Assembly (NCBI GenBank): GCA_963779425.1
Contig: CAVZYD010000006.1
Location: forward strand, 586,704-650,703
From: an uncultured Acidimicrobiaceae bacterium
GTDB lineage: Bacteria > Actinomycetota > Acidimicrobiia > Acidimicrobiales > Bog-793
Length of the DNA stretch: 64,000 bases
Direction: 5' to 3'
The notes beneath the pieces were generated by a model that saw nothing but the letters and a program-made list of their open reading frames with translations, was not told where the DNA came from and did not search any database. Position 1 is the first letter of the stretch, and every line of letters begins with the position of its first letter. Positions 1 through 64,000 of this stretch are shown here, piece after piece. Position numbers and translations under genes: made by a program.

Positions 1-429
1 ACGCACCTCGCCATCGCCAAGTCGCTCCAGCGTCACCCGGTGCGCCAGACCGTCACCCATGTCGACTTCCAGGTCGTGCGGCGCGACGAGATCGTCACGG
101 CCGATGTCCGCATCGCCCTCGTCGGCGAGTCCGAGGCCGTTCACCGCGCCGAGGGCACTATCGACCAGGAGATGCTCAGCCTGCAGATCAAGGCCAAGCC
201 CGGCGACGTCCCCGCCGTCATCGAGGTCGACATCTCCTCGCTCGAGGTGGGTGACTCTTTGCGTGTCTCGGACCTCATGCTCCCCGAGGGTGTGACGACC
301 GACGTCGACCCGGAGGCACCGGTCGTTATCGCGCACATGCCGCGGGCGCTCGAGCCCGAGATCGAGCCCGAGGCCGAGGGAGCCGAGGCAGGCGCAGGCG
401 AGCAGCCGGCCGCTTCCGACGAGGGCTGA
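1..429 (+). CDS. rplY: 50S ribosomal protein L25 / general stress protein Ctc, C-terminal part (5' end lies upstream of the window)
   Basis: Frame-1 ORF is open from base 1 to TGA 427-429. Translation ...VTHVDFQVVRRDEIVTADVRIALVGESEAVHRAEGTIDQEMLSLQIKAKPGDVPAVIEVDISSLEVGDSLRVSDL matches the Ctc/L25 family and ends in an acidic Ala/Glu tail. It sits directly upstream of pth, the usual arrangement. Confidence 0.85.
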   Translation, partial: THLAIAKSLQRHPVRQTVTHVDFQVVRRDEIVTADVRIALVGESEAVHRAEGTIDQEMLSLQIKAKPGDVPAVIEVDISSLEVGDSLRVSDLMLPEGVTTDVDPEAPVVIAHMPRALEPEIEPEAEGAEAGAGEQPAASDEG

Positions 430-497
430 GAGCGGGCAAGCTGTTCCGCCACATCCGCGCCGCTCGTTCCCGCCAAGAAGGCGGGGACCGACAGAAG

Positions 498-1137
498 GTG
501 CCTGCCGCCGACCTCGTCGCCGTCGGGCTCGGCAACCCCGGTGTGGAGTACGAAGGGACCCGCCACAACGCCGGCGCCGAGGCCGTGCGCCTCGTGGCGC
601 AGCGCCACTCGGCCCGCTTCCGCGGGGAGAAGGGCCTCAGCGCTGAGACGGCCGTCGTGAGCATCGCCGACGCGGACGCTGGTTCTGGCGGTGCCGCAGA
701 CTTATGTGAACGAGTCCGGGCTGGCGGTGAGAGCCCTCGTGCAGCGTTACCTCGGTGCAGAGCAAGCCCCGGGATCGGGCGAGGGAGGGCGCGGTCGGGG
801 ACCGGTCGTGTTCGCGCCCGGCTCGCTCGTTATCGTCCACGACGAGCTGGACCTCGAGCCGGGCGTGGTCCGGGTCAAGCTCGGGGGAGGCACAGCCGGG
901 CACAACGGGCTGCGTTCGATCCAGTCGCACCTGCGCCATCTCGACTTCGCCCGCGTCCGCATCGGTGTCGGCAAGCCGCCGAACCCGGCTGCCGGGGCGG
1001 ACCACGTGCTGAGACGCGCCTCACGGGCTGAGCGTGACCTGATCGCCGTCGCCATCGAGGTGGCCGCCGACGCCGTCGAGTGCCTGCTCACCGACGGACC
1101 GGAAGTGGCCATGAACAGGTTCAATACGCGGGGATGA
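498..1137 (+). pseudogene. pth: peptidyl-tRNA hydrolase, split by one frameshift near 668-676 as sequenced
   Basis: Frame 3 from GTG 498 gives MPAADLVAVGLGNPGVEYEGTRHNAG, the Pth N-terminal motif. The protein continues in frame 1 as (R)TLVLAVPQTYVNESG...VIVHDELDLEPG...GGTAGHNGLRS to TGA 1135-1137. Removing one base near 669-673 restores ...SIAD-RTLVLAVPQTY. Confidence 0.85.
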
Positions 1138-4100
1138 GCCGAAGCGAGATGAGTCCGCCACCGCTGTCGGCCCTGCCGGGCCTGCTCGCCGGTGAGGCCG
1201 TCATCGCCGAGCTCCTCGGTGTCGACGACGCCGTCGTCGCTGTCCCGGACGCGGCGCGCACGGTCGTGCTCGCCGCGCTCGCCGAGCTGAGCACGGCACC
1301 CACGGTCCTCGTCGCAACGGCGACGGCCCGCGAGGCCGAGCAGCTCGCACACGACCTCGGGCCCTTCCTCGGTCCCGACTCGGTCGAGCTGCTGCCGGCA
1401 TGGGAGACGCTCCCGTTCGAGCGGGTGTCGCCCGCGACCGAGACGATGGGCCGCCGGCTTCGCACGATGTGGCGTCTACGCCACAAGGCAGCGGAGGGTT
1501 CGTCTCCCGGAGCGGAGGCGGAGGGCGCCCCGTGCGTCGTCGTCGCCCCGATCCGGGCCCTTTTGCAGCGGCTCGGCGCCGAGGGTTGAAGACACCGAAC
1601 CCGTCGTCGTCCGCCGGGGCAGCGAGCTCGACCCGTCCGCAGCTCGTGGCGCGCCTCGTGCATGCCGGCTACCGCCGCGAGTACCAGGTCGAAGCCCGCG
1701 GCGAGCTGGCGGTCCGGGGCGGCATCGTCGACGTCTTCGGCTCGACGGCCGACCACCCCGATCCGCATCGACCTGTTCGGCGACGAGGTCGAGCGCCTGA
1801 CGGCTTTCGAGGTTGCGAGCCAGCGCTCGGTCAGCGATCTCGACCAGGTCGAGCTCTTCGGCTGTCGCGAGCTCGTGCTCACCGAGGACGTGCATCGAGC
1901 GCGCCCGGGCCCTGTCCCGGTCAGCGCCCTTCGCCCAGGACAATTTCGCCAGGATCGCGGAAGGGGAGCTGTTCGACGGCATGGAGTCCTGGCTGCCGTG
2001 GCTCAGTGCCAGCGAACGCCTCTTCACCGACCTGTTGGACGAGCGCTCCCGCGTCGTGCTCGTCGAGCCCCGGCGGCTTCGCGACCGGGCGGCGGAGATC
2101 CTGGACGAGGAGGTGGCCCTGAGCGAGAGCCTGGCGACGACCTGGGGGCTCGAAGAGGTCGACGCGGCGGCTGCGATGCCGCGCCTGCACCTCGGCTTCG
2201 ACCGTCTCTTGCAGCACAGCTCGGCCAAGGTGGCCTCGCTGCTGCCGGTCGCCGAGAGCAGCCGCGCACGGTGGCCTTGCAGGCCTCTGGCTGGCCACCG
2301 GTGCTGGGCGACTCCGCCGTCCTCGCCCGCCGATTCGCCGAGCTCGCCAGCTCGGGCCACCGGGTCGTGATCTGCGCTGACGGCCGGGGCAGTGCCGAGC
2401 GCATGGCGGCGGTGCTCGACGGCGAGGGCCTGGCCTGCGATTTGCTCGTCGACGAGGCTTCCGAGACGGTCGATACCTCCATCCGCCGGCCGGGTGTCCA
2501 CATCGTCGTCGCTGCCTTGGACCGCGGCGGTCTCATCTCGAGCTCGAAGCTCGCCATCGTCGCCGAGCCGGACGTGACCGGACGGCGGCGGCCGCACCGC
2601 CAGGCGCGACCGCGACCGCGTGCCACCGAAGGCTTCTTCGACGACCTGGCGCCGGGCGACTACGTCGTCCACAACGTGCACGGCGTCGCCCGCTTCGCCG
2701 GCATGGTGACCCGCTCCATGGGCGGCGCCGAGCGCGACTACCTGCAGCTCGAGTACCGGGGCGGCGACAGGCTGTACCTGCCCTCTGAACAGATCGACGC
2801 CCTCACGCCCTACACAGGGGGCGAGTCGCCCGCCCTCAACCGCATGGGTGGCGCCGAGTGGTCACGCCAAAAGGCCCGCGTGCGGGCCGCCGTGCGCGAG
2901 GTGGCAAAGGAGCTGGTCGAGCTCTACCGGCGGCGCCACACCACCCCCGGACACGCCTTCGCCCCCGACACGCCCTGGCAGGCAGAGCTCGAGCAGGCCT
3001 TTCCCTACCCCGAGACCCCGGACCAGCTGAAGGCGGTCGAAGACGTCAAGGCGGACATGGAACGGCCCGTGCCGATGGACCGCCTCGTTTGCGGCGACGT
3101 CGGCTTCGGCAAGACCGAGGTGGCCGTGCGCGCCGTGTTCAAGGCGGTGCAGGACGGTTACCAGGCCGCCATCCTCGTCCCGACGACGCTGCTCGCCCAG
3201 CAGCACTTCCAGACGTTCTCCGAGCGCTACGCCCCCTACCCGCTGCGCGTTGAGGTGCTTTCGCGATTCCTCACGGTCGCAGAGGCGCGAAAGGTCGTCG
3301 ACGGGTTGGCGGACGGGTCGGTCGATGTCGTGATCGGCACCCACCGACTCCTCACACCCGACGTGAGGTTCAAAAAGCTGGGTCTCCTCGTCGTCGACGA
3401 GGAGCAGCGTTTCGGCGTCTCCCACAAGGAGGCCATAAAGCAGCTGACCATCGGCGTCGACGTGATCACCTTGACGGCAAGTCCTATCCCGCGCACGCTC
3501 GAGATGAGCCTTACGGGCATCCGCGACCTCTCGCTCATAACGACGCCGCCGTCGGAGCGCCAGCCGATCCTCACCTATGTCGGCGAGCACGACGAGCGCG
3601 CCGTGGCCGAGGCGCTGCGGCGCGAGCTGTTGCGGGAGGGCCAGATCTTCTACGTCCACAACCGCGTGCACGACATCGAGCGCGTCGCCGCCGAGCTGCG
3701 CAGCCTCGTGCCTGACGCCCGCGTGGCCGTCGCGCACGGCCAGATGGACGAGGGCACCCTCGAACAGGTCGTGCTGGACTTCTGGGCGGGCGCCTACGAC
3801 GTGCTCGTGTGCACGACGATCATCGAGTCCGGTATCGACATGCCCTCTGTCAACACCCTCGTGGTGGACCGGGCCGACCGTCTCGGACTAGGCCAGCTCC
3901 ACCAGCTGCGGGGCAGGGTCGGGCGTGCGGGGAGGCGTGCCTACGCCTACTTGTTGTTCCCTCCCGACCGCGTCCTGTCAGAGCAGGCCTACGAGCGCCT
4001 GCGGACCATCGGCGAGCACACCGAGCTCGGATCGGGCTTCAAGATCGCCATGCGCGACCTCGAGATCCGCGGGGCAGGCAACCTGCTCGGCAGGGACCAG

Positions 4101-4757
4101 TCCGGTCACATCGCCGCCGTCGGCTACGACCTCTATGTCCGACTCGTGGCCGAAGCGGTCTCCGAGCTCAAGGGCGAGCCGGTCCGCGTCCCGGTCGACA
4201 TCACCGTCGACCTTCCTGTCGACGCCTTCTTGCCCTCGGACTACGTGGAGCGCGAGGACTTGCGTCTCGAGGCCTACCGCAGGCTGGCGGAGGTCCGCGA
4301 GCCGAGCGCGGTCGAGGACCTTCGCGCGGAATGGCTCGATCGCTACGGCCCCCTGCCCGAAGAGGCAGAGGCGCTCGTCGCCGTCGGGCGGCTCCGGGCC
4401 GAGTGCGTCCGCACGGGTGTCACAGAGGTGACGGCCTCGGTCTCGCGCCCAGGTGCGGGAGGTCCCGGGCGCACCGGCGAGGCCGTGGCCCGAATCTCGC
4501 CTCTTCGCCTGCGGGCCTCGGCCAGGGTACGTCTCGGCCGCTTGCACCCCCGGGCCATCGTCAAGGAGGAAGTCGACCAGGTCATCGTGCCGCTTGCCGC
4601 CGGGTCCGATCTCGCCGACCGCCTCGCCGTCCTTTTGCGCGAGCTCGTCCCGCCCGAGCTCACCGCCGCCGCCCCGAGCGATCCCGACGCCGCCGCGGTC
4701 GCCGCCGCTGAGGCGGTGGCGGCTGGCTTTGTTCCCCGCGCCGCCCCTACCATCTGA
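1134..4757 (+). pseudogene. mfd: transcription-repair coupling factor Mfd, five frame changes between ~1580 and ~2265 as sequenced, then intact
   Basis: ATG 1134 overlaps the pth stop (ATGA). The homologous reading runs frame 3 to ~1582, frame 1 to ~1638 (VEDTEPVVVRRGSELDPS), then frame 2 to ~1758 (QLVARLVHAGYRREYQVEARGELAVRGGIVDVFGSTADHP). It continues in frame 3 to ~1903 (IRIDLFGDEVERL), frame 1 to ~2262 (FARIAEGELFDGMESWLPWL), and frame 3 to the TGA at 4755-4757. Later motifs are PGDYVVHNVHGVARF (CarD-like), GDVGFGKTEVA, DEEQRFG, LTASPIPRT and QLHQLRGRVGR. Confidence 0.9.
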
Positions 4758-4762
4758 GAACC

Positions 4763-5812
4763 GTGAAGCGACTCACCACCACCCTGGCAGGCCTGGCCGC
4801 CCTGTGTGTACTGGTCCTCGGCCTGTCCGGCTGCGACGTGCATCTGTCTCCTTATGCCGCCATAGTCAACGGCTCTGAGATCTCCCAGACCCAGCTGAGA
4901 AATGCCCTGGCTGCCGTGGTCGGGAACCCCAGCTACAAATGCGCCATCGAGTCGAGCGGCACGACGCACGTGACAGGGTCCGGTCAGGGCACCTACAACT
5001 CCGCTTTCGGCGCCGAGGTGCTCTCGATCCTCATCCAGGACCAGGTCCTCCGCCAGCACGTCGCCCGAATCGGCCTGAGCGAGCCGTCGGGTCTCTACGC
5101 CGCCGCCTTGAGCCAGCTGGAGACGGTCACCGCCCCCCCGTCCACCTGCCCGGGCTCGGGTGCCTCGCTCATGGCGGCTTTCCCGCCCTGGTACCGCCAG
5201 GTGCTGGTCAGGTTCCAGATGGACGAGGATGCCCTTGCCGCTCAGGCGGCGGGTACCTCGCTCAGCCCGGCCGCGCTCGACCGCTATGTCGCCGCCCACC
5301 ACAACGCCATGACGGCCGCCTGCGTCTCGGTGATCGAAGTCGGGACCAAAGCGACGGCGCTCTCCCTGCGGGCAAAGCTGCTCGGGGGCGCCAGCTTCGC
5401 CGCGGTGGCCAAGGCAGACTCGATCGACAGCACGACGGCCCCGGACGGAGGGTCCATCGGCTGCGTGCCCGACTCGATGTTCACCTCCCCTTTGAGCACC
5501 GACCTCGCCGCCCTTTCCGTCGGCCGTGTCTCCGAACCGATCAGCTTCAGCTCGGACTGGCTCCTCTTGTTGGTGACCCAACGGCAGGCCGAGTCCTACC
5601 AGGACCTGGTCTCGAGCCTGGTCGCTTTCGAGCAGAGCGCTCTCAATAAGACCTTCCCCCGGCTCATCCGATCGGCCCGTATCCAGATCGACCCGCAATT
5701 CGGCACGTGGGACACCAAGGCCAGTCTCGCCCGGGTCGATGCCAACGCCGCGCCGCCGGCCGACATCGTGCCCAACCCGGGAGCCAACTCCGCCTCGGGT
5801 GCCTCCAGTTAG
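4763..5812 (+). CDS. lipoprotein, SurA/PrsA-like peptidyl-prolyl isomerase (parvulin-type) family
   Basis: Intact 349-aa ORF. The N-terminus MKRLTTTLAGLAALCVLVLGLSGC is a signal peptide with a lipobox (LSGC). The C-terminal half (AACVSVIEVGTKATALSLRAKLLGGASFAAVAKADSID...GGSIGCV...VGRVSEPISFSSDWLLLLV) resembles a parvulin PPIase domain. This is a common position downstream of mfd in Actinobacteria. Confidence 0.6.
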   Translation: MKRLTTTLAGLAALCVLVLGLSGCDVHLSPYAAIVNGSEISQTQLRNALAAVVGNPSYKCAIESSGTTHVTGSGQGTYNSAFGAEVLSILIQDQVLRQHVARIGLSEPSGLYAAALSQLETVTAPPSTCPGSGASLMAAFPPWYRQVLVRFQMDEDALAAQAAGTSLSPAALDRYVAAHHNAMTAACVSVIEVGTKATALSLRAKLLGGASFAAVAKADSIDSTTAPDGGSIGCVPDSMFTSPLSTDLAALSVGRVSEPISFSSDWLLLLVTQRQAESYQDLVSSLVAFEQSALNKTFPRLIRSARIQIDPQFGTWDTKASLARVDANAAPPADIVPNPGANSASGASS

Positions 5813-5857
5813 CGAGCGGGCTCTCCTGCACCGCTCCAGCTTCGAGCAGCCGTCTCG

Positions 5858-9322
<3,465 letters not shown>

Positions 9323-9394
9323 CTCGGGGCCGACCACAAGGCACCGGGTCATCCCCGCCTCCGTCGAGCGGCCGCCCCGCCCGTTCCACCTGGG

Positions 9395-10592
9395 GTGGCT
9401 GTAGCCTCGGCGCTAGGTGGTGGAGGTGACGGATCTGTGAAAGAGGTGATCGCGGACATCGACCGGTGGCAGGCCGCGGGACGCCGCGTCGCCATCGCCC
9501 GGGTGATCGGCGTCGAGGGCTCCGGGCCGAGGGACCCCGGGGCGGCCATGGCCGTCAGTGAGGACGGGGAGGTCGCCGGCTCGGTCTCCGGGGGCTGCGT
9601 GGAGGGCGCCGTCGTCAGCGAGGCCCTGGCCGTGCTCGAGGACGGCCGGGCGAGGCTGTGCACCTTCGGTTACTCCGACGACGATGCCTTCGCCGTCGGG
9701 CTGACCTGTGGTGGCACCTTGCACCTGCTGGTGGAACCGCTCGACTGGTGAGGAAAGGACCGGCTCTTGGGCGGTGAGCTTTACCGCGAGCTGCGGTCCT
9801 CCCTGCTCTTGGACGAGCCTGTCGCCCTCGCGACGGTCACCGCCGTGCAAGGTGAGGCCGAAGGCCACACCGAACTCGCCGCCAAGGTCCTGGTCTGGCC
9901 CGACGGCCGCAGCCTCGGCAGCCTCGGCGACCCGGAGCTGGACCGGATCGCGAAACGCGACGCTCTCGCCGCCCTCGAGCGCGGCTTGACGGTCACGCGC
10001 CACTACGGTCCCTGCGGCGAGGCGCGCCGCGGACGAGGTCGCAGTGTTCTTGGAGGTCTTCGCTCCCGCAGCCCGCCTCATCGTCTTCGGTGCCGTCGAC
10101 TTCACGAGGGCGCTCGTAGGGGTGGGAAAGGTGCTCGGCTTCGCGGTCACGGTCTGCGACGCCCGCCCGGTGTTCGCCACGAGAGCCCGCTTTCCCCTCG
10201 CCGACGAGATCGCCGTCGAGTGGCCAGACCGGTATCTCGAGCGGGTCGGACCCGAGCTCGGGCCTCGGGACGCCATTTGCGTGCTCACCCACGACACCAA
10301 ATTCGACGTGCCGGCGATACTGGGCGCGCTGCGCACCCGGGTCGGCTATCTCGGCGCCATGGGTTCGCGGCGGACGCATGAGAAGAGGTGGGAGCGCCTC
10401 TTGGAGGCCGGCGCCGACGAGGCGGAGCTCCGAGAGCGGCTGATGAGCCCGATCGGCCTCGACATCGGTGCCCGCACACCGGAAGAAACAGCCGTGGCGA
10501 TCTTTGCGGAGATGATCGCCACGCGCACGGGGCGGGCGGAAGGAGTCGTCTCCTCGCTTCGGACAGAGACGGGACCGATCCACCGCAGCTGA
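9395..10592 (+). pseudogene. XdhC/CoxI-family molybdoenzyme maturation protein, interrupted by an in-frame TGA (9749-9751) and a frameshift near 10028
   Basis: Segment 1 (frame 2) reads RVAIARVIGVEGSGPRDPGAAMAVSEDGEVAGSVSGGCVEGAV...GLTCGGTLHLLVEPLDW then TGA. The same frame continues GKDRLLGGELYRELRSSLLLDEPVALATVTAVQGEA...GSLGDPELDRIA, a second XdhC_CoxI-like segment. It then shifts to frame 3 for DEVAVFLEVFAPAARLIVFGAVDFTRALVGVGKVLGFAVTVCDARP...GAMGSRRTHEKR...SPIGLDIGARTPEETAVAIFAEMIA, the XdhC_C Rossmann-like domain. Confidence 0.75.
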
Positions 10593-10690
10593 GCGCGAGC
10601 GGCCAAGTGGTACCGCCGGCCAGTTACCCTGTTCGCCATGACCGGGGCCGTGCGCTGAGCTCAGGGCACGGGACGAACCGAGCGAGCCAG

Positions 10691-12989
10691 ATGTCCTTGT
10701 TGGGTTGGCTCCGCTCGCGCGACCGCGACCTCGCGGCCCTTCGACGCGCCGGGCGGGCGGCGATCGTCATGCCGGCCCTGTTCGCCTTCACCGACAAGGT
10801 CCTAGCCAATCCGGCCATGGCGAGCTTCGCCGCTCTTGGCTCGTTCGCCATGCTCTTGCTGGTCGATTTCGCCGGCCCGATGCGTCTGCGGCTGGAGAAC
10901 CAAGTTGCCCTGGCCGTTGTCAGCGGCGCCCTTGTCTGTCTCGGGACGCTGGCGTCGCACGCCGCCTGGCTCGCCGCGGTGGCGATGGCCCTCGTCGCCT
11001 TCTCGGTGCTGTTCATGAGCGTCGTGAGCTCGGTGCTGGCCTCGGCGACGACCGCGTTGCTGTTGGCTTTCATCCTGGCGGTCTCGCTCCGGGCACCGAC
11101 CTCGTCGATCCCCGACCGGCTCGCCGGCTGGGAGATGGCAGCAGCGGCTGCGCTTTTCGCCATCAAGGTGTTCTGGCCGGCGCCCGAGCGCATCGCGTTG
11201 CGCGAACCGGTCGTCGTGGCATGCCGCGCCCTGGCGGCACGACTGCGTTCCGATGCAGCCTATCTGCTCGGCGGCGAGCACCAGCCTTCCGAGGCCGAAC
11301 ACGAGGAGGCGATCGCGCAGGCGAGAGCTTCGATCGGGGCTCTACGCCGCAGCTTTTACGCCACGGCGTACCGTCCCACCGGCCTCAGCACCGGAGCCAG
11401 GGCGATCGTGCGCCTGGTGGACGAGATGAGCTGGCTCGAGGCGATCATCGCCGTCTCGGCCCCCCAACCACCAGGGCTGCCGGTCAATGTCGGTGCCTGC
11501 CAGGTGAAGCTGGCGGCCGCTTCGGTCCTCGAACTGGGCGCGGACGTCCTCGAAAGACCGGCCGCGACGGCCGATGACCTCCGCCGGTCGGTTGCGGAGC
11601 TTCGCCAAAGGCTAGAGGAAGTGGAAAAGAGGGCGACGGTGGACCTCGAGGTCGGGCGGGCGCCGGCAACCCGCGATCTTGCAAACGAAGACAGGGTCAC
11701 CGAGCTCGTCACCTCGCTCGACCCCGAGTTTTCGCTCCCAGGAGCTGAGCTTCGCCGTCTTGCAGATCGCCGCCAACATCGACCTCGCCGCCGCCGCGGA
11801 TAGACGGGGCTTTCTGGAGCGTCTGACCGGTCACCAGCCGGAGGGCCTCACGAACACCCTCGCCGCCGCACAAGAGCGCGCCGTCTCCCACTTCGAGCGG
11901 CACTCGGTCACGCTGCACAACGCTGTCCGTGGAGCGGCCGGCCTCGGCCTCGCCGTCCTCGTCGCCGACCTCACAGGCGTACAGCACTCTTTCTGGGTCG
12001 TGCTCGGCACGTTGTCGGTCCTGCGTTCCAACGCCCTCAGCACGGGCCAGAACGTGCTTACGGGGCCTGGCCGGCACCGTGGCCGGGTTCATCATCGGCG
12101 CCGGTCGCGCTCGCCCTCATCGGGACGAACACGGTGCTCTTGTGGCTGTTGCTTCCCCTCTCCATCCTGCTCGCCGGCATCGCGCCGGCCGCCATCTCCT
12201 TTGCCGCCGGCCAGGCGGGCTTCACCGTGGTGCTGGTGATCCTGTTCAACATCATCCAACCCCTCGGATGGCGTGTCGGGCTCTACCGCGTCGAGGACGT
12301 CGCCATCGGCTGTGCGGTGAGCCTCGTCGTCGGAGTGCTGTTCTGGCCGAGGGGCGCCGCCGCCGCTTTGCGCCAGGCTCTGGGCGAGGCCTACGCCGAC
12401 AGTGCTCGCTACCTGGCCGGTGCCGTCGAGTTCGGCATTGGACGGTGCGACACGAGCGTCCCGGCCAGGCACGCACCCATCGACGAGGCTGCCCGGGCCG
12501 CCGCCGCCGCCCGCCGGCTCGACGACACCTTCCGCGGCTACCTCGCCGAACGGGGCGCCAAACCCGTGCCCCTTTTCGAGGTGACCGGACTGATCACCGG
12601 CGTCGTCGGCCTGCGCCTCGCCGCGGATGCCGTGCTGGACCTGTGGCGGGGCGATGATTGCCAGTCGCCGGGCGAGCGGGCCGCTGCCCGCCGAGAGCTA
12701 CTGAAGGCCAGCGAGGCTGTGACCGCCTGGTACGAGGCCCTGGCTGCGGGCCTCGTCGAGGGGAGCGACGTCCCGGCCCCTCTCGGGTCGCGACGAGTCT
12801 TTCGATCAGCGGCTCGTGGACGCGGTGCGCCGCGACCTCACAAGCGACGACGGCACTGCCAGCGCCGCCGCCGTGCGCATCATCTGGACGGGCGATCACC
12901 TCGATGCCGCCAGGAGGCTGCAGGGCCTGATCTTCGAACGGGCCCGCGAGGTTGGCGAGCGGCGCAGCCTCGGTCCTGCCTTCCGATAG
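10691..12989 (+). pseudogene. FUSC-family (fusaric-acid-resistance-like / aromatic acid exporter-like) integral membrane protein, four frame changes as sequenced
   Basis: ATG 10691 in frame 2 gives MSLLGWLRSRDRDLAALRRAGRAAIVMPALFAF... with multiple TM helices. It shifts at the T-run ~11731 to frame 3 (RSQELSFAVLQIAANIDL...GLGLAVLVADLTGVQHSFWVVLGTLSVLRSNALSTGQNVL). It shifts at ~12059 to frame 1 (RGLAGTVAGFIIGAG), then at ~12103 to frame 2 (VALALIGTNTVLLWLLLPLSILLAG...VEDVAIGCAVSLVVGVLFWPRG). The last shift, at ~12783, goes to frame 3 (GRDESFDQRLVDAVRRDL...RIIWTGDHLDAARRLQ) ending TAG 12987-12989. Confidence 0.7.
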
Positions 12990-13118
12990 GGACCGTCGGT
13001 GACCGGCCGGTGCGCCACGGCTCCTTTGCCGGCGGGCGGCCCCGCTCGCGGCTTTGGTCAACTGGCCCGACCCGGGAGGTACCGGACGGGGGCGAGGTGC
13101 CCTCTAGCATCGCCCGGC

Positions 13119-13796
13119 ATGGCAGTCGTTGAGTCGGTCAATGTCGGCGTGATGAGATCGATCGGGGCCAAGCAGGGTGTCACCGGCATAGACAAGGTGC
13201 CCACCTCGGCGGCTGTGCACGTCTCCGCACCGGGTCCGGGCGGCTCGGGCAGGGGTGGACTTGACGGTGACGTGATCTGCGACGCCGAGCACCACGGGGG
13301 GGACGCCCAGGCCGTGTACGCCTACAGCCGGGAGGACCTCGACTGGTGGGAGTCCGAACTGGGCGAGCCGCTCCGCTCAGGCATGTTCGGGGAGAACCTC
13401 ACCACCTCCGGCCTCGATGTCACCGCGGCGCTCATCGGGGAAACCTGGCGTATCGGGGAGGCAGTCGTGCTCCAGGTGACATCGCCCAGGGTTCCCTGCT
13501 CGGTCTTCGCGACCTGGATCGACCACAAGGGATGGCTCAAGAGCTTCACTCGCCGCGCCCGGCCCGGCGCCTATCTCCGGGTGCTGGCCGGCGGTGCGAT
13601 CCGCGCCGGTGACCCGGTCGTCGTCGAGTTCAAGCCGGCCCACACCGTGACCGTCGGGACGATCTTCAGGGCTCTCACGCTCGAGCCCGAGCTGTGCCGG
13701 GGTGTCCTCGAGGCCTCCGAGTACCTAGAAGAGGAGATAGTCAGGCGTGCCGAGCGGAGCGAGCCCTTCTTGGTGCTGAGCGACGTCGAGTCCTGA
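13119..13796 (+). CDS. MOSC domain-containing protein
   Basis: From ATG 13119: MAVVESVNVGVMRSIGAKQGVTGIDKVP...DAEHHGGDAQAVYAYSREDLDWWESELGEPLRSGMFGENLTTSGLDVTAALIGETWRIGEAVVLQVTSPRVPCSVF. This is the typical MOSC beta-barrel with the conserved PR.PC motif. The gene is intact. Confidence 0.8.
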   Translation: MAVVESVNVGVMRSIGAKQGVTGIDKVPTSAAVHVSAPGPGGSGRGGLDGDVICDAEHHGGDAQAVYAYSREDLDWWESELGEPLRSGMFGENLTTSGLDVTAALIGETWRIGEAVVLQVTSPRVPCSVFATWIDHKGWLKSFTRRARPGAYLRVLAGGAIRAGDPVVVEFKPAHTVTVGTIFRALTLEPELCRGVLEASEYLEEEIVRRAERSEPFLVLSDVES

Positions 13797-13843
13797 TGGC
13801 GAGGCGGATACCCACGCGGCCCGCCGAGAGATCGTGAGGTTAC

Positions 13844-15322
13844 ATGAACGCTCCTCGTAGGCCGGCCGCCGACAAGATGGAGACCGTCCGGCCCGACGAC
13901 CACGTCATCGTCATGTTCGGGGCCACCGGCGATCTGGCCAAGCGCAAGCTCTTGCCTGGTCTGTTCCGCCTGTCCGCGAGCGGGCTGCTCCCCGAGCACT
14001 ACCGGATCATCGGCTCGTCACCCGCCTCGTTCTCGGTCTCCGACGACGAGTTCCGCCGAAAGGCCCACGATGCCGTGGCCGAGTTCGGCAACGTGCCGCC
14101 CACAGGGCAGGCCTGGGACCGGTTCTCTGCCGCCTTGAGTTTCGGTGCGGCCGACCCGTCCGACACGGCGCCCCTCGTCGCGGCGGTGCGACGAGCAGAC
14201 TCGGAGATCGGTGGCAGCCCGAGGCACCTCTACCATCTCGCCGTGCCGCCTGGAGCCTTCACCTCGGTGGTCGCGATGCTTGGTGCCGCCGGCCTGGCTC
14301 CCGGCGCCCGGGTCATCGTGGAGAAGCCTTTCGGCACCGACCTCGCCTCCGCGCGGGCGCTCAACCAGGCGATCCACGGCGTTTTCGACGAGTCCCAGAT
14401 CTTCCGCATCGACCATTTCCTCGGCAAGGAGTCGGTCGACAACATCCTCGCCTTCCGCTTCGGCAACGGTTTGTTCGAGCCGATCTGGAACCGCGAGCAC
14501 ATCGCCTATGTCCAGATCGACGTTCCCGAGACCCTCTCCATAGAGGGAAGGGCCGCCTTTTACGAGGAGACGGGCGCTTTTCGCGACATGGTCGTCACCC
14601 ACCTGTTCCAGGTGCTCGGTTTCGTGGCCATGGAGCCTCCGACCTCGATCAGCGCCAAGTCGCTACGGGAGGAGAAGACGAAGGTCTTCGACGCCATGAC
14701 CCCGTTGCACGTGGACCGGGTTGTCCGGGGCCAGTACGAGGGCTATCGGTCCGAGGAGGGGGTGCGTGCCGACTCCGACACCGAGACCTTCGTGGCCCTG
14801 CAGGCGGAGGTGGAGAACTGGCGCTGGCAAGGGGTGCCCTTTTATCTCCGCTCGGGAAAGTGCCTGGCTGAAAGTCGCCAGGTCATCACGCTCGGCATCC
14901 GCCAGCCCCCCTTGAAGATGTTTCCCGTGCACGCCACCGGGGGAGAGCGGCGGCGGGGCAACGAGCTCGTCATCGACTTCGGCGACCCGGGCACGATATC
15001 GGGCGAGTTCCTCGTGAAAGAGCCCGGGCCAAAGATGCGCCTGGCCGAGGCGAAGATGGAGTTTCGCTACGAGGATTCCTTCGCCGCCACCTATCAGCTG
15101 GAGGGCTACGAACGCCTGATCCTCGACGCCATGATCGGCGACCAGTCCCTGTTCATCCCCTCTGACGCGATCGAGCGCCTTTGGGAGATCTCCGAACCCC
15201 TCCTCGAGAGTCCCCCGCAGGTCGAGCCCTACGCCAAAGGGTCGTGGGGTCCCGACTCGATCCGCCACCTCGTGGCTCCGCACCGCTGGCACCTGCCGGA
15301 GCACAACGGGCGCCAGCACTGA
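13844..15322 (+). CDS. zwf: glucose-6-phosphate dehydrogenase
   Basis: Intact 492-aa ORF. Motifs are VMFGATGDLAKRKLLPGL (NADP-binding), RIDHFLGKE (active-site signature) and AYERLILDA-like GYERLILDAMIGDQSLF. Confidence 0.9.
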   Translation: MNAPRRPAADKMETVRPDDHVIVMFGATGDLAKRKLLPGLFRLSASGLLPEHYRIIGSSPASFSVSDDEFRRKAHDAVAEFGNVPPTGQAWDRFSAALSFGAADPSDTAPLVAAVRRADSEIGGSPRHLYHLAVPPGAFTSVVAMLGAAGLAPGARVIVEKPFGTDLASARALNQAIHGVFDESQIFRIDHFLGKESVDNILAFRFGNGLFEPIWNREHIAYVQIDVPETLSIEGRAAFYEETGAFRDMVVTHLFQVLGFVAMEPPTSISAKSLREEKTKVFDAMTPLHVDRVVRGQYEGYRSEEGVRADSDTETFVALQAEVENWRWQGVPFYLRSGKCLAESRQVITLGIRQPPLKMFPVHATGGERRRGNELVIDFGDPGTISGEFLVKEPGPKMRLAEAKMEFRYEDSFAATYQLEGYERLILDAMIGDQSLFIPSDAIERLWEISEPLLESPPQVEPYAKGSWGPDSIRHLVAPHRWHLPEHNGRQH

Positions 15323-15384
15323 GCTCGCCGGGGGCCGCCGCTTAGGCCGGAGACGGCCGGGGCGCGCCGGTTCGGTCTTCGGCT

Positions 15385-16017
15385 GTGTCCTTCGTCCTTC
15401 CTGTCCCGACGCCGGCCTCGGCCGGTACGCTCCCGGACGTGTCTGTCGCCGCCGTGATCCTCGCCGCCGGAGCCGGCACGCGCTTCAACCGGGACGACGC
15501 CAACGCCAACCCGGGCGCGAAGTTGCTCGTCCGAGCACGCGGCAAGCCGCTCATCGAGTGGGCGATCGCCCCCGCCCTCGAGGCCGAGCTCGACGAGCTG
15601 GTGGTGGTCTGTGGTGCGGCGGACCTGAGCGGGGTCGTCCCCGAGGACGCCACGCTGCTGCGTAATGACGACTGGCGACTCGGCCAGGCCACCTCGCTTC
15701 GCGTGGCTCTCGACTGGTGCGCCCGCCAAGGCCACCTTTCCGCCGTGATCGGCCTCGGTGACCTGCCCGGACTCACTGCTCAGGCCTGGCGCACCGTGGC
15801 CGGTGCCCGCGGCGGGCCGATCGTCTTCGCGACCTATTACGGGGGGCGAGGCCACCCTGTACGCCTCGACGCCGAGATCTGGTCGCTGCTCCCCATAAGC
15901 GGCGACGAGGGCGCCCGCGCTCTCGCCAACCGTCGCCCCGAGCTCGTGACCGAAGTAGCGTGCGAAGGCACTACGGCCGACATCGATACTCAGGAGGACT
16001 TGCGCCGATGGAGTTGA
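15385..16017 (+). CDS. nucleotidyltransferase-family protein, MocA/MobA-like molybdenum cofactor nucleotidyltransferase
   Basis: VAAVILAAGAGTRF...KLLVRARGKPLIEWAI...LGDLPGLT matches the GT-A-like MobA/MocA fold signature (LAAG.G.R). The 210-aa ORF is intact. Confidence 0.7.
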   Translation: MSFVLPVPTPASAGTLPDVSVAAVILAAGAGTRFNRDDANANPGAKLLVRARGKPLIEWAIAPALEAELDELVVVCGAADLSGVVPEDATLLRNDDWRLGQATSLRVALDWCARQGHLSAVIGLGDLPGLTAQAWRTVAGARGGPIVFATYYGGRGHPVRLDAEIWSLLPISGDEGARALANRRPELVTEVACEGTTADIDTQEDLRRWS

Positions 16018-16373
16018 ACGACGAATCCGAGCACCCCGCTCCAAGCGACGAGGCGACAAAGCCGTCCGCACCGGCCGGGGCGAGCGCGGCCGAGCCCGAC
16101 GACGAGGCCGAGGCTGAGGCCAAGGTCGAAGCCGAGATAGAGGCCGACGTCGCCTCTTACAAGTCCGAGCTCGACGCCGAGGTGGTCGAGGACAAGGCCA
16201 AGGTCGAAAAGGAGGAACTCGCCCACGAGTACCCGCCACCGTACGAAGCGCCCAGCTACCCGATCGCGAAAAGAGAGTCGCTGCTGCGGCGCCTCACGCC
16301 TTATTTGACCGTCGCCGGCCTGCTTCTCATCGCCCGGATAGTCGTCTACTCCCTGCGGCGCCGCCGGCGGTGA
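16008..16373 (+). CDS. hypothetical acidic protein with C-terminal transmembrane anchor
   Basis: ATG 16008 overlaps the upstream gene end by 10 bp, and its stop overlaps the next start (GTGA). The sequence is Glu/Asp/Ala-rich (EAEAEAKVEAEIEADV...), then LTPYLTVAGLLLIARIVVYSLRRRRR. I recognise no family. Confidence 0.45.
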   Translation: MELNDESEHPAPSDEATKPSAPAGASAAEPDDEAEAEAKVEAEIEADVASYKSELDAEVVEDKAKVEKEELAHEYPPPYEAPSYPIAKRESLLRRLTPYLTVAGLLLIARIVVYSLRRRRR

Positions 16374-16861
16374 ACCAAGGCGACCGGGAGGCCGTCGAAG
16401 GGCTCCTCGGAAGGACGCCCGAGGCTGCCTTCGAGGTAGTCGTCCGTGCCGCGGACGGTGGTCCGGTCGTCATCATGAACTCGCCCCTGCTCGACGACGG
16501 CACGCCAATGCCGACGCGCTACTGGCTCGTCGGGCGAAAAGAACGCGACACCGTGAGCCGCCTCGAGTCCCAAGGCGGCGTGCGGGCGGCGGAGAACGCC
16601 GTCGACGCCGCCGAGCTCGAGGCCGCGCACGTCTCCTACCAGGGGCTTCGTGACGCGGCGATGCCGGTAGGGCACACAGGCCCGAAGCCGACGGGCGGCG
16701 TGGGAGGTACCCGCCGCGGCGTCAAATGCCTGCACGCCCATCTCGCCTTCTACCTGGCGGGCGGCGCCGACCCGGTGGGCCGGTGGACCTGCGAGAAGCT
16801 CGGTCTCGACACTTCGAGCTACGGCGTCGATCCTTCTCCAGGCCGAGCGGGCCAGTCGTGA
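16370..16861 (+). CDS. DUF501 domain-containing protein
   Basis: GRTPEAAFEVVVRAADGGPVVIMNSPLLDDGTPMPTRYWLVG...GVKCLHAHLAFYLAGGADPVGRW matches the family encoded between divIC/ftsB and ppx in Actinobacteria (Mycobacterium tuberculosis Rv1025 context). Confidence 0.75.
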   Translation: MNQGDREAVEGLLGRTPEAAFEVVVRAADGGPVVIMNSPLLDDGTPMPTRYWLVGRKERDTVSRLESQGGVRAAENAVDAAELEAAHVSYQGLRDAAMPVGHTGPKPTGGVGGTRRGVKCLHAHLAFYLAGGADPVGRWTCEKLGLDTSSYGVDPSPGRAGQS

Positions 16862-17805
16862 GCGCATCGGGGCCCGTGGCGGCGATCGACCTCGGCACCA
16901 ACTCCACCCGCCTGCTCGTCGCCGACAGCACGGGAGCGAGTCTCGAACGCCTGATGAGGATCACCCGGCTCGGACAGGGCGTGGACCAAACAGGGCGCCT
17001 TTCAAAAGAGGCGATACAGCGCACCGTCGACGTCCTCGTGGAGTTCCGCAAGGTGATGGACCACCTCGGCGTCGTCCGCTTCCGTGCGACGGCGACCTCT
17101 GCGGCCCGGGACGCCGAGAACGAGGCTGAGCTCGCCCGCAGGGTGAAAGAGGTGCTCGGGGCGGTGCCCGAGGTCCTCCAAGGCGGGGAAGAGGCCCGCC
17201 TCACCTACCTTGGGGCGACCCGAGAGCTTGATCCGGCGCTCGGCCCGTATCTGGTCATCGACGTCGGCGGAGGCTCGACAGAGCTCGTCGGGGGCGGGCC
17301 CCCCGGTCTTCACGCCGTGTCACTTGAGATGGGCTGCGTGCGAGTGACGGAACGGTTTTTCGAGCACGACCCGCCCCAACAAAGCGAGCTCGATGCTGCC
17401 AGGCTCTATGTGCGCGCTCTCGTGAGAGGAGCCCTGCAGGCCGAGCCGGGCCTCGGCGGCGCCGCCCAGCTGATCGGGGTCGCGGGCACCGTGAGCGCGC
17501 TCGTGCGCCTTGATCAGGGCCTCGTCGAGTACGACCGGAGGCGGATCCACCACGCCCGGCTGAGCCTTTCCTCAATCGAGGCCATGGCGGGCGAGCTTGC
17601 CTCCATGAGCCTGGCGCGTCGTCTCAAATGGCCGGCACTGGAAGCCGAAAGGGCCGATGTGATCATCGGGGGCGTCATCGTCTTGTCCGAGGCCATGGCC
17701 GCCCTCGGTTTCGAGATGCTGACCGCCTCGGAGGCGGACCTCCTCGACGGGGTAGTGGCCGAGCTGGTCTCAACTCCTCCGGCTGAGGAACCTGCCGTCG
17801 GGTGA
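16858..17805 (+). CDS. ppx: Ppx/GppA-family exopolyphosphatase
   Basis: GTG 16858 overlaps the previous stop (GTGA). AAIDLGTNSTRLLVAD...RATATSAARDAEN...EEARLTYLGA...VIDVGGGSTEL are the ASKHA-fold Ppx/GppA motifs. Confidence 0.85.
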   Translation: MSASGPVAAIDLGTNSTRLLVADSTGASLERLMRITRLGQGVDQTGRLSKEAIQRTVDVLVEFRKVMDHLGVVRFRATATSAARDAENEAELARRVKEVLGAVPEVLQGGEEARLTYLGATRELDPALGPYLVIDVGGGSTELVGGGPPGLHAVSLEMGCVRVTERFFEHDPPQQSELDAARLYVRALVRGALQAEPGLGGAAQLIGVAGTVSALVRLDQGLVEYDRRRIHHARLSLSSIEAMAGELASMSLARRLKWPALEAERADVIIGGVIVLSEAMAALGFEMLTASEADLLDGVVAELVSTPPAEEPAVG

Positions 17806-17809
17806 GCGC

Positions 17810-18562
17810 CTAGGCGCTCTTGGCCTGGACGGCGAGGGCGGCACCCACCTGATCGGCGATGAAGGCCGCCACGAGGAGGCGGTCGGACGACACCGGGACG
17901 CCAGGGGTCGGGACCATGACGAAGCGCCCGAAGGTCTCACCCCGGAAGTCGACGATGAGCTCGACCTCCCGGCCGGGCAAGCCGCTGCGGTGCGCCCCCC
18001 AGCGCAGGCCACCGAGAGCGACCACGCCGGAATGCTCGATGCGGGTGGGGTGACGGTCCGACATCTTGGTCTCGAAACGGCAGTCCTTCAGCTGGAGCAG
18101 GGACTTGAGCTCGACTGCCGCACGGTTGACGACCACCGGTGCAGGCTCGCCCGCCGCGACCAGCTCGGTGAAGTCGTGGATGATGGCGATGTTGTCCGCC
18201 CCCTCCGAGGCCTCCTCGCGGTGGCCGCGGCTGCGGGCGGCGATCTCGGTGATGGCGAGTCCTACGACGAGCAGGCTGATCTCGGTTTGGAGATCAGGGC
18301 GGTCGGTGATGTTGAACGTCTCGTAGGGCTTGGTGAGGAAGAAGTCGAACCAGGCCGCCGAGGACAAGGCGGCGAGCACGCCGGCGAAGCGGTTGCCGAA
18401 AGAGCCGACGGCGACGACGACGAGGACGAGGACGAGGGCGGCGGCGGGCAGGGCGAAGTTCGTCCGGAACGGAACGAGCACGGCGGCCACAGCGAGGGGG
18501 AGCACCAGGCCGCACAGGGCCGCTATCCACGCCTTGTCGAACGCTTCGAGCCAGCGCCTCAT
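17810..18562 (-). CDS. DUF4118 domain-containing membrane protein (KdpD-type sensor membrane domain without kinase)
   Basis: Intact 250-aa ORF. The N-terminal half has 3-4 TM helices (WIAALCGLVLPLAVAAVLVPF...AALVLVLVVVAVGSFGNRFAGVLAALSSAAWFDFFLTKPYETF), typical of DUF4118. The C-terminal ~120 aa are soluble and unassigned. Confidence 0.6.
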   Translation of the reverse strand: MRRWLEAFDKAWIAALCGLVLPLAVAAVLVPFRTNFALPAAALVLVLVVVAVGSFGNRFAGVLAALSSAAWFDFFLTKPYETFNITDRPDLQTEISLLVVGLAITEIAARSRGHREEASEGADNIAIIHDFTELVAAGEPAPVVVNRAAVELKSLLQLKDCRFETKMSDRHPTRIEHSGVVALGGLRWGAHRSGLPGREVELIVDFRGETFGRFVMVPTPGVPVSSDRLLVAAFIADQVGAALAVQAKSA

Positions 18563-18619
18563 CGAGCGCTCCGGGGATAGAGCACGATAGTGACGCTAGC
18601 GCCGCCGGGGCCCCTCCCG

Positions 18620-19804
18620 TTATCCAAAAGCGAGCCGGACCGCCTGGGCGGAGAAGCGTCGCTGGTCCCCGTGCACCTGTTCCGCCCAGGCGCGCCCTTC
18701 TCGGGAGAGCCGCGCCCGCAGCGACGGGCTGTCGAGTATTGCCTTGGCAGCGTCGAACAGCTCGCCGTAATCCCGGTACCAAAGACCACCTTGGGACGCC
18801 TCGGCGATCTCGGCTGCAACCGTGCCCTCGGGCACGACGACCGGTGTGCCGAAAAGGAGGGACTCGAGCGTCTCGCGCCCGACGATGCCTTGCGGGCGGA
18901 GATCGAGGCACAGCTCGGCGTGAGCCAGCAATTTCCACAGATTCGGCCGGGACGCCTTGACGGGGACGACCCGTGACTGCCGGCTGTCGGAGACCGACCA
19001 GGGGCCGAGGGAGACCTCGGCGACAGCGAAGGGACCGAGCAGGCGTCGCACGTAGTCGTGCCCCGGCGAACGCTCCGCTGCCGGCGAGCCCTCGGGAAAC
19101 CCGGTCAGGAGCACGACGAAGCGGCCGAAGTGGGACATCCCGACCATGAGCTGGTCGGCGGCGGGCCGGTTGATCGCAAAGGCGACGTCGAGCTCGACGA
19201 TCTCGGCCGGCGGGGAGGATTCGAGCCGAGAAGGCGCCGCCTGCGCGCGACCGGCGATTCGACGCCTCTCGCCACGCGACAGCACCCCGACGGCATCGAG
19301 GCCGCTCACGAGGGGCCCGAGCTCGGCAAGCTCGAGAAGAGGGTCGTCTCCGAGAAGTGGCGCCGACACGACGCGTGGGGCAGCCCGGGCGAGGTGGAGG
19401 GCCCCGGGGAGCCACCACGTCTCGGGTCCCGCGAGCAGCACCGAGTCCCCCCCGAGCGAGGCGATCAAGTCGACGACACCGGACGCCTGCGCCCGGTGAA
19501 GCTCGACGAGGCTCGGTCCGGAGATCTCAGGGAGCCGGCCCCCTCCGCCGAAGGCGAGGGCCGCTCGCAGCAGGCCGGCATGCGCCCGGTGAGGCTCTTT
19601 GACCGGGACCTCGTGCACGACAAACACGCTGTCGCGTCGCGTCCGGACCGCCTCGGCGTGAGGGGGACACGGCTCCGAGGTGACAAGTGAGACGACCTCG
19701 ACCTCGGCTTGGCCCGAGAGAGCCCCGGCCAAGAGTCGCAGCACGACGCCCGACTCGCCGTGCGAGTCTCCCCAGCGAGCCGTGACGAGGACGATCCGTC
19801 TCAC
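18620..19804 (-). CDS. putative glycosyltransferase (GT-B / GT4-like)
   Basis: 394-aa ORF. The N-terminus MRRIVLVTARWGDSHGESGVV is typical of GT4 enzymes. The C-terminal PQGIVGRETLESLLFGTPVVVPEG resembles the E-x7-E region. It is co-directional and overlapping with the glycosyltransferase genes downstream. Confidence 0.5.
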   Translation of the reverse strand: MRRIVLVTARWGDSHGESGVVLRLLAGALSGQAEVEVVSLVTSEPCPPHAEAVRTRRDSVFVVHEVPVKEPHRAHAGLLRAALAFGGGGRLPEISGPSLVELHRAQASGVVDLIASLGGDSVLLAGPETWWLPGALHLARAAPRVVSAPLLGDDPLLELAELGPLVSGLDAVGVLSRGERRRIAGRAQAAPSRLESSPPAEIVELDVAFAINRPAADQLMVGMSHFGRFVVLLTGFPEGSPAAERSPGHDYVRRLLGPFAVAEVSLGPWSVSDSRQSRVVPVKASRPNLWKLLAHAELCLDLRPQGIVGRETLESLLFGTPVVVPEGTVAAEIAEASQGGLWYRDYGELFDAAKAILDSPSLRARLSREGRAWAEQVHGDQRRFSAQAVRLAFG

Positions 19805-20244
19805 TCGTCGAGCCGCTCGTCGACACGGGTTGCGAACTCGACGAGGTCGGCCCGCAGCGCCCCGATGGTACGCAGTTGGGTTGCCGCCTGGTCATCGACG
19901 CGACGCGCCACGGCGTCGAGGGCGCGCGCTGTCTCTGCGACGCAGTCTTGGACCTTTAGGAGATAGGGCCTCAAGACGGCGAGAACCGCACGGTGGACCA
20001 GGCGCCTCACGAATGCCTTAGGGCCGCCGCCCTCGGGCGGGGCGAGGGCCTGGGTGAGGTCGCAGTTGTCGTGCAGCCAGGTGAGGTGGCCGTTCAATAG
20101 CACGGGGGAGAGCTCGGCGTCCGCGAGCAGAGACTCGAAGGACGCCGACGGCACCCAGGTCCTGGGCCGCTCGGACCGAGAAGCCCGGGGCGCTGACCTC
20201 AGCTCGTCGACGACGCCCCGAGCATCGAGCGGAAGATGTTCCAT
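19801..20244 (-). CDS. hypothetical protein in glycosyltransferase locus
   Basis: 147-aa ORF. Its stop overlaps the start of the downstream GT gene (4 bp), and its annotated start overlaps the upstream 902-aa gene by 46 bp, so the true start may be internal. I recognise no family. Confidence 0.4.
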   Translation of the reverse strand: MEHLPLDARGVVDELRSAPRASRSERPRTWVPSASFESLLADAELSPVLLNGHLTWLHDNCDLTQALAPPEGGGPKAFVRRLVHRAVLAVLRPYLLKVQDCVAETARALDAVARRVDDQAATQLRTIGALRADLVEFATRVDERLDE

Positions 20245-22907
20245 AGCTCACGTTCCTCCTCGGTGGACAAGCGGCAGTACGGGTCGAAATGGGTGAGATT
20301 CCTGTTGTGATAAGGGTCACCGGCAAGCATCTCGTCCCGCCAGCGGTTCCTGAAGACCGGGGTCTCGGCGACGTCGTCCGCGTGCCCTCGGCTCTTGGAC
20401 TCGTAATGGACCAGCTCTGCGAGCGGCGTGTAGACGACGAGGAGGCCTTTGCGGCGCAGGCGCAGGCAGTAGTCAACGTCGTTGAAGGCTACGGGCAGGG
20501 CCGTGTCGAAGCCGCCCAGCTCCTCGAAGCAGGCCCGCCGCGTCATCATGCAAGCCCCGGTGACGGCGGTGCAGTTGCGCGTGAGGTCGGTGATGAGCAT
20601 GTAGCTCGGGTGGCCGAACGGTAGGCCTTGTTGGACATGGCCCGCGCCCCAGCTCATGCCGACGACGATGCCCGCGTGCTGGACGGTGAGGTCCCGATAG
20701 CGCAGCAGGGCACCGACAGCACCCACCTCGTCTCGCTGGGCATGGCCCAGCATCGCCGCCAGCCACCCCTTGGAGCGTGCCTCGATGTCGTTGTTCAAAA
20801 ACAGCAGCACGTCGCCTCGCGCCTTGTCGGCGGCGGCGTTGTTGATCGCCACCCAGTCAAACGGTTGCGGGTCGGAGATGAGGCGCACCTTGGGATCCTT
20901 GGCCAGCTCGGCCGTAAGGGCCTTTGTCTCGGGGAGCTCGCTGGCGTTGTCCACAAAGAGGATCTCGTAGCGGTCCCAACCCGGCGAGCGCACGAGCGAG
21001 CGGTAGCAAGAAGCTGTCATCTCGGGCTCGTCTTTGAAAGGCACGATGATGCTCACGAGTGGTTCGCCGACGATGTCCCGGCGGACGTGGAAGTTCCCCA
21101 CGTAGCGCTCGTGCGGCCCGACCTCCGCTTTGATGCCACGCCTTTCCAGCGCCTCTTTAAGAGCGCGGCGCTCAGCCGCGAAGGCCCACGGCTTCGCGCT
21201 CTGGTCAGCCGAGGTCGAGCCCGCCACCACCCTCCAGTGGTACAAGATCTCCGGCACATGGACCACGGCGCGAGCCGTCTCTGTGGCACGCAGCATCAAG
21301 TCGTAGTCCTGGCTGCCGTCGAACTCGGAGCGAAGCCCGCCGAGGTTCGAAACAAGCGAACGCCGCACTACGAGCAGATGGCAGAAGTAGGCGCTCGAGA
21401 GCAACAGGTCGGGCGACCAGTCGGGCTTGAGGCTCGGCACGCAGCGCTCGCCAGAGGTGCCGATCTTGTCTTCGTCCGAGTACAAGACGTCGGCCTCCGG
21501 GTTGACTGCGATGGCGGCCGCCATCTTGGCGAGGGCTTCGGGGTGCAGCTCGTCGTCGTGGTCCAAAAAGGCGATGTGCTCGCCCCGCGCCCGCTCGAGG
21601 GCCGAGTTCGTGGCCGCCGAGATGCCGCCGGTCTCCTCCCGCAGCACGAGCTCGACGCGGGGATCGAGCCGGGCAAAGGAGCGGAGCTGTTCCTCGAGCG
21701 CCCTGTCGTTCGAGCCGTCGTCGGCCAACACGAGCTGGAAGTCGTGAAAGCTCTGTGTCAGCACGGAGGCAACGCAGCGCTCGAACGCCCACGGTGTTGG
21801 CCGCAGGACCGGGACGACGACGCTGAACAGCGGCGGGCCCTTTAGGTGCGGGCGGGCACGACCCGGGGGCAGTCCGCCGCTCAGGGGCAGCGCGCACGGT
21901 TCACCTCGCCTCTTCAGCCAGCGGTGATACGCCTCGAGGTCCTCCGAGGCGTTCAGGGGATAGGGGCCGGGGACCGGGGCGGGTTCGTCCCCGCGCCCCG
22001 GGCGCGGGAGGAAGGAGGCCAGCTTTTCTGTGGCCCACTCAAGGCCCTTCCAGACCTGTTCTAGGTCTCGGCGCCCGTCGAGCACGGCGGTGACCCAGGG
22101 CGACTCGGCTTCGGGAGACGGGGGGTCGAAGCACTCGTGCACGCCCACGAGCTGTTGGAGCAACGAGGCCAGCTGCTTTTGGCTCGCGAGGAGCAGATCC
22201 TCGTCCTTGACGGCAGAGCCGTTCCCCTCTGGTGCTTGAAGCACCGCTTGGAGCTGTGACGGCGAAGGCTTCTCAGGCGCGCTTCCCCCGTGCCTGGACA
22301 GGAAGCCTTCGAGGTCGCGGGCGAAGCGAGCGGGGTCGTTCCTTGCCGCGAGGCGACTCGTGACGAGCACAGGAAGTCCCCTCAGCTCGGCGAGAGCCGC
22401 GCGCTGGTGGCGCTCCCAGATCGCGAGGGCGCGGGGTTCTTCCGTGCCGTCGTCGTGCATGAGGTCGCGCGCCGCCTCGAGCGGGTCGCCGACGACGAGA
22501 ACTGCCGCCGCCGGCGCACCGACGGCGCGCTGCAACAGCGCCACGAGTGAGGTCACGACCGGGTCGCTGAGCAACAAGGGGCCCGGACCGCGCACCTCGC
22601 CTGCCGCCTGCAAAAAGGCCTTCTTGGCGGGCCTGACGAAGGCTTCCAGCCTGCGCTCGAGCGGGGACGGCCGCTCGCCCGGCTCGCCGGGCGCCACCTG
22701 TTGAGCTCCGTCCCACCAGCTTCGCCCGAGCGAGCGGAGCGCCTGTGCGCAGACCGCCCTCAAGCGCGGTGTCTCCGGCGACGACAAACCGAGCATGCAA
22801 AGCGCCTCTCGGAGGGCATCGAGGTCATGCCCCGGCGTGCCCACGAGGACGAACCACGGACGCGCCGGTCCATTGTTGGTGGTCGGGAAGGCGTCGGGGT
22901 CAGGCAT
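20199..22907 (-). CDS. multidomain glycosyltransferase: ~330-aa N-terminal domain of unknown function followed by two family-2 (GT-A) glycosyltransferase domains
   Basis: Intact 902-aa ORF. GT2 domain 1 is FSVVVPVLRPTPWAFERCVASVLTQSFHDFQLVLADDGSND...IAFLDHDDEL. GT2 domain 2 is VSIIVPFKDEPEMTASCYRSLV...ILFVDNASE...LLFLNNDIE. Confidence 0.8.
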   Translation of the reverse strand: MPDPDAFPTTNNGPARPWFVLVGTPGHDLDALREALCMLGLSSPETPRLRAVCAQALRSLGRSWWDGAQQVAPGEPGERPSPLERRLEAFVRPAKKAFLQAAGEVRGPGPLLLSDPVVTSLVALLQRAVGAPAAAVLVVGDPLEAARDLMHDDGTEEPRALAIWERHQRAALAELRGLPVLVTSRLAARNDPARFARDLEGFLSRHGGSAPEKPSPSQLQAVLQAPEGNGSAVKDEDLLLASQKQLASLLQQLVGVHECFDPPSPEAESPWVTAVLDGRRDLEQVWKGLEWATEKLASFLPRPGRGDEPAPVPGPYPLNASEDLEAYHRWLKRRGEPCALPLSGGLPPGRARPHLKGPPLFSVVVPVLRPTPWAFERCVASVLTQSFHDFQLVLADDGSNDRALEEQLRSFARLDPRVELVLREETGGISAATNSALERARGEHIAFLDHDDELHPEALAKMAAAIAVNPEADVLYSDEDKIGTSGERCVPSLKPDWSPDLLLSSAYFCHLLVVRRSLVSNLGGLRSEFDGSQDYDLMLRATETARAVVHVPEILYHWRVVAGSTSADQSAKPWAFAAERRALKEALERRGIKAEVGPHERYVGNFHVRRDIVGEPLVSIIVPFKDEPEMTASCYRSLVRSPGWDRYEILFVDNASELPETKALTAELAKDPKVRLISDPQPFDWVAINNAAADKARGDVLLFLNNDIEARSKGWLAAMLGHAQRDEVGAVGALLRYRDLTVQHAGIVVGMSWGAGHVQQGLPFGHPSYMLITDLTRNCTAVTGACMMTRRACFEELGGFDTALPVAFNDVDYCLRLRRKGLLVVYTPLAELVHYESKSRGHADDVAETPVFRNRWRDEMLAGDPYHNRNLTHFDPYCRLSTEEERELWNIFRSMLGASSTS

Positions 22908-23030
22908 GGGTTCTCAACGGTCGCCAACGGCCCGATCGCGCAGTCCGCACGCTCACCGGTCTTTAGGGTTGGGTGGCGCAAGTCTACGCGTGAGGTCGCC
23001 GGATCTGCGACGATAGTGACGTGAGCAACC

Positions 23031-23681
23031 GTGATGGAACGCGGAGCTGACATGGCCGAGCTGACCGCTTCTGGCATCTCGACAGAGCTGGTAGGAAGGC
23101 GCGTCCGCCTTCGGGCGCTCCGCGAGGAGGACTACGAGGCCTGGCACGAAGTCCGCACGCGGTGCCGGGACTGGTTGTTGCCCTGGGAGCCGCGCCCTGC
23201 CGGGGCCCCGTACCCGTCGGAGGACCGCACGACCTTTACGACTCGCTGCTCGATGCGCGAGCGCGAGAGGCAGCTCGGCACCGGCTACGGCTTCGGCATC
23301 TTCGCCATGGGGCGCTTTGCCGGCGAGGTGAACATCTCCTCGGTCGCGCGGGGCCCGTTCCAGAACGCCTATGTCGGCTACTGGATCGATCAGGGCCAAG
23401 CAGGCCGGGGCTATGTGCCGGAGGCGTGCGTCTTGCTATTCCGCTTCGCCTTTGAGGAGATCGGCCTCCACCGGCTGCAGATCTCGATCATCCCCCGCAA
23501 CCGCCCGAGCCGCCGGGTCGCCCAGAAGCTCTGGCTGCGCGGCGAGGGCATAGCCCTCAGGTACCTCGAGATCGACGGTCGCTGGGAGGACCATGTCCGC
23601 TACGCCCTCACCTCAGAGGAGTGGGTCGAGCGTCGGGACCGGTACTTTCGCCAGTGGCTCTCCGGCTCGGCTAACTGGTAG
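23031..23681 (+). CDS. GNAT-family N-acetyltransferase (RimJ/RimL-like)
   Basis: LVGRRVRLRALREEDYEAWHEV...FGIFAMGRFAGEVNISSVARGPFQNAYVGYWIDQGQAGRGYVPEACVLLFRFAFEEIGLHRLQISIIPRNRPSRRVAQKL is a typical RimJ-type acetyltransferase core. The start could be GTG 23031 or ATG 23052. Confidence 0.75.
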   Translation: MMERGADMAELTASGISTELVGRRVRLRALREEDYEAWHEVRTRCRDWLLPWEPRPAGAPYPSEDRTTFTTRCSMRERERQLGTGYGFGIFAMGRFAGEVNISSVARGPFQNAYVGYWIDQGQAGRGYVPEACVLLFRFAFEEIGLHRLQISIIPRNRPSRRVAQKLWLRGEGIALRYLEIDGRWEDHVRYALTSEEWVERRDRYFRQWLSGSANW

Positions 23682-23838
23682 CTCACCTAAAGCCGGCGGG
23701 GCGGGCAGCTACTCCACCCGCATGAGCGCGTGCCAGCGCTACCCGGGGACGCGACCGGGATCGGTGCGAGTGAGCTGCGGCGGAAAAGACTTACTTATCC
23801 GGCCTTGGACTCGGTCAGCCGGGTGCTTGTCCGGCCTG

Positions 23839-25152
23839 TCAGGGTCGGCCGGCCGAGACGAAGCCGTCCCAGTACATCGGGTAGTAGCCGACGTTCGTGC
23901 CCACCTCGGCCGCCTGGATGATCGTGTTGGTCCCGTACGGGCCGGAGCCGATGTAGATCGCCACGTGGGTGATAGGCAGGGGGCCGTCGTCGGGGAAGTG
24001 GTAGAAGAGCAGGTCTCCGGGCTCGATGTCGAGCAGGTTGACCGGCGTGGACTCTTGGTCCTGGATGGTCGCCCCGTGCAACAGGTCGACTCCGGCCGCC
24101 TCCCACGCGACCATGGCCAGGCCTGAGCAGTCGACGCCTTGGCGGCTGGCCCCGCCCCACACGTACGGCACGCCCAGGTAGGACTCGGCCGCGGCGACAG
24201 CCTCGAGGCCTTGCGGATTGGTCCCGGCCGGGACAAGCGTCTCGCCGAAACCCGGTTGGTCGGGACCGGTCCCAGGCCCGAAGGGCCATTGACCGTCTTC
24301 CTGCGCTGCCTGCGGGTTGGAGGCGCTGCCTGCGCCGGAGGCGCTGTTGTCCTGGGCCTGCTTGACAGCCTCGGCGGCCCTGGCCTTGGCGGCTGCGGCC
24401 GCCGCAGCTGCCCTCTCTGCGGCGGCGGCGCGGGCGGCCGCGGCACGGGCGGCGGCGAGGGCGGCAGCCGCCTTGGCAGCGGCTATCTCCTGTTCTCTTT
24501 TCAACACAAGCGCGGTGAGCTGGCCCTTCACCTCACTGAGGGCCGACTCGACGTTCGAGGTTGCCGCCTCGGCGGCGCTTTGCGCCTCGTTGGCCGAGAG
24601 CTGGGCCCGTAAGGCGGCGGCGGTGATCCTCGCCTGCGTCGCCCGCTCGGCGGCCAGCCGGTCGGTGACCACGTGCAGTTCGTTCATGGCGGCCTTGAGG
24701 GAGTGGACGACGATGTCGGAGTAGACCGCGGCGCTCTGCGCGTCGTTGACGCTCGAGTCGAGGATCCCGCCGACTTGGGAGTCGAACCCGTCCCCGGTCA
24801 CGTAGGCCTCGACGGCCGCGTTCTCGGCACGGGCGTGCACGGCCCGGAGCTGTTTGCGAGTCGCTTTCAGCTGGCGATCGGTCTTGGCGAGGCTCGCCCG
24901 GTCCAGTTGCAGGAGAACGGTGTCCTCGTCGTAGGTCTCGGCGTCGACCGAGACTTCGTTCTGGTCATTGGTGATCTGCTCGGCGAGCGCCTGGGCACGA
25001 GCTTGGAGAGAACTGATCTGGGAGTTGGTAGCGTTGATCGGGCTCGGCGAAGCCCCGGCAGGCGCCGTGACCACAAAGAGTGAGCCCGTCAAGGCAAGGA
25101 CGGCGACTACTGGGCCGACAGCTCCTCCCCGGCTTCCCCTCTTGTGCAACAT
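23839..25152 (-). CDS. NlpC/P60 (C40) peptidoglycan endopeptidase with long N-terminal coiled coil (RipA/RipC-like)
   Basis: Intact 437-aa ORF. It has a signal-like N-terminus and ~250 aa of heptad-rich, Ala/Gln/Glu-rich sequence. The C-terminal domain is YVWGGASRQGVDCSGLAMVAWEAAGVDLLHG...GDLLFYH...ITHVAIYIG, carrying the C40 catalytic Cys and His. Confidence 0.85.
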   Translation of the reverse strand: MLHKRGSRGGAVGPVVAVLALTGSLFVVTAPAGASPSPINATNSQISSLQARAQALAEQITNDQNEVSVDAETYDEDTVLLQLDRASLAKTDRQLKATRKQLRAVHARAENAAVEAYVTGDGFDSQVGGILDSSVNDAQSAAVYSDIVVHSLKAAMNELHVVTDRLAAERATQARITAAALRAQLSANEAQSAAEAATSNVESALSEVKGQLTALVLKREQEIAAAKAAAALAAARAAAARAAAAERAAAAAAAAKARAAEAVKQAQDNSASGAGSASNPQAAQEDGQWPFGPGTGPDQPGFGETLVPAGTNPQGLEAVAAAESYLGVPYVWGGASRQGVDCSGLAMVAWEAAGVDLLHGATIQDQESTPVNLLDIEPGDLLFYHFPDDGPLPITHVAIYIGSGPYGTNTIIQAAEVGTNVGYYPMYWDGFVSAGRP

Positions 25153-25158
25153 GTCTTA

Positions 25159-25187
25159 ACTTTGGTCACAATAGCAACGACTGTCAA
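25159..25187 (-). promoter_or_regulatory. candidate promoter giving a leaderless transcript of the NlpC/P60 gene
   Basis: Read on the minus strand: TTGACA (25187-25182), a 17-nt spacer, CAAAGT (25164-25159, keeps the conserved A2 and T6), 6 nt, then ATG (25152). No Shine-Dalgarno motif lies between them. The surrounding ~60 bp is conspicuously AT-rich. Confidence 0.35.
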
Positions 25188-25285
25188 CTAAATAACAATT
25201 GAGCAGGGATTTTGATAGTGCGTGGCGGTAAGTGGGGCGACAACTACGTTGGATCGTCGCCCGAAGGCGGCCGCGCAATGGTCTT

Positions 25286-25359
25286 GGGGACGTAGCCCAA
25301 CAGGCAGAGGCAGGGCGCTTAAAACGCTCACAGTGAGGGTTCGAGCCCCTCCGTCCCCA
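25286..25359 (+). tRNA. tRNA with anticodon UAA (nominally Leu) on a class I (5-nt variable loop) body; CCA not encoded
   Basis: Hand-folded cloverleaf:
- acceptor GGGGACG / CGTCCCC (25286-92 / 25352-58), discriminator A
- D arm GCCC-AACAGGCAG-AGGC
- anticodon stem GGGCG / CGCTC with loop CTTAAAA (25318-24; anticodon TAA at 25320-22, U33 and A37 present)
- variable loop ACAGT
- T arm GAGGG-TTCGAGC-CCCTC. Confidence 0.8.
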
Positions 25360-25531
25360 CGGGACCGGCTCGCGGCCGCCTGAGCTCGAGGAGGGGTCGC
25401 GAAGCCGGCCGCCCCCGGCGGGCTCGGCTCGGCCCTCCTAAACGGGGCTGGCCTGGGCAAGTTCTTGGGCAAGCCTCAGGAGAAACACAGGAAGGCCCCT
25501 TATCCTTAGGCCGTCACTGCTGCCTAAAGGA

Positions 25532-27391
25532 GTGCCTCTCGTGTTCTCGCTCTCTTACGCATGGAACGAGCTTCGCCGCCGCTGGGGGCGAACGCTCGTA
25601 ACAGCCTTCGGACTCGCCGCGGGAGTCGGCCTGGTCATGGGGATCATAGGTGTCTCGCAAGGATTGTCGGACGCCCAGAACAGCGTCCTGTCCCCCCTTG
25701 GGGCGGTCGGGACGGACATCATCGTCACCCGCACCGTGGCGCCGACCACGTCTCAGACCACGACGACGACGACATTCCCGGGCCGCTCGTTCACCGGCGG
25801 CGGGGGAAGCTTCCCGGCCGGGGCAGGAGGCGGCGGGGGCAGCGGCTTTTTCGCCCGCGGCTTTGGGGGCGCCACGAGTACCGCCGACAGCTCGCAGGCG
25901 GCGACGCTTCTCAACAACAACGCCTCGATCATCACGGACCTCGCCAAGCTGGGCAAGCCTGGTGCCTCCTTCACACATGACTTCTTCGTGCCCGGCACGC
26001 TCATCACCTTCCCCTCGGTCGCCATAAGTGACGTGGCGAAGATCCCAGGTGTGAGCACCGCAGTCGGTGCCCTGTCCCTCGAGGCCCTGCACGAGAGCGG
26101 CACGGTCCCGAAGATCGTGGACACGGTCAAAGAAGGCGGCCAGACGATAAGCACGACCGTGAAGCCGCCCGTGCTCACCACGGCGCAGCGCACGGCCGAG
26201 GGTGCCTGCATCCAAAAGATCGTCCAGAAGACCTTTGCCAATAGCGGCCTGGGCACCACCGGTGGCGGAGGCGGCTTCCCGTCTCGTGGCTCGGGCACCG
26301 GTGGGGCGTCCGGCGCGCGTGGTTTCGGCGACTTCATCGGGGGGCTCAGCTCGAACTCCGCTATCAATGCATGTCTGACCCCTGCCCAGAAGGCCTACAA
26401 CCAAGAGGTGGTCGTACCGGAGCAGACCATCACCCGGGTGCTCAACCCGCCGACGACGAACACTGCCACGTCCAACTACAGCGTGGCCGGGGTTGACCCG
26501 GCGAACGAGACGAGCGGGCTCGTCACCAAGGCCCAGGTCGTCTCCGGCACCTGGTTCACGAGCAATCCCGCCGACGAGGTGCTCGTCTACACCGACTACG
26601 CCAGCACGAAGAACCTGAAAGTGGGCGGGACGCTCACGATCAACTCCAAGGGCTACAAGGTCGTCGGGCTAGTCCAGCCGACTTTGACCGGCGACGTGGC
26701 GGACATCTACTTCCCGCTCTCGACGATGCAGAGCCTCGCTTCGGCGCCGGGTTATGTGAACGAGGTGCTGGTGTCGGTGAAGAGCTCCTCCGACGTCGCC
26801 GCAGTGACAAAGGCCATCAAGGCCGAGCTTCCCGGGGCCACCGTGCTCACTTCGAAGTCGCTGGCCGACACGGTCACGGGTAGCTTGAGCAACGCCCACA
26901 AGCTCGCCAACGACCTCGGCGGCGTGCTCGCCATAGTCGTGTTGCTGGCGGCCTTCCTCATCGCCGGGCTGCTCACCTTGTCCAGCGTCGCCAAGCGTGT
27001 CCGTGAGATCGGTTCGCTCCGGGCGATCGGTTGGACAAGGGGCGAGGTCGTGCGACAGGTCATGGCCGAGACCATCGGCATCGGCATCGTCGGCGGGGTG
27101 ATAGGGGTGGCTATCGGGGCCGTGGTCTGTGCGGTGATAGCCGCGGTCGGACCAGGTCTATCGGTCACCTCGACGGGGCTGCAGGTAGGCGCTTCCTCCC
27201 TGAGCAGTCTCGTCGGGGGGTCGACCCAGGGCACCGTGACCTCGATCGTGCACCTGACCGCACCGATCCACGCCACGACGATCCTGATCGCATTCGCCGG
27301 AGCACTTGTCGGCGGTGTCATCGCCGGCACGATCGGCGGATGGCGGGCCGCACGGCTGGCACCGGCGTCAGCACTTCGGGACCTCGGCTAA
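25532..27391 (+). CDS. ABC transporter permease, MacB/FtsX-type (one N-terminal TM, ~430-aa extracytoplasmic domain, C-terminal FtsX 3-TM domain)
   Basis: Intact 619-aa ORF preceded by AAAGGAG. N-terminus YAWNELRRRWGRTLVTAFGLAAGVGLVMGI. The C-terminus LAIVVLLAAFLIAGLLTLSSVAKRVREIGSLRAIGWTRGEVVRQVMAETIGIGIVGGVIGVAIG is the FtsX-domain signature. Confidence 0.8.
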   Translation: MPLVFSLSYAWNELRRRWGRTLVTAFGLAAGVGLVMGIIGVSQGLSDAQNSVLSPLGAVGTDIIVTRTVAPTTSQTTTTTTFPGRSFTGGGGSFPAGAGGGGGSGFFARGFGGATSTADSSQAATLLNNNASIITDLAKLGKPGASFTHDFFVPGTLITFPSVAISDVAKIPGVSTAVGALSLEALHESGTVPKIVDTVKEGGQTISTTVKPPVLTTAQRTAEGACIQKIVQKTFANSGLGTTGGGGGFPSRGSGTGGASGARGFGDFIGGLSSNSAINACLTPAQKAYNQEVVVPEQTITRVLNPPTTNTATSNYSVAGVDPANETSGLVTKAQVVSGTWFTSNPADEVLVYTDYASTKNLKVGGTLTINSKGYKVVGLVQPTLTGDVADIYFPLSTMQSLASAPGYVNEVLVSVKSSSDVAAVTKAIKAELPGATVLTSKSLADTVTGSLSNAHKLANDLGGVLAIVVLLAAFLIAGLLTLSSVAKRVREIGSLRAIGWTRGEVVRQVMAETIGIGIVGGVIGVAIGAVVCAVIAAVGPGLSVTSTGLQVGASSLSSLVGGSTQGTVTSIVHLTAPIHATTILIAFAGALVGGVIAGTIGGWRAARLAPASALRDLG

Positions 27392-27434
27392 TGGCCCTCA
27401 CTCCTTCTATACAGACCGAAAGGACGACGAGACG

Positions 27435-28175
27435 ATGACCGAGACCGATGCGGCCGAGACTGTGGCCCAGCCTTCGGCCAAGACGGCACCCACGCCTCTT
27501 TACGAGCTGTCGCACCTCGAGCGCACCTTCACCAAGGGCGGCCTGTCCGTCAAAGCCATCCGGGGGGTCGACCTAGTTATAAACAGCGGCGAGATGGTCT
27601 CGCTCGAGGGGCCGAGCGGTTCGGGCAAGACGACGCTGCTGCAGCTGTTGGGCGCCCTTGACAGCCCGACGGGCGGCACGATCCGTTTTGCCGACCGCGA
27701 CCTGAGCGGGCTCAGCGACAAGGAGCTGACCAAGATCCGCGCCGAGGAGATCGGGTTCGTCTTCCAACATTTCAACCTGATCCCGACGCTGACGGCGGAG
27801 GAGAACGTCGCCATAGCCATGTTCCCGAACCACGTGCGCTCACACGAGCGCACAGAACGCGCCAAGGAGCTGTTGAACCAGGTCGGTCTCGGCCCGCGCC
27901 TCGGCCATCTGCCCTCACGGCTTTCGGGCGGCGAGCAACAGCGCGTGGCGATCGCCCGTGCCCTTGCCAACCACCCGAGTGTCATCATCGCCGACGAGCC
28001 GACGGGCAACCTCGACTCCGACACGGCCAAGGAGGTCATGGCGACCTTGAACGAGCTCCGGAAAAGCGCCGGGGTCACGATCGTCATCGCCACCCACGAC
28101 GAGGACGTGGCCCGGCTCACCGACCGCAGGATCCGCATCCGTGACGGTGTGATCAAGAAGGACTCCGCCGCTTAG
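27435..28175 (+). CDS. ABC transporter ATP-binding protein (MacB/LolD-type)
   Basis: From ATG 27435: Walker A GPSGSGKTTLL, Q-loop FVFQHFNLIP, signature LSGGEQQRVAIARAL, Walker B VIIADEPTGNLD, H-loop IATHD. Confidence 0.9.
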   Translation: MTETDAAETVAQPSAKTAPTPLYELSHLERTFTKGGLSVKAIRGVDLVINSGEMVSLEGPSGSGKTTLLQLLGALDSPTGGTIRFADRDLSGLSDKELTKIRAEEIGFVFQHFNLIPTLTAEENVAIAMFPNHVRSHERTERAKELLNQVGLGPRLGHLPSRLSGGEQQRVAIARALANHPSVIIADEPTGNLDSDTAKEVMATLNELRKSAGVTIVIATHDEDVARLTDRRIRIRDGVIKKDSAA

Positions 28176-28275
28176 ACGCCTCGCGCCGCTCGGGACAGGC
28201 TCGCGCGGCCATGCGAGGCAAATAAGCTCGGCAGGTGGTCATTGGCACGGCGAGCCCCACTCGCCCGGAGCTGTC

Positions 28276-29607
28276 GTGATCACCGGCGCCATGCTGCTTG
28301 CGGGCGTCGCATGGATCGACACCATCGGAAGGAGCCTCAAAGAGGGTTTCTTCATGTTCTGGGAGACCCTGTGGCCTCTCATCTTGGGCTTTACGCTCTC
28401 GGGGGCGGTGCAGGCATTCGTGAGCCGCGAGGCTATGCAGGCAAAGCTCGGCAACCACCGTCCGGCCGCGCTGGCACGAGCCTCCGGGTACGGCATGGCG
28501 TCCTCGTCGTGCTCGTACGCCGCCAGCGCCATGGCGAAGTCGCTCTTTGTCAAGGGTGCGGACTTCGTGGCGGCGGCCGTGTTCATGATCGCCTCCACCA
28601 ACCTCGTGATCGAGCTCGGCATCATGCTCATCGTGCTGATCGGCTGGCAGTTCGCGGCGAGCGAGTTGCTTGGCGGGGTCATCATGATCGTTTTGCTAGC
28701 GAGCTTCGGGGGTCTTTGGCTGCGGGGGAGGCTGGTCCTCGAGGCGAGGCGGCGGCTTACGGCCGACTCGCGCCACGACGCAGGCCACGAAGACGACCAC
28801 GGGGCTGCGCCCCCCCACGAGCCGTCAGACGCGGTTGCGCTCGAGCAAATGCCCTGGGGCAAGAAACTGCGCTCCAGGGGTGCATGGGCAGATGCCGCCA
28901 GCTACACGATTGCCGATCTCACCATGTTGCGACGCGAGCTCCTCGTCGGCTTCACGGTCGCCGGATTCCTCGCCGTCGTGGTGCCTGTCGGTGTCTGGAA
29001 CGTTGTGTTCGTCCACGGCCACGGATGGGCGACCGCGCTCGAGAACGCTGTTGTCGGTCCCTTCATCGCCATAATCAGCTTCGTTTGTTCGATAGGCAAC
29101 GTCCCGCTTGCTGCCGCGCTGTGGAAGGGGGGGATCTCCTTTGGAGGCGTGGTCTCGTTCCTCTTTGCCGATCTGATCAGCTTCCCCCTGTTGCTCGTGT
29201 ACCGGCGTTATTACGGCACGCGCTTGGCTTTGCGGATGCTCGTGATCTTCTGGGCGGTGATGTCGGCGGCGAGCCTCGCCACCGAGGGCATCTTCACTGC
29301 CGCCGGCCTCGTGCCCAAAGCTCATCCGGCCCAGCTGGCACCTGGGCATTTCTCCTGGGACTACACGACATTTCTCAACATCATTTTCCTGTTGCTGTTC
29401 GGCTTGCTCTACTGGGCCTATCGCAACAGGACCCGCTTGGGCGGCGACAGCGGCTATACCCTGGACCCCGTCTGCGGCATGCAGGTGGAGAGGGCCAATG
29501 CGCCGGCGTCAACGGTCCAAGACGGCAAGGTGCTCCGCTTCTGCTCGGACCACTGCCGGCGACGCTTCGAGGCGGATCCGGCCCGTTTTTCGGCCAAGAC
29601 GACCTAG
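28276..29607 (+). CDS. ArsP/DUF318-type permease fused to a C-terminal YHS/TRASH metal-binding domain
   Basis: Intact 443-aa polytopic membrane ORF (FWETLWPLILGFTLSGAVQAFV...CSYAASAMAKSLF...ISFVCSIGNVPLAAALW). It ends with DPVCGMQVERANAPASTVQDGKVLRFCSDHCRRRFEADPARF, the YHS/TRASH Cys motif. Confidence 0.7.
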   Translation: MITGAMLLAGVAWIDTIGRSLKEGFFMFWETLWPLILGFTLSGAVQAFVSREAMQAKLGNHRPAALARASGYGMASSSCSYAASAMAKSLFVKGADFVAAAVFMIASTNLVIELGIMLIVLIGWQFAASELLGGVIMIVLLASFGGLWLRGRLVLEARRRLTADSRHDAGHEDDHGAAPPHEPSDAVALEQMPWGKKLRSRGAWADAASYTIADLTMLRRELLVGFTVAGFLAVVVPVGVWNVVFVHGHGWATALENAVVGPFIAIISFVCSIGNVPLAAALWKGGISFGGVVSFLFADLISFPLLLVYRRYYGTRLALRMLVIFWAVMSAASLATEGIFTAAGLVPKAHPAQLAPGHFSWDYTTFLNIIFLLLFGLLYWAYRNRTRLGGDSGYTLDPVCGMQVERANAPASTVQDGKVLRFCSDHCRRRFEADPARFSAKTT

Positions 29608-29625
29608 TCCAGACCCTGAGGTTGC

Positions 29626-30168
29626 CTACAGGCCGAGGCCTTGTGTGACCTCGACGCCTGGAATCCTCCTGAGCAGCTGACCGGGGAGGATGATCTTGGA
29701 ACGACGCACGCCGGAGCCAATGAGGATGACGGGAGTGCTGATGACCTGGGCGTCGACGAGAACAGGCCAACCATGGGGGAGACCGATTGGCGTTATCCCT
29801 CCGTACTCCATGCCCGTGAGCTCGACGGCACGGACCATTGCCAAGAAGGAGGCTTTGCGCACGTCGAGGAAGTTCTTGACGACCCTGTTGACGTCGGCCC
29901 GAGTTGTCGCGAGCACCACGCATGCCGCCAGACGCTCGGTCCCTTCGCGCTTGCCGCCCACTACGACACAGTTGGCCAGGGACCCGGGCTCTAGCCCGAA
30001 CTCCCGCTGAGTCGCCGCCGTGTCCGAGAGCGCCGGGTCGATCTCGACGACTCCAACGTCATCGAGCAGGCCATTGTCCGAGAGTGCCTTCCGGGTCGGC
30101 TCAGCCAACAGATCCGGGCGGGCAGATGCCGGGACGCTCGAAAGCGAGCCGAGGGTGAAGGTTCCCAT
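29626..30168 (-). CDS. YbaK/ProX/EbsC-family aminoacyl-tRNA trans-editing deacylase domain protein
   Basis: Intact 180-aa ORF. ...LANCVVVGGKREGTERLAACVVLATTRADVNRVVKNFLDVRKASFLAMVRAVELTGMEYGGITPIGLP...VILIGSGVRRSKI is the typical YbaK-fold core. Confidence 0.7.
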   Translation of the reverse strand: MGTFTLGSLSSVPASARPDLLAEPTRKALSDNGLLDDVGVVEIDPALSDTAATQREFGLEPGSLANCVVVGGKREGTERLAACVVLATTRADVNRVVKNFLDVRKASFLAMVRAVELTGMEYGGITPIGLPHGWPVLVDAQVISTPVILIGSGVRRSKIILPGQLLRRIPGVEVTQGLGL

Positions 30169-30379
30169 GGCGCGATCTTTTCACCCGCGCAAGGGAGGGC
30201 TGAGGGACTCCGGTCGGCCAGCAGGCGAGGGTGTGTTTTCGACCCGCGTTCCACGCTGGTGACGCGTCAGGATTGCACAGACAATCGAGCCTGCGCCTAC
30301 GAAGATATTACCACTGACAGTAGTGTTACAAACGCGGTACGTGCTTAAGCCGAACCTCAAAACTGCCGACGTTCCTTAC

Positions 30380-30988
30380 ATGCGAGGGAACCAGAACTAC
30401 CGGCCAGCCAAGGCGTCAGGAACGAGATTCAAGGGTCGTTTCAAGGTTTTCGGAGGGCTCTTCCTAGTCGGCATTGCGGCCCTCCTGTTGGGCTCGTTGG
30501 CGTTCTCCCCGCTCGCCGGGGCCACACCGAGTCAAGGTGCGGCGACCACTTCAATTTCAGCGAGGGACGGCTCCACCCTGGCGTCCGTGGCGACCACGTG
30601 CAGCCGCCCGGATGCCAGGGTGGCGGGGGGCGTGATTCGCGTCGGCGTCTCGGCCGGCCCTTCTCTCAAGGTCTCACCGGCCTGGTGGCCTCACTGGGGC
30701 GTCCCCCCGCGTGTCAGCGAGGCCGTCAGCCTCAAGGTCTCACCGGCCTGGTGGCCTCACTGGGGCGTCCCCCCGCGTGTCAGCGAGGCCGTCAGCCTCA
30801 AGGTCTCACCGGCCTGGTGGCCTCACTGGGGCGTCCCCCCGCGTGTCAGCGAGGCCGTCAGCCTCAAGGTCTCACCGGCCTGGTGGCCTCACTGGGGCGT
30901 CCCCCCGCGTGTCAGCGAGGCCGTCAGCCTCAAGGTCTCACCGGCCTGGTGGCCTCACTGGGGCGTCCCCCCGCGCCTTAGTCGGTAG
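30380..30988 (+). CDS. putative secreted/membrane-anchored protein ending in 4.7 perfect Trp-rich 22-aa repeats (LKVSPAWWPHWGVPPRVSEAVS)
   Basis: From ATG 30380 (alternative start 30323): MRGNQNYRPAKASGTRFKGRFKVFGGLFLVGIAALLLGSLAFSPLAGA is a signal/TM-like segment. Of the three forward frames, all open across the repeat, this one has the highest third-position GC (19 of 22 codons per unit). No family is recognised, so coding status is uncertain. Confidence 0.45.
   Translation: MRGNQNYRPAKASGTRFKGRFKVFGGLFLVGIAALLLGSLAFSPLAGATPSQGAATTSISARDGSTLASVATTCSRPDARVAGGVIRVGVSAGPSLKVSPAWWPHWGVPPRVSEAVSLKVSPAWWPHWGVPPRVSEAVSLKVSPAWWPHWGVPPRVSEAVSLKVSPAWWPHWGVPPRVSEAVSLKVSPAWWPHWGVPPRLSR
30665..30975. 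repeat. perfect 66-bp tandem repeat, 4.7 copies
   Basis: The unit is ctcaaggtctcaccggcctggtggcctcactggggcgtccccccgcgtgtcagcgaggccgtcagc. It starts at 30665, 30731, 30797, 30863 and 30929, with no mismatch until 30975. A degenerate half-copy lies just upstream (about 30622-30664). Each unit contains the inverted repeat GGCCTCACTG...CAGCGAGGCC. Confidence 0.97.
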
Positions 30989-31893
30989 TCCCCCGGCTCC
31001 GGGGCCGAAGCAGAGTCGTCAGCCGCCATCTCGGGGGTCACCTCGGTGCCCTCCCCGCTGGAACTGAGCGGTTGGTCTGAGACCTCGGGTGCCAGCCAAG
31101 GATCGGTGATCCCGTCGTGGGCACGGCCACGGTCCCGCCACAGCAAGAAGCCGGCGAGGCCGACACCGACGGCCACGAAGGCGACGGAGGCGACGAGGAC
31201 GGCTTGGTCGCCACCTGTGTTATGGGGCAAGAGCACGTACTCGTCGTTGAAACGAAAGGCCCCGTAGAGCGTTACCGCTGATGTCGCCACGACGCCGATC
31301 GGACCGCCCCGCCGGGCAATCCGGCGTTCCACCCGCAATGCGACGAGGTACACGACAAGGTCTTCGAGCGCCTGAATTATCGGCACGGGCACCCGCTTTC
31401 CAACTTGACCGGCGTAGGCCATGCCGTACCAGGCGTGGGTGAGGTTGCCGCCACCTTGGTACATGAGCTGCGGGCCGAGAAGGCGACCTACGGCCCAGGC
31501 GATCACCAACACCGGAGCGACAAGGTCGAGTGCCACACTCAAGCGCAGCTGTGGACACCAGCGCCGGGCGCAGAGCAGTCCGGTCGGGACTCCGCCGAGC
31601 AGCCCTCCGAAGCTGGAGAGGCCCCCGTGCCAGATGGCCAGGATGTCTCCCGGATTCTGTGCGTAACCCTGGGCGCCCTTCAAGTTGGCGATGACGTGCA
31701 CGGCGCGGGCGCCAACCACAGACGCAATGACGATCCAGACGAAGGCGCGACCGAGCCAGGCATCGGGGTAGCCGTGGTCGCGCAGACGCTTCGCCAGGTA
31801 GCGGTAGCCGAACCAGAACGTGATCGCGAGCCCGATCCCGTAGGTGTGGATCTGGAGCGGCCCGATATGGAAGACGACGGGGATTGGCTTCAC
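30955..31893 (-). CDS. lgt: prolipoprotein diacylglyceryl transferase
   Basis: From GTG 31893, preceded by GGGAGAG: VKPIPVVFHIGPLQIHTYGIGLAITFWFGYRYL...GDILAIWHGGLSSFGGLLGG...GRLLGPQ...YGAFRFNDEY are Lgt family motifs. The ORF stays open upstream to 31998. The C-terminal tail and the stop (30955-30957) lie inside the last copy of the 66-bp repeat. Confidence 0.85.
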   Translation of the reverse strand: MKPIPVVFHIGPLQIHTYGIGLAITFWFGYRYLAKRLRDHGYPDAWLGRAFVWIVIASVVGARAVHVIANLKGAQGYAQNPGDILAIWHGGLSSFGGLLGGVPTGLLCARRWCPQLRLSVALDLVAPVLVIAWAVGRLLGPQLMYQGGGNLTHAWYGMAYAGQVGKRVPVPIIQALEDLVVYLVALRVERRIARRGGPIGVVATSAVTLYGAFRFNDEYVLLPHNTGGDQAVLVASVAFVAVGVGLAGFLLWRDRGRAHDGITDPWLAPEVSDQPLSSSGEGTEVTPEMAADDSASAPEPGDYRLRRGGTPQ

Positions 31894-31998
31894 TGCTCTC
31901 CCATGTTGGGGTAAACGGTACCGCCGCGCCGAGTACTCGCGGGCAGCGGCGCCGACGAGCGGCCCGTGACCGAAGGCTTGCCAAGCGCTCCTTGGCAA

Positions 31999-32746
31999 AG
32001 CTGCCCGGCTCCGGATCTGGGTCCGGTCTCCCCTCTACCGTGCCGATATCACTAAAGGTCGGGTACGGGGAACGAGAGCGAGGCTGACAACCGAGCGATG
32101 CCAGAGTCAGCGTGCGCCGACTGCCGGCGGGGCGTTGTCACAAGCTGGAAAGACGCGATCGACCCCGAAACGCGGAGGGACCCCGGGTAGCCGGTCAGCT
32201 TGCGCCTCCGTACTTCCCGGGGTCATCCCCTGGGCGGCTCGCCCTCCTGTCAGACAACCGGGAACCTTGCGGCCCTGCCGGCGACTGAGCCTTCTCGCTT
32301 ACCCCGAGAGGCAAGCGTTTGGGGCGGAGGTCCGTCCACCTCTCCTCTGTCGTTCCAATCGCACACCGCACGCTCCGGACTCCCCTGCGGGCTTCCCTCG
32401 CCTTTGGCGATTGACTGGATCGCTTTCGGTTGATTGGCAGCTTGCTCCCATTGCCGCAATGCGTCAACCCGTTTTTGCGAAATCCACCGTGAGTTCACAG
32501 AACTTCTGGCTTTTCCCCCTTCCGTCCCCAGATCTATCCCAGGCTCATCCACAGAGGAGGGGATATCGCCGGCCCTCGGGAGCCCATTTCCGGTGTCCAC
32601 CGAGGCACGCCTGGGGCTCGCCATTTCCTTTCTCAGGGCGGTCTCTCGGAGCCGAAAGTCTTGGCGGCTCGTCGACCCCTCGGTAAGGTCAAAGGCCGCG
32701 GCTCGTCGAACAGGGCGAACGCCACGAGCCAGGGAGGGATACCAAG
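31999..32746. other. ~750-bp region without a credible CDS, hairpin-rich; unassigned structured RNA(s) and/or leader of bioY
   Basis: The only ORFs here (32135..32686 +, 32250..32870 -) translate to low-complexity Arg/Pro/Ser-rich sequence with no recognisable domain. Many strong local stems are visible, for example CCCGGGGTCATCCCCTGGG, GGCTCGCCC...GGCGACTGAGCC, CGCTTACCCCGAGAGGCAAGCG and GGAGGTCCGTCCACCTCT. A Shine-Dalgarno GGGAGGGA precedes bioY ATG 32747. Confidence 0.5.
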
Positions 32747-33331
32747 ATGTCGGACGCTGTGACCCTGCGTCAGCCGGAGCCGGTTGTGTTCGGCGATCTC
32801 TTCGCCACGACGCGGGCACAAGACGTCGTGCTCGTGTTAGCCGCCGCGGCTCTTGTCGGAGCGCTGGCACAGGTCTCGTTCCACCTCTCCTTCACGCCCG
32901 TGCCCGTCACGGGACAGACGCTCGGTGTCCTCGTGGCCGGTACGGCGCTCGGCTGGAAGCGGGCCACGGCCGCCATGACGCTCTACGGCGTGGCCGGGAT
33001 CGCCGGGGTTCCCTGGTTCGCCGACCACGCGAGCGGGTACGTGGGGGCGAGCTTCGGTTACGTCGTGGGCTTCGTCTTCTGTGCAGCCTTGTGTGGCTTT
33101 CTCGCCGAGCGACGCGCCGACCGGTCGCTTTTGAGCTCGCTCCCGGTCATGGTGGCCGGCGAGCTCGTCCTCTACTCGGTTGGTGTTACCTGGCTCGCTC
33201 TCAGTTTGCATGTCGGTGCGCAGAAGGCGATCGCCCTTGGGCTCACGCCGTTCCTCGCCGGCGACGCCATCAAAGCGGCCATCGCCGCCGCCCTCTTGCC
33301 GGGGGCATGGAAGTTGTCGGGGCGCCGCTGA
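32747..33331 (+). CDS. bioY: biotin transporter BioY (ECF S-component)
   Basis: Intact 194-aa ORF. ...AQVSFHLSFTPVPVTGQTLGVLVAGTALGWKRATAAMTLYGVAGIAGVPWFA...GYVVGFVFCAALCGFLAER...GLTPFLAGDAIKAAIAAALLP is the BioY family signature. Confidence 0.85.
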   Translation: MSDAVTLRQPEPVVFGDLFATTRAQDVVLVLAAAALVGALAQVSFHLSFTPVPVTGQTLGVLVAGTALGWKRATAAMTLYGVAGIAGVPWFADHASGYVGASFGYVVGFVFCAALCGFLAERRADRSLLSSLPVMVAGELVLYSVGVTWLALSLHVGAQKAIALGLTPFLAGDAIKAAIAAALLPGAWKLSGRR

Positions 33332-33433
33332 ACAAGCCTTCGCGCCGGTTCGCGCCAGGGGCGTAGGGCGAGGGGCGATGCGCCAAACGCGGTGGTAGGG
33401 TCCGCTCGGCGGTCAGGCCTGGAGGCGCGATCG

Positions 33434-34351
33434 ATGAGTACTGACTGGGACGGACAGGGTCTTCCGCCCGCTGCTTTAGCCAGGATGGAACGAGGCCGCT
33501 CTTCGCCCGTCCGCAGCAGCCTGCTCTCGGTACCGGGCCACGTCGGCGTTGAGGCCTGCGGCTTCTCGGTCGTCGGTGAGGTGATGGGCTGCATCGTCGA
33601 GACCATCGGTTTCACTGGATGGGCGGGGTGCGGTTACGGCGGCTACGGACTGGCGGGCGGCGGGCTTTACCGCGGCTTTGGCGGAGTGAGCACAACGGTG
33701 ACGAGCGGCCAAGCGGGCGGATGGGTGGGCTATGCGCCCTATGTGGAGGCGCTCTATCGCGGCTTCGACACAGCTCTTTACCGCATGCTGTTGGAGTGCC
33801 AATCCCTCGGTGGCGACGGGGTGGTCGGCGTCCGACTTGAGCAGCGCCATCTTGGGCAGGGCAACCGCGAATTCGTCGCTCTCGGCACCGCCGTGCGCGC
33901 GGCGGGGGACCAAAGGCCGGCACGGTTGTTCTCGACGACCCTGAACGGCCAGGACTTCGCCAAGCTGCTCCAAGGTGGCTGGGTGCCGGCCTCGGTCGCC
34001 ATCGGCATTTCGGTAGCGATCCGCCATGACGACTGGGCGACAAGGAGCCAGGCGAGTGCCTGGGCCTACAACACCGAGGTTTCCGGCTACACCGAGCTGG
34101 TTAACCACGTAAGGGCCGACGCCAGGTCCCAACTCGCCCGCCGGGTGAGCGCCATAGGCGCCCACGGGGCGATCACGAGCTCCATGCAGCTCAGCATCCA
34201 CGCCCAAGAGGTGGGCGAGAACCACACCGACCACGTAGCCGAGTCCCGCCTCATCGGCGACGCGGTCGTCCGCTTTCACCCTGAAGGCACCACCCCGCCG
34301 AAAAGCCTCACGATCCTTCCGCTCTCGAACCCGAAAGGGAGTAAACGATGA
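33434..34351 (+). CDS. tandem-domain YbjQ/UPF0145 (DUF74, putative heavy-metal-binding) family protein
   Basis: From ATG 33434. There are two YbjQ-like halves: ...GFSVVGEVMGCIVE...AVEALYRGFDTALYRMLLECQSLGGDGVVGVRLEQRHLGQGNREFVALGTAVR, and ...GWVPASVAIGISVA...ELVNHVRADARSQLARRVSAIGAHGAITSSMQLSIH. The first half carries a Gly/Tyr-rich insert, GWAGCGYGGYGLAGGGLYRGFGG. Confidence 0.65.
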   Translation: MSTDWDGQGLPPAALARMERGRSSPVRSSLLSVPGHVGVEACGFSVVGEVMGCIVETIGFTGWAGCGYGGYGLAGGGLYRGFGGVSTTVTSGQAGGWVGYAPYVEALYRGFDTALYRMLLECQSLGGDGVVGVRLEQRHLGQGNREFVALGTAVRAAGDQRPARLFSTTLNGQDFAKLLQGGWVPASVAIGISVAIRHDDWATRSQASAWAYNTEVSGYTELVNHVRADARSQLARRVSAIGAHGAITSSMQLSIHAQEVGENHTDHVAESRLIGDAVVRFHPEGTTPPKSLTILPLSNPKGSKR

Positions 34352-35166
34352 CCATCGAAGCCAACGAGCTGGGGATCCCCCAAGATGCCATGCGGCGCCT
34401 GGCCGAGATGCGACCAGGCCAGCCGGGCGCGTTGTTCACCTCCGATCTGAGCGTGAACGAGTTTCTCCTCGTAAGGGAGGCGGGCTTCAGGCCCCTCGGC
34501 CTCGTGCTCGGCTCCAGCATCTACCACGTCGGCCTCCAGGTCGGCCGGTGGAGCCAGAACATGGAGCTCGACACCTTGTCCCAGGCCATGTACCACGCTC
34601 GTGAGCTGGCCATGACCCGTATGGAAGCCGAGGCCGACGCCCTCGGCGCGGACGGCATCGTCGGGGTCCGTCTCGACATCGAGTTCAAGGAGTTCGGTAA
34701 CGACCTTGCCGAGTTCATCGCCGTCGGCACCGCCGTCAAGTCCGACGACAAGGGCAACTGGCGCAACGACGAGAACAAGCCCTTCACCTCCGATCTGTCT
34801 GGTCAGGACTTCTGGACCCTCGTCCAGGCGGGCTACGCCCCCCTGGGCATGGTGATGGGCAGCTGCGTGTACCACATCGCCCATCAAGGCGCCTTGAAGG
34901 CCATGGGCAATGTCGGGCGCAACGTGGAGATACCCAAGTTCACCGAGGCTCTTTACGACGCCCGCGAGCTCGCCATGAGCCGCATGCAGGCCGAGGCCGA
35001 GCAGCTCAAGGCCGAGGGGATCGTTGGGGTGCAGCTGTTGTCGCTGGCGCACAGGTGGGGCGGGCACACGACCGAGTTTTTCGCCATCGGCACCGCCGTT
35101 CGGCCGCTGCGTGCTGACCACATCATCGCCAAGCCGCAGATGGTCCTCCCGCTGACCGACCGTTGA
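34348..35166 (+). CDS. tandem-domain YbjQ/UPF0145 (DUF74) family protein, paralogue of the upstream gene
   Basis: The ATG overlaps the upstream stop (ATGA). The two halves are GFRPLGLVLGSSIYHVG...AMYHARELAMTRMEAEADALGADGIVGVRLDIEFKEFGNDLAEFIAVGTAVK and GYAPLGMVMGSCVYHIA...ALYDARELAMSRMQAEAEQLKAEGIVGVQL...TEFFAIGTAVR. Confidence 0.7.
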   Translation: MTIEANELGIPQDAMRRLAEMRPGQPGALFTSDLSVNEFLLVREAGFRPLGLVLGSSIYHVGLQVGRWSQNMELDTLSQAMYHARELAMTRMEAEADALGADGIVGVRLDIEFKEFGNDLAEFIAVGTAVKSDDKGNWRNDENKPFTSDLSGQDFWTLVQAGYAPLGMVMGSCVYHIAHQGALKAMGNVGRNVEIPKFTEALYDARELAMSRMQAEAEQLKAEGIVGVQLLSLAHRWGGHTTEFFAIGTAVRPLRADHIIAKPQMVLPLTDR

Positions 35167-35645
35167 CCCCCGAGATCGACCCGGGCGTACCGGCCGCCGA
35201 GGGCGGCGGCTCTTCGGGCGGTGCTCAGCCCCCTTCGGAATTGAGCAGCCAGGCCAGTGTCGTCGACCTCGTCGCGGCGGCGCTGCGCGCCGACACCGCC
35301 GACTTGGACTCGTACCACCGGGTGCTTTCGTCGACGGTGTCCGACATGCTTCCTGTCGGCATGGTCGAGGTGGACCGGGAGCGGTCGATGAAGGACCGCA
35401 TGGCTGGCCGTGAGGGGCGGGCAACCTCGATCCGCATCCGTCTCGGCGAGCTCACCCTGGAGCTCGTGACGAGACACGGGGGGCTCGTTGCGACCGCGTC
35501 CCGGGAGGTCCGGGGCGTGGTCATAAGCCGCCAGGAGATCAGCATCGCCGAGTGGACTCAGCTGCTCGCCCAGCACCTCGCCAAGCTGGCGGCGGAGAGC
35601 GCGGACGCCCGGAGCGCTCTGGCGAAGCTTCTCGGCGAGGGCTGA
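35163..35645 (+). CDS. hypothetical protein, third gene of the YbjQ-like module
   Basis: 160-aa ORF whose putative TTG start overlaps the upstream stop (TTGA). I recognise no family. The C-terminal part ...IRIRLGELTLELVTRHGGLVATASREVRGVVISRQEISIAEWTQLLAQHLAKLAAES looks globular. The start codon is uncertain. Confidence 0.45.
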   Translation: MTPEIDPGVPAAEGGGSSGGAQPPSELSSQASVVDLVAAALRADTADLDSYHRVLSSTVSDMLPVGMVEVDRERSMKDRMAGREGRATSIRIRLGELTLELVTRHGGLVATASREVRGVVISRQEISIAEWTQLLAQHLAKLAAESADARSALAKLLGEG

Positions 35646-35660
35646 TCGAGCCTGCCCGCC

Positions 35661-35729
35661 AGCTCGCCTGTCCCTATCGACTAGAAGCTCGCCTGTCCGT
35701 ATCGCCTAGACCTGTCCGTATCGCCTAGA
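35661..35729. repeat. short imperfect tandem repeat (25 bp x ~2.8) between convergent genes
   Basis: The copies are agctcgcctgtccctatcgactaga (35661-85), agctcgcctgtccgtatcgcctaga (35686-710) and cctgtccgtatcgcctaga (35711-29). The last copy provides the stop codon of the minus-strand gene 35725..35940. Confidence 0.85.
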
Positions 35730-35940
35730 GCAGTTGCAGACCGCCGAGAACGATGCCGAGGACGACCAGGATCGCGCCTAGAACGATGCCGCGGCGGACC
35801 ATCGTGACCACTCCGGCGATGATGAGGATCAGGCCGACTATCCAGATGACTGGCACGGCGGCGCCATGGTGAAACAACGCGGCCAAGGTCTCGGTTCCCA
35901 CTAGCAGTCCCTCCCAGTTCGTGTTCGGACGAGCTGACAC
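35725..35940 (-). CDS. small hypothetical membrane protein (two predicted TM helices)
   Basis: 71-aa ORF: ...AAVPVIWIVGLILIIAGVVTMVRRGIVLGAILVVLGIVLGGLQLL. It is hydrophobic with a typical positive loop. No family recognised. Confidence 0.5.
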   Translation of the reverse strand: MSARPNTNWEGLLVGTETLAALFHHGAAVPVIWIVGLILIIAGVVTMVRRGIVLGAILVVLGIVLGGLQLL

Positions 35941-36031
35941 CTACCCCAATGTCGCCTGGGGCATCCGTCGAAGTGCGGTCAGCTTGCGGCTACCCCTTGA
36001 TCGATGATCGACAATCGTTTATCCTGCCCCG

Positions 36032-37162
36032 ATGGCGAAGGTCGCGATTACCGACGTGGAGGCTTTCTATCTTCGCCCAGGTGCGATAAAAGACCGATCG
36101 GACAGTTCGCAAGACGCCCTCGTCGTCCGAGTCAGCACCGATGCTGGCGTTTTCGGATACGGCGAGGTGGACAGCATCCCGCTCGTCGCCAAGGCGGTGA
36201 TCGAGGCCCCCGCCTCACATACGCGGGCCATTGGACTGCGCGAGCTTCTCGTCGGTCGCGACCCGCGAGAGGTCGAGCGGCTCTGGGACCTCATGTACGA
36301 GTCGTCGCTCTACTACGGGCGAGAGGGCGCGGCCATCCAGGCGATGGCGGGGGTCGATCTGGCGCTGTGGGACATCAAAGGCCAGCTGTTGGGACAGCCT
36401 GTCTACATGCTGCTGGGCGGCGCCTACCGCAAGAGCGTCCGCACGTACGCCAGCCACATGTTCGAGTTCAGCCCGGACGCGACAGCCAGGCGAGCGGCCC
36501 AGGCGGCCAAGGCCGGGTTCACGGCAGTTAAGTTCGGCTGGGAGCCCATGGGCCCTGATCCCGAGCTCGACGTGGCTTTGGTGAGGGCGATCCGGGAGAG
36601 CGTCGGGGATAAGGTCGACGTCTGCATCGACGCCGGGTTGGCCTGGGACGCCCAGACGGCCATCCAGAGATGCCGTCTGTTCGAGCCCTACGGCATCTAC
36701 TGGCTCGAAGAGCCTCTGCACCCCGACGACCGTAAGGGCTACAGCACGCTCGTGTCGAAAGTGAGCACTCCCATCGCGGCTGGGGAGAACGAGTCAACGG
36801 TCGCCGGTTTCCTGCGTCTCATGGACGAGGCCCGGGTGGATATCGTCCAGATCGACGTCACCCGGGCCGGGCTCACCCAGGCTTTGCGCATAGCCCGCCT
36901 TGCTCACCAGCGTGGCTTGAGGTGTGCGAACCACAACTTCACCTCCGACATAAACGTTGCGGCTTCGCTGCACTTTCTCTGCTCGATTCCGAACGCGCTG
37001 ATGCTCGAATACTGCATGGAGCCCAGCCCTCTTCGGTCGACTTTGACACGCAAGCCCATTGAGGTCGTGGAAGGGTTCGCCACCGTGCCCGAGGGACCCG
37101 GCCTCGGTATCGACGTTGATCTCGACGCTGTCGGCAGATTTATCGTCCGACCGGAGGCATGA
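36032..37162 (+). CDS. enolase-superfamily enzyme (mandelate racemase / muconate lactonizing enzyme family; racemase, epimerase or acid-sugar dehydratase)
   Basis: Intact 376-aa ORF. ...GVDLALWDIKGQLLGQPVYMLLGG..., the metal ligand region VCIDAGLAWD...YWLEEPL...IAAGENE and ...DIVQIDVTRAGL are MR/MLE hallmarks. Confidence 0.8.
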   Translation: MAKVAITDVEAFYLRPGAIKDRSDSSQDALVVRVSTDAGVFGYGEVDSIPLVAKAVIEAPASHTRAIGLRELLVGRDPREVERLWDLMYESSLYYGREGAAIQAMAGVDLALWDIKGQLLGQPVYMLLGGAYRKSVRTYASHMFEFSPDATARRAAQAAKAGFTAVKFGWEPMGPDPELDVALVRAIRESVGDKVDVCIDAGLAWDAQTAIQRCRLFEPYGIYWLEEPLHPDDRKGYSTLVSKVSTPIAAGENESTVAGFLRLMDEARVDIVQIDVTRAGLTQALRIARLAHQRGLRCANHNFTSDINVAASLHFLCSIPNALMLEYCMEPSPLRSTLTRKPIEVVEGFATVPEGPGLGIDVDLDAVGRFIVRPEA

Positions 37163-37204
37163 ACCGGTCTTTCGCCTACCGTCACACAGAGAAAAGGGAG
37201 GGAA

Positions 37205-39019
37205 ATGAGAAAGACACCAATCGTTGTAACGCTTTTTGCAGTTTCGGCCTTGGCGACGGCGCTGTTCTCCTCGACAACGGCGGCCTCGACCAAGACCACG
37301 AGCACCGCGATGGCCTCTGGCGGAGTCGCGAACTTCGCCGAACCACCCGGAGAGCAACCCACGTATATCTTCCCGTTACTGACCTGTCCGGCAGATACGA
37401 GCCAAAACATCGGGACGTTCCAGAACCTGTTGTTCGAGCCGCTCTTCAGTTTTGCGAGCGGTTCGAGCGTCGCGCTCAACGAGTCGACCAGCCTGGCCTA
37501 CCCCCCGACATACAGCGACAACAACCAGGAAGTGACCATCCGGCTGAAGCCCTACAAGTGGTCCAACGGCGAGAGCGTCGATGCTGATGACATTCTCTTC
37601 TGGCAGAACCTGATCACGGCGAATGTGTCAGACGACTGCAACTTCTCGCCGGGGACATATCCGCTCAACATCACCGCCGTGAAGGTGGACAGCTCGAGCG
37701 AGGTCACCTTCAAGCTCAACCGTAGCTACTCGCCGACGTGGTTCACCTACAACGAGCTCAGTCAGGTGACGCCGTTGCCCGCCGCCTGGGACCTGGTGGC
37801 GGCAGGCAAGAAGTCGGACTGTGACACGGACAAGAGCGCCTGCACCTCGGTCTACAAGTACCTGAGTGGCCAGGCGAACGAGCTTGCGAAGTACGCCTCG
37901 AATCCGCTGTGGCAGATCGTGGACGGCCCGTGGAAGCTGACTTCGTTCAGCGTGGACGGGGCGGCGAGCTTCGTTCCGAACAAGTCCTACTCCGGCTCCG
38001 ACAAGCCTCACCTGTCACAGTTCAACGAGCTGCCCTTCACGACCGACGCGGCCGAGTACGACACGCTTCGTGCAGGGAACTCGATCCAGGTGGGGTACAT
38101 CCCCATCGACGAGGCGCCGGCCAAGGGCGGCTCCAACCCGGCAGGCAGTGGGTACACCATGGCGCCCTGGCCGATCTGGGGCTTCAACTACATACCTTTC
38201 AACCTGCACAATCCCAAGGTCGGGCCGATATTCGCCCAGACCTACTTCCGAGACGCCATGCAGTACCTGCTCGACCAGCAAGGGGTCGTCACGGACCTGT
38301 TGAAGGGCTACGGCTCGGTGACCTCAGGCCCGATCCCCGACGACGTCTCGAGCTCGTACCTGCCGGCGGCCTACAACAATGATCCGTTCCCCTACAGCCC
38401 CAGCAATGCGAAGAAGCTCCTCGTGGACCACGGTTGGCACATCGTTTCGGGAGGTACCACCACTTGCGCCAGGCCCGGCAGCGCGGCCGATGATTGCGGA
38501 GCAGGAATTGCCAAAGGTGCCTCGCTGGTGTTCAACATGGTCTTTGCCAACGCGCCACCTTGGGTCGGAGAGAGCATGCAGAACTACAAGGCGGACGCCG
38601 CCAGCCTCGGCATACAGATCAACTTGTCGTCCGCGCCGTCGAACTCGGTGATCGGGGACATCTCTGTCTGCAAGCCGACCCAGCCTTCTTGCAGCTGGGA
38701 GCTTCTCAACTGGGGCACGGGCTGGACCTACTTCCCGGACTACTACCCGACCGGCGAGGACCTCTTCAAGACCGGCTCGGGGGAGAACGACGGCAGTTAC
38801 AGCAACGCCCGCATGGATACCCTCATCGACAACTCCGACTATCAGCCGGGACAGGCGTCCTTGAACGCCTACGAGCAGTACGTCCGCCAGCAGACCCCGG
38901 TGCTCTGGCAGCCGGAGGCGGTCTACCAGATCTCTGAGGTGGCCTCGGATCTGCACGGGGTGCTCCCGCAGAGCCCGCTCAACAGCATCTCGCCCCAGGA
39001 CTGGTACTTCACCAAGTAG
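37205..39019 (+). CDS. ABC transporter substrate-binding protein, family 5 (peptide/nickel, DppA/OppA-like)
   Basis: Intact 604-aa ORF with signal peptide MRKTPIVVTLFAVSALATALFS. The length and motifs fit SBP_bac_5 (...TIRLKPYKWSNGESVDADDILFW..., ...PWKLTSF..., ...YIPFNLHNPKVGPIF...). Permease genes lie 2.6 kb downstream. Confidence 0.75.
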   Translation: MRKTPIVVTLFAVSALATALFSSTTAASTKTTSTAMASGGVANFAEPPGEQPTYIFPLLTCPADTSQNIGTFQNLLFEPLFSFASGSSVALNESTSLAYPPTYSDNNQEVTIRLKPYKWSNGESVDADDILFWQNLITANVSDDCNFSPGTYPLNITAVKVDSSSEVTFKLNRSYSPTWFTYNELSQVTPLPAAWDLVAAGKKSDCDTDKSACTSVYKYLSGQANELAKYASNPLWQIVDGPWKLTSFSVDGAASFVPNKSYSGSDKPHLSQFNELPFTTDAAEYDTLRAGNSIQVGYIPIDEAPAKGGSNPAGSGYTMAPWPIWGFNYIPFNLHNPKVGPIFAQTYFRDAMQYLLDQQGVVTDLLKGYGSVTSGPIPDDVSSSYLPAAYNNDPFPYSPSNAKKLLVDHGWHIVSGGTTTCARPGSAADDCGAGIAKGASLVFNMVFANAPPWVGESMQNYKADAASLGIQINLSSAPSNSVIGDISVCKPTQPSCSWELLNWGTGWTYFPDYYPTGEDLFKTGSGENDGSYSNARMDTLIDNSDYQPGQASLNAYEQYVRQQTPVLWQPEAVYQISEVASDLHGVLPQSPLNSISPQDWYFTK

Positions 39020-39118
39020 AGCTCCCACTCCCTGCCCGTAAGCTCGCCTTGCGGGCAGGGAGTGGGCCATTGCGCTAGGGCAACTGAGCCTGACACGACA
39101 AGCTTTGAGAGGCCGAAA

Positions 39119-40714
39119 GTGTTGGACGTGGTCATTGAGAACGGCGTCGTAATCGACGGGAGCGGCCGCCCGGGAGAGCCAGGCGACGTGGCTATAGGCG
39201 GCGGGAAGATCGTCGCTGTCGGTCGCGTCGGACACGTCGAAGCGGCACGGCGGCTCGACGCCTCCGGCCTCGTGGTGACCCCGGGATTTGTCGATCCGCA
39301 CAGTCACACCGATTACACGGTGCACGCCAACAGGACCGCCGAGAGCACTATCCGCCAAGGAGTGACGACCGAGATCGTCGGCAACTGCGGCATCACCAAC
39401 GCCCCCGTCAGCCAGTATTCGAAGAGCTCGGTGGTCGCCGCGCTCGCCATTCACGGATACGAGGGACCGGTGTCGTGGAGCTCATTTTCTGAGTACCTCG
39501 AAGACGTCGAGCGGGGCGGCATCAGCCAGAACCTTGCCTGGTTCGTGGGCCACAGTGCTGTCCGGGGAGCGGCCGGGGTGCGGGGGGCCCAGCCCACAGA
39601 GGAGGAGCTCGCCGCCATGGAGGCCCATGTCGAAGAGGCGATGGAGGCGGGGGCGCTCGGCATGTCGAGCGGACTTGAGTTCCGGGAAGGGCGCCAGGCG
39701 ACCAGTGAAGAGCTCGAGAGGCTCGTCGCGGTTGTCGGTCGCCATGATGGGTACTACGCCAGCCACATCCGAAACCGAGACGCGTCGATCCTTGAGGCCG
39801 TCGACGAGTTCCTCCGGGCGATCGAGCTGAGCGGGGCTCATGGCCAGATATCGCACTTGAACGTCCGCCTCGACACGGGTGCCCCGCCCGGGGGCTGGGA
39901 ACATGCGGTGGCGCGCATGGAACGGGCGCGAGCCAAGGGCATGGACATCCAGGCGGACATGACGCCGTTTCGGGAGGGGATGGGAGACATGGCGGGCATA
40001 CTCCCGCCCTGGCTCATGGAGAAGGGGCCTGCTCATGCGGCCGCGCTTCTGGAAGACGGTGAAGTGCGACGCAGGGCGAAGGAGGACTCCGACCGGTACT
40101 GGCGCTTCGTGCACAAGGGTCAGTGGGAGCGCGTTCGCCTGCACCGCAGCAAGCAGTTCCCCGAGTACGACGGCATGGTCTTCCCAGATATCGCTTGCCT
40201 CCGAGGGACCGACGAGTGGACTTGTTTTTTCGACATTCTCCAGGCCGCCGGAGCGGATATGGAGCACATGGAGATGGTGGGCGAGCTCTTCTCACCCGAG
40301 GACTTGGCTCAGCAGCTCAAGCACCCCCTGTTCAGCTGCGGTGTGGACGCCTACTCGAGCTCGGTGGAGGACACGACAGCGGGGTGCTCTCCACTGTCGT
40401 TCTCTGGTCACACGGAGTACCTGAGCGTGCATGTTCGAGAGCGCAAGACCGTGTCGCTCGAAGAGATGATCCGCAAACTGACGAGTCTGCCGGCGTCGCG
40501 GTTCGGCATCCAAGGACGCGGACGGGTCGCCAAAGGGTATTTTGCCGACCTAGTCGTATTCGACCCCGCCACTGTCGGTAGTGAGTCCACCTTCGCCCGC
40601 CCGGCGGTGTACCCGAGCGGCATCTTTCACGTTCTCGTGAACGGTCAGCTCGTCGTGGACGATCAGCGTCACACCGGAGTCCGCTCGGGCCGGGTCCTGC
40701 GCCGGGCGGCCTGA
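39119..40714 (+). CDS. N-acyl-D-amino-acid deacylase (D-aminoacylase) family amidohydrolase
   Basis: From GTG 39119: VLDVVIENGVVIDGSGRPGEPGDVAIGGGKIVAVG...DASGLVVTPGFVDPHSHTD...QGVTTEIVGNCG...YASHIRN...HISHL. This is the metal-dependent amidohydrolase pattern characteristic of D-aminoacylases. Confidence 0.8.
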   Translation: MLDVVIENGVVIDGSGRPGEPGDVAIGGGKIVAVGRVGHVEAARRLDASGLVVTPGFVDPHSHTDYTVHANRTAESTIRQGVTTEIVGNCGITNAPVSQYSKSSVVAALAIHGYEGPVSWSSFSEYLEDVERGGISQNLAWFVGHSAVRGAAGVRGAQPTEEELAAMEAHVEEAMEAGALGMSSGLEFREGRQATSEELERLVAVVGRHDGYYASHIRNRDASILEAVDEFLRAIELSGAHGQISHLNVRLDTGAPPGGWEHAVARMERARAKGMDIQADMTPFREGMGDMAGILPPWLMEKGPAHAAALLEDGEVRRRAKEDSDRYWRFVHKGQWERVRLHRSKQFPEYDGMVFPDIACLRGTDEWTCFFDILQAAGADMEHMEMVGELFSPEDLAQQLKHPLFSCGVDAYSSSVEDTTAGCSPLSFSGHTEYLSVHVRERKTVSLEEMIRKLTSLPASRFGIQGRGRVAKGYFADLVVFDPATVGSESTFARPAVYPSGIFHVLVNGQLVVDDQRHTGVRSGRVLRRAA

Positions 40715-40869
40715 GGGGACGACCGCGGAACCATGAGCGCTAGCACAGGATCCTCTTTGTCTGTGACTACGGCCCGGGAGGCGACCGCGCCCGGTTATGC
40801 CGGCACGCTCCAGCGCCGCCAGAATCAGCCAACCGGAGAGGACATGCCGGCAGCAGGCCAGGGCGAGGG

Positions 40870-41571
40870 TTGGTTTCAGTGAGCTGGAAGGCGGCACCGA
40901 ACTGGCAGAGAATCGCCGAGATCCTGGAGAACGAGATCGTCAGCGGCGTATATGTGAGCGGCCAGCAGATAAAACAAGGCAAGATCTGCGAGCGCTTCGA
41001 GGTGAGCGTGGCGACTGTCCGCGAGGCGCTGCGACACCTGGAGAGTGCGGGCTTGCTGTTCTTGCACCCCAACCGCGGTGTCTTTGTGGCTGAGGTGAGC
41101 ACCGAGGAGCTGCTCGGAGTGCTGCTGCCGCTGCGGTTGACCCTGGAGAAGTTCGCCATCGCCCACACCTTTGGCAAGATGACCGCTGCACGCTGGCAGA
41201 GCCTGTCGGATTGGGTGCACGCAATGGAAGCTGGCGCCGAGGCGAACGACCTGGCAGCGATCAACGAGGCTGACATCCGCTTCCACGAGGCCATTGTGCT
41301 GTGGTCTGACCAGCCCCACACCATCCAGTTGTGGAAGGCGGTCGAGCCCCGGACGAGGGCGCAGATGTACCGCCTCGCCCCGCGCCACGAGGACGCCGGC
41401 GAGGTTGCCCAGGAGCACGCCTTCCTCATCGAGCAGTTCCGTACCGGCGACGCCTCACTCATCTCAAAGGCTCTGGAGGACCACATAGTGACCAGCGCTC
41501 GCGAGCTTCTCGGGACAGATTCGGCGGGGCGCCGAGACGGGCCAGCCCCGGGTGGGCGCGACCTGGAGTGA
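40870..41571 (+). CDS. GntR-family transcriptional regulator (FadR/FCD subfamily)
   Basis: The winged-helix region is IAEILENEIVSGVYVSGQQIKQGKICERFEVSVATVREALRHLESAGLLFLHPNRGVFVAEVS, followed by an all-helical FCD-like domain (...ADIRFHEAIV...). The start may be GTG 40879. Confidence 0.8.
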   Translation: MVSVSWKAAPNWQRIAEILENEIVSGVYVSGQQIKQGKICERFEVSVATVREALRHLESAGLLFLHPNRGVFVAEVSTEELLGVLLPLRLTLEKFAIAHTFGKMTAARWQSLSDWVHAMEAGAEANDLAAINEADIRFHEAIVLWSDQPHTIQLWKAVEPRTRAQMYRLAPRHEDAGEVAQEHAFLIEQFRTGDASLISKALEDHIVTSARELLGTDSAGRRDGPAPGGRDLE

Positions 41572-41629
41572 AAGAGCCGGACCGAAATCGGGAAACCCGC
41601 TCGGTATGTGACTCCGACCGTGGTTCTGT

Positions 41630-42577
41630 ATGACCGGGTACATCCTTCGTCGTCTCTTGCATTCTGTGGTGGTCGTTATAGGGGTGACCATCATTGTTTT
41701 CATCATTGTGCACTTGCTGCCCGGTGGGCCGGCGCGGGCCCTTTTGGGCTCTCGTGCCAGCCCGCAGCAGATCCAGTCGTTTGACGCCGTTAACGGATAC
41801 AACAAGCCCATACCTGTTCAGTACATCGACTATCTGTACAGGCTGATCCATGGCAACCTCGGCTATTCCTATCATTACAACCAAACCGTCGCGTCACTTC
41901 TGAGCCAATATTTGCCGAAAAGCGCCCTCTTGGTGGGTTTGTCGTACGTTGTGGCGCTGGTCGTCGCCATTCCCCTCGGGATTCTGCAGGCGCTTCAGCG
42001 GAACAAGCCGGTCGACTACGCACTCACGAGCGTGGCCTTTGTGGGCTATTCGATGCCGGCGTTCTGGCTCGGGATCATCTTGATCCTCGTTTTTGCCGTG
42101 ACATTCCACCTGCTCCCTCCAGAGGGGCCGCAGGGTGCGACCGTCACTGCGGTGCTGTCCCAGCCCACCGCCCTGGTTCTGCCTGTGATTACGTTGGCCG
42201 CGGCGACGGTCGCTCTTTTCAGCAGGTTCATGCGTTCATCGGCCATCGAGACCCTGGTCCAGGACTACATCCGCACTGCAAAGGCGAAGGGCCTGTCCGG
42301 GCGCCGGATCGTCGTCCGTCACGTATTGCGCAATTCGCTCACCCCGATCATCACCTTGATCGGGCTGAGCTTGCCCGGCACAGTCTCTGGAGCGGTGATA
42401 ACCGAATCCGTGTTCAATTACCCCGGGATGGGCCTGCTTTTTTGGACCGCGGCCGTGACCCACGACTTCCCCATCCTGCTCGGATTCACGATCGTCGTGG
42501 CTGTTGCCACTGTGCTGGGCTCTTTGACGGCCGACGTGCTCTACGCCGTCGCCGATCCCCGGGTGCGCTATGCCTGA
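41630..42577 (+). CDS. ABC transporter permease (DppB/OppB-like)
   Basis: MTGYILRRLLHSVVVVIGVTIIVFIIVHLLPGGPARALLG is the classic N-terminus of BPD_transp_1 peptide permeases. The EAA-like loop is ...YIRTAKAKGLSGRRIVVRHVLRNSL. Confidence 0.85.
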   Translation: MTGYILRRLLHSVVVVIGVTIIVFIIVHLLPGGPARALLGSRASPQQIQSFDAVNGYNKPIPVQYIDYLYRLIHGNLGYSYHYNQTVASLLSQYLPKSALLVGLSYVVALVVAIPLGILQALQRNKPVDYALTSVAFVGYSMPAFWLGIILILVFAVTFHLLPPEGPQGATVTAVLSQPTALVLPVITLAAATVALFSRFMRSSAIETLVQDYIRTAKAKGLSGRRIVVRHVLRNSLTPIITLIGLSLPGTVSGAVITESVFNYPGMGLLFWTAAVTHDFPILLGFTIVVAVATVLGSLTADVLYAVADPRVRYA

Positions 42578-43526
42578 CCCAGAACAGCCCGGCGGGTCTT
42601 TCGAGGTGACGCCGGAGCCGGCCGGTCCTGTGCTGGCGGTTTCCACGCCGGTGACCGAAGCTGGCAGCACGGGGGCATCCGGCGGCGCATTGCGGCTAAT
42701 CGCCCGTGTGTTTATCGAGAGCCGCCTTGCCGTGGCGGGTTTGGGCATACTGGTCTTCTTCTTGCTGTTCAGTTTCGTCGGCCCCCACGTCTATGTGACG
42801 AACCAGGTGACGACGAATCTGTTGCAGCTGAACGAGGCACCGAGCTGGGCGCATCCCCTCGGCACCGACGACGTCGGCTACGACGTCTTGGGGCGCCTCA
42901 TGGTGGCCGGTCAGTCATCTTTGGAAGTGGGGATCGCCGCCGCGCTTCTCGCCAGTTTAATGGGGACCGCCTGGGGCGGCATAGCCGGCTACGTCGGAGG
43001 ATGGCTCGACAGCGTGATGATGAGAGTCGTCGATTCTCTCCTATCCATACCGCCCCTGCTGCTGGTTTTGATACTGGCTAGCACCTTCACGCCGACTATC
43101 CCGGTTCTGGTAGTCGTCATCGCGTTCATCTCCTGGATGGGTACGGCCCGGCTGGTCCGGGGAGAGTCTCTGTCGCTTCGTGTGCGAGAGTACGTACAAG
43201 CAGCCAAGGCAATGGGCTCGAGCGACGGGCGCATCGTCTTTCGACACATCGTCCCGAACGTCATCGGCCCGGTAGTGGTACAGACCACGTTTTCGGCGGC
43301 GAACGCCATCTTGCTGTTGGCCGCCCTTTCCTTCCTCGGCCTCGGGCCGCCGCCTCCGGCGGCGAACTGGGGAGGCATGCTGACAAATGGCCTTAACTCC
43401 ATTTACGATGGTTACTGGTGGCTGATCTATCCAGCGGGCGTCGCCATTGTGTTGACTGTCATGGCTTTCAACTTCATCGGCGATGCGCTCCGTGACGCAA
43501 TGGAGGTTCGCCTCCAGGTGAGATAG
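42570..43526 (+). CDS. ABC transporter permease (DppC/OppC-like)
   Basis: It overlaps the previous gene by 8 bp. ...HPLGTDDVGYDVLGRLMVAGQSSL... and ...YVQAAKAMGSSDGRIVFRHIVPNVIGPVVVQ are OppC/DppC hallmarks. No ATPase gene follows. Confidence 0.85.
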   Translation: MPDPEQPGGSFEVTPEPAGPVLAVSTPVTEAGSTGASGGALRLIARVFIESRLAVAGLGILVFFLLFSFVGPHVYVTNQVTTNLLQLNEAPSWAHPLGTDDVGYDVLGRLMVAGQSSLEVGIAAALLASLMGTAWGGIAGYVGGWLDSVMMRVVDSLLSIPPLLLVLILASTFTPTIPVLVVVIAFISWMGTARLVRGESLSLRVREYVQAAKAMGSSDGRIVFRHIVPNVIGPVVVQTTFSAANAILLLAALSFLGLGPPPPAANWGGMLTNGLNSIYDGYWWLIYPAGVAIVLTVMAFNFIGDALRDAMEVRLQVR

Positions 43527-43549
43527 AAAGTCTGTAGCGACTCGGACTG

Positions 43550-44884
43550 TTGCGTATACTTCGATTTGTGTCGTCTTTCGAAGCTGCTCCAGACGCTATT
43601 GTCATCGGTGCGGGAGTAATGGGTTGCTCGATAGCGGTTGAACTGTGTCGGGCCGAATACCACGTGCTTGTGCTCGACAAGGGACCCGCAGCAGGTGCTG
43701 GTTCGACCAGTTCCAGCTCTGCCATTGTGCGCTTCAACTACTCGACTCTCGATGCTGTGATGACGGCCTGGGAGTCAAAGCACCTCTGGCAGCACTGGGA
43801 CGAGCTTGTCGGCAACACCGATGAGTCGGGCCTCGCCCGGTTCCACGAGACCGGCGCTCTGATTCTCGGGTCCGAAGGTGACGAGCGAACGGCGAGGCTG
43901 GTCGAGCTGTTCGATCGAGCCTGCGTGCCCTACGAGCACCTCGACGGTGACGAGCTGGCGCGCCGATACGCCGCGCTCGACGCTCACCGCTACGGTCCGC
44001 CGCGGGCCCTTGACGACGAGCGGTTCTGGAACGACGCGTCGGGTCGTCTGGAGGCTTACCTCACTCCCGAGGCCGGCTTTGTCGACGACCCGCAACTGGC
44101 AGCCCACAACCTCATGGTTGCGGCACGAGAGCGGGGAGCCCGGTTTTCTTTTGGCCAGGAGGTCACAGCCGTGCTGCGGGGCAACGGTCGCGTGGGCGGG
44201 GTTGGCCTCAAAGACGGCTCGAAACTGTCCTCGCGAGTGGTCGTCAACGCCGCAGGGCCCTTCTCGGCGAAGGTCAACTCGTTGGCCGGGGTTCTAAGTG
44301 ATTCAGCTGTGCTCAAGACGCGGGCGTTACGCCAGGAGGTGCACGTCCTGCCCGGCCCTGAGGCGTTCGGGCTCGGCAGCGGAGGGACTGTGGTCATGGA
44401 CGCTGACCTTGGCACCTACTTCCGGCCTCACTTGGGAGGCACGATCCTTGTTGGCGGCCTCGAACCCGAGTGCGATCCGTTGGTCTGGGTCGACGACCCG
44501 GATGATTTCGATCCGAACCCGAGCATCGAGACGTGGGAGGCGCAGACCTATCGGCTCGCCCGACGACTTCCCGACCTCGGGGTGCCGGCGCACCCAAGGG
44601 GACTCGCCGCCCTATACGACGTCACTGCGGACTGGTTGCCCGTGTACGACCGCACCTCTCTCGAGGGGTTCTTCGTTGCCGTCGGTACCTCGGGCAACCA
44701 GTTCAAGAACGCCCCTATGGTGGGCCGGTTCCTCTCGGCACTCATCGTCGCTTGGGACAACGGGCAAGACCACGACCGCGAGCCGGTCCGGCTCATGTGC
44801 GAGTTCACGGGCAACGAGGTGAACCTGGGCCATTACTCGCGTCTGAGGAGCCCGGCCGACAGCACACACAGCGTGCTCGGATGA
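43550..44884 (+). CDS. FAD-dependent oxidoreductase (DAO family; sarcosine/D-amino-acid oxidase-like)
   Basis: DAIVIGAGVMGCSIAVELCRAEYHVLVLDKG is a Rossmann GxGxxG FAD site. The ~440-aa length is typical of DAO-family dehydrogenases. The start may be GTG 43568. Confidence 0.75.
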   Translation: MRILRFVSSFEAAPDAIVIGAGVMGCSIAVELCRAEYHVLVLDKGPAAGAGSTSSSSAIVRFNYSTLDAVMTAWESKHLWQHWDELVGNTDESGLARFHETGALILGSEGDERTARLVELFDRACVPYEHLDGDELARRYAALDAHRYGPPRALDDERFWNDASGRLEAYLTPEAGFVDDPQLAAHNLMVAARERGARFSFGQEVTAVLRGNGRVGGVGLKDGSKLSSRVVVNAAGPFSAKVNSLAGVLSDSAVLKTRALRQEVHVLPGPEAFGLGSGGTVVMDADLGTYFRPHLGGTILVGGLEPECDPLVWVDDPDDFDPNPSIETWEAQTYRLARRLPDLGVPAHPRGLAALYDVTADWLPVYDRTSLEGFFVAVGTSGNQFKNAPMVGRFLSALIVAWDNGQDHDREPVRLMCEFTGNEVNLGHYSRLRSPADSTHSVLG

Positions 44885-45041
44885 GTGGCCAATGAGCCCG
44901 CTCGTCCCGCATCGGGCGGCTCGGCGGCCAGGGCAGGGCCGGAGGCCAGATACCTGATACTGCATCTGCCAGTGGGCGCCGGAGAGGCCCAGGGCCGTCG
45001 CGGCACCTTATCCGAGACAAACTGCGGGCTCGTCGCCGTGA

Positions 45042-45665
45042 TCAGCCGGCTGTGTTGAGCCTGCGCTTGGTATGACGAGCGGCGGCGAGATCGCCGAGTC
45101 CGGCGCGGAGCTCGAGTCCGGCGATGACCGCCGCCCGGTGCGCCGCGTCGACGTTGCCGCCGTACTTGAACTTGGCCCTGATCTTGTCGATGGCGATACG
45201 CACGCCGCGTATGGTGCCCAGCTTGGTTTCATGGGCCGAGAGTAGATCGGCGATTTCGAAATCGGGCTGGATCACCTGAAGCTGGCGCCGCAGCACGGCG
45301 GCGATCCCGGCGGGATCGGACACGATCGTCGCCGAGCCTTCCAACTGGACCGCGGCGTAATAGGTGGTCGGTATGCCGAGGAGGGGGTCCTCGTCGGCGA
45401 CGGCCTTCCAGGGCGAAGGTATGAAGGCCCAGTCGCCGGCGACGCTCATGAGCACACGGGGCTGTTCCGCGATCGCCCCGAGGATCGGGTTCTTGGCTAC
45501 GAGGTGCAAGATCACCTCGTCACCGTCGAGGACGAACTGCGTCGGGACGACGACGGGGACGTCGCGGGCCACGCCGGCGGCCACGAGGTGGCCGAAACCC
45601 TGTGCCGTCACGAAGTCGCGCCATTCGTCCTCGCCAAGACCGCTGTCGACCTTTGCTATGTACAC
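45042..45665 (-). CDS. FMN-binding negative transcriptional regulator, PaiB family
   Basis: MYIAKVDSGLGEDEWRDFVTAQGFGHLVAAG...PVVVPTQFVLDGDEVILHLVAKNP...AKFKYGGNVDAAHRAAV matches the PaiB family pattern. Confidence 0.7.
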   Translation of the reverse strand: MYIAKVDSGLGEDEWRDFVTAQGFGHLVAAGVARDVPVVVPTQFVLDGDEVILHLVAKNPILGAIAEQPRVLMSVAGDWAFIPSPWKAVADEDPLLGIPTTYYAAVQLEGSATIVSDPAGIAAVLRRQLQVIQPDFEIADLLSAHETKLGTIRGVRIAIDKIRAKFKYGGNVDAAHRAAVIAGLELRAGLGDLAAARHTKRRLNTAG

Positions 45666-45696
45666 GTCCCTCCTCTAAGCGACGCCCCCGGACAGC

Positions 45697-46464
45697 TCAA
45701 GGCGCAGAGTCGGGAGGTCGGTCCAAAGAGCGCGAGCGGGTCATCACGCGAACCTCACTCATGATCGGGAACGCCCTCACCAAGATCCGCGGAGAGCCGC
45801 GCAGGATCGGCACCTCGCTCGTGGCGACGCTGCGATGGCCCATGATGGAAAGGCCGGTGACCTCTATGTCGATTCCTTCGGGAGCGACGATGTCGATCTG
45901 GCCCATGATGCCGACCGCTGTGATGACGATCTCGGGGCCGTCGATCTCGGCGTTGCTCAGATCGATGTTGCACTGTCCCATGACAGCGACCACGGCCGTG
46001 TGGCCGCCGAGGCGCCATCGCAGCTTGGAGTCCGACTCGCTCATCACAGCGACGATCCACCGCCTCGGGCTTCGCCGAGTCGTCGAGCGGGCCGGAGCCT
46101 GTGAGAGCGAGGGCAGATCTGCGAGCATTGCGCCGAGCTCATCTTTCGTGCGGGCGCCGAGTGCCGAGCCCGTGCGTTCCGAGAACTCGTCGAGAGTGAG
46201 CCGACCGGCCACAAGATGATCCCGGAGCAAGGTGACGACCTCGTCCCGGTCCGCGTCGCTGGCGCGTTCTGACATGACCCAGGGCCTGCCCGCCATCTCA
46301 GGCAGGGAGGTAACAGGCGGTCCGGGCAGGGGCGGAGCGACCGGCACAGAGGGACCAGGGGCCGTCCCTGGCGTGGCGGCTGCACCAGGCGTCTCGGGCA
46401 CGGCCGGCTCGGCCGCGGGAGTCGCTGGCGGAGACGACGGTTCCTCGAGCTGTTCCTCGACCAT
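45697..46464 (-). CDS. DUF1707 domain protein with LiaF-like C-terminal domain
   Basis: It has a Pro/Ala-rich N-terminus, then SERASDADRDEVVTLLRDHLVAGRLTLDEFSERTGSALGARTKDELGAMLADLP (DUF1707/SHOCT-like). The beta-rich C-terminus reads ...VAVMGQCNIDLSNAEIDGPEIVITAVGIMGQIDIVAPEGIDIEVTGLSIMG. Confidence 0.65.
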   Translation of the reverse strand: MVEEQLEEPSSPPATPAAEPAVPETPGAAATPGTAPGPSVPVAPPLPGPPVTSLPEMAGRPWVMSERASDADRDEVVTLLRDHLVAGRLTLDEFSERTGSALGARTKDELGAMLADLPSLSQAPARSTTRRSPRRWIVAVMSESDSKLRWRLGGHTAVVAVMGQCNIDLSNAEIDGPEIVITAVGIMGQIDIVAPEGIDIEVTGLSIMGHRSVATSEVPILRGSPRILVRAFPIMSEVRVMTRSRSLDRPPDSAP

Positions 46465-46590
46465 TGCGCCAGTCTCTTCCTTTCGCCTTCGAACCGCCAG
46501 CGATTTTGAGTCCTGGAGCCGTCTGACCCCGCCGGTGCCGCGGGGCTATGGTCGGTCGAGGAAACGAAGTCCTAGAGGACGAGGAGTTCA

Positions 46591-47625
46591 ATGATGAAGG
46601 CTCTCGTCAAGGCCAAGCCCGAGGCAGGCCTCAGTTACGAGGAAGTCCCGATCCCTTCCATCGGTCGGGGCGACGTGCTGATCAAGGTGTTGCGTACGGG
46701 TATTTGTGGAACGGACCTGCACATCTACTCCTGGGACGCCTGGGCGCAGGCGAATGTGCCGGTGCCGCTCGTCATCGGCCACGAGTTCGTCGGCCAGATC
46801 GTTGATCTCGGCGTAGACGTCGAGGAGCTCGCCACAGGCGACCTCGTGAGCGGCGAGGGCCACCTTGTCTGCGGGCGCTGTCGCAACTGCATCGCGGGCC
46901 GCCGCGTGCAATGCGCCCACACAAAGGGGATCGGGGTCAATTACCCCGGCGCTTTCGCCGAGTACATCGCGCTTCCGGCTTCGAACGTGTGGCGCCACAG
47001 GGATGACATCGACCTCGACGTGGCGGCGATCTTCGACCCCTTCGGCAATGCTGTCCACACCGCCCTCGCCTTCCCCGTCCTCGGCGAGGACGTGCTCATA
47101 ACCGGAGCCGGCCCGATCGGGATCATGGCGGCGATCGTGGCCCGCCACGCGGGGGCCCGTTTTGTGGTCGTCACCGACGTATCGCAGTACCGCCTCGAAC
47201 TAGCCCGATCTGTGGGCGTGACTCTTGCCGTCGACGTCGGGCAAATGACCCTCGCCGAGGCCATGAGCGAGCTCAAGATGGCCGAAGGCTTCGACGTCGG
47301 CTTCGAGATGTCCGGGCGCGCCTCGGCGTTTCAGGACATGCTTGCCGCCATGGCCCATGGCGGCAAGATCGCCATGTTGGGGCTGCCGAACGAGAACTTC
47401 GGCATCGACTGGTCGCACCTTGTCATGAACATGATCACGATCAAGGGCATCTACGGCCGGCAGATGTTCGAGACCTGGTACTGGATGTCGGTCCTCGTCC
47501 AGTCGGGCGTCGACATCTCCCCGGTCATCACCCATCGCTACGCCGCCACCGAGTTCGAGGAGGCGTTCGAGGTCATGGCTGACGGGCGCTGCGGCAAGGT
47601 CGTGCTCACCTGGTCCGAAGCCTGA
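46591..47625 (+). CDS. tdh: L-threonine 3-dehydrogenase
   Basis: [53 protein letters not shown]...[11 protein letters not shown]...[17 protein letters not shown]...[11 protein letters not shown] are the zinc-ADH Tdh signatures. The gene is followed by kbl. Confidence 0.9.
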
Positions 47626-47638
47626 GAGGAGGTCCGCC

Positions 47639-48820
<1,182 letters not shown>

Positions 48821-48833
48821 AAGCCTTGGGACC

Positions 48834-49499
48834 ATGTACAACCCGACCAGGATCACGACACCCTCCAGGCACGCAGACAGGGTCAGCTATGACGCCGAAA
48901 GCGTGCACCAGATCCTCGACGAGGCGCTGATCTGCCATGTCGGCTTCATCGCCGAAGAACGTCCCCAGGTGCTGCCGATGCTCTTTGTCCGCATCGGCTC
49001 CACCGTGTTCGTCCACTCCTCGACCGGCGCCCAGATGGCGAAGATGGCGGCGCACCAAGCCGGCATCGAGGTCACCGTCGAGACCACCATTCTCGATGCG
49101 CTCGTCCTCGCCCGTTCGGCGTTCAATCATTCGGCGAACTACCGCTCGGTCGTCGTGCACGGGACGGCGACTTTGGTGCGCGACCCGCAGGCCAAGACGG
49201 AGATCCTCGAGGCTCTGATGGAAAAGTTCGTGCCCGGACGCAACCCGGAGGTACGAGGCCCGACGGAGGTCGAGTTGCGTCAGACCGCCGTTTTGGCCCT
49301 TCCCCTCGTGCATGTCTCGGCAAAGATCCGCTCCGGACCGCCGGTGGACGAGACCGAGGACATCTCCTTGCCGTACTGGGCTGGCACATGGCCCTTGAGG
49401 CTCGTGCACGGCACACCGGAGGCATCGCCTGACCTGAGTCCGGACATCGCTCTGCCGGCCCACCTGCACCCGGGCGAGGGGACCCGCGGAGCAGGCTGA
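48834..49499 (+). CDS. pyridoxamine 5'-phosphate oxidase-family FMN-binding protein
   Basis: ...SVHQILDEALICHVGFIAEERPQVLPMLFVRIGSTVFVHSS...SVVVHGTATLVRDPQAKTEILEALMEKFVPGR is the split-barrel Pyridox_ox_2-like pattern. Confidence 0.7.
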   Translation: MYNPTRITTPSRHADRVSYDAESVHQILDEALICHVGFIAEERPQVLPMLFVRIGSTVFVHSSTGAQMAKMAAHQAGIEVTVETTILDALVLARSAFNHSANYRSVVVHGTATLVRDPQAKTEILEALMEKFVPGRNPEVRGPTEVELRQTAVLALPLVHVSAKIRSGPPVDETEDISLPYWAGTWPLRLVHGTPEASPDLSPDIALPAHLHPGEGTRGAG

Positions 49500-49500
49500 G

Positions 49501-49947
49501 ATGCGAGCTGTCGTACAGCGGGCGGCCTGGGCCCGCGTGAGCGTGGCCGGGCAGGTCGTGGGCTCGCTCGACGGGCCGGGCTTTGTCGTGCTGGTGGGCG
49601 TGAGACACGGTGACGGTGAGCGCGAAGCCCTCGCCCTTGCCTCCAAGCTGTGGACCTTGCGGATCATGAGCGACGACGAGGGACACATGAACCGCTCCTT
49701 GGAAGAGGTCGGAGGCGGTCTGTTGGTGGTCAGCCAGTTCACCTTGTACGCGGACGCCTCCAAGGGCCGCCGCCCCTCCTTTGTCGACGCGGCGCCGGGC
49801 GAGGTCGCTGAGCCGCTCGTGGAGCGGGTCGTCGAGCACCTGCGCGAGCTCGGGGCCAAGGTCGCGACGGGCCGTTTCGGCGCTCACATGCTCCTCGAGA
49901 TCGGCAACGACGGCCCTCTAACGATCATCATCGACTCGGCCCGCTGA
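49501..49947 (+). CDS. dtd: D-aminoacyl-tRNA deacylase
   Basis: MRAVVQRAAWARVSVAGQVVGSLDGPGFVVLVGV...LLVVSQFTLYADASKGRRPSF...TGRFGAHMLLEIGNDGPLTIIID is the canonical Dtd, including the SQFTL and NDGP(V/L)T motifs. Confidence 0.9.
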   Translation: MRAVVQRAAWARVSVAGQVVGSLDGPGFVVLVGVRHGDGEREALALASKLWTLRIMSDDEGHMNRSLEEVGGGLLVVSQFTLYADASKGRRPSFVDAAPGEVAEPLVERVVEHLRELGAKVATGRFGAHMLLEIGNDGPLTIIIDSAR

Positions 49948-49973
49948 TCGACGCGATCTGACAAGCTCGCACC

Positions 49974-50942
49974 ATGCGTTATGTGATCCTCGGTGCCGGC
50001 GCCATAGGCGGTGCCATGGGCGGGCGGCTTTTCGAGAGCGGCCACGAGGTCGTGCTCGTCGCGAGAGGTGCCCATCAGGCGGCGATCTCCGGGCGTGGCC
50101 TGGAGCTGCGTGACCCGGACCGCAGCGTGACGCTTCGGATCCGGGCGGTCTCGAGCCCGGCCGAGGTCGGCTTCAAAGAGGGCGACGTCGCCGTCCTGGC
50201 GACCAAGACCCAGCAGAGCGAAGCGCTCCTTTTACAGCTCGCCGCCTGCGCGCCGGCAACCACGCCGGTCGTGTGTGCCCAAAACGGGGTCGCTAACGAA
50301 CCTCTGGCGCTGCGCCGTTTCTCGAACGTCCAGGCCATGCGGGTGTTCGTCTCGGCCACCCATCTCGAGCCGGGGGTCATCGAGATCCCCTTCGCGCCCT
50401 TGACGGGGCTGCTCGATCTCGGCCGTTACCCGACCGGGGTCGACGAGGTGAGCAAGCAGATGGCGGCGGATCTGAACGGGAGCACCTTCGACTCGATCGC
50501 CGACCCGAACGTCATGGCGCGTAAGTACCGCAAACTGGTCTCCAATCTCGGTAATGCCATCGAGGCCGCTTGCGGTCACCGCTCGGGCGAGGCCGCGGAG
50601 AAGCTGTTGCGGCTTGCCCAAGAAGAGGCCGCCCGCTGCTTTGAAGCGGCGGCGATCGAGGTCGCACCCCCAGAGTTCGATGCCGAGCGCAGGGCCGCCA
50701 TGGGGCCTTACCGTCTTGTCGGTGACCACGACCTGTCCGAGGGCTCTTCGTGGCAGAGCCTCGCTCGTCACACGGGCAACATCGAGGCCGACTGGCTGAA
50801 CGGTGAAATCGTGCTCCTCGGTCGTCTCCACGCCATCTCGACACCGGTGAACGAGCTGTTACGAGCGACGGCAAATCGCATGGCCGCAGAGGGGGCCGCC
50901 CCCGGATCGATCGCGGCCGAGGAGCTTCTCGCTCAGCTCTGA
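49974..50942 (+). CDS. ketopantoate reductase (PanE/ApbA) family oxidoreductase
   Basis: MRYVILGAGAIGGAMGGRLFESGHEVVLVARG is the N-terminal Rossmann motif. The ApbA_C-like C-terminal half contains ...KYRKLVSNLGNAIEA... Confidence 0.7.
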   Translation: MRYVILGAGAIGGAMGGRLFESGHEVVLVARGAHQAAISGRGLELRDPDRSVTLRIRAVSSPAEVGFKEGDVAVLATKTQQSEALLLQLAACAPATTPVVCAQNGVANEPLALRRFSNVQAMRVFVSATHLEPGVIEIPFAPLTGLLDLGRYPTGVDEVSKQMAADLNGSTFDSIADPNVMARKYRKLVSNLGNAIEAACGHRSGEAAEKLLRLAQEEAARCFEAAAIEVAPPEFDAERRAAMGPYRLVGDHDLSEGSSWQSLARHTGNIEADWLNGEIVLLGRLHAISTPVNELLRATANRMAAEGAAPGSIAAEELLAQL

Positions 50943-52108
50943 GCGGCTGCCACCAAAGAGCGAAGCTCGGCGGTGCGCTCGGCCGGCGTCACGCGCTCGA
51001 CGACTATGGCCTCGCTCGCCACCCAGGCGGCGGCCTCCACGAGCGCGGCCGTCACATGAGCGGCGGCATCGGGCGTGTCGAGGGAGACGTGCTTGGCGAG
51101 AAGTGTCGATCCGAGCCTGCCCGGGTCCACGAGGCCGACGAGGCGGTCGCCGCCGAGCACCGGCATCGAGAAGTAGCCGTGCACCCGCTTTGCCCGCGGT
51201 ACGTAAGCCTCCAGGCGGTGGCGGAAGCCGAAGAGCCTCTCGGTCCTCTCCCGGTACCAGGTGAGGCTGTCGAATGGGGAGACAAGCACGGACCGCCCCC
51301 TCATGCGCCGCCCCAGCAGGTCGAGCGCGCGCGGCGACACATAGGCCGGCTTGTTCCAGCCCTCGACCTTGGCGGGCATTAGGACCGTTTTTCGGACCAC
51401 TTGTTCGACCTGAGAGCCCTTGAGCCCGTGATAGGCGGCAAGGTCGTTTGTCGTGGCTACTCCCAAGGCGCCGCCCGCCGCCTCCACGAGCCGTATCTGG
51501 CAGTCCTCGTCGCCGAGCTCGAGTCCGAGAAGGTGGGCAGGGATGGCCCGCTCGGCGAGGTCATAGACGCGTTGGAAGCCCTTTCGTTGACGGCAGACGA
51601 GCTCGCCGATGTCCAAGAGCCATTCGGCAGCGATCTTGGTCTCGCTCCAGTCCCACCAGACGCCGCCCTTCTTGGCGCCCCCGAGCTCGCGGGCCGAGAG
51701 GGGCCCTTCTTTTCCGAGACGGTCGCGGACATATGCGCAGCTCTTGTCGGCGTCTTCGAGCCGGTGCCAGCGCCGGCCCCGCGCGAGGCGGGCCCGGCGC
51801 TGGGAGCCATAGACAGGCCAGTCCTCGAGCGGCACGATGCAGGCGGCGTGCGACCAGTACTCAAAGGTGGCGCTCGCCGGTCCCCAGAAGCCCTGTTCGA
51901 TCCGGTCGCGCCCGACAGGCCCGAGACGGGCGAAAGAGACGAGCTCATGGGACCGGGCGAGGACGGAGATCGTGTCGAGCTGCACCGCCCGAACTCGCTC
52001 GAGCATCGCCGGTGGTCCGCCTGTCATCCGCGGTCCGAGCAGACCTTGAGCGGCGAGGCAGACACGTCGCGCCTCGCGGGCGTTCAGTGAGACCGTGGTT
52101 TCGGGCAT
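50933..52108 (-). CDS. winged-helix DNA-binding / YcaQ-family (DUF1006) protein, putative interstrand-crosslink DNA glycosylase
   Basis: ...REARRVCLAAQGL...LERVRAVQLDTISVLARSHELVSFARL...FEYWSHAACIVPLEDWP...GYFSMPVL matches the YcaQ/AlkZ family pattern. Confidence 0.7.
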   Translation of the reverse strand: MPETTVSLNAREARRVCLAAQGLLGPRMTGGPPAMLERVRAVQLDTISVLARSHELVSFARLGPVGRDRIEQGFWGPASATFEYWSHAACIVPLEDWPVYGSQRRARLARGRRWHRLEDADKSCAYVRDRLGKEGPLSARELGGAKKGGVWWDWSETKIAAEWLLDIGELVCRQRKGFQRVYDLAERAIPAHLLGLELGDEDCQIRLVEAAGGALGVATTNDLAAYHGLKGSQVEQVVRKTVLMPAKVEGWNKPAYVSPRALDLLGRRMRGRSVLVSPFDSLTWYRERTERLFGFRHRLEAYVPRAKRVHGYFSMPVLGGDRLVGLVDPGRLGSTLLAKHVSLDTPDAAAHVTAALVEAAAWVASEAIVVERVTPAERTAELRSLVAAAQS

Positions 52109-52257
52109 CTCTCTTTCCTAGTCCGCCTTCCCGTGCGGCGCGGCGATCGAGATGAGAGCGCCGGCCCCACAGTCTGCCCGTCGGCCACAGCGCCCGGTCG
52201 GTCCCCGCCGGGCCGGCGATGCTGCGACGCACGGCCTTGAGTGCGAGGCTTCTCAGA

Positions 52258-52733
52258 TGGAACAGGCGCCTTATGAGATCCCGAGGATCCCGGCCTCGGC
52301 CGGGGCTCTCGTTTACGACAAGGCGGGCCGCCTGCTCGTGTTGAAGCCGACCTACAAGTCGGGCTGGACGATCCCCGGCGGACAGGTTGAGGCTGGCGGC
52401 GAGACGCCCTGGGAGGCCTGCCGGCGCGAGGCACGTGAGGAGAGCGGTGTCGAGATCACCGCCGGTCGGTTGGTATGTGTCGACTTCCTCCGTCCCAGCA
52501 GGGACCGTCCGGGGGGCATGCGCTATCTGTTCGATTGCGGTGAGCTCGATGACGAGCAGCTCGGGCGCGTCGAGGTGCAGCCCGGAGAGATCGCTGAATA
52601 CCGTTTCCTGCCTCTTGCCGAGGCGCTCGAGCTCTTGAGCGGTCCTCTGCGCCGGCGCGTTCGCGCCGGCGCCGGCGCCGAGCGATGCCGCTACCTCGAA
52701 GACGGCAGAGCGGTAAAGGGCGTGCTCGGTTGA
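52258..52733 (+). CDS. NUDIX hydrolase
   Basis: From ATG 52258. The Nudix box is GGQVEAGGETPWEACRREAREESGV (G-x5-E-x7-REx2EE-xG). Confidence 0.85.
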
Positions 52734-52745
52734 AGGCGGAGCCCG

Positions 52746-53735
52746 GTGGCGGTGACGCCCGCGCCGCGCTCGACGGCGGCGATCGGGGCAGAACTGGGCG
52801 AGCCTGCTCGCCGTGAGCTGTTGGCCCCGAGCTCTGCGCTCTCGGAGCGCTACAGAAGCCCCGGCGCCGACGCTTACAGCCGTCGCTTGTCGTCAGCCGA
52901 GCTGCGCGCCTATTTGGCAACCCGGGTCCCGGCCACGTTCGCGGCGACCCGGAGGGTGCTGTTCGAGGTGGCCTCGCTGCGGCCGGGCTTCTCGCCCCGG
53001 AGCCTGCTCGACTTGGGGGCGGGGCCGGGCACGGCGACTTGGGCGGCGGCCGACGTCTTCTCAGCGATCGAAAGAGCCGTCCTCGTAGAGCGCGGGCCGG
53101 ACGTGGCGGCCCTCGGAGCCCGCCTTTTCGACAGGGCCGTGAGCTGGCTCGGAGATGGTGTCGAGTGGGTGGTGGGCGATGTCGCCACCGTGAGCCTGCC
53201 CGAGAGCGACCTCGTCGTGGCGGCTTACCTCCTCGGCGAGCTCGGTCACGACCGCGAGCTGCCGGCACTCGAGCGGTGGTGGAGGGCGACGCGTGGAGAG
53301 CTGGTCATAGTCGAGCCCGGAACCCCAGCGGGATTCGAGCGGCTGCGGGCGGCGAGGAGCGCGCTCATCTCCTTCGGGGCACAGGTGACGGCGCCCTGTC
53401 CCCATGACCGGACTTGCCCCATGACTGCTCCGGACTGGTGCCACTTCGCCGTCCGCCTCGAGCGCTCGGCCCTGCACCGCGACCTCAAGGGGGCGCGCCT
53501 CGGCTACGAGGACGAAAAGTTCTCCTACGTGGCCGTCTCCTCGAGGCGGCCCCGGGAGGCCTCGGTCCGGCTGGTGCGCTCCCCCCGTCTTCACAAGGGC
53601 CACGCGCGGCTGGTGTGCTGCGAGGCGGACGGCCTCGTCGAGCGCGTCGTCAGCCGGCGCGACGGCGAGCTGTACAAGCAAGCCCGCGCCGCGCGCTGGG
53701 GCGACCGGATCGAGGTGGTGGTGCCGCCCGTATAA
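52746..53735 (+). CDS. Rsm22-family SAM-dependent methyltransferase
   Basis: ...YLATRVPATFAATRRVLFEV...SLLDLGAGPGTATWAA...VVAAYLLGEL...LVIVEPGTPAGFERL...CPHDRTCPM...WCHFAVRLERS is the Rsm22-like pattern with the C-terminal Cys cluster. Confidence 0.7.
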   Translation: MAVTPAPRSTAAIGAELGEPARRELLAPSSALSERYRSPGADAYSRRLSSAELRAYLATRVPATFAATRRVLFEVASLRPGFSPRSLLDLGAGPGTATWAAADVFSAIERAVLVERGPDVAALGARLFDRAVSWLGDGVEWVVGDVATVSLPESDLVVAAYLLGELGHDRELPALERWWRATRGELVIVEPGTPAGFERLRAARSALISFGAQVTAPCPHDRTCPMTAPDWCHFAVRLERSALHRDLKGARLGYEDEKFSYVAVSSRRPREASVRLVRSPRLHKGHARLVCCEADGLVERVVSRRDGELYKQARAARWGDRIEVVVPPV

Positions 53736-53751
53736 TGCTTGCTGGCAAGCA
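53731..53751 (+). promoter_or_regulatory. candidate -10 box plus inverted-repeat operator upstream of the marR-MFS operon
   Basis: A perfect TATAAT (53731-53736) is immediately followed by the palindrome TGCTTGC-TG-GCAAGCA (53736-53751). An RBS-like GGAAGG precedes ATG 53766. Confidence 0.45.
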
Positions 53752-53765
53752 AGTAGATTGGAAGG

Positions 53766-54296
53766 ATGAGCATTCAGGATCTGGCACGACGGGGCGGAAA
53801 GACCGGCGCGGCCGCGCCCGGTGACAAAAGACCGGAGGCGGTTGAGCTCAGTGCGGCACGTCTCCGCCTCGCCGTGGCGCGGCTCTCGCGGCGTCTGCGG
53901 CCGACCGCTGCCGCCGGAGCGCTCACGACGAGCGAGGTTGACGTCCTGCTCGCCGCGGAGCGTCGGGGCCCCGTGCGGCTGTCGGACCTGGCGAGCTTCG
54001 CCGGGCTCAACCCGACGATGCTCTCGCGTCTTGTTCCCAAGCTCGAAGCGGCCGGGCTCATCCGGCGCCTGCCCGATCCCGCAGACCGCCGCGTGTGTCG
54101 CGTGGAGGCGACGGGCGAGGGGCGGCGCCTGCTCGAAGCCGTCCGCTCCGAGCGCAACGACGCCCTCTCACGCCGGCTCTTGGAGCTGGGCCCGAAACAG
54201 CGTGCCGCCGTCGTGGCTGCGCTCCCGGTGCTCGAGGAACTGGCCGAGCGCCTCCAAGCCCCTGAAGGCGGCACCGCGGACGGCCCTTTTCGATGA
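53766..54296 (+). CDS. MarR-family transcriptional regulator
   Basis: ...LTTSEVDVLLAAERRGPVRLSDLASFAGLNPTMLSRLVPKLEAAGLIRRLPDPADRRVCRVEATGEG is the winged-helix MarR core. The stop overlaps the MFS start (ATGA). Confidence 0.85.
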   Translation: MSIQDLARRGGKTGAAAPGDKRPEAVELSAARLRLAVARLSRRLRPTAAAGALTTSEVDVLLAAERRGPVRLSDLASFAGLNPTMLSRLVPKLEAAGLIRRLPDPADRRVCRVEATGEGRRLLEAVRSERNDALSRRLLELGPKQRAAVVAALPVLEELAERLQAPEGGTADGPFR

Positions 54297-55600
54297 GCCG
54301 CCTGTTCGCGATCGGCCGGCGCACCTTCTCGGCCCTGTCGGTCCCCAACTTCAAGCGCTTTTTCTTCGGCCAGTCCATCTCGCTCATCGGCACCTGGATG
54401 CAGTCGGTGGCCCAGTCTTGGCTCGTGTACACCCTCACGCACTCCGCCACCGCGCTCGGCCTCGTCGTCGCCTTGCAGACCCTGCCCGTGCTCGTCCTCG
54501 GGCCGTATGCAGGGGTGATCGCCGACCGCGTCGACAAGCGCAGGCTGATGATCCTCCTGCAGTCGTTCATGGGCGTGCAGGCACTCGTGCTCGGGTTGCT
54601 CGCCGTCACCCATGCCGTGCGTTTCTGGCAGGTGTGCCTCCTCGCGGTCGTGCTCGGGTTCAACAACACCTTCGAGAACCCGGCCCGCCAGTCCTTCGTT
54701 CTCGAGATGGTCGGCGCCAAGCAGCTGCGCAACGCCGTCAGCCTCAACTCGACGATGGTCAACGCCGCCCGGGCGATCGGCCCGGCCGTCGCGGGCCTCC
54801 TCATCGCGACAGTTGGCGAAGGGGCGTGCTTCCTCGTCAATGCCGCCAGCTTCGTCGGCGTCGTCTACTCGCTCGCCTCCATGGACAAAGGCGCCCTCAG
54901 CCCGACGAAGCCGACGGGACGCCACAAGGGTCAACTACGTGACGGGTTGCGCTACGTCACGAAAGAGCCGCGCCTCGGCGTCCCCTTGCTGATGATGGCC
55001 TTCGTCGGGACGCTCGCCTACGAATTCCAGGTCACTTTGCCCGTTGTCGCGAAGCAGACCTTCCACGGGGGCTCGGCCACCTACGGATTTCTCACCGCTG
55101 CCATGGGCGCGGGGGCCGTCCTCGGGGGCCTGTTCACCGCCGCCCGCGGCCGCACCGGGCTGAGGCACCTGACCCTGGCCGCCTTGTTGTTCGGGCTGGC
55201 CATCGGTGCCGCGTCTCTGGCACCGGTGCTCGCCCTGGAATTCGCCGCCCTGGCGGCCGTCGGCTGGGCGAGCGTCACGTTCCTTGCTACGGGCAACACG
55301 ACCCTGCAGCTGCAAGCTGACCCGTCCATGCGGGGACGGGTCATGTCGCTGTGGGCGGTGGCTTTCATGGGCTCGACGCCTATAGGCGGTCCGCTCATCG
55401 GCTGGGTGGTCGCGTCCACGAGTGCCCGGATCGGCCTCGGCGTCGGCGGGCTCTCTTGTCTCTTGGCGGCGGGCATCGGGCTTGGCGCCATGTACAAGCT
55501 CGGATTGCTCGGTGGCCGGCGCCGTCATAGCGAGTCGGCGACAGACGGGCGACGGGACGACTCGGTCGCCGGCACCCCGGCAGGCTTCGGGCGCCGTTAA
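54293..55600 (+). CDS. MFS transporter (EntS/MFS_3-like efflux family)
   Basis: FKRFFFGQSISLIGTWMQSVAQSWLVY...GVIADRVDKRRLM... It has 12 predicted TM segments and is intact at 435 aa. Confidence 0.8.
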   Translation: MSRLFAIGRRTFSALSVPNFKRFFFGQSISLIGTWMQSVAQSWLVYTLTHSATALGLVVALQTLPVLVLGPYAGVIADRVDKRRLMILLQSFMGVQALVLGLLAVTHAVRFWQVCLLAVVLGFNNTFENPARQSFVLEMVGAKQLRNAVSLNSTMVNAARAIGPAVAGLLIATVGEGACFLVNAASFVGVVYSLASMDKGALSPTKPTGRHKGQLRDGLRYVTKEPRLGVPLLMMAFVGTLAYEFQVTLPVVAKQTFHGGSATYGFLTAAMGAGAVLGGLFTAARGRTGLRHLTLAALLFGLAIGAASLAPVLALEFAALAAVGWASVTFLATGNTTLQLQADPSMRGRVMSLWAVAFMGSTPIGGPLIGWVVASTSARIGLGVGGLSCLLAAGIGLGAMYKLGLLGGRRRHSESATDGRRDDSVAGTPAGFGRR

Positions 55601-56979
55601 GCGCTCTTCGCCGCCGCCGCGATGGCTGCCACCGAGCGGTCGACGTCCGCCTTTGTCGTGCGCCAGCTCGACACCGAGATGCGCATGAGACGTTGTCCGC
55701 GCCAGGTGGTTGCCCCCACCCAGCATTCTCCTGAGCGTTGCACGGCCTCTACGACGCGGTCGGTCCGTGCGTCGTCGCCGAAGCTCACGAGCACCTGGTT
55801 GAGCACGACCTCGTTGACGATCGTGACGCCTTCAAGTGAGCCGAGCTCGGAGGCGAAGCGACGGGCGAGGCTACAGCAACCTTCCACCAGGGCGGCGACG
55901 CCGTCTCGGCCGAGCTGGCGTAGGGCGGCCCAGGTGGCAAAGCCGCGCGCTCGGCGTGAGGACTCGGGCACGTAGTCGCCCGGCGCCCGGAGGCCGCCCT
56001 CACCTTGTCCGGTCAGATATGAGGCGACAACGGACATGGCGGACGCGTGGGCACGAGGATGGGCACAGAACACGTACCCGACGTCGTAAGGGACATTGAG
56101 CCACTTGTGGCCGTCGGTCGCCCACGAATCGGCCGTCTCGAGCCCCGCGGTGAGGTGCCGTGTGGCGGGGCTGGCCGCCGCCCACAGCCCGAAGGCGCCG
56201 TCGATGTGCACCCAGGCGCCGTGGTCGTGTGCCTTCGCGCCCGCCGCCGCGAAATCGTCGAAGGCTCCAGTGTTTACGTTGCCGGCCTGCAGGCAGACGA
56301 TCGTCGGGCCTTTGGCACCGCGCGCGAGGACACGGGCGAGATCGGAGAGGTCGATGGCGCCCTGGGCGTCGGTGGCGACCGGCTCGACCACTTGGGCGCC
56401 GAGCCCCAAAAGGCGCAGGGACCGGTCGATCGTGGCGTGGCGCTCGGCGTTGGCGACGACCCTCAGCGGCGGGGCACCGAGCAGTCCGCGCTGCTCGACA
56501 TCCCAGCCGAGAGCGTCCAGCACGTGGTGGCGTGCCGCGGCGAGGGCGACGGTATTTGCACCCTGGCCTCCCGTCACGAACCCGAACGAGGCCCCGGCCG
56601 GCAAACCGAGGAGCTCTTTCAGCCAGGTGCCCGCCACGTCTTCGACAACGGCGGCGGCGGGCGAGGTGAAGCGGTTGAAAGCGGGCTGGTCCCACCCGAC
56701 GGCGAGGATGTCGGCGGCCGTGGCGGCGTCGAGCGCCCCGCCGACGACGAAGCCGAAGTAGCGGGGCCCGGTGGTGGCCACGAGCGCCGGCTCCACCGCG
56801 CTCACGAGCTCGTCTATCACGCGCGCGGCCGGTGTCGAGCCTTCTGGCAGCGAACCGAGGGCTTCGCGCACCTTGTCGAGGTCGGTGTCGCTCGGGAACA
56901 CCGCCAGCTCGGCCCCCTTCTCACGGTGGTCGGCGGCGCGCCCGGCAGCATCTGTCAGAAGATCGCGGAGAGAGCCCAT
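55597..56979 (-). CDS. PLP-dependent decarboxylase (group II, aspartate aminotransferase fold)
   Basis: ...FGFVTGGQGANTVALAAAR...HIDGAFGLWA...SWATDGHKWLNVPYDVGYVF contains the PLP-lysine motif DxHKW typical of group II decarboxylases. Confidence 0.75.
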   Translation of the reverse strand: MGSLRDLLTDAAGRAADHREKGAELAVFPSDTDLDKVREALGSLPEGSTPAARVIDELVSAVEPALVATTGPRYFGFVVGGALDAATAADILAVGWDQPAFNRFTSPAAAVVEDVAGTWLKELLGLPAGASFGFVTGGQGANTVALAAARHHVLDALGWDVEQRGLLGAPPLRVVANAERHATIDRSLRLLGLGAQVVEPVATDAQGAIDLSDLARVLARGAKGPTIVCLQAGNVNTGAFDDFAAAGAKAHDHGAWVHIDGAFGLWAAASPATRHLTAGLETADSWATDGHKWLNVPYDVGYVFCAHPRAHASAMSVVASYLTGQGEGGLRAPGDYVPESSRRARGFATWAALRQLGRDGVAALVEGCCSLARRFASELGSLEGVTIVNEVVLNQVLVSFGDDARTDRVVEAVQRSGECWVGATTWRGQRLMRISVSSWRTTKADVDRSVAAIAAAAKSA

Positions 56980-57054
56980 GGGGCGATTATCGTCCTTCCG
57001 CCCATAGGCCGCTCACCGAGACAGGGCCGGGCCTAGTTGCCTAGGGTCGTATCT

Positions 57055-57717
57055 ATGGGCTCGGGGATGGAGGAGATCCATGACGGCGACACCCTCTGGC
57101 GGTTCGAGAGGGGCTTTCTCGAGTCGAACTGGGTCTGTTTGTGGGGACGGGGCTGTCTCGGGATCGGTCCGGAGCCGGCGGCCGACCTCGGTCTCGGCTG
57201 CTGCTCGGTCGGCGCGGAGCTCTGCGACGTGGACGAGGCCCGTCTGACGGCCGCTCTAGCGGCGACGCTCGATCCCGCCCGTTTCCAGCATCACGCCGAG
57301 GCGGCTGATGGTGGCATTTTCGGTGACGCCAATCGTCGCCACACCCGCGTTGTCGACGGAGCCTGCATCTTTTTGAACCGCCCGGGCTTCGCCGGCGGGG
57401 CGGGCTGCGCCTTGCACCTGGCGGCGTTCGACGCCGGTGAGTCTCCCGTCGACTGGAAGCCTTCTGTGTGCTGGCAGCTGCCCATAAGGGTGGACTGGGA
57501 GGCCAAGAGCGACGGCAGCGAGGTGGCGACGGTTCGCCGCTGGACACGGGCCGACTGGGGAGAGGAAGGCGAGGAGATGGCCTGGTGCTGTACAGAAGGC
57601 CCATTGGCCTACGTGGGCGACCGTCCGGTGATCGACTCGCTCGCGACAGAGCTGGAGGCGGTCGTCGGCACGGAGGTCTTCGTCGAGTTGCGCCGCCGCG
57701 TCCGCGCTGAGCAGTAG
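57055..57717 (+). CDS. conserved Cys-rich hypothetical protein
   Basis: ORF from ATG 57055 with multiple Cys pairs (WVCLWGRGCLG, LGCCSVG, GACIFLN, GCALH, MAWCC). It is consistent with a metal or Fe-S binding protein, but I cannot name a family. Confidence 0.45.
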   Translation: MGSGMEEIHDGDTLWRFERGFLESNWVCLWGRGCLGIGPEPAADLGLGCCSVGAELCDVDEARLTAALAATLDPARFQHHAEAADGGIFGDANRRHTRVVDGACIFLNRPGFAGGAGCALHLAAFDAGESPVDWKPSVCWQLPIRVDWEAKSDGSEVATVRRWTRADWGEEGEEMAWCCTEGPLAYVGDRPVIDSLATELEAVVGTEVFVELRRRVRAEQ

Positions 57718-57780
57718 AGGCGGCCACGGGTCGGCCCGCCAAAATGCGTGCCCCGGTGCTGTGTGGTGCAGGATGTGGTC

Positions 57781-58566
57781 ATGGCTGACAAGGACATCTA
57801 CGACAAAGCCCTCCTCAGGCTGCAATCGGAGCTCGTGAGCATGCAGCAGTGGGTACGCGACGAGGAAAAGCGCGTGGTGATCGTCGTCGAGGGCCGGGAC
57901 GCAGCCGGCAAGGGGGGAGTGATAAAGCGGATCACCGAGCACCTCAATCCGCGTTGGTGCCGCATCGCAGCTCTCCCAGCCCCGAGCGACCGCGAGCGCA
58001 CCGAGTGGTACTTCCAGCGCTACATAGCCCATCTCCCCGCCGGGGGCGAGATCGTCTTGTTCGACCGCAGCTGGTACAACCGGGCCGGGGTCGAGCGCGT
58101 GATGGGGTTTTGCACCGACGAGGAGTACCACCGTTTCTTCCGTCAGTGCCCGGCGTTCGAGCGCATGCTCATCGACGACGGGATCATCCTTTTGAAGTAC
58201 TGGTTCTCGGTCAGCGACGACGAGCAGGAGCGCCGGTTCAAGGACCGCCTCAACGACCCCCTCAAGCGCTGGAAGCTGAGCGACATGGACCTCGAGGGCC
58301 GCAAGCGCTGGGTCGAGTACTCCAAAGCCAAAGACGAGATGTTCGCCCATTGCGACCTGCCTGACTCGCCCTGGTACGAGGTCGAGGCAAACGACAAGAA
58401 ACGGGCCCGGCTCAACTGCATTGCCCATCTACTCTCGGTGATCCCCTACGAACAACGAGAGACGCCCAAGCTCAAGTTGGCTCCGCGGACCCCGGTGGGC
58501 GACTACAAGCGCCCGCCGCGGGACCGGTACCGTTACGTCCCCGACTACGCCGCCACGTTGCACTGA
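57781..58566 (+). CDS. ppk2: polyphosphate kinase 2 (PPK2)
   Basis: From ATG 57781: ...VVIVVEGRDAAGKGGVIKRI (Walker A), ...YFQRYIAHLPAGGEIVLFDRSWYNR..., ...LLKYWFSVSDDEQERRF...RWKLSDMD are PPK2 signatures. Confidence 0.9.
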   Translation: MADKDIYDKALLRLQSELVSMQQWVRDEEKRVVIVVEGRDAAGKGGVIKRITEHLNPRWCRIAALPAPSDRERTEWYFQRYIAHLPAGGEIVLFDRSWYNRAGVERVMGFCTDEEYHRFFRQCPAFERMLIDDGIILLKYWFSVSDDEQERRFKDRLNDPLKRWKLSDMDLEGRKRWVEYSKAKDEMFAHCDLPDSPWYEVEANDKKRARLNCIAHLLSVIPYEQRETPKLKLAPRTPVGDYKRPPRDRYRYVPDYAATLH

Positions 58567-58600
58567 GCGAGGAGCGGTCCCTGGTTCTTATATTGGTCCG

Positions 58601-59062
58601 ATGCCCCTTGAAGGAGAATACGAGCCCAGCCCGCAACAATGGGTGAGGGACCAGGTCGCGGAGTACGAGGCCTCTGGAGGCCGGCGTGCGAACACGCTTC
58701 GTGACACAGGACTGCCCGTCATCATCGTCACCACCAAAGGCAACAAGAGCGGCAAGATCCGCAAGTTCGCCCTCATGAGGGTCGAGCACAACGGCCAGTA
58801 CGCCCTGGTCGCCTCGAAAGGCGGTGCCCCCCATCATCCGGTCTGGTACTACAACCTGATCTCGGACCCGGAGGCCGTCGTGATCCAGGACGGCCCCGAG
58901 CCCTTTGACGCCGTAGTGCGGGAGGTGACGGGCGACGAGAAGGCCGCCTGGTGGGAGCGCGCCGTGGCCGCCTATCCGCCTTATGCCGAATACCAGTCCA
59001 ACACGACTCGCGAGATACCCGTCTTTGTCGCCAGCCGCAAGCCCCAAAGGGCTGCCGACTAG
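58601..59062 (+). CDS. nitroreductase-family deazaflavin (F420H2)-dependent oxidoreductase (Ddn-like)
   Basis: ...PVIIVTTKGNKSGKIRKFALMRVEHNGQYALVASKGGAPHHPVWYYNLISDPE...REIPVFV matches the family pattern, including the HP.WY.NL motif. Confidence 0.85.
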   Translation: MPLEGEYEPSPQQWVRDQVAEYEASGGRRANTLRDTGLPVIIVTTKGNKSGKIRKFALMRVEHNGQYALVASKGGAPHHPVWYYNLISDPEAVVIQDGPEPFDAVVREVTGDEKAAWWERAVAAYPPYAEYQSNTTREIPVFVASRKPQRAAD

Positions 59063-59097
59063 CTGTCAGCCGGCCGGTTGGCTGGCGATCGGTCCTG

Positions 59098-60372
59098 TCA
59101 GGCCTGGCCCCCGACGACGGGCTGGGGGACGGGACCTGGTTGGGGGAGGGGAACGTGCACGAACGGCAGCACCGCGACCGTGGCCGCGTTCAGCGTGCCA
59201 GTTGTCAGATAGGTCCCGACAACGCCTGCGCGCACCCCGACACACACATCGGCGAACGAGGGCGTCGTTACACCGGGGTCGATGAACTTCGTCGTGGTGG
59301 CGACATCGACGGTGACAATCCCCTGGCGCCAGTTGCCCACGAGGGTGAACTCGCCGGCGCTGGAGGCGGTGCCACAGGTGCCAGTCGTGGAGACGCCGTT
59401 CACAGAGGTGACGGTGCCTTGGTCAAGGCCGAGGTTAGGCGGTGTCACCGCGACCGAGGTTGCCGTCAGGGTCGCTCCCGAAAGGGCGCCCAGGGCCTTC
59501 ACGTTGTCGCCGACGCAGACGTCGGCGAACGAGGGCGTCGGGTCGGCGGCATCAGTGAAGGTGGTGGTCGCCGAGACGTCGATGGTCACGCTGGCCGTGG
59601 ACCGGCGCGGGGCGACGCTGAAGTAGCCTGCGACGCCTGAGCTGCCGCAGCTGTCGGAGGTCGACGAGCCGTTGACCGAGGTGACGAGGCCCGAGACCGA
59701 GTCCGGCCTCGGGGGCTGCACCGTGACCGAGCTGGCCGTGAGCACCTCGGAGGCGAAGGTGCCGAGGATCTCCACTTCGCTGCCGACGCACACGTCGGCG
59801 AACGACGGCGTCGTGACGGCGGTGTCGGCGAAGGTCGTCGCCGAGACGACGTCCACGGTCACGATGCGAAGGCGCCTGCCCACGAAGGTGAATGTGCCCG
59901 TCTCAGTGGCGACTCCGCAGCTGCCGACGGCGGAGGCACCGTTGACGGAGGTGACTACACCGTTGGTCTGGTGGGTGGTGTTCGGGGGCAGCACCGTGAC
60001 AGAGCTGGCGCTTACCGTGCCCGAAGTGTTGGTGCCGGTGATGCGCACGTGGTTGCCAACGCACACATCGGCGAAGGACGGGGACGGGTCGGCGGAGTCG
60101 GAGAAGGTCGTCGTCGACAAGACGTCAATGGTCACGATACGGAGGCGCTGGCCGACAACTGTGAACGAGCCCGTAGCGCCGGCGCTGCCACAGGAATTCA
60201 CAGCAGAACTGCCGTTAACCGAAGTCACGACCGAGCCGGCGCGCTGACCTCCCTGGCCCCCACGACCGTGGTGAGCGGGTGCAGCGGCGGCGACGGCCGA
60301 CCCTCCGAGGATCACGACGCCGACCACCAACGCGACCGCGCCCGGACGCAACTGCTTGATCCTGGCGAACAT
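59098..60372 (-). CDS. secreted protein with four tandem DUF5666-like domains
   Basis: It has signal peptide MFARIKQLRPGAVALVVGVVILGGSAVAAA. Four ~85-90-aa repeats follow, each shaped VTSVNG.S....CG.....G.F..VG.R..IVT.DV...T.F.D.....PSFADVCVG..V...G.......L.A.SV.V, with two conserved Cys per repeat. Confidence 0.7.
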   Translation of the reverse strand: MFARIKQLRPGAVALVVGVVILGGSAVAAAAPAHHGRGGQGGQRAGSVVTSVNGSSAVNSCGSAGATGSFTVVGQRLRIVTIDVLSTTTFSDSADPSPSFADVCVGNHVRITGTNTSGTVSASSVTVLPPNTTHQTNGVVTSVNGASAVGSCGVATETGTFTFVGRRLRIVTVDVVSATTFADTAVTTPSFADVCVGSEVEILGTFASEVLTASSVTVQPPRPDSVSGLVTSVNGSSTSDSCGSSGVAGYFSVAPRRSTASVTIDVSATTTFTDAADPTPSFADVCVGDNVKALGALSGATLTATSVAVTPPNLGLDQGTVTSVNGVSTTGTCGTASSAGEFTLVGNWRQGIVTVDVATTTKFIDPGVTTPSFADVCVGVRAGVVGTYLTTGTLNAATVAVLPFVHVPLPQPGPVPQPVVGGQA

Positions 60373-60526
60373 CTAGTGCCTCCCTCGCTAGAGACTGTCG
60401 CGCGAATAATACTCTGCTTCAGTATCGCTTTAGCACGCGCCAGTACCTTGGGACGGCCGCGGAACTAAGGTCGCCTCGAACCGCCCGCGCGGAAGCCAGA
60501 CGAAGCCGACGGAGGCCAGGCCGCAC

Positions 60527-61558
60527 ATGCCGACAATCCAAGCTCGGGGGCTGACGAAGCGTTTCGGTGGGAAGGTCCTCGCCGTCGACCATCTCGACTT
60601 CGACGCCATCCCGGGCGGGGTAACAGGCTTCCTCGGCCCGAACGGGGCCGGCAAGACAACCACGCTGCGGATGCTCCTCGGCCTCGTCACCCCGACCTCG
60701 GGCAGCGTGCTTGTCGACGGCCATCGCTATCGCGACCTGCCCGATCCCACCGAGCGCATCGGCGCCGTGCTCGAGGCGTCGGGGTTCCACCCAGCTCGCA
60801 CGGCGCGCAACCACCTGAGGATCGTGGCGAACATGGCGAACCTGCCCTTTTCCAGGGTGGAGGAGTGTCTCGACCTTGTGGGACTTTCCGAGGTCGCCGA
60901 CCGCAAGGTGGGTGGCTTCTCGATGGGCATGCGCCAGCGCCTCGAGCTTGCTCGCGCCCTGATGGGCAAGCCGGACATCCTCGTCCTCGACGAACCGGCC
61001 AACGGCCTCGACCCCCAGGGCATCGCGTGGCTGCGCGACTTCCTCCGTTTCTACGCCTCGGAGAAACCCGTCTCGGGCGACGGTCGCATCGTGATCGTGT
61101 CCTCACACCTCCTCTCTGAAGCGCAGCTGATCGTGGACGATGTCATCGTCCTCACCGCCGGCCGCCTCGCCGCCCAGGGCAGGTTGGCGGACCTGCTTGC
61201 CGGCACGAAGCGTTCCGTCCGGGTCCGAACGCCCGATGCGGAGCGCCTCGTTCACGCCCTCAAGGCGGCGGGTCTTCCCGCCGTGTTTCAAGATGGATTC
61301 GTCGTGTGCGAAGGGTGCACGCCCGAACTCGTGGGTCCGGTCATGGTCGAGAACCGGATCGAGGTGCACGAGATGGTCTCTTCGACCGAATCGCTCGAGT
61401 CCCTCTTCTTCTCGCTGACAGGAGGTGAGCCGGCAATGGCCGGCCAGCCTGCGGCGCCTATGGGCGATTACCGCCGTTTTAACGACGGCCCGGCGCCTCC
61501 GCCCGCCCAGGCGCAGATGCCTTCATCGTCGCCAGGGCCGGTCGGAGGTCAGCGGTGA
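60527..61558 (+). CDS. ABC transporter ATP-binding protein (ABC-2 / DrrA-like)
   Basis: Walker A GPNGAGKTTTL, signature FSMGMRQRLELARAL, Walker B ILVLDEPANGLD, H-loop VSSHLL. The C-terminal extension is Pro/Ala-rich. Confidence 0.9.
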   Translation: MPTIQARGLTKRFGGKVLAVDHLDFDAIPGGVTGFLGPNGAGKTTTLRMLLGLVTPTSGSVLVDGHRYRDLPDPTERIGAVLEASGFHPARTARNHLRIVANMANLPFSRVEECLDLVGLSEVADRKVGGFSMGMRQRLELARALMGKPDILVLDEPANGLDPQGIAWLRDFLRFYASEKPVSGDGRIVIVSSHLLSEAQLIVDDVIVLTAGRLAAQGRLADLLAGTKRSVRVRTPDAERLVHALKAAGLPAVFQDGFVVCEGCTPELVGPVMVENRIEVHEMVSSTESLESLFFSLTGGEPAMAGQPAAPMGDYRRFNDGPAPPPAQAQMPSSSPGPVGGQR

Positions 61559-62413
61559 GGGGCCTTTTGACTGCAGAGGTCCGCAAGCTATGGACGATCT
61601 GGTCCAGCTATGTGGTCCTCCTGATCGTGGTCGTGATCGACCTGCTGTTCGGGTTCATAATCGCCTTCGCGCCCGGTGGGCGTCACCGCGGGGCCGCCGG
61701 TCTCGTCCCGCACGGCTCGTCCCAGTGGTTCACGAACGTGTTCGCCGTGCTCGACAACTCGCGGCTGCTTGGCGCTCGTGCTCGGGGTGCTCATCATCAC
61801 CGGGGAGTACCGCCACAAGACCGTCACGCCGACCTTCCTCGCCGAACCGCGCCGGGGTCGTGTCGTGACAGCGAAACTCGGGGTGAGCTTCGGGGCGGGT
61901 CTCGTTCTCGGGGCGATCACGATGTTGACAGGCCTTGTCATAGGCCTCGTTCTCGTCGGCCTCAAGGTGCACTCATGCCTGTCTTTCGCCGGCGTGGGCC
62001 AGGGCGTGTCGCAGGCGATGTGTTCGGCGCAGCACGGTCTTTACTACGTGGCGAACACCCACGACATGTGGCACGACTGGTCGCAGATCGCCCCCGGCGT
62101 CATTCTCGGGACAGGTCTGTTCGCCATCTACGGGCTCGGTCTCGGCGCGTTGTTGAAGAACCAGATCGTGGCCATCGTCGTCGGGCTCATCTTCACCCTG
62201 GTCGTCGAGTCGATCATCGTTGCCGTATGGCCCACTATCGGGGAGTACCTTCCCGGCCAGGCGGCCACGGCGCTCGAGGACGCCGCCAGGACGAGCTTCT
62301 CGGGCACTGCGCAGTTGTTGCCCTGGTGGGGCGGGGCGGGCATGCTCCTCGTCTACGGCATTGCGCTGGCTCTGGTGGGAACCTTCACGACCCTTCGCTC
62401 TGACATCACCTGA
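61555..62413 (+). pseudogene. ABC-2-type transporter permease, one frameshift near 61767 as sequenced
   Basis: GTG 61555 overlaps the ATPase stop (GTGA). Frame 1 gives MRGLLTAEVRKLWTIWSSYVVLLIVVVIDLLFGF...WFTNVFAVLDNSRL. The protein continues in frame 2 as LALVLGVLIITGEYRHKTVTPTFLAEPRRGRVVTAKL... with further TM helices to TGA 62411-62413. Confidence 0.75.
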
Positions 62414-62575
62414 AGGTCCGGCCGGCCGCGCTGTACCGCCAAAGCTGACTGAGGCTGACCCGTCGCGCTCCCAACCGGAAAATCGCGACCAAACACCATC
62501 GTGCCCTATCGCCGGCCGGCATAGGTGTGTACTCTGAGTAAGATGACGATCTAGGTACGAGGAGGTTACGGGCAC

Positions 62576-63073
62576 ATGACGAAGACGCTGGCGGGTACAT
62601 GGTTGGCCGAGGTCCGCGACGACTCGCTGTGGGACCGTGAGCCCTATTACCCGAGCCTTGACGAGGGCTACGGCATGGTTCTCAACGGCGAGTGGCCGGA
62701 CGCGCTCTGGGCGCTGTTGAACCACCTTTCGGACGAGCTCGCCAACGTCACCTCCCGAACCTGCGGACTGCGCGACCAGGTCGACCCGGACGGCTCCCTG
62801 GACCGGCTCGAGACCCGGTTGATGAGCGCCCTCAAGTCCCTTCGCCGAGCGGAGCCGTACCAACCGTGGGAGTTCGAGATGGACGGCTGCCGCTACCGGC
62901 TTTTCATCGCCGGGGCAGAACGTGCGGCTTCACCGTCGCCGGTTGAGGTCGAGGCGATCGCGGGGAGTCTTGCCGCCGACGCCTTTTCCTCTTGGGTTTC
63001 TCCCCAGATCGTTCCCTGGGGCGACCCGACCCGCCGTCCGAGTCGCCGCCGGCGAGCGGGAGGACACCGATGA
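62576..63073 (+). CDS. hypothetical protein
   Basis: 165-aa ORF from ATG 62576, preceded by GAGGAGG. I recognise no family, and the C-terminus is Arg-rich. Confidence 0.4.
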   Translation: MTKTLAGTWLAEVRDDSLWDREPYYPSLDEGYGMVLNGEWPDALWALLNHLSDELANVTSRTCGLRDQVDPDGSLDRLETRLMSALKSLRRAEPYQPWEFEMDGCRYRLFIAGAERAASPSPVEVEAIAGSLAADAFSSWVSPQIVPWGDPTRRPSRRRRAGGHR

Positions 63074-63203
63074 GCGGCGTCCCCCGAACCGTTGAAGCGG
63101 GCGGCGCCCTGCGGGCTTAAGGCAAGCTCGTCGCCCTAAACGGTGCGGACCGCCTCGGACGCGTCGCCGACCATTGCTGGCGGAGCCGGCACACGCGACG
63201 TCT

Positions 63204-63585
63204 TAACGGCGCCGGCCCGCGACCCATGCCGTCGCGCCGAAGCCGGCGACGGCCCAGGCGCCAAGGACGATGAACGAGATCGACACGTGCGCCAGCTCGC
63301 CGGAGGTGAGCCCTGCTCGAGTGACGACGGCCATGTAGTAAAAGGGAAGGAAGTAGTGCACGGTCGTGAATCACGCGGGTAATTGCGATGCCGGGTAGAC
63401 GATCGGTGAGAACAAGAGAGCGGCGAATGCCGACCAACCCGTAGACCTCGCCCGGCTCCACGCGAAGCGAGATGCCGTCGTTGGCGGCTAGAGCATCGAA
63501 ACGCTTCGTGAGCCGCTCGACGCGAAAAGTCCAGTCCTTGCTTGGTCTGCTTTCGGTGCGCTCGGGCCGGCGGAGGGGTTCGTCA
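63204..63585 (-). pseudogene. remnant of an ABC-2 transporter operon: ATPase N-terminus fused by deletion to the last ~70 codons of a permease
   Basis: Minus-strand reading gives ...FRVERLTKRFDALAANDGISLRVEPGEVYGLVG, an ABC ATPase up to the first residues of Walker A. It then breaks off near 63420-63430. Another frame continues LLFSPIVYPASQLPA-TGA(63371-63373)-FTTVHYFLPFYYMAVVTRAGLTSGELAHVSISFIVLGAWAVAGFGATAWVAGRRR, the ABC-2 permease C-terminus, to TAA 63204-63206. The only plausible start (ATG 63583, ATGA overlap with the GNAT stop) is out of frame with the ATPase segment. Confidence 0.6.
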
Positions 63586-64000
63586 TCGCCAGTCGTCGAG
63601 GACCCAGCTGGCGGCCGTGTCGTAGCCGTCCTCGTTCGGGCGATGCATCGAGATGCCCTGGAACTGGGTGCGGAAGCCCCTTTCGCGAAGTGCGCCGTAA
63701 GCGTGCTCACGCCCGAAGTTCACCCCGGCCTGCAAGACCGAGACGCCGGCAGAAGAGGCGAGGTCGTGGCAGGCGTCGATCAGCCGGTCGAAGTATCGGG
63801 CAGCACCGGGGCCGGGCCTTATGGCGGCGAACTTCACATAGCACATGTCGCTCCCCGCTTCGGTCCCTGGCCCGATGTGGCACACCGCCACACCCTGCAG
63901 ACCCGAGGCGTCCTCGATCAGCACCGTCTCGCCGAGATTCTGATCGAGCACCGCCTCGAGCTCCCCGCTCACGTCGAGGCCGTCGAAGATCTCGCCGGTA
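63583..64000 (-). CDS. GNAT-family acetyltransferase, C-terminal part (5' end beyond the window)
   Basis: ...GVAVCHIGPGTEAGSDMCYVKFAAIRPGPGAARYFDRLIDACHDLASSAGVSVLQAGVNFGREHAYGALRERGFRTQFQGISMHRP is a GNAT-like fold. The reading frame is still open at base 64000. Confidence 0.55.
   Translation of the reverse strand, partial: TGEIFDGLDVSGELEAVLDQNLGETVLIEDASGLQGVAVCHIGPGTEAGSDMCYVKFAAIRPGPGAARYFDRLIDACHDLASSAGVSVLQAGVNFGREHAYGALRERGFRTQFQGISMHRPNEDGYDTAASWVLDDWR

Follow-up and report, generated by a model that had tools for sequence, protein, structure and literature searches.

Frame breaks in seven neighbouring genes of an Acidimicrobiales assembly are very probably an artefact

Have seven genes, core housekeeping genes among them, decayed together in a living bacterium, or is the sequence at fault? 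The question is raised by the left end of a 64-kb stretch of DNA (the whole stretch that was analysed, hereafter the window), in which pth, mfd, a mazG gene, eno, ftsB (divIC), xdhC and a FUSC-family gene had been described as readable only by hopping between frames. The original prediction took locally poor sequence, instead of simultaneous loss of essential genes, as its default reading. The disruption itself was confirmed in two ways: the Pfam matches of pth, mfd, mazG, eno, DivIC, XdhC and FUSC were each spread across different reading frames, and a GC3 frame plot showed the same frame hops as the Pfam matches.

Employing the intact PPIase-domain gene as an anchor, we retrieved 12 reference assemblies, independent of the window and from the same Acidimicrobiales population (99.0-99.8% identity to the window); they come from NCBI, ENA and Logan (at least 10 accessions) and include k141-named, MEGAHIT-style short-read contigs. 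A scan of GTDB genomes with Mfd returned only relatives at no more than 78% amino-acid identity, which served to place the organism in the Acidimicrobiales but were of no use for base-level comparison. Aligned to the references, the window showed 20 one-base insertions and no deletion between positions 669 and 12785 (Table 1), and all 20 extra bases were missing from every assembly covering the site (1 to 10 assemblies per site). Each insertion lay at most 10 nt from one of the positions previously listed for checking. The predicted numbers of frame changes per gene also agreed with the alignment (one each in pth, mazG, divIC and xdhC, six in eno, four in the FUSC gene), including the five of mfd, where six extra bases fall at five places. 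The region 2.3-7.0 kb, said to be clean, had zero indels (2271-7049). The region 13.1-61.5 kb was not wholly intact as claimed: a further insertion is present at 52771, and another lies beyond it, at 61767. In the whole window, 22 insertions stood against 0 deletions (sign test, 5e-7). Since 20 of the 22 were located within the leading 20% of its length (binomial, 2e-12), their clustering is non-random.

Table 1. Genes, extra bases and the divergent stretch in the window (positions are those of the window)
Feature	Position	Strand	Description
Divergent stretch	1..12785	+	~99 window-private substitutions, 20 insertions; continues past left window edge
Insertion sites 1-10	669, 1581, 1639, 1760, 1893, 2268, 2270, 7050, 7710, 8051		
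Insertion sites 11-20	8199, 8549, 8632, 8733, 8974, 10031, 11726, 12058, 12105, 12785		
pth (peptidyl-tRNA hydrolase)	498..1137	+	212 aa once repaired; extra G at 669
mfd (transcription-repair coupling factor)	1134..4757	+	1205 aa once repaired
mfd extra bases	1581 G, 1639 G, 1760 G, 1893 C, 2268 A, 2270 G		
PPIase-domain gene	4763..5812	+	349 aa, intact; protein identical in six other assemblies
TP_methylase + MazG (yabN-like)	5858..7355	+	498 aa once repaired; extra C at 7050
eno (enolase)	7544..8875	+	441 aa once repaired
eno extra bases	7710 A, 8051 T, 8199 G, 8549 G, 8632 A, 8733 C		
divIC/ftsB	8872..9322	+	149 aa once repaired; extra G at 8974
XdhC_CoxI gene, separate	9437..9751	+	104 aa, intact; own stop is the supposed in-frame TGA
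xdhC	9767..10592	+	274 aa once repaired; extra G at 10031
FUSC-family membrane protein	10691..12989	+	764 aa once repaired
FUSC gene extra bases	11726 G, 12058 T, 12105 T, 12785 G		
Extra C	52771	+	Rsm22-like gene, near 5' end; CTG reads CT-C-G; absent from 9/9 references
Extra G	61767	+	285-aa gene, function unassigned, start 61555; CTC reads CT-G-C; absent from 7/7 references

Removal of the 20 bases gave seven full-length open reading frames without a single internal stop, and their products share 97.2-100% of amino acids with the reference proteins; no nonsense codon was left after removal of the insertions. The other assemblies of the population showed single open frames for all seven genes, with intact lengths of 212 aa (pth), 1205 (mfd), 498 (mazG), 441 (eno), 149 (DivIC), 274 (XdhC) and 764 (FUSC). 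The extra bases are thus private to this assembly, and their removal restores every gene. The TGA near 9750, listed earlier as a lesion of xdhC, naturally terminates a separate, intact XdhC_CoxI gene that precedes the 274-aa XdhC gene in all references. We also considered whether the net restoration of frame in mfd and eno, with six insertions each, is meaningful, and judged it a coincidence; both counts would be multiples of 3 by chance in ~1/9 of cases, and the shifted segments contain stops. In the other 51 kb of the window there was no further copy of pth, eno or mfd. Judged by sequence comparison, what underlies the insertions is a set of ordinary, intact and probably single-copy housekeeping genes of an uncultured Acidimicrobiales bacterium.

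The insertions are accompanied by substitutions. Ninety-nine window-private substitutions were found in 1-12093, the last of the divergent stretch being at 12093, versus 2 in the remaining 51 kb, and each of these two lies 523-758 nt from one of the two remaining insertions. From ~13.8 kb on, the window is ~100% identical to JBKQHW010000014.1 (100.000% in 13839-35350, a repeat-number difference aside). A 66-nt tandem repeat has three more copies in the window than in three reference assemblies; the extra copies fit a long-read origin of the window. The divergence of the stretch from the references is ~0.8%, mostly synonymous: 74 of the 99 private substitutions fall on the third base of a codon in the original frames, downstream of the frameshifts too, and the affected codons number 71 synonymous versus 25 non-synonymous. 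Because its substitutions are third-position and synonymous, the stretch is not simply 'noisy'; because they keep the original codon phase, selection would have acted on the genes up to the point at which the insertions 'appeared'. An insertion lay at a median of 58 nt from the closest private substitution, compared to 4710 nt when sites were placed at random across the window. Within the divergent stretch the association was weak (p = 0.04), and the ratio of insertions to substitutions was uneven (0/25 in 2271-4303 versus 5/4 in 9017-12989).

The identity of the inserted bases was also informative. The original prediction had associated several shifts with short homopolymers, the CCCC and TTTT runs in particular. 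The shifts do not, however, alter homopolymer length: the G at 1760 comes after the CCCC run and the G at 11726 stands 2 nt ahead of the TTTT run. Only 6 of the 20 insertions lengthen an existing run, these runs are only 1-2 bases long, and 10 such cases were expected by chance. With this count and with zero deletions, homopolymer-type sequencing error of the nanopore, 454 or Ion Torrent style was rejected. In 17 of the 20 cases (19 of 22 overall), the inserted base is a synonymous alternative of a neighbouring base, compared to a null mean of 9.4/20 (p = 0.0004-0.0007), an excess that a context-specific error could mimic. Codon 377 of mfd reads GC-A-C-G, so that the third position is occupied by three bases in series, A-C-G. 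Three insertions (7710, 8632 and 8733) would be non-synonymous if read as alleles, and that at 8733 would alter the conserved Glu of the enolase SERxAKYN motif and is unlikely to be a real allele. There is also a preference of context: five insertions convert CC^A into CCGA, and 10 of the 22 create a CpG. In a genome of 70% G+C the CC^A context falls at codon boundaries by itself, and the codon-phase signal may be in part one of context.

Taken together, the absence of the extra bases from independent assemblies, the restoration of the genes on their removal, the 22:0 excess of insertions and the preserved codon phase argue for an artefact and against decay. We conclude that the frame breaks are very probably an artefact of some kind, with no biology behind them, as the default reading had supposed. 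Something more specific than low coverage is the probable cause, as suggested by the strain-divergent stretch and by the second-allele look of the inserted bases. With moderate confidence, we favour a collapse of mixed strains in which both alleles were kept. Reads over the stretch would derive from at least two closely related strains; alternatively, noisy long reads would have bridged a gap where strain variation had broken the accurate assembly. At a polymorphic site, the consensus step would handle a base difference as 'deletion plus insertion' and leave both alleles side by side, so that GCC/GCG, for example, would become GCCG. Such a process would be expected to produce insertions alone, outside homopolymers, mostly at third codon positions and confined to strain-variable sites. 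The allele-stacking step and the read type are what we infer from this pattern.

The putative second alleles were sought elsewhere. None was found within 3 nt of any insertion site in up to 10 references, which do not vary at all over that distance, and the spectrum of the inserted bases, read as alleles, is unlike that of the private substitutions. The repaired pth, mfd, mazG and xdhC products and six of the eight enolase variants that arise when each of three putative non-synonymous alleles is included or left out had no exact match among 15 billion proteins. The products peculiar to the shifted frames, namely a 1031-aa mfd fragment, a 412-aa mazG fragment and the 282-aa ORF at 61555, likewise had no entry in the collections searched. 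Since no reference carries the alleles and the repaired proteins are absent from that collection, the second strain is without independent documentation. A 48-nt haplotype-specific pattern and a two-site pattern accepting either allele (valid in that it matches the window and four references) gave zero matches in JGI metagenome contigs, a collection from which the locus is missing and which is hence uninformative.

An artefact could also have arisen with strain polymorphism irrelevant to it. If few or unpolished insertion-prone long reads, or a low-coverage patch, underlie the stretch (as when a gap in a short-read graph is closed with long-read consensus), random or context-specific extra bases would survive, and we regard this as possible but less probable than strain collapse. 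The two share the same comparative evidence, namely the absence of the extra bases from independent assemblies and the repair of the genes on their removal. Raw errors of PacBio continuous long reads are insertion-dominated, and an insertion-only profile in non-homopolymer contexts would suit such errors; the preference for CC^A and CpG and the lack of the proposed second alleles in any reference also speak for a generic error. However, random noise should produce neither 17 synonymous neighbours in 20 (p ~5e-4) nor the A-C-G series at one third codon position, the insertions follow the strain-divergent stretch, and the substitutions of that stretch are evolutionary in character.

Were the lesions real and the seven genes pseudogenes, they would be compensated by paralogues elsewhere or would belong to a non-viable or decaying lineage. 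The stretch is indeed a truly distinct haplotype, of other DNA than the references, but up to ten assemblies from other samples carry the genes intact, the locus in the window is the primary copy, syntenic with the references and flanked by identical sequence, and the bias of substitutions to synonymous third positions, past the frameshifts too, shows no relaxation of selection. Nonsense mutations, larger indels and IS elements are all absent. Bacterial pseudogenes reportedly decay with a deletion bias (Mira, Ochman and Moran, 2001), opposite to the insertions-only profile of the window. Cells normally cannot do without pth, eno and ftsB, and the other 51 kb contains no paralogue of them. Pseudogenisation is accordingly very unlikely. 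Even less credence is given to the view that a strain now living, or dead only recently, truly carries the 22 extra bases in its DNA, as a localised +1 burst that struck essential genes with a preference for codon boundaries within a very short time; if true, the burst would imply either an insertion-only mutational process so far unknown or a second intact pth-mfd-eno-ftsB block elsewhere. The least probable explanation is programmed recoding, in which ribosomal frameshifting, transcriptional slippage or RNA editing would bypass the extra bases. Nothing more than the frame changes themselves speaks for it, whereas the contexts of the 20 sites are heterogeneous and share no common slippery or stimulatory motif, stops occur a few codons into several shifted segments, and up to 6 events would be required in one gene. 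The same proteins are encoded in a single frame in near-identical strains, hence there is no conserved recoding site; on this comparison, recoding is effectively refuted by the intact orthologues.

The biological weight of the frame breaks would be nil, the genes of the real organism being ordinary and intact. Annotation of the record would nonetheless yield at least seven false pseudogenes, including eno, pth, ftsB and mfd, which would lower estimates of completeness and quality and could suggest spurious metabolic gaps. The pattern may also serve as a read-free signature of strain-collapse or gap-fill errors in metagenome-assembled genomes, its marks being that all indels are insertions, lie in non-homopolymer contexts, neighbour third codon positions and coincide with strain-specific substitutions.

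Among known systems, the pseudogene clusters of reductive genomes (Mycobacterium leprae and recent host-restricted pathogens) resemble the window in that many adjacent genes are frameshifted, but they combine a deletion bias with nonsense mutations and relaxed dN/dS and persist across related strains, and the window shows none of these features. Frameshift errors in long-read consensus sequences are well known (PMC9262707). Indel errors of long-read or hybrid consensus, as examined in IDEEL-type tests (PMC9262707; PMC12007338), are alike in that single-base indels split conserved genes, are missing where the same organism has been assembled accurately and yield full-length proteins upon reference-based repair. 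In their classic form, these errors are changes of homopolymer length, with many deletions and a genome-wide distribution, whereas in the window 22 of 22 are insertions, most of them outside homopolymers, and 20 fall within 12.8 kb. A further parallel is found in a collapsed PacBio assembly, where nearby allelic variants caused misaligned reads, INDEL errors and apparent frameshifts (PMC8445201). The Trypanosoma brucei Lister 427 collapsed-haplotype assembly described there concerns a diploid eukaryote and offers read-level proof; the strains considered here would be those of a bacterial community, their mixture being deduced from the co-location of insertions with private substitutions and from inserted bases that look like synonymous second alleles. 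In both, apparent frameshifts would stem from the merging of two slightly different haplotypes, with errors that co-localise with true variants and genes that are intact in each real haplotype.

Pfam matches to ORF fragments placed each of seven genes (pth, mfd, mazG, eno, DivIC, XdhC and FUSC) in at least two reading frames of the window (G+C, ~70%), and a GC3 frame plot showed the same frame hops. The agreement of the two established that the split genes of the original prediction, with at least 19 frame changes, had been correctly observed.

Positions of the gene block, two of its intact genes and the single-base insertions in the window
Feature	Position	Strand	Remarks
Conserved housekeeping block	1-13 kb	+ (all genes)	rplY (3' part), pth, mfd, PPIase-domain gene, TP_methylase+MazG (yabN-like), eno, divIC/ftsB, small XdhC_CoxI gene, xdhC, FUSC-family membrane protein gene
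MOSC-domain gene and G6PD	after the block
PPIase-domain protein	4763-5812	+	349 aa, intact
XdhC_CoxI gene	9437-9751	+	104 aa, separate, intact
Insertions, pth to mfd	669, 1581, 1639, 1760, 1893, 2268, 2270
Insertions, 7050 to 8733	7050, 7710, 8051, 8199, 8549, 8632, 8733
Insertions, 8974 to 12785	8974, 10031, 11726, 12058, 12105, 12785
Insertion C	52771		near 5' end of Rsm22-like methyltransferase gene (starts ~52730 in references)
Insertion G	61767		in 285-aa gene of no assigned function (61555 to ~62413), adjoining ABC ATPase gene

A residue-identical copy of the PPIase-domain protein was found on six other public contigs with different accessions (NCBI MAGs, one ENA assembly and one Logan assembly), and on all six the neighbouring genes were intact: pth (212 aa), mfd (1205), mazG (498), eno (441), DivIC (149), XdhC_CoxI (104), XdhC (274) and FUSC (764). 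Employing the 104-aa XdhC_CoxI protein as a second query, we found six further contigs, in all of which the neighbouring genes were intact. The window was 99.0-99.8% identical to these reference contigs, and its length differences from them in the gene block consisted of 20 single extra bases, with no deletions. At each of the 20 sites, all covering assemblies (one over 669, two over the mfd sites and 7-10 over the sites at and beyond 7050) lacked the extra base; the predicted frame-change positions all lay within 10 nt of an aligned insertion. After in silico deletion of the 20 bases, all seven ORFs were full length, lacked internal stops and had 97.2-100% amino acid identity to the reference proteins. 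Both the absence of these bases from all covering assemblies and the restoration of the ORFs support locally poor sequence, the default reading proposed originally. The seven-gene disruption is almost certainly not a real biological feature.

Some details had to be revised. The TGA near 9750, taken for an in-frame lesion, is the natural stop of the XdhC_CoxI gene, which is a gene of its own in all references. In this lineage xdhC is by nature two adjoining genes (9437-10592), one encoding a 104-aa XdhC_CoxI-only protein and the next a 274-aa protein with XdhC_CoxI and XdhC_C; this arrangement was kept in 10 of 10 covering references. Several shifts had been assigned to homopolymers, but the insertions are not run-length changes: 6 of 20 lengthen a run (1-2 identical bases), versus 10 expected if random, and the inserted G comes after CCCC at site 1760 and before AGTTTT at site 11726. 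The rest of the window, described as clean, was not entirely so, as comparison over the full 64 kb revealed two more private one-base insertions, missing from 9/9 (52771) and 7/7 (61767) references. Despite the former, the Rsm22-like ORF is almost full length via an alternative GTG at 52746, so that the insertion is easy to overlook; in the gene carrying the latter, the shifted frame is open by chance to nearly the same length (282 aa).

Over 13839-35350, the window was 100.000% identical to JBKQHW010000014.1 (GCA_052148615.1) except for a repeat-number difference, and from 35350 to 64000 it was 99.97-99.99% identical. In 1-12093, there were ~99 sites at which the window differed from this contig and from every other reference (private substitutions). 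The insertions share this divergent stretch, 20 of 22 falling within the window's first 20% (binomial 2e-12), with a looser association inside it: 2271-4303 contains 25 substitutions and no insertions, and 9017-12989 contains 4 substitutions and 5 insertions. Outside the stretch there are two private substitutions only, 53294 and 61009, each 523-758 nt from a remaining insertion (523 nt for 53294 and 52771). Within 1-12093, the private substitutions were strongly directional and mostly at synonymous third-position sites: the window has G/C versus A/T in all references at 63 sites, whereas 7 sites show the opposite (p = 2e-12). With this direction, the first 12 kb appears "ancestor-like" beside a clade comprising up to 10 assemblies. 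Such a look would result from a majority consensus over a mixed population, because the derived GC-to-AT changes of each lineage are out-voted; a real, less mutated lineage is another possible explanation.

Other differences among the assemblies were also observed. A 66-nt tandem repeat lies just downstream of lgt (30599-30994; perfect array 30665-30975, with 4.7 perfect copies and degenerate flanking copies). The window exceeds three reference assemblies by three copies (198 nt), either because the repeat has collapsed in those assemblies or because the copy number truly differs; the extra copies fit a long-read component in the window assembly. L098, a reference from ENA (ERZ27250145 k141_282609), shows ~55 mostly third-position differences in a ~415-nt tract (window 46803-47217) inside a zinc-type alcohol dehydrogenase gene, with a compensating 1-nt deletion/insertion pair at 46832/46836. 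This tract probably arose by natural recombination; its differences are symmetric in AT/GC direction, unlike the window's private substitutions. In pth (693-831), the two covering references, L081 and L082, differ at 30 close-set sites, at each of which the window equals one of them; the pattern resembles a short tract of recombination between strains. In another reference, L088 (GCA_052915985.1, JBLFLA010249561.1), an IS4-family transposase gene (Nterm_IS4 + DDE_Tnp_1; 16803-18005) next to an NTP_transf_3 gene occupies the place of the G6PD gene of the window and other references, and is a strain-specific insertion or synteny break.

Bacterial pseudogenes decay with a deletion bias, whereas the 22 one-base indels that set the window apart from the reference consensus are all insertions (sign test 5e-7). 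Its differences here include neither nonsense mutations nor mobile elements, and no indel of larger size. Of the 99 private substitutions, 74 fell at position 3 of codons in the original frames; the substitutions changed 71 codons synonymously versus 25 non-synonymously, downstream of frameshifts included; the frames were therefore maintained until the insertions "appeared". By their codon pattern, these substitutions reflect true evolutionary divergence under purifying selection. The locus is also the primary copy in syntenic position, and on its downstream side the sequence runs into a reference contig at ~100% identity. All of this argues against real mutations in truly decayed genes, which we consider very improbable. 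Programmed recoding is excluded by the lack of a slippery motif common to the insertion sites and the use of a single frame by near-identical strains.

We favour allele stacking, in which reads of closely related strains would have been merged into one consensus and, at some polymorphic sites, a mismatch would have been handled as a deletion plus an insertion, both alleles being kept in tandem. Of the 20 insertions, 16 directly adjoin the base at a third codon position, to which 15 would be synonymous alternatives (for example GCC+G, TCC+G, CA+T+C and CT+G+A); insertion 12058 supplies a synonymous alternative at the first position of a Leu codon (CTA/TTA), and mfd codon 377 (GC-A-C-G) has three bases serially at the third position. 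Synonymous-neighbour insertions amounted to 17/20, versus a simulated mean of 9.4 with run-normalised placement (p = 0.0004-0.0007), and those at 52771 (CTG/CTC) and 61767 (CTC/CTG) match the pattern. Allele stacking would explain why all the indels are insertions in non-homopolymer contexts, why they show a codon-phase bias and why they share a stretch with strain divergence. However, the proposed second alleles were seen in no reference, and the repaired haplotype-specific proteins were absent from a large protein collection. Read as alleles, insertions 7710, 8632 and 8733 would be non-synonymous, the last altering the conserved Glu of the enolase SERxAKYN motif; lying 3 nt from a private synonymous substitution, it may be a local misalignment. 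In addition, CC^A became CCGA at five insertions and a CpG was created at 10/22, so that generic consensus noise of the insertion type, arising where the stretch was poorly supported or gap-filled, could, if context-specific, imitate the codon-phase signal given a genomic G+C of 70%. Because of the second alleles and proteins not found, the non-synonymous cases and this possible context error, we regard allele stacking as probable rather than assured and generic noise as a less likely but serious candidate, with very little weight left for real decay and practically none for recoding.

The result calls for caution when annotating this record, and the pattern can serve as a signature by which strain-collapse errors are recognised. 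That long-read consensus sequences contain frameshift errors is generally well documented (PMC9262707), and variant-caused INDEL errors have a published precedent in the collapsed PacBio assembly of a diploid trypanosome, in which nearby allelic variants led to wrong read alignments and INDEL errors truncating ORFs (PMC8445201).

Follow-up and report, generated by a model that had tools for sequence, protein, structure and literature searches.

A class I tRNA-Leu(UAA) with a five-nucleotide variable loop in an Acidimicrobiia-type actinobacterium, very probably a normal member of a conserved tRNA-Leu family

Reviews restate the rule that bacterial tRNA-Leu belongs to class II. The closest described exception comes from Streptomyces: almost all bacterial tRNA-Leu are type II, and the Streptomyces LeuRS has been presented as the only prokaryotic one that charges both types (Fan et al. 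2019, PMC6614811). In S. coelicolor, tRNA-Leu(CAA) is type I, with the variable loop A44 C45 A46 G47 C48, and the single LeuRS of this organism charges it with a kcat/Km of 6.25 s-1 uM-1, compared with 14.2 s-1 uM-1 for the class II tRNA, that is, about half as efficiently as the class II tRNA-Leu(UAA) bldA (PMC6614811). Charging of the type I molecule requires U8-A14, an identity element shared by the tRNA-Leu types, together with the length of the 5-nt loop, 5 nt being the minimum; on the enzyme side, the L732/G733 region of the leucine-specific domain of ScoLeuRS has been tied to type I charging (Fan et al. 2019, PMC6614811). The type I tRNA-Leu of S. coelicolor is reportedly no substrate for the E. 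coli LeuRS. Human mt-LeuRS accepts both tRNA-Leu types of S. coelicolor, and human mitochondrial tRNA-Leu(UUR) is not charged by the S. coelicolor enzyme (PMC6614811). Our literature search for earlier descriptions of class I tRNA-Leu in Actinobacteria found only this study.

We analysed a 64-kb stretch of chromosomal DNA from an uncultured Acidimicrobiaceae bacterium, referred to as the window, in which ARAGORN found a single tRNA, at 25286-25360 (+), and called it tRNA-Leu with anticodon taa. The Rfam tRNA model RF00005 matched 25286-25359 (+) along its full length (1-71), with 55.4 bits against a gathering score of 29 and E = 3.2e-9. The tRNA at 25286-25359 (+) is a real gene, far beyond chance. 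Its features, with the evidence for each, are as follows.

25153..25285, plus strand: lower-GC intergenic region, presumed promoter region (composition, ~0.61 GC vs ~0.67-0.72 in the flanks)
25286..25359, plus strand: class I (type I) tRNA-Leu(UAA) gene, 74 nt from G1 to A73 (ARAGORN, Rfam RF00005, 4 identical assemblies, >100 species)
25295..25311, plus strand: D arm GCCC-AACAGGCAG-AGGC (sequence; conserved in 102 genome-scan relatives)
25318..25324, plus strand: anticodon loop CTTAAAA with U33, A37 and A38, anticodon TAA at 25320-25322 (sequence)
25330..25334, plus strand: variable loop ACAGT, 5 nt (A44-U48), in place of a long variable arm (sequence)

Read from the sequence, the acceptor stem pairs GGGGACG with CGTCCCC over 7 bp and leads into U8 and A9. 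The D arm consists of a 3-bp stem, a C13.A22 mismatch and a 9-nt loop containing A14, A15 and G18G19. It is followed by A26 and by the anticodon stem GGGCG/CGCTC. U48 of the variable loop is able to pair with A15, and the T arm reads GAGGG-TTCGAGC-CCCTC, with T54 and A58 present. A73 is followed by genomic CGG, so CCA is not encoded. A first-pass annotation of this DNA had described the same cloverleaf (7-bp acceptor, U33, A37, GG in the D loop, T loop and discriminator A) correctly in every listed feature, and the sequence and the ARAGORN call of tRNA-Leu(taa) likewise confirmed the TAA anticodon and the 5-nt variable loop that it had reported. A class II tRNA has a variable stem-loop of at least 10 nt, and the variable region here is 5 nt long. 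The molecule combines the traits of a class I tRNA-Leu: the 5-nt variable loop, U8-A14, the elbow formed by G18G19 and the T loop, and a Leu anticodon. The minimum free energy fold of the single sequence was not the cloverleaf, folding being uninformative for a GC-rich tRNA. A consensus scan gave no promoter-like (sigma-70) and no terminator-like sites; judging by its base composition, the region at 25153..25285 may serve as the promoter.

Among described tRNAs, SCOt09, the tRNA-Leu(CAA) of S. coelicolor, resembles the window tRNA in its 5-nt loop (ACAGC vs ACAGU) and in U8-A14, G18G19, U54-A58 and A73. Both are actinobacterial, each decodes a UUR codon, and in S. coelicolor one LeuRS serves both types. 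The homology is read from the published variable loop and the class rather than from a nucleotide alignment. The anticodon of SCOt09 is CAA rather than UAA, the UAA isoacceptor of Streptomyces being the class II bldA. The class II tRNA-Leu(UAA) genes leuZ and bldA have in common with the window tRNA the anticodon, A73, A26, U48, the 3-bp D stem and a mismatch with a purine at position 22; the D arm of E. coli leuZ is GTGG-AATCGGTAG-ACAC, with G13.A22 where the window tRNA has C13.A22. The D loop AAYNGGYAG is common to class II tRNA-Leu and the window family, and the leuZ loop AATCGGTAG is identical to that of some family members. The variable arm, in contrast, has 15 nt in leuZ and 17 nt in bldA as opposed to 5 nt in the window tRNA, and outside the arm the identity between leuZ and the window tRNA is not above the background of unrelated tRNAs. 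In addition, bldA has a developmental regulatory role, and nothing indicates one for the window tRNA. Human mitochondrial tRNA-Leu(UUR) likewise belongs to class I, has a UAA anticodon and receives leucine from a bacterial-type LeuRS, but it is organellar, AT-rich and structurally fragile, and nothing indicates common descent for the short loops of the two molecules.

Since probable indel errors occur elsewhere in the window, it was worthwhile to check the assembly at the tRNA itself. The pth gene is spread across two frames (the N-terminal LGNPG..TRHN part in the ORF at 498-1031 and the C-terminal half in the ORF at 691-1137), mfd (1080-4757) is broken between 1589 and 1662, and the enolase gene eno (7400-8875) lies only partly within one ORF; these are probably assembly indel errors and not pseudogenes of essential genes. 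Such errors lend some weight to the first-pass suggestion that an otherwise ordinary tRNA carries a sequencing or assembly error at 25320. We looked up independent assemblies of the locus through the neighbouring YbaK-like protein, and all four of them (JGI metagenome 3300038619, GCA_052148615.1, GCA_052915985.1 and GCA_964623325.1) contain the identical 74-nt tRNA with TAA. The same anticodon is present in relatives that differ by one or two substitutions (L179, L036, L168, L240) and in family members of other species. With T34 in four independently assembled public records and in more than 100 further species, a base error at 25320 is ruled out for practical purposes, and we give it virtually no chance.

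We then searched one genome per species with the pattern CTTAAAA-N5-ACAGY-N3-GGTTCRA-NN-CC, which gave at least 120 matches, and metagenomes with a pattern that leaves the anticodon free, GCCCAA-N1-2-GGCAGAGGC-N6-CT-NNN-A-N6-ACAGY-N3-GGTTC. The genome scan yielded at least 102 further full-length tRNA(UAA) genes of 72-75 nt, all with 7 of 7 acceptor pairs, and ARAGORN called most of the genome-scan matches tRNA-Leu(taa), at 73-77 nt. About 90 of the 102 full-length relatives listed belong to Actinomycetota. The matches listed come from Mycobacterium, Mycolicibacterium, Nocardia, Rhodococcus, Gordonia, Dietzia, Corynebacterium, Bifidobacterium, Microbacteriaceae, Arthrobacter, Nocardioides, Pseudonocardia, Lentzea, Saccharothrix, Amycolatopsis, Frankiaceae, Nakamurella, Rubrobacter, Coriobacteriia, Acidimicrobiaceae and many Actinomycetota MAGs. 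The closest of them, from an Acidimicrobiaceae MAG (L036), differs from the window tRNA at 2 of 74 positions, and one metagenome sequence (L179) at a single position. The first-pass annotation had treated a short-arm tRNA(UAA) as an anomaly; the recurrence of the same class with the same anticodon in related genomes removes that interpretation.

A dozen matches bear other labels: Planctomycetota, Acidobacteriota, Chthonomonadaceae, Desulfobacterales, Mogibacterium, and MAGs of Alphaproteobacteria and Flavobacteriaceae. MAGs of Planctomycetota (L018, L068, L087), Acidobacteriota (L034, L077, L123) and Chthonomonadaceae (L093) each have a single class I tRNA-Leu(UAA) outside any array. For these MAGs, either the family is wider than Actinomycetota or the contigs are mis-binned. 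The only match listed under the name Streptomyces among the class I UAA genes is from Streptomyces sp. ID05-26A (L084, 2155-2231), whose tRNA is identical to Lentzea sequences (L065, L091, L098, L120). The name of this strain may be wrong; that would agree with an absence of class I UAA tRNA from true Streptomyces.

In the 5' half of the molecule, which lies outside the genome-scan pattern, U8A9, A14A15 and C13.A22 occur in 102 of 102 full-length relatives and G18G19 in 101 of 102; A73 is likewise present in 101 of 102. The D stem covaries among these relatives (GCCC/AGGC, TCCC/AGGA, GTCC/AGAC and others). Over the 148 distinct relatives from both scans, 99.4% of the pairs are canonical and 17 of the 20 stem pairs show compensatory changes. 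Conservation is partly circular in the variable loop and the T stem, which both search patterns specified, and, for the metagenome set, in the D arm, which that pattern specified as well. The loop CTTAAAA occurs in 133 of the 148 distinct members and is fixed by the pattern in the genome scan. These alignments mark the D arm as a hallmark of the class I tRNA-Leu(UAA) family, and by analogy with the U8-A14 identity element of Fan et al. 2019 it is likely to form the LeuRS recognition core. The acceptor helix, for its part, is fully compensated across the family, with the D arm and variable loop staying fixed: GGGGACG/CGTCCCC in Acidimicrobiia-like members, GGGGGCG/CGCCCCT in Rubrobacter-like members and GCCCCCR in most other Actinomycetota.

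CTTAAAA is one substitution away from the tRNA-Phe loop CTGAAAA, and the window tRNA is class I with A73. On these grounds it could be a tRNA-Phe, or another class I body, in which G34 has become T and which would miscode or recode UUA and UUG, as the first-pass annotation had proposed. The anticodon-free metagenome scan speaks against this: all 120 matches listed have Leu anticodons (TAA 112, CAA 5, CAG 2, TAG 1), and none of the 120 has GAA or any other non-Leu anticodon. A tRNA-Phe would have GAA itself or share its body with relatives that do; here TAA is present in all assemblies, and the same body with TAA is kept in more than 100 species. Furthermore, the D arm (3-bp stem, C13.A22, A14A15..G18G19..AG), which we take to differ from that of tRNA-Phe, is laid out like that of the class II tRNA-Leu leuZ. 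No extra aminoacyl-tRNA synthetase gene lies near the tRNA, and orthologues have 63 L against 1 F at the TTG codons of the window. A Phe-derived body is ruled out by the scan, in which only Leu anticodons occur among the matches listed, and miscoding from such a body is extremely improbable. Mistranslating tRNAs of the tRNA-ProX type combine a mismatch of anticodon and identity with an adjacent paralogous aaRS gene; the window has no aaRS-like gene, and body and anticodon are both Leu.

We dropped global similarity as an argument for a Leu body. After removal of the V arm, E. coli tRNA-Leu(UAA) matches the window tRNA at 47 of 74 positions, a value that does not stand apart from those for E. 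coli tRNA-Cys (42) and tRNA-Gly (46). As global identity is no better than with tRNA-Cys or tRNA-Gly, the argument for a Leu body rests on architecture and on the association with Leu anticodons. A further first-pass candidate, a non-canonical tRNA-Leu, holds insofar as the molecule has the short variable loop of class I; it is anomalous relative to the textbook, however, and not within its lineage.

The 59 predicted genes of the window contain 12 TTA codons among 18,735 (0.64 per 1000) and 238 TTG codons (12.7 per 1000). TTA occurs in the Lgt, BioY, PanE-like, peptide-permease and aminotransferase genes, and some TTA codons near predicted N-termini may fall upstream of the true start. At the TTG codons, orthologues of relatives have Leu in 63 of 72 positions, mostly encoded by CTG, TTG or CTC, which matches the CTG/CTC control (Leu in 85% of orthologue positions), and Phe appears in 1 of 78 TTR comparisons. 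At TTA codon 296 of the PanE-like gene, 3 PDB homologues (ketopantoate reductases) have Leu, TTA codon 130 of the OppC-like permease corresponds to an aliphatic V/I position in solved structures, and the single TTA covered by relatives' orthologues sits in a non-conserved linker. Nothing in these codon-orthologue comparisons for the window suggested recoding of TTR codons. The aligned positions show UUG, and one conserved UUA site, to mean Leu in the genome of the window.

Recognition by bacterial LeuRS is independent of the anticodon and need not involve the long arm. By analogy with the S. coelicolor experiments, a single LeuRS would charge the window tRNA with leucine, recognizing its tertiary core (U8-A14, the A15/U48 region, the position of G18G19 and the length of the variable loop) together with the acceptor end. 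The transcript would be processed at A73 and receive CCA enzymatically, and on the ribosome the tRNA would read the rare UUA and, by U34 wobble, UUG as leucine. Expression of the gene and modification of U34 and A37 are presumed in this scheme. The comparison with bldA made in the first-pass annotation does not carry over: bldA is class II, whereas the window tRNA is class I, and a switch of the bldA type would have UUA confined to auxiliary or regulatory genes, where here it occurs in ordinary ones.

The gene content of the window includes L25, Pth, Mfd, MazG, enolase, G6PD, Ppx, a GT2 glycosyltransferase, Lgt, BioY, peptide ABC transporters, Dtd, an F420-dependent reductase and PPK2, and the window is ordinary chromosome. 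No synthetase gene, leuS included, was found in its 64 kb. The tRNA lies in the same gene order, GNAT - NlpC/P60 - tRNA - FtsX/ABC, in L036, L179, L168 and L240, with 77-96% amino-acid identity, and the tRNA is a single-copy (one in the window), syntenic, phylum-wide gene. A YbaK-like deacylase gene lies at 29626-30168, 4 kb from the tRNA; pth belongs to a conserved L25-pth-mfd-mazG-eno cluster ~24 kb upstream, and dtd lies ~24 kb downstream. The stretches around ~240 other family loci (up to 8 kb in genomes and ~15 kb in metagenomes) contained no YbaK homologue, those around the tRNA of close relatives ending before the expected YbaK position. We rejected a functional link of the tRNA with YbaK, pth and dtd, the housekeeping clusters being ~24 kb off and YbaK unseen in the stretches around other loci. 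The connection to tRNA-hygiene enzymes raised in the first-pass annotation appears coincidental, pth, dtd and the YbaK-like gene being unlinked housekeeping genes.

The deacylase 4 kb away, the cell-envelope neighbours (NlpC/P60, FtsX/ABC, Lgt and the GT2 glycosyltransferase) and the rarity of UUA (12 of 18,735 codons) are what could point to a tRNA kept mainly for a non-ribosomal or regulatory purpose, be it a bldA-like switch, aminoacyl transfer to the cell wall or to natural products, or action as a tRNA-like decoy. However, the neighbourhood contains no enzyme of the Fem, MprF or cyclodipeptide-synthase type or any other that uses aminoacyl-tRNA, and the neighbours of the tRNA vary between lineages, with YbaK unseen at other loci, where the stretches are maybe too short to reach it. 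UUA is present in ordinary genes (Lgt, BioY, PanE-like, peptide permeases), UUG is common (12.7 per 1000) and also readable by a UAA anticodon, and the strict features of an elongator tRNA (T loop, G18G19, 7-bp acceptor) are conserved. The context of a syntenic, phylum-wide gene with strict tRNA covariation gives no hint of the non-ribosomal use that the first-pass annotation had listed, and we consider it very improbable as the main purpose of the gene, although the tRNA may have a regulatory side role.

Short tRNA-Leu genes are also widespread in phages, whose public records annotate full-length 74-nt homologues as tRNA-Leu. Those of Mycobacterium phage Kykar, Rhodococcus phage Trina and the Felix-O1-like Escherichia phage mistaenkt are 74-76 nt long and have the D-arm motif TAGCCCAAYYGGNAGAGGC, like the window tRNA, and a 5-nt variable loop (NCAGT), again as in the window tRNA. 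They are phage-borne, often within tRNA arrays, and have any Leu anticodon, whereas the window gene is chromosomal and syntenic. In mistaenkt (L248, MN850587.1), short tRNA-Leu genes with UAG and CAA lie at 1501-1576 and 2080-2156. Short tRNA-Leu genes that combine this D-arm motif with a variable loop of 5 nt occur in Felix-O1-like phages infecting E. coli, Salmonella, Citrobacter and Erwinia, and also in cyanophages and in Pseudomonas, Vibrio, Bacillus, Lactobacillus and Rhizobium phages. Their presence in Felix-O1-like coliphages is odd, given the report that E. coli LeuRS leaves the type I tRNA-Leu of S. coelicolor uncharged (PMC6614811).

Several scan matches lie in dense tRNA arrays (L200 5928-10316, L197 218-2755, L199, L169, L115 5291-7997, L208 7703-7994, L048 3218-3475, L242 and L107 408-747). 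These arrays hold up to 40 tRNAs, with a tmRNA as well in L200, and their tRNA-Leu are short (74-79 nt) for several or all Leu anticodons; their tRNA-Ser and tRNA-Tyr retain long arms. A phage or mobile-element origin of these arrays is probable. At twelve other loci (L014, L016, L033, L041, L044, L045, L046, L051, L079, L083, L095, L106), only the 3' half of the tRNA is present: it begins at the anticodon loop, next to unrelated sequence, and runs to A73. These loci look like att-type duplications, so in Mycobacteriales and Pseudonocardiales mobile elements appear to use the class I tRNA-Leu(UAA) gene frequently as an integration site.

The abundance of homologous class I tRNA-Leu in phages and large arrays, and the use of the same gene as an integration target in other genomes, as seen in the 3'-half duplicates, raise the possibility that the window gene was acquired horizontally from a phage or mobile element and is not a core gene. 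Against this, it is the only tRNA in the window, and its flanks are housekeeping genes with synteny conserved in related Acidimicrobiia. Its acceptor stem GGGGACG is common to other Acidimicrobiia-like sequences, which indicates vertical descent. The window contains no duplicated 3' half, and on this ground we rejected an integrated element at the tRNA; nor did the 64 kb contain an integrase gene. A search of a plasmid collection gave no match. We regard horizontal acquisition as very improbable.

Taken together, the window gene is very probably a normal chromosomal tRNA-Leu(UAA) of an Acidimicrobiia-type actinobacterium, a member of a conserved class I tRNA-Leu family that would be charged by LeuRS. 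The gene is real and free of sequence error at this site, it covaries as a tRNA does, and its body occurs only with Leu anticodons among the matches listed. Leucylation by the organism's own LeuRS is what homology and the alignment of UUG and UUA with Leu would predict, the assay being known for S. coelicolor only. A short-arm tRNA-Leu is an already known kind, and the window gene is one of very many orthologues that the tools call tRNA-Leu; the locus itself has nothing that points to recoding, miscoding or new tRNA function.

In Fan et al. 2019 the type I form is a rarity of Streptomyces, whereas in our scans the UAA version is phylum-wide. As judged from these matches, class I tRNA-Leu with the 5-nt loop ACAGU in place of the long arm is found throughout Actinomycetota; the scans indicate that the UAA isoacceptor is class I across the phylum, and the breadth of class I tRNA-Leu appears to be under-described. 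The inverse arrangement in Streptomyces, with CAA on the class I tRNA and UAA on the class II bldA, suggests an anticodon swap there. We see an even chance that the short-arm tRNA-Leu(UAA) is the ancestral and near-universal UUR decoder of Actinomycetota, occurring also in some Planctomycetota, Acidobacteriota and Armatimonadota and in many phages, coliphages included, and that Streptomyces is derived. If so, LeuRS recognition independent of the V arm would be widespread in bacteria and no peculiarity of Streptomyces, and the derived Streptomyces state would consist of a class I body with CAA, the reading of UUA having moved to the class II bldA, later a developmental switch.

The textbook class II rule for bacterial tRNA-Leu fails for a whole phylum and many phages, and throughout Actinomycetota false alarms will come from annotation pipelines or anomaly screens that flag a class I tRNA with a Leu anticodon. 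For studies of LeuRS, the family is a source of hundreds of natural sequences that share one invariant core (U8, A14-A15, C13.A22, G18G19, ACAGU and A73), which could help to define how LeuRS recognizes a tRNA-Leu that lacks the long arm.

Follow-up and report, generated by a model that had tools for sequence, protein, structure and literature searches.

To our knowledge, structured RNA classes of several hundred nucleotides (nt) that are supported by covariation are rare in bacteria. The 6S, OLE, raiA, and ROOL/GOLLD RNAs have each opened a line of biology. In the Rsm systems, a GacA upstream activating sequence precedes the promoters of rsmY and rsmZ, an arrangement comparable to the conserved array of DNA repeats described below, although we know of no Csr system established in the Actinomycetota. 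The 6S and Ms1 RNAs are long irregular hairpins whose large central bubble imitates an open promoter, and Ms1, which is ~300 nt long, has a conserved promoter (PMC4191392). The synteny of Ms1 involves genes for a HAD-IB hydrolase/phosphoserine phosphatase and an oxidoreductase (PMC9130861). The raiA motif has a P1-to-P8 fold with two pseudoknots, lies between comFC and raiA, and occurs in Acidimicrobiia (PMC10861870).

Here, we describe a locus between lgt and bioY in an Acidimicrobiaceae contig. The most probable reading (about 0.6) is that its minus strand carries a stand-alone gene for a highly structured noncoding RNA of a new family, oriented as lgt, transcribed from a primary-sigma promoter and binding protein in trans. 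Such an RNA would resemble the raiA motif, OLE, GOLLD, and ROOL in its complex multihelix fold, its many invariant nucleotides, its GNRA tetraloops, its predicted independent transcription unit, and its restriction to one clade. However, no covariance model matched it, those classes are not known to show expansion of repeated modules, and it sits in a neighborhood that runs from bio genes to lgt; neither comFC nor raiA is nearby, and Rfam returned no match to the raiA motif at E ≤ 10. With CsrB, RsmY, and RsmZ it shares the format of a stand-alone small RNA with a stable hairpin at its 3' end and a repeated hairpin module whose copy number varies between lineages (1 or 2 here versus 4 to 7 in relatives). 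In contrast to those RNAs, its loops do not expose GGA, its modules are GCAA-capped stems with purine-rich internal loops, and there is no sequence or covariance-model similarity.

A conserved block between lgt and bioY

The locus lies near the middle of the window, i.e., the whole 64,000-nt stretch of DNA that was analyzed, and is laid out as follows:

31893, minus strand: GTG start codon of lgt (PF01790)
31894 to 32168: nonconserved spacer from the predicted RNA 3' end to the start codon of lgt
32169 to 32554, minus strand: whole conserved block (upstream repeat array, predicted promoter, and predicted RNA gene), from CTGTGGATGA... to ...CCCTCCGCGTT
32555 to 32746: nonconserved spacer from the block to the start codon of bioY
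32747: start of bioY (PF02632)

The initial annotation, made from the sequence of the window alone, had described this interval as poor in open reading frames (ORFs) and rich in stems. The first description is borne out, since third-position GC periodicity is present in both flanking genes and absent from the gap (853 nt from start to start), and the long ORFs listed across it (77 to 206 amino acids [aa]) are typical high-GC artifacts. The second description applies only to the RNA body on the minus strand, for which the minimum free energy (MFE) z score is −2.55, versus −0.88 on the plus strand. For the whole gap, the z scores against dinucleotide shuffles are −1.2 (minus) and −1.9 (plus), and the single-sequence fold is indistinguishable from shuffles. 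The initial annotation had also called the region the longest stretch in the window without a credible protein gene; on a crude coding map, other gaps of 0.8 to 1.0 kb are found, at positions 10590 to 11614, 7353 to 8200, and 30181 to 30957. A scan of the region for consensus promoters and terminators called nothing, and its internal repeats are merely short, chance-like matches.

Within the gap, a block of 386 nt is constrained more strongly than the neighboring genes. In comparisons of 16 lgt loci by blastn and MAFFT, its identity to relatives is 82 to 90%, with sharp edges and unalignable flanks, whereas in the same relatives the identity of the flanking coding sequences is 75 to 83% for lgt and 73 to 80% for bioY. 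On the lgt side, relatives lack similarity except for ~39 nt adjoining the lgt start, and on the bioY side they show none. We collected 50 full-length copies of the block, of which 39 are distinct; the copy in the window, where it occurs once, is identical to those of two contigs (L097 and L115). An origin in a mobile element, plasmid, or phage was rejected on the basis of a plasmid collection without a match, viral contigs without an exact motif match, and this single copy number.

Read on the minus strand, the block contains four 9-mers, the predicted −35 hexamer TTGACG, a 17-nt variable spacer, the −10-like CAAGCT, a variable stretch of 7 nt, and an RNA body of ~264 nt. Its edges differ from those first proposed for an RNA (32529 and 32146), which are off by 25 to 100 nt; the comparative block runs from 32554 to 32169, and the likely transcript runs from ~32432 to 32169. 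The predicted promoter and the upstream repeat array inside the block had also gone unnoticed.

Predicted promoter and upstream repeats

The elements upstream of the RNA body, all on the minus strand, are the following:

32545 to 32553: upstream repeat 1, TGTGGATGA, which as the reverse complement, TCATCCACA, differs from the DnaA box TTATCCACA at 1 position
32522 to 32530: upstream repeat 2, TGGGGACGG, 23 bp from repeat 1; TGGGGAY is kept in all types
32491 to 32499: upstream repeat 3, TGTGAACTC, with a spacing of 31 bp to repeat 2; the long type has TGTCGAYAA
32480 to 32488: upstream repeat 4, GGTGGATTT, with a spacing of 11 bp to repeat 3 and of 21 bp to the −35 hexamer
32462 to 32467: predicted −35 hexamer, TTGACG
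32445 to 32461: promoter spacer of 17 nt, variable in sequence and fixed in length
32439 to 32444: predicted −10 hexamer, CAAGCT, invariant in the window type

The predicted promoter was recognized only through the comparative data, and the generic scanner made no call. Sigma-A (sigma-70) promoters pair a TTGACA-like −35 hexamer with a TANNNT-like −10 hexamer across 16 to 18 bp. Among 49 distinct upstream variants, the −35 hexamer is TTGACG in 44 and TTGACC in 5, a match of 5/6 to the sigma-A hexamer; a 17-nt spacer is found in 45 variants, and one of 18 nt is found in the remaining 4. The −10 hexamer is the weak element: its first position is C, and only A2 and T6 match TATAAT (2/6). In other types it reads CAGAGT, CAAAGT, CAGGAT, CAAGAT, AAGAGT, CAGTCT, or CAGTAT, all of which keep A2 and T6. 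The combination TTGACS, 17 to 18 nt, and NANNNT is found in 49/49 variants, although A2 and T6 were demanded by the search itself. The majority fraction is 0.996 for the −35 hexamer, 0.62 for the spacer, 1.00 for the −10 hexamer, 0.69 for the discriminator, and 0.93 for the RNA. None of the 17 spacer columns is invariant, and RNAalifold predicts no pairs in them.

The four 9-mers upstream of the predicted promoter all have the same orientation, and their spacings approximate whole helical turns (23, 31, 11, and 21 bp in the window; 12, 31, 21, and 32 bp in the long-type locus L101). Repeat 1, at the 5' edge of the block, shows no variation across the three architectures of the element. For the 9-mers, the best match in the literature appears to be the DnaA box, with the site of an OmpR-family response regulator as a possible alternative. 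We used the DnaA box consensus sequences TTATCCACA and TTGTCCACA, which come from phyla other than that of the host (PMC4285127, Table 1); in an array, such boxes would be expected to be clustered, with ≤2 mismatches per 9-mer, an ordered orientation, and helical phasing. The density of boxes with ≤1 mismatch is 14.7 per kb for the upstream block and 0.12 per kb for a background of 230 kb, a 125-fold enrichment. Against this consensus from other phyla, only box 1 of the window (TCATCCACA) has ≤1 mismatch, and each of the other three has 3; the long type has two or three boxes with ≤1 mismatch, which share one orientation and lie at positions −32, −53, and −96 relative to the −35 hexamer.

Two other roles for the array were considered and set aside. 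Neither dnaA nor dnaN was found near it, nor was a switch in GC skew, and an origin of replication (oriC) was rejected on these grounds. Operators through which BioQ or BirA would regulate bioY were rejected because the array accompanies the RNA gene at loci that lack bioY; in the long type, for example, a nitroreductase gene lies upstream.

Fold and distribution of the predicted RNA

The predicted RNA has the following parts, all on the minus strand:

32169 to 32432: predicted RNA of ~264 nt, with the 5' end placed from the promoter (within a few nucleotides) and the 3' end placed where conservation stops
32352 to 32421: H1, long hairpin with purine-rich internal loops and the cap CCC-GCAG-GGG, belonging to the module type of which the long form has repeated copies
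32326 to 32345: H2, hairpin GGAGAGGUGGACGGACCUCC (helix 6), almost invariant
32297 to 32316: H3, hairpin GCUUGCCUCUCGGGGUAAGC (helix 8)
32251 to 32287: H4, hairpin CAGUCG-CCGG-CA-GGGCC-GCAA-GGUUC-CCGG-UUGUCUG with a GNRA loop (helix 9), common to the three architectures
32232 to 32244: H5, short hairpin GGGCGAGCCGCCC (helix 10), nearly invariant
32174 to 32230: H6, 3'-terminal G+C-rich hairpin, GACCCCGGG/CCCGGGGUC around a GGC-GCAA-GCU hairpin, with the lower extension GGGG/CCUC (helix 11)
32169 to 32173: 3' tail, GCGUU (GCGUC in nearly all relatives), where conservation stops

These 3' 264 nt keep a multihairpin fold through compensatory and G-U-tolerant changes, and they do so on the minus strand only. 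The fold has 75 pairs, and 99.0% of alignment cells can pair, versus 35 to 56% in slid controls. Compensatory changes affect 8 pairs in 53 cells, a score reached by 0 of 500 shuffles. When the same alignment is read on the plus strand, the proportion falls to 86.0% because 13.3% of the cells are G-U, and the RNA strand is therefore the minus strand. The minus-strand reading in the initial annotation was thus correct, as the MFE z scores given above also indicate, and the comparison with homologous loci that it had recommended supports the fold.

The covariation is spread over several hairpins. In H1 (helices 2 to 5), pair 146-210 is GC in 24 sequences and AU in 14, and pair 158-198 is AU in 19, CG in 8, GU in 3, and UG in 3. 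H3, whose sequence had been quoted as a strong local hairpin (CTTCTCGCTTACCCCGAGAGGCAAGCG; 32316 to 32297), is real and is kept with compensatory changes: pair 255-266 is GU in 18, GC in 14, and AU in 7, and pair 253-268 is altered on both sides. In H4, homologues of which are present in the long type and in the locus L023, pair 279-318 is UA in 29 and CG in 10, and pair 285-312 is GC in 16, AU in 10, and GU in 8. Covariation in H2 is uninformative because its sequence scarcely varies across the 39 distinct sequences.

The 3' domain likewise gives little covariation information, as it is largely invariant and was partly fixed by the pattern used to collect sequences. Nevertheless, one base pair of H6, A-U in the window type, is replaced by G-C in the other types, and in two loci found without that pattern (L023 and L025), the helix is GGUCCCGGG/CCCGGGACC. 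Its lower helix covaries between types (GGGG/CCUC, GGGAG/UUUCC, GGCAU/GUGCC, and GGAGAG/CUCUCC). A possible H-type pseudoknot between the loop CGGAGG and the tail CCUCCG is energetically favorable in the window type (−10.9 kcal/mol), although the tail may instead lengthen the terminal stem, a pairing that covaries across types. No U-tract follows the terminal hairpin.

Including the window, 86 loci were found, namely, 20 of the 72 lgt loci from genomes, 63 metagenome contigs, and 2 divergent loci recovered by an nhmmer profile search. Where labels are given, all are Acidimicrobiales, Acidimicrobiaceae, or Actinomycetota, and the family appears, as far as sampled, to be restricted to uncultured Acidimicrobiales. 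Three architectures can be distinguished among the loci, with lengths of ~260 to 550 nt. In the long form (400 to 550 nt), there are four to seven repeated GCAA-capped hairpin modules, apart from two outliers with 2 and 0, and the window form contains only one or two such hairpins. A module is ~45 to 50 nt long, with the consensus ..GGGAAGG-NNNN-CCGCAAGG-GAGG..GGAAC.., and its stems covary; it is capped by a GCAA or GAAA tetraloop, and GG(G/A) sits in the stem. Multiple repeated hairpins with a copy number that varies by lineage, as in Csr/Rsm sponges, are therefore found in this family. In the long type, 22 pairs show compensatory change among 9 sequences, and a closing helix between GGACG and CGUCC (pairs 8 to 12 with 509 to 513) joins the predicted start of the transcript to its extreme 3' terminus.

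Alternative readings and possible role

It is unlikely that the whole block (32554 to 32169) is instead a single RNA in which the 5' 120 nt are RNA structure rather than promoter DNA and the ends UGUGGAYG and CGUYNRNG are paired, with a promoter that lies further upstream and is not conserved. The block does start and end exactly at complementary motifs, RNAalifold pairs columns 7 to 14 with 397 to 404 and 30 to 37 with 303 to 310 in the 39 sequences, and 97.8% of cells can pair, versus 33 to 54% in slid controls. However, in both of these long-range helices the variation is one-sided, with Y facing a G that never changes. The local hairpin H4, which covaries, makes better use of GUUCCCGG, and an alternative GACGC/GCGUC pairing is broken where TTGACG is replaced by TTGACC. 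The variable 17-nt and 7-nt stretches have a fixed length and neither hairpin potential nor covariation, the helical-turn phasing of the 9-mers is a property of DNA, and a wholly unconserved promoter would be odd for so highly conserved an RNA. The complementarity of the block ends can be explained, since GGACG is also present at the predicted transcript start.

A role as a functional analogue of 6S or Ms1, i.e., as an abundant RNA that binds RNA polymerase, is less probable still. It is suggested by a length of 260 to 500 nt and a conserved sigma-A-like promoter, as in Ms1, by a stand-alone and likely abundant RNA whose ends are joined by a closing helix, and by the fact that Acidimicrobiia are not mentioned in the methods of the actinobacterial Ms1 search (no occurrence in PMC9130861). 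The shape of the RNA argues against it. Rather than a rod with a central bubble, the window form is a multibranched set of six hairpins, and the long type is a closed multidomain fold. Furthermore, there is no Rfam match to 6S (RF00013), and the Ms1 synteny is absent at these loci.

The initial annotation had offered a long regulatory leader as one option, and a cis-acting 5' leader (riboswitch or attenuator) controlling lgt or a downstream operon has little to recommend it. The window-type element lies 46 to 280 nt upstream of lgt on the same strand, and in all types the element is within 4 kb upstream of lgt, but the downstream gene is not constant. The neighbors across loci include lgt, bioY, YbjQ-domain genes, and genes for a nitroreductase, BioB, P450, a thiolase, and GGDEF-EAL proteins; the first gene downstream may be lgt or a gene for P450 or thiolase, or else a convergent PAS-GGDEF-EAL, DMFA2-like, or thiolase-like gene. 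At loci like L005, the convergent gene ends within the element, its stop codon falling in the final 20 nt. The sequence between the element and lgt is also unconserved, and there is no terminator/antiterminator alternative with a U-tract. A leader in the direction of bioY (plus) would have to be read on the strand on which 86% rather than 99% of cells pair.

There is next to no chance that the region is a small protein-coding gene, such as the 90-aa ORF at 32195 to 32467 (minus). Open frames of 77 to 206 aa span it, but GC3 periodicity is absent, several single-nucleotide indels separate close relatives, substitutions track base pairing rather than codons, and the TTG "start" of the 90-aa ORF belongs to the −35 hexamer.

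The locus could not be assigned to a known RNA in the initial annotation, and the search of Rfam 15 agrees. No known family was found at the locus when the whole window was searched at the gathering threshold, only chance-level microRNA, lncRNA, or sRNA matches were returned for 31800 to 32900 at E ≤ 10, and ten relatives and the two other architectures likewise had no family match. RNase P RNA (RF00010/RF00011) was among the families without a match. In the Escherichia coli M1 sequence, CR-I (AGUCCGG) and CR-V (CCGGCUUA) form the long-range P4 helix. The AGUCCGG and CCGGCUA of the window form are used in local hairpins, and neither is kept in the long or L023 types, so RNase P was rejected.

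A degraded, divergent, or misassembled transfer-messenger RNA (tmRNA; ssrA) can be dismissed with near certainty. The resemblance suggested in the initial annotation amounted to a length of ~385 nt, a GGGGA start, and the motif GUCUGACAGG, and it was backed by neither Rfam (RF00023 did not match at the gathering threshold or at E ≤ 10) nor ARAGORN, which found no tmRNA and no tag peptide in the window and called only a tRNA-Leu at 25286 to 25360. The likeness is confined to the approximate size of the conserved block and its high content of G+C hairpins. The locus lacks a tag frame and a tRNA-like domain, that is, acceptor-stem and T-arm pairing (GUUCRANYC) and a discriminator-CCA end; at its 3' end, ...CCCUCCGCGUU, there is no T arm. 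In addition, the GGGGA motif lies within the upstream DNA array, outside the RNA, and the 86 loci show purifying selection on the sequence. Neither decay nor sequencing error can account for it, because 82 to 90% identity is kept in dozens of independent genomes and metagenome contigs. Of the options first proposed, a different structured RNA is the one that the evidence supports.

In a stand-alone RNA gene of this kind, transcription would start near 32432 from the primary-sigma-type promoter in the block (TTGACG, the 17-nt variable spacer, and CAAGCT), and the weak −10 hexamer would be helped or controlled by a DNA-binding protein on four to six upstream 9-mers of the same orientation and helical phase. 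The transcript would end at the G+C-rich terminal hairpin near 32169. Its building block would be a GNRA-capped hairpin with purine-rich internal loops, used once or twice in the window form and four to seven times in relatives. The weakest step is the last, in which the RNA would act in trans by sequestering or scaffolding a protein. Since module copy number varies as it does in protein-sponge RNAs, the RNA is probably protein binding, although the analogy is weaker for the window locus because only one or two modules are found there. No candidate partner protein is encoded beside the RNA.

A more specific version, which we consider doubtful, is that DnaA on the phased boxes controls this large modular RNA, the purine-loop hairpins of which titrate or scaffold a cellular protein. 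If true, it would link the cell cycle or replication state to a sponge-type ribonucleoprotein in the Acidimicrobiales and would add a new class of large (up to ~550 nt) bacterial noncoding RNA with lineage-specific module expansion. For genome annotation, the stand-alone gene would mean that the "empty" gap of 850 nt adjoining lgt in Acidimicrobiales metagenome-assembled genomes (MAGs) is a gene and neither junk nor a damaged ssrA. The locus offers testable features, namely, a sharply bounded gene with a predicted promoter, an unusually conserved, helically phased upstream array (possibly of DnaA boxes), and a module expanded from 1 or 2 to 4 to 7 copies. Such an RNA would come from MAGs and metagenome contigs of uncultured Acidimicrobiales, a clade with essentially no RNA biology.

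Conserved block in the lgt-bioY gap

The window is high-G+C DNA, and the third-position GC periodicity that is present in lgt and bioY is absent over the gap between them; the ORFs of 77 to 206 aa in this gap are high-GC artefacts.

Features of the locus (window positions)
30955-31893, minus strand: lgt (PF01790), with a GTG start at 31893
From 32747, plus strand: bioY (PF02632)
Between these two genes: the lgt-bioY gap, 853 nt
32554-32169, minus strand: conserved block, here also called the element
About 32432-32169, minus strand: predicted RNA body, ~264 nt
32352-32421, 32251-32287, and 32174-32230: its hairpins H1, H4, and H6 (terminal)

Folding of the whole gap was no better than that of shuffled sequences (z = -1.2 and -1.9), which indicates that the “stem-rich” character described in the initial annotation is, at this scale, mostly an effect of base composition. 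A search by Lgt protein of a one-genome-per-species collection yielded 72 loci, the closest of which are from MAGs labelled Acidimicrobiales or Acidimicrobiaceae. Compared by blastn with these loci, the gap matched 16 of them over a single sharply bounded stretch of ~385 nt (82-90% identity), and the remainder of the gap had no match in them. The edges of the block are knife-sharp in the alignment, from CTGTGGAYGA to CCGCGTC. Coding DNA from the same genomes is 75-83% (lgt) and 73-80% (bioY) identical and the two flanking spacers cannot be aligned among relatives, which makes the block the most constrained sequence of the locus. The ORF-poor structured region that had been annotated is real, but its boundaries were misplaced and become those of the block.

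Searching by an invariant 25-nt motif from the 3' part of the block located one site in the window and 63 metagenome contigs, and none in viral contigs. There are 50 full-length copies of the window type, 39 of them distinct, and two contigs (L097 and L115) are identical to the window. Profiles searched with nhmmer added two more, divergent loci (L023 and L025). Another locus, L018, has a tandem duplication of the element's 3' tail at about 3626-3672, with CCCGGGGCCCTTCCGCGTC occurring twice in succession.

Structure, strand, and architecture of the RNA

For the 39 distinct window-type sequences, the consensus fold of the final 270 alignment columns contains 75 pairs, with standard pairing in 99.0% of cells, compared with 35-56% in slid controls whose partners were moved by 1-3 columns. 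Two-sided changes occur at 8 pairs (53 cells; slid controls, 0-4 pairs and 0-12 cells), and none of 500 shuffles reached the covariation score. Examples of compensatory pairs, by alignment column, are 146-210 (GC:24, AU:14), 279-318 (UA:29, CG:10), and 285-312 (GC:16, AU:10, GU:8). Because G-U accounts for 13.3% of cells, a plus-strand reading of the same structure pairs just 86.0% of them, and the single-sequence energy of the RNA body agrees with the minus strand (z = -2.55 versus -0.88 for plus). Several single-nucleotide indels separating close relatives exclude a conserved reading frame. The initial annotation had been right to favor the minus strand and to list a different structured RNA among its options, and we put the probability of a conserved structured RNA element on this strand at about 0.9.

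The element occurs in three architectures, none of which matches an Rfam family: the window type (block of 384-387 nt), a long type (block of ~585 nt or more; predicted RNA of 394-550 nt), and the type of L023 and L025 (~270 nt). The upstream region and the promoter-like hexamers recur in all of them, as do H4 and the terminal hairpin. In the long type, a hairpin module of ~45-50 nt is present in 4-7 tandem copies, except in two outliers with 2 and 0 copies. Its CCC/GGG stem has a GCAA or GAAA cap, continues into a second stem that contains a purine-purine mismatch, and has purine-rich internal loops at its flanks; the window type has one clear copy, H1. Among nine long-type sequences the fold has 135 pairs, 22 with compensatory changes, and this fold includes a closing helix of GGACG at the predicted 5' end with CGUCC at the extreme 3' end.

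In the terminal hairpin of the window and its homologues, an anti-Shine-Dalgarno-like tail, CCUCCG, may pair either with an SD-like loop, CGGAGG, forming a pseudoknot (-10.9 kcal/mol for the window), or with purines on the 5' side of the terminal stem. Between types, changes in the tail are accompanied by matching changes in both partners, a hint of two alternative conformations, pseudoknot and stem extension, both of them feasible.

Promoter-like segment and upstream array

The 5' third of the block looks like promoter DNA rather than RNA. Its conservation profile in the window type matches that expected for a -35 hexamer, spacer, -10 hexamer, discriminator, and transcript, which places the predicted start near 32432.

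Conservation of segments in the window type (majority fraction; invariant columns)
32467-32462, minus strand: -35 hexamer (0.996; 5/6)
Promoter spacer (0.62; 0/17)
32444-32439, minus strand: -10 hexamer (1.00; 6/6)
Next 7 nt, discriminator (0.69; 0/7)
RNA body (0.93; 155/271)

Of 49 distinct upstream variants, taken over all types, 44 have TTGACG and 5 have TTGACC, followed by a spacer of 17 nt (45/49) or 18 nt (4/49). The -10-like hexamers are CAAGCT, CAGAGT, CAAAGT, CAGGAT, CAAGAT, AAGAGT, and CAGTCT, with CAGTAT in L023; their A2 and T6 were required by the search, and so the retention of these two bases is not independent evidence. The -10 hexamer is weak (2/6 matches to TATAAT) and a generic promoter scanner did not call the site, so the promoter is inferred from conservation. 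An internal promoter with a 264-nt transcript nonetheless appears likely, and such a promoter would probably need an activator.

The -35 hexamer is preceded by four 9-mers that share one orientation (TGTGGATGA, TGGGGACGG, TGTGAACTC, and GGTGGATTT); successive 9-mers are 23, 31, and 11 bp apart, and the last is 21 bp from the hexamer. In L101, of the long type, the boxes are TGTGGACGA, TGGGGACGA, TGTCGACAA, and TGTCGATAA, at intervals of 12, 31, and 21 bp, and the hexamer follows at 32 bp. All of these spacings are near whole helical turns, a property of DNA. The reverse complements TCRTCCACA, TTGTCGACA, and TTATCGACA have at most one mismatch to the high-affinity DnaA boxes TTATCCACA and TTGTCCACA (PMC4285127); within the window, only box 1 is this close to the consensus. 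The density of near-consensus boxes, all of one orientation, is 14.7 per kb for the upstream block and 0.12 per kb for 230 kb of flanking DNA; the copies are homologous and not independent. The array is not an oriC, as no dnaA, dnaN, or GC-skew switch lies near the element. On equally mechanical grounds, an OmpR-family response regulator, one binding direct repeats phased at 11 bp, could be the binder instead of DnaA. In the window type, a conserved GATCT/AGATCT (32531-32536) stands between boxes 1 and 2; the same 6-mer is described as another sequence that DnaA recognises, to date in E. coli only (PMC4285127), and the identity is probably a coincidence.

It is improbable that the whole 386-nt block, its 5' third included, is one RNA. 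RNAalifold allows the terminal 8-nt segments of the block to pair with each other, and CUGGGGAY to pair with GUUCCCGG; these long-range helices form in 97.8% of cells. However, variation in both is one-sided only, GUUCCCGG is required by the covarying local hairpin H4, and GGACG is also present at the predicted transcript start, where the long type uses it for its closing helix. The GGGGACG start suggested initially falls in upstream repeat 2, outside the RNA.

Neighborhood and relation to known RNAs

lgt is invariably downstream of the element and on its strand, at a distance of 46 nt to about 4 kb. Its first downstream gene may be lgt, a cytochrome P450 (PF00067), a thiolase (PF00108/PF02803), or a convergent gene for a PAS-GGDEF-EAL protein (stop codon in the element's final 20 nt), a DMFA2-like protein, or a thiolase-like protein. 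This variable, sometimes convergent neighbor and the variable distance to lgt make the long regulatory leader considered earlier very unlikely. The convergent PAS-GGDEF-EAL gene (~770-850 aa) separates the RNA gene from lgt in a window-type subgroup (L005, L009, L013, L020, L073, L106, L112, L127, and L128), and its TAG stop lies inside the conserved CTACCC of the terminal hairpin, so that two transcription units overlap tail to tail.

The upstream neighbor is divergent bioY in the window type and, in the long type, a nitroreductase gene preceded by bioB; long-type loci, including L086, carry biotin synthase (Radical_SAM and BATS) and nitroreductase genes 0.6-2.7 kb upstream of the element. 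Biotin genes thus adjoin the RNA gene in both types with no evident regulatory link, and the order bio gene, RNA, lgt looks like inherited synteny instead.

Two further features lie outside the gap. A perfect tandem repeat (66 bp x 4.7; 30665-30975; 100% matches, no indels) overlaps the last codons of lgt at its 3' end, inside a 221-aa plus-strand ORF (30323-30988) in which it would encode a repeated peptide, ...SLKVSPAWWPHWGVPPRVSEAV...; the perfect copies suggest a very recent expansion or an assembly artefact. Beyond bioY, the plus strand carries a pair of neighboring paralogs (33392-35166) that encode YbjQ_1 (putative heavy-metal-binding) domains.

A degraded tmRNA, as first proposed, can be dismissed: the element lacks both a tRNA-like domain and a tag frame, and neither ARAGORN nor Rfam gave a match to it. 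At gathering thresholds, Rfam 15 matched only a tRNA (25286-25359) in the whole window, and ARAGORN found only tRNA-Leu and no tmRNA; this tRNA-Leu (anticodon TAA, 25286-25360) is the sole RNA gene in the window recognised by both. A permissive Rfam search (E<=10) of 31800-32900 gave only chance-level matches, to eukaryotic microRNA/lncRNA models and one sRNA model. AGUCCGG and CCGGCUA in the window form recall what we take to be CR-I and CR-V of RNase P (E. coli M1 sequence), but both lie in local hairpins and the other types lack them. The raiA motif, also found in Acidimicrobiia, differs in its fold and in its location between comFC and raiA (PMC10861870), and it gave no covariance-model match to the element. 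6S and Ms1 RNAs are rods with a central bubble (PMC4191392), and Ms1 is syntenic with HAD-IB/oxidoreductase genes (PMC9130861); neither such a rod nor this synteny is present here.

The closest functional analogy is with the Csr/Rsm sponge sRNAs, which the element resembles in its repeated module of variable copy number, stable 3' hairpin, and conserved upstream activator array, although its modules lack the GGA-in-loop signature. By this analogy, a protein-binding or sequestering mechanism is a tentative possibility for what the data best support as a new Acidimicrobiales family of structured, stand-alone sRNA genes.
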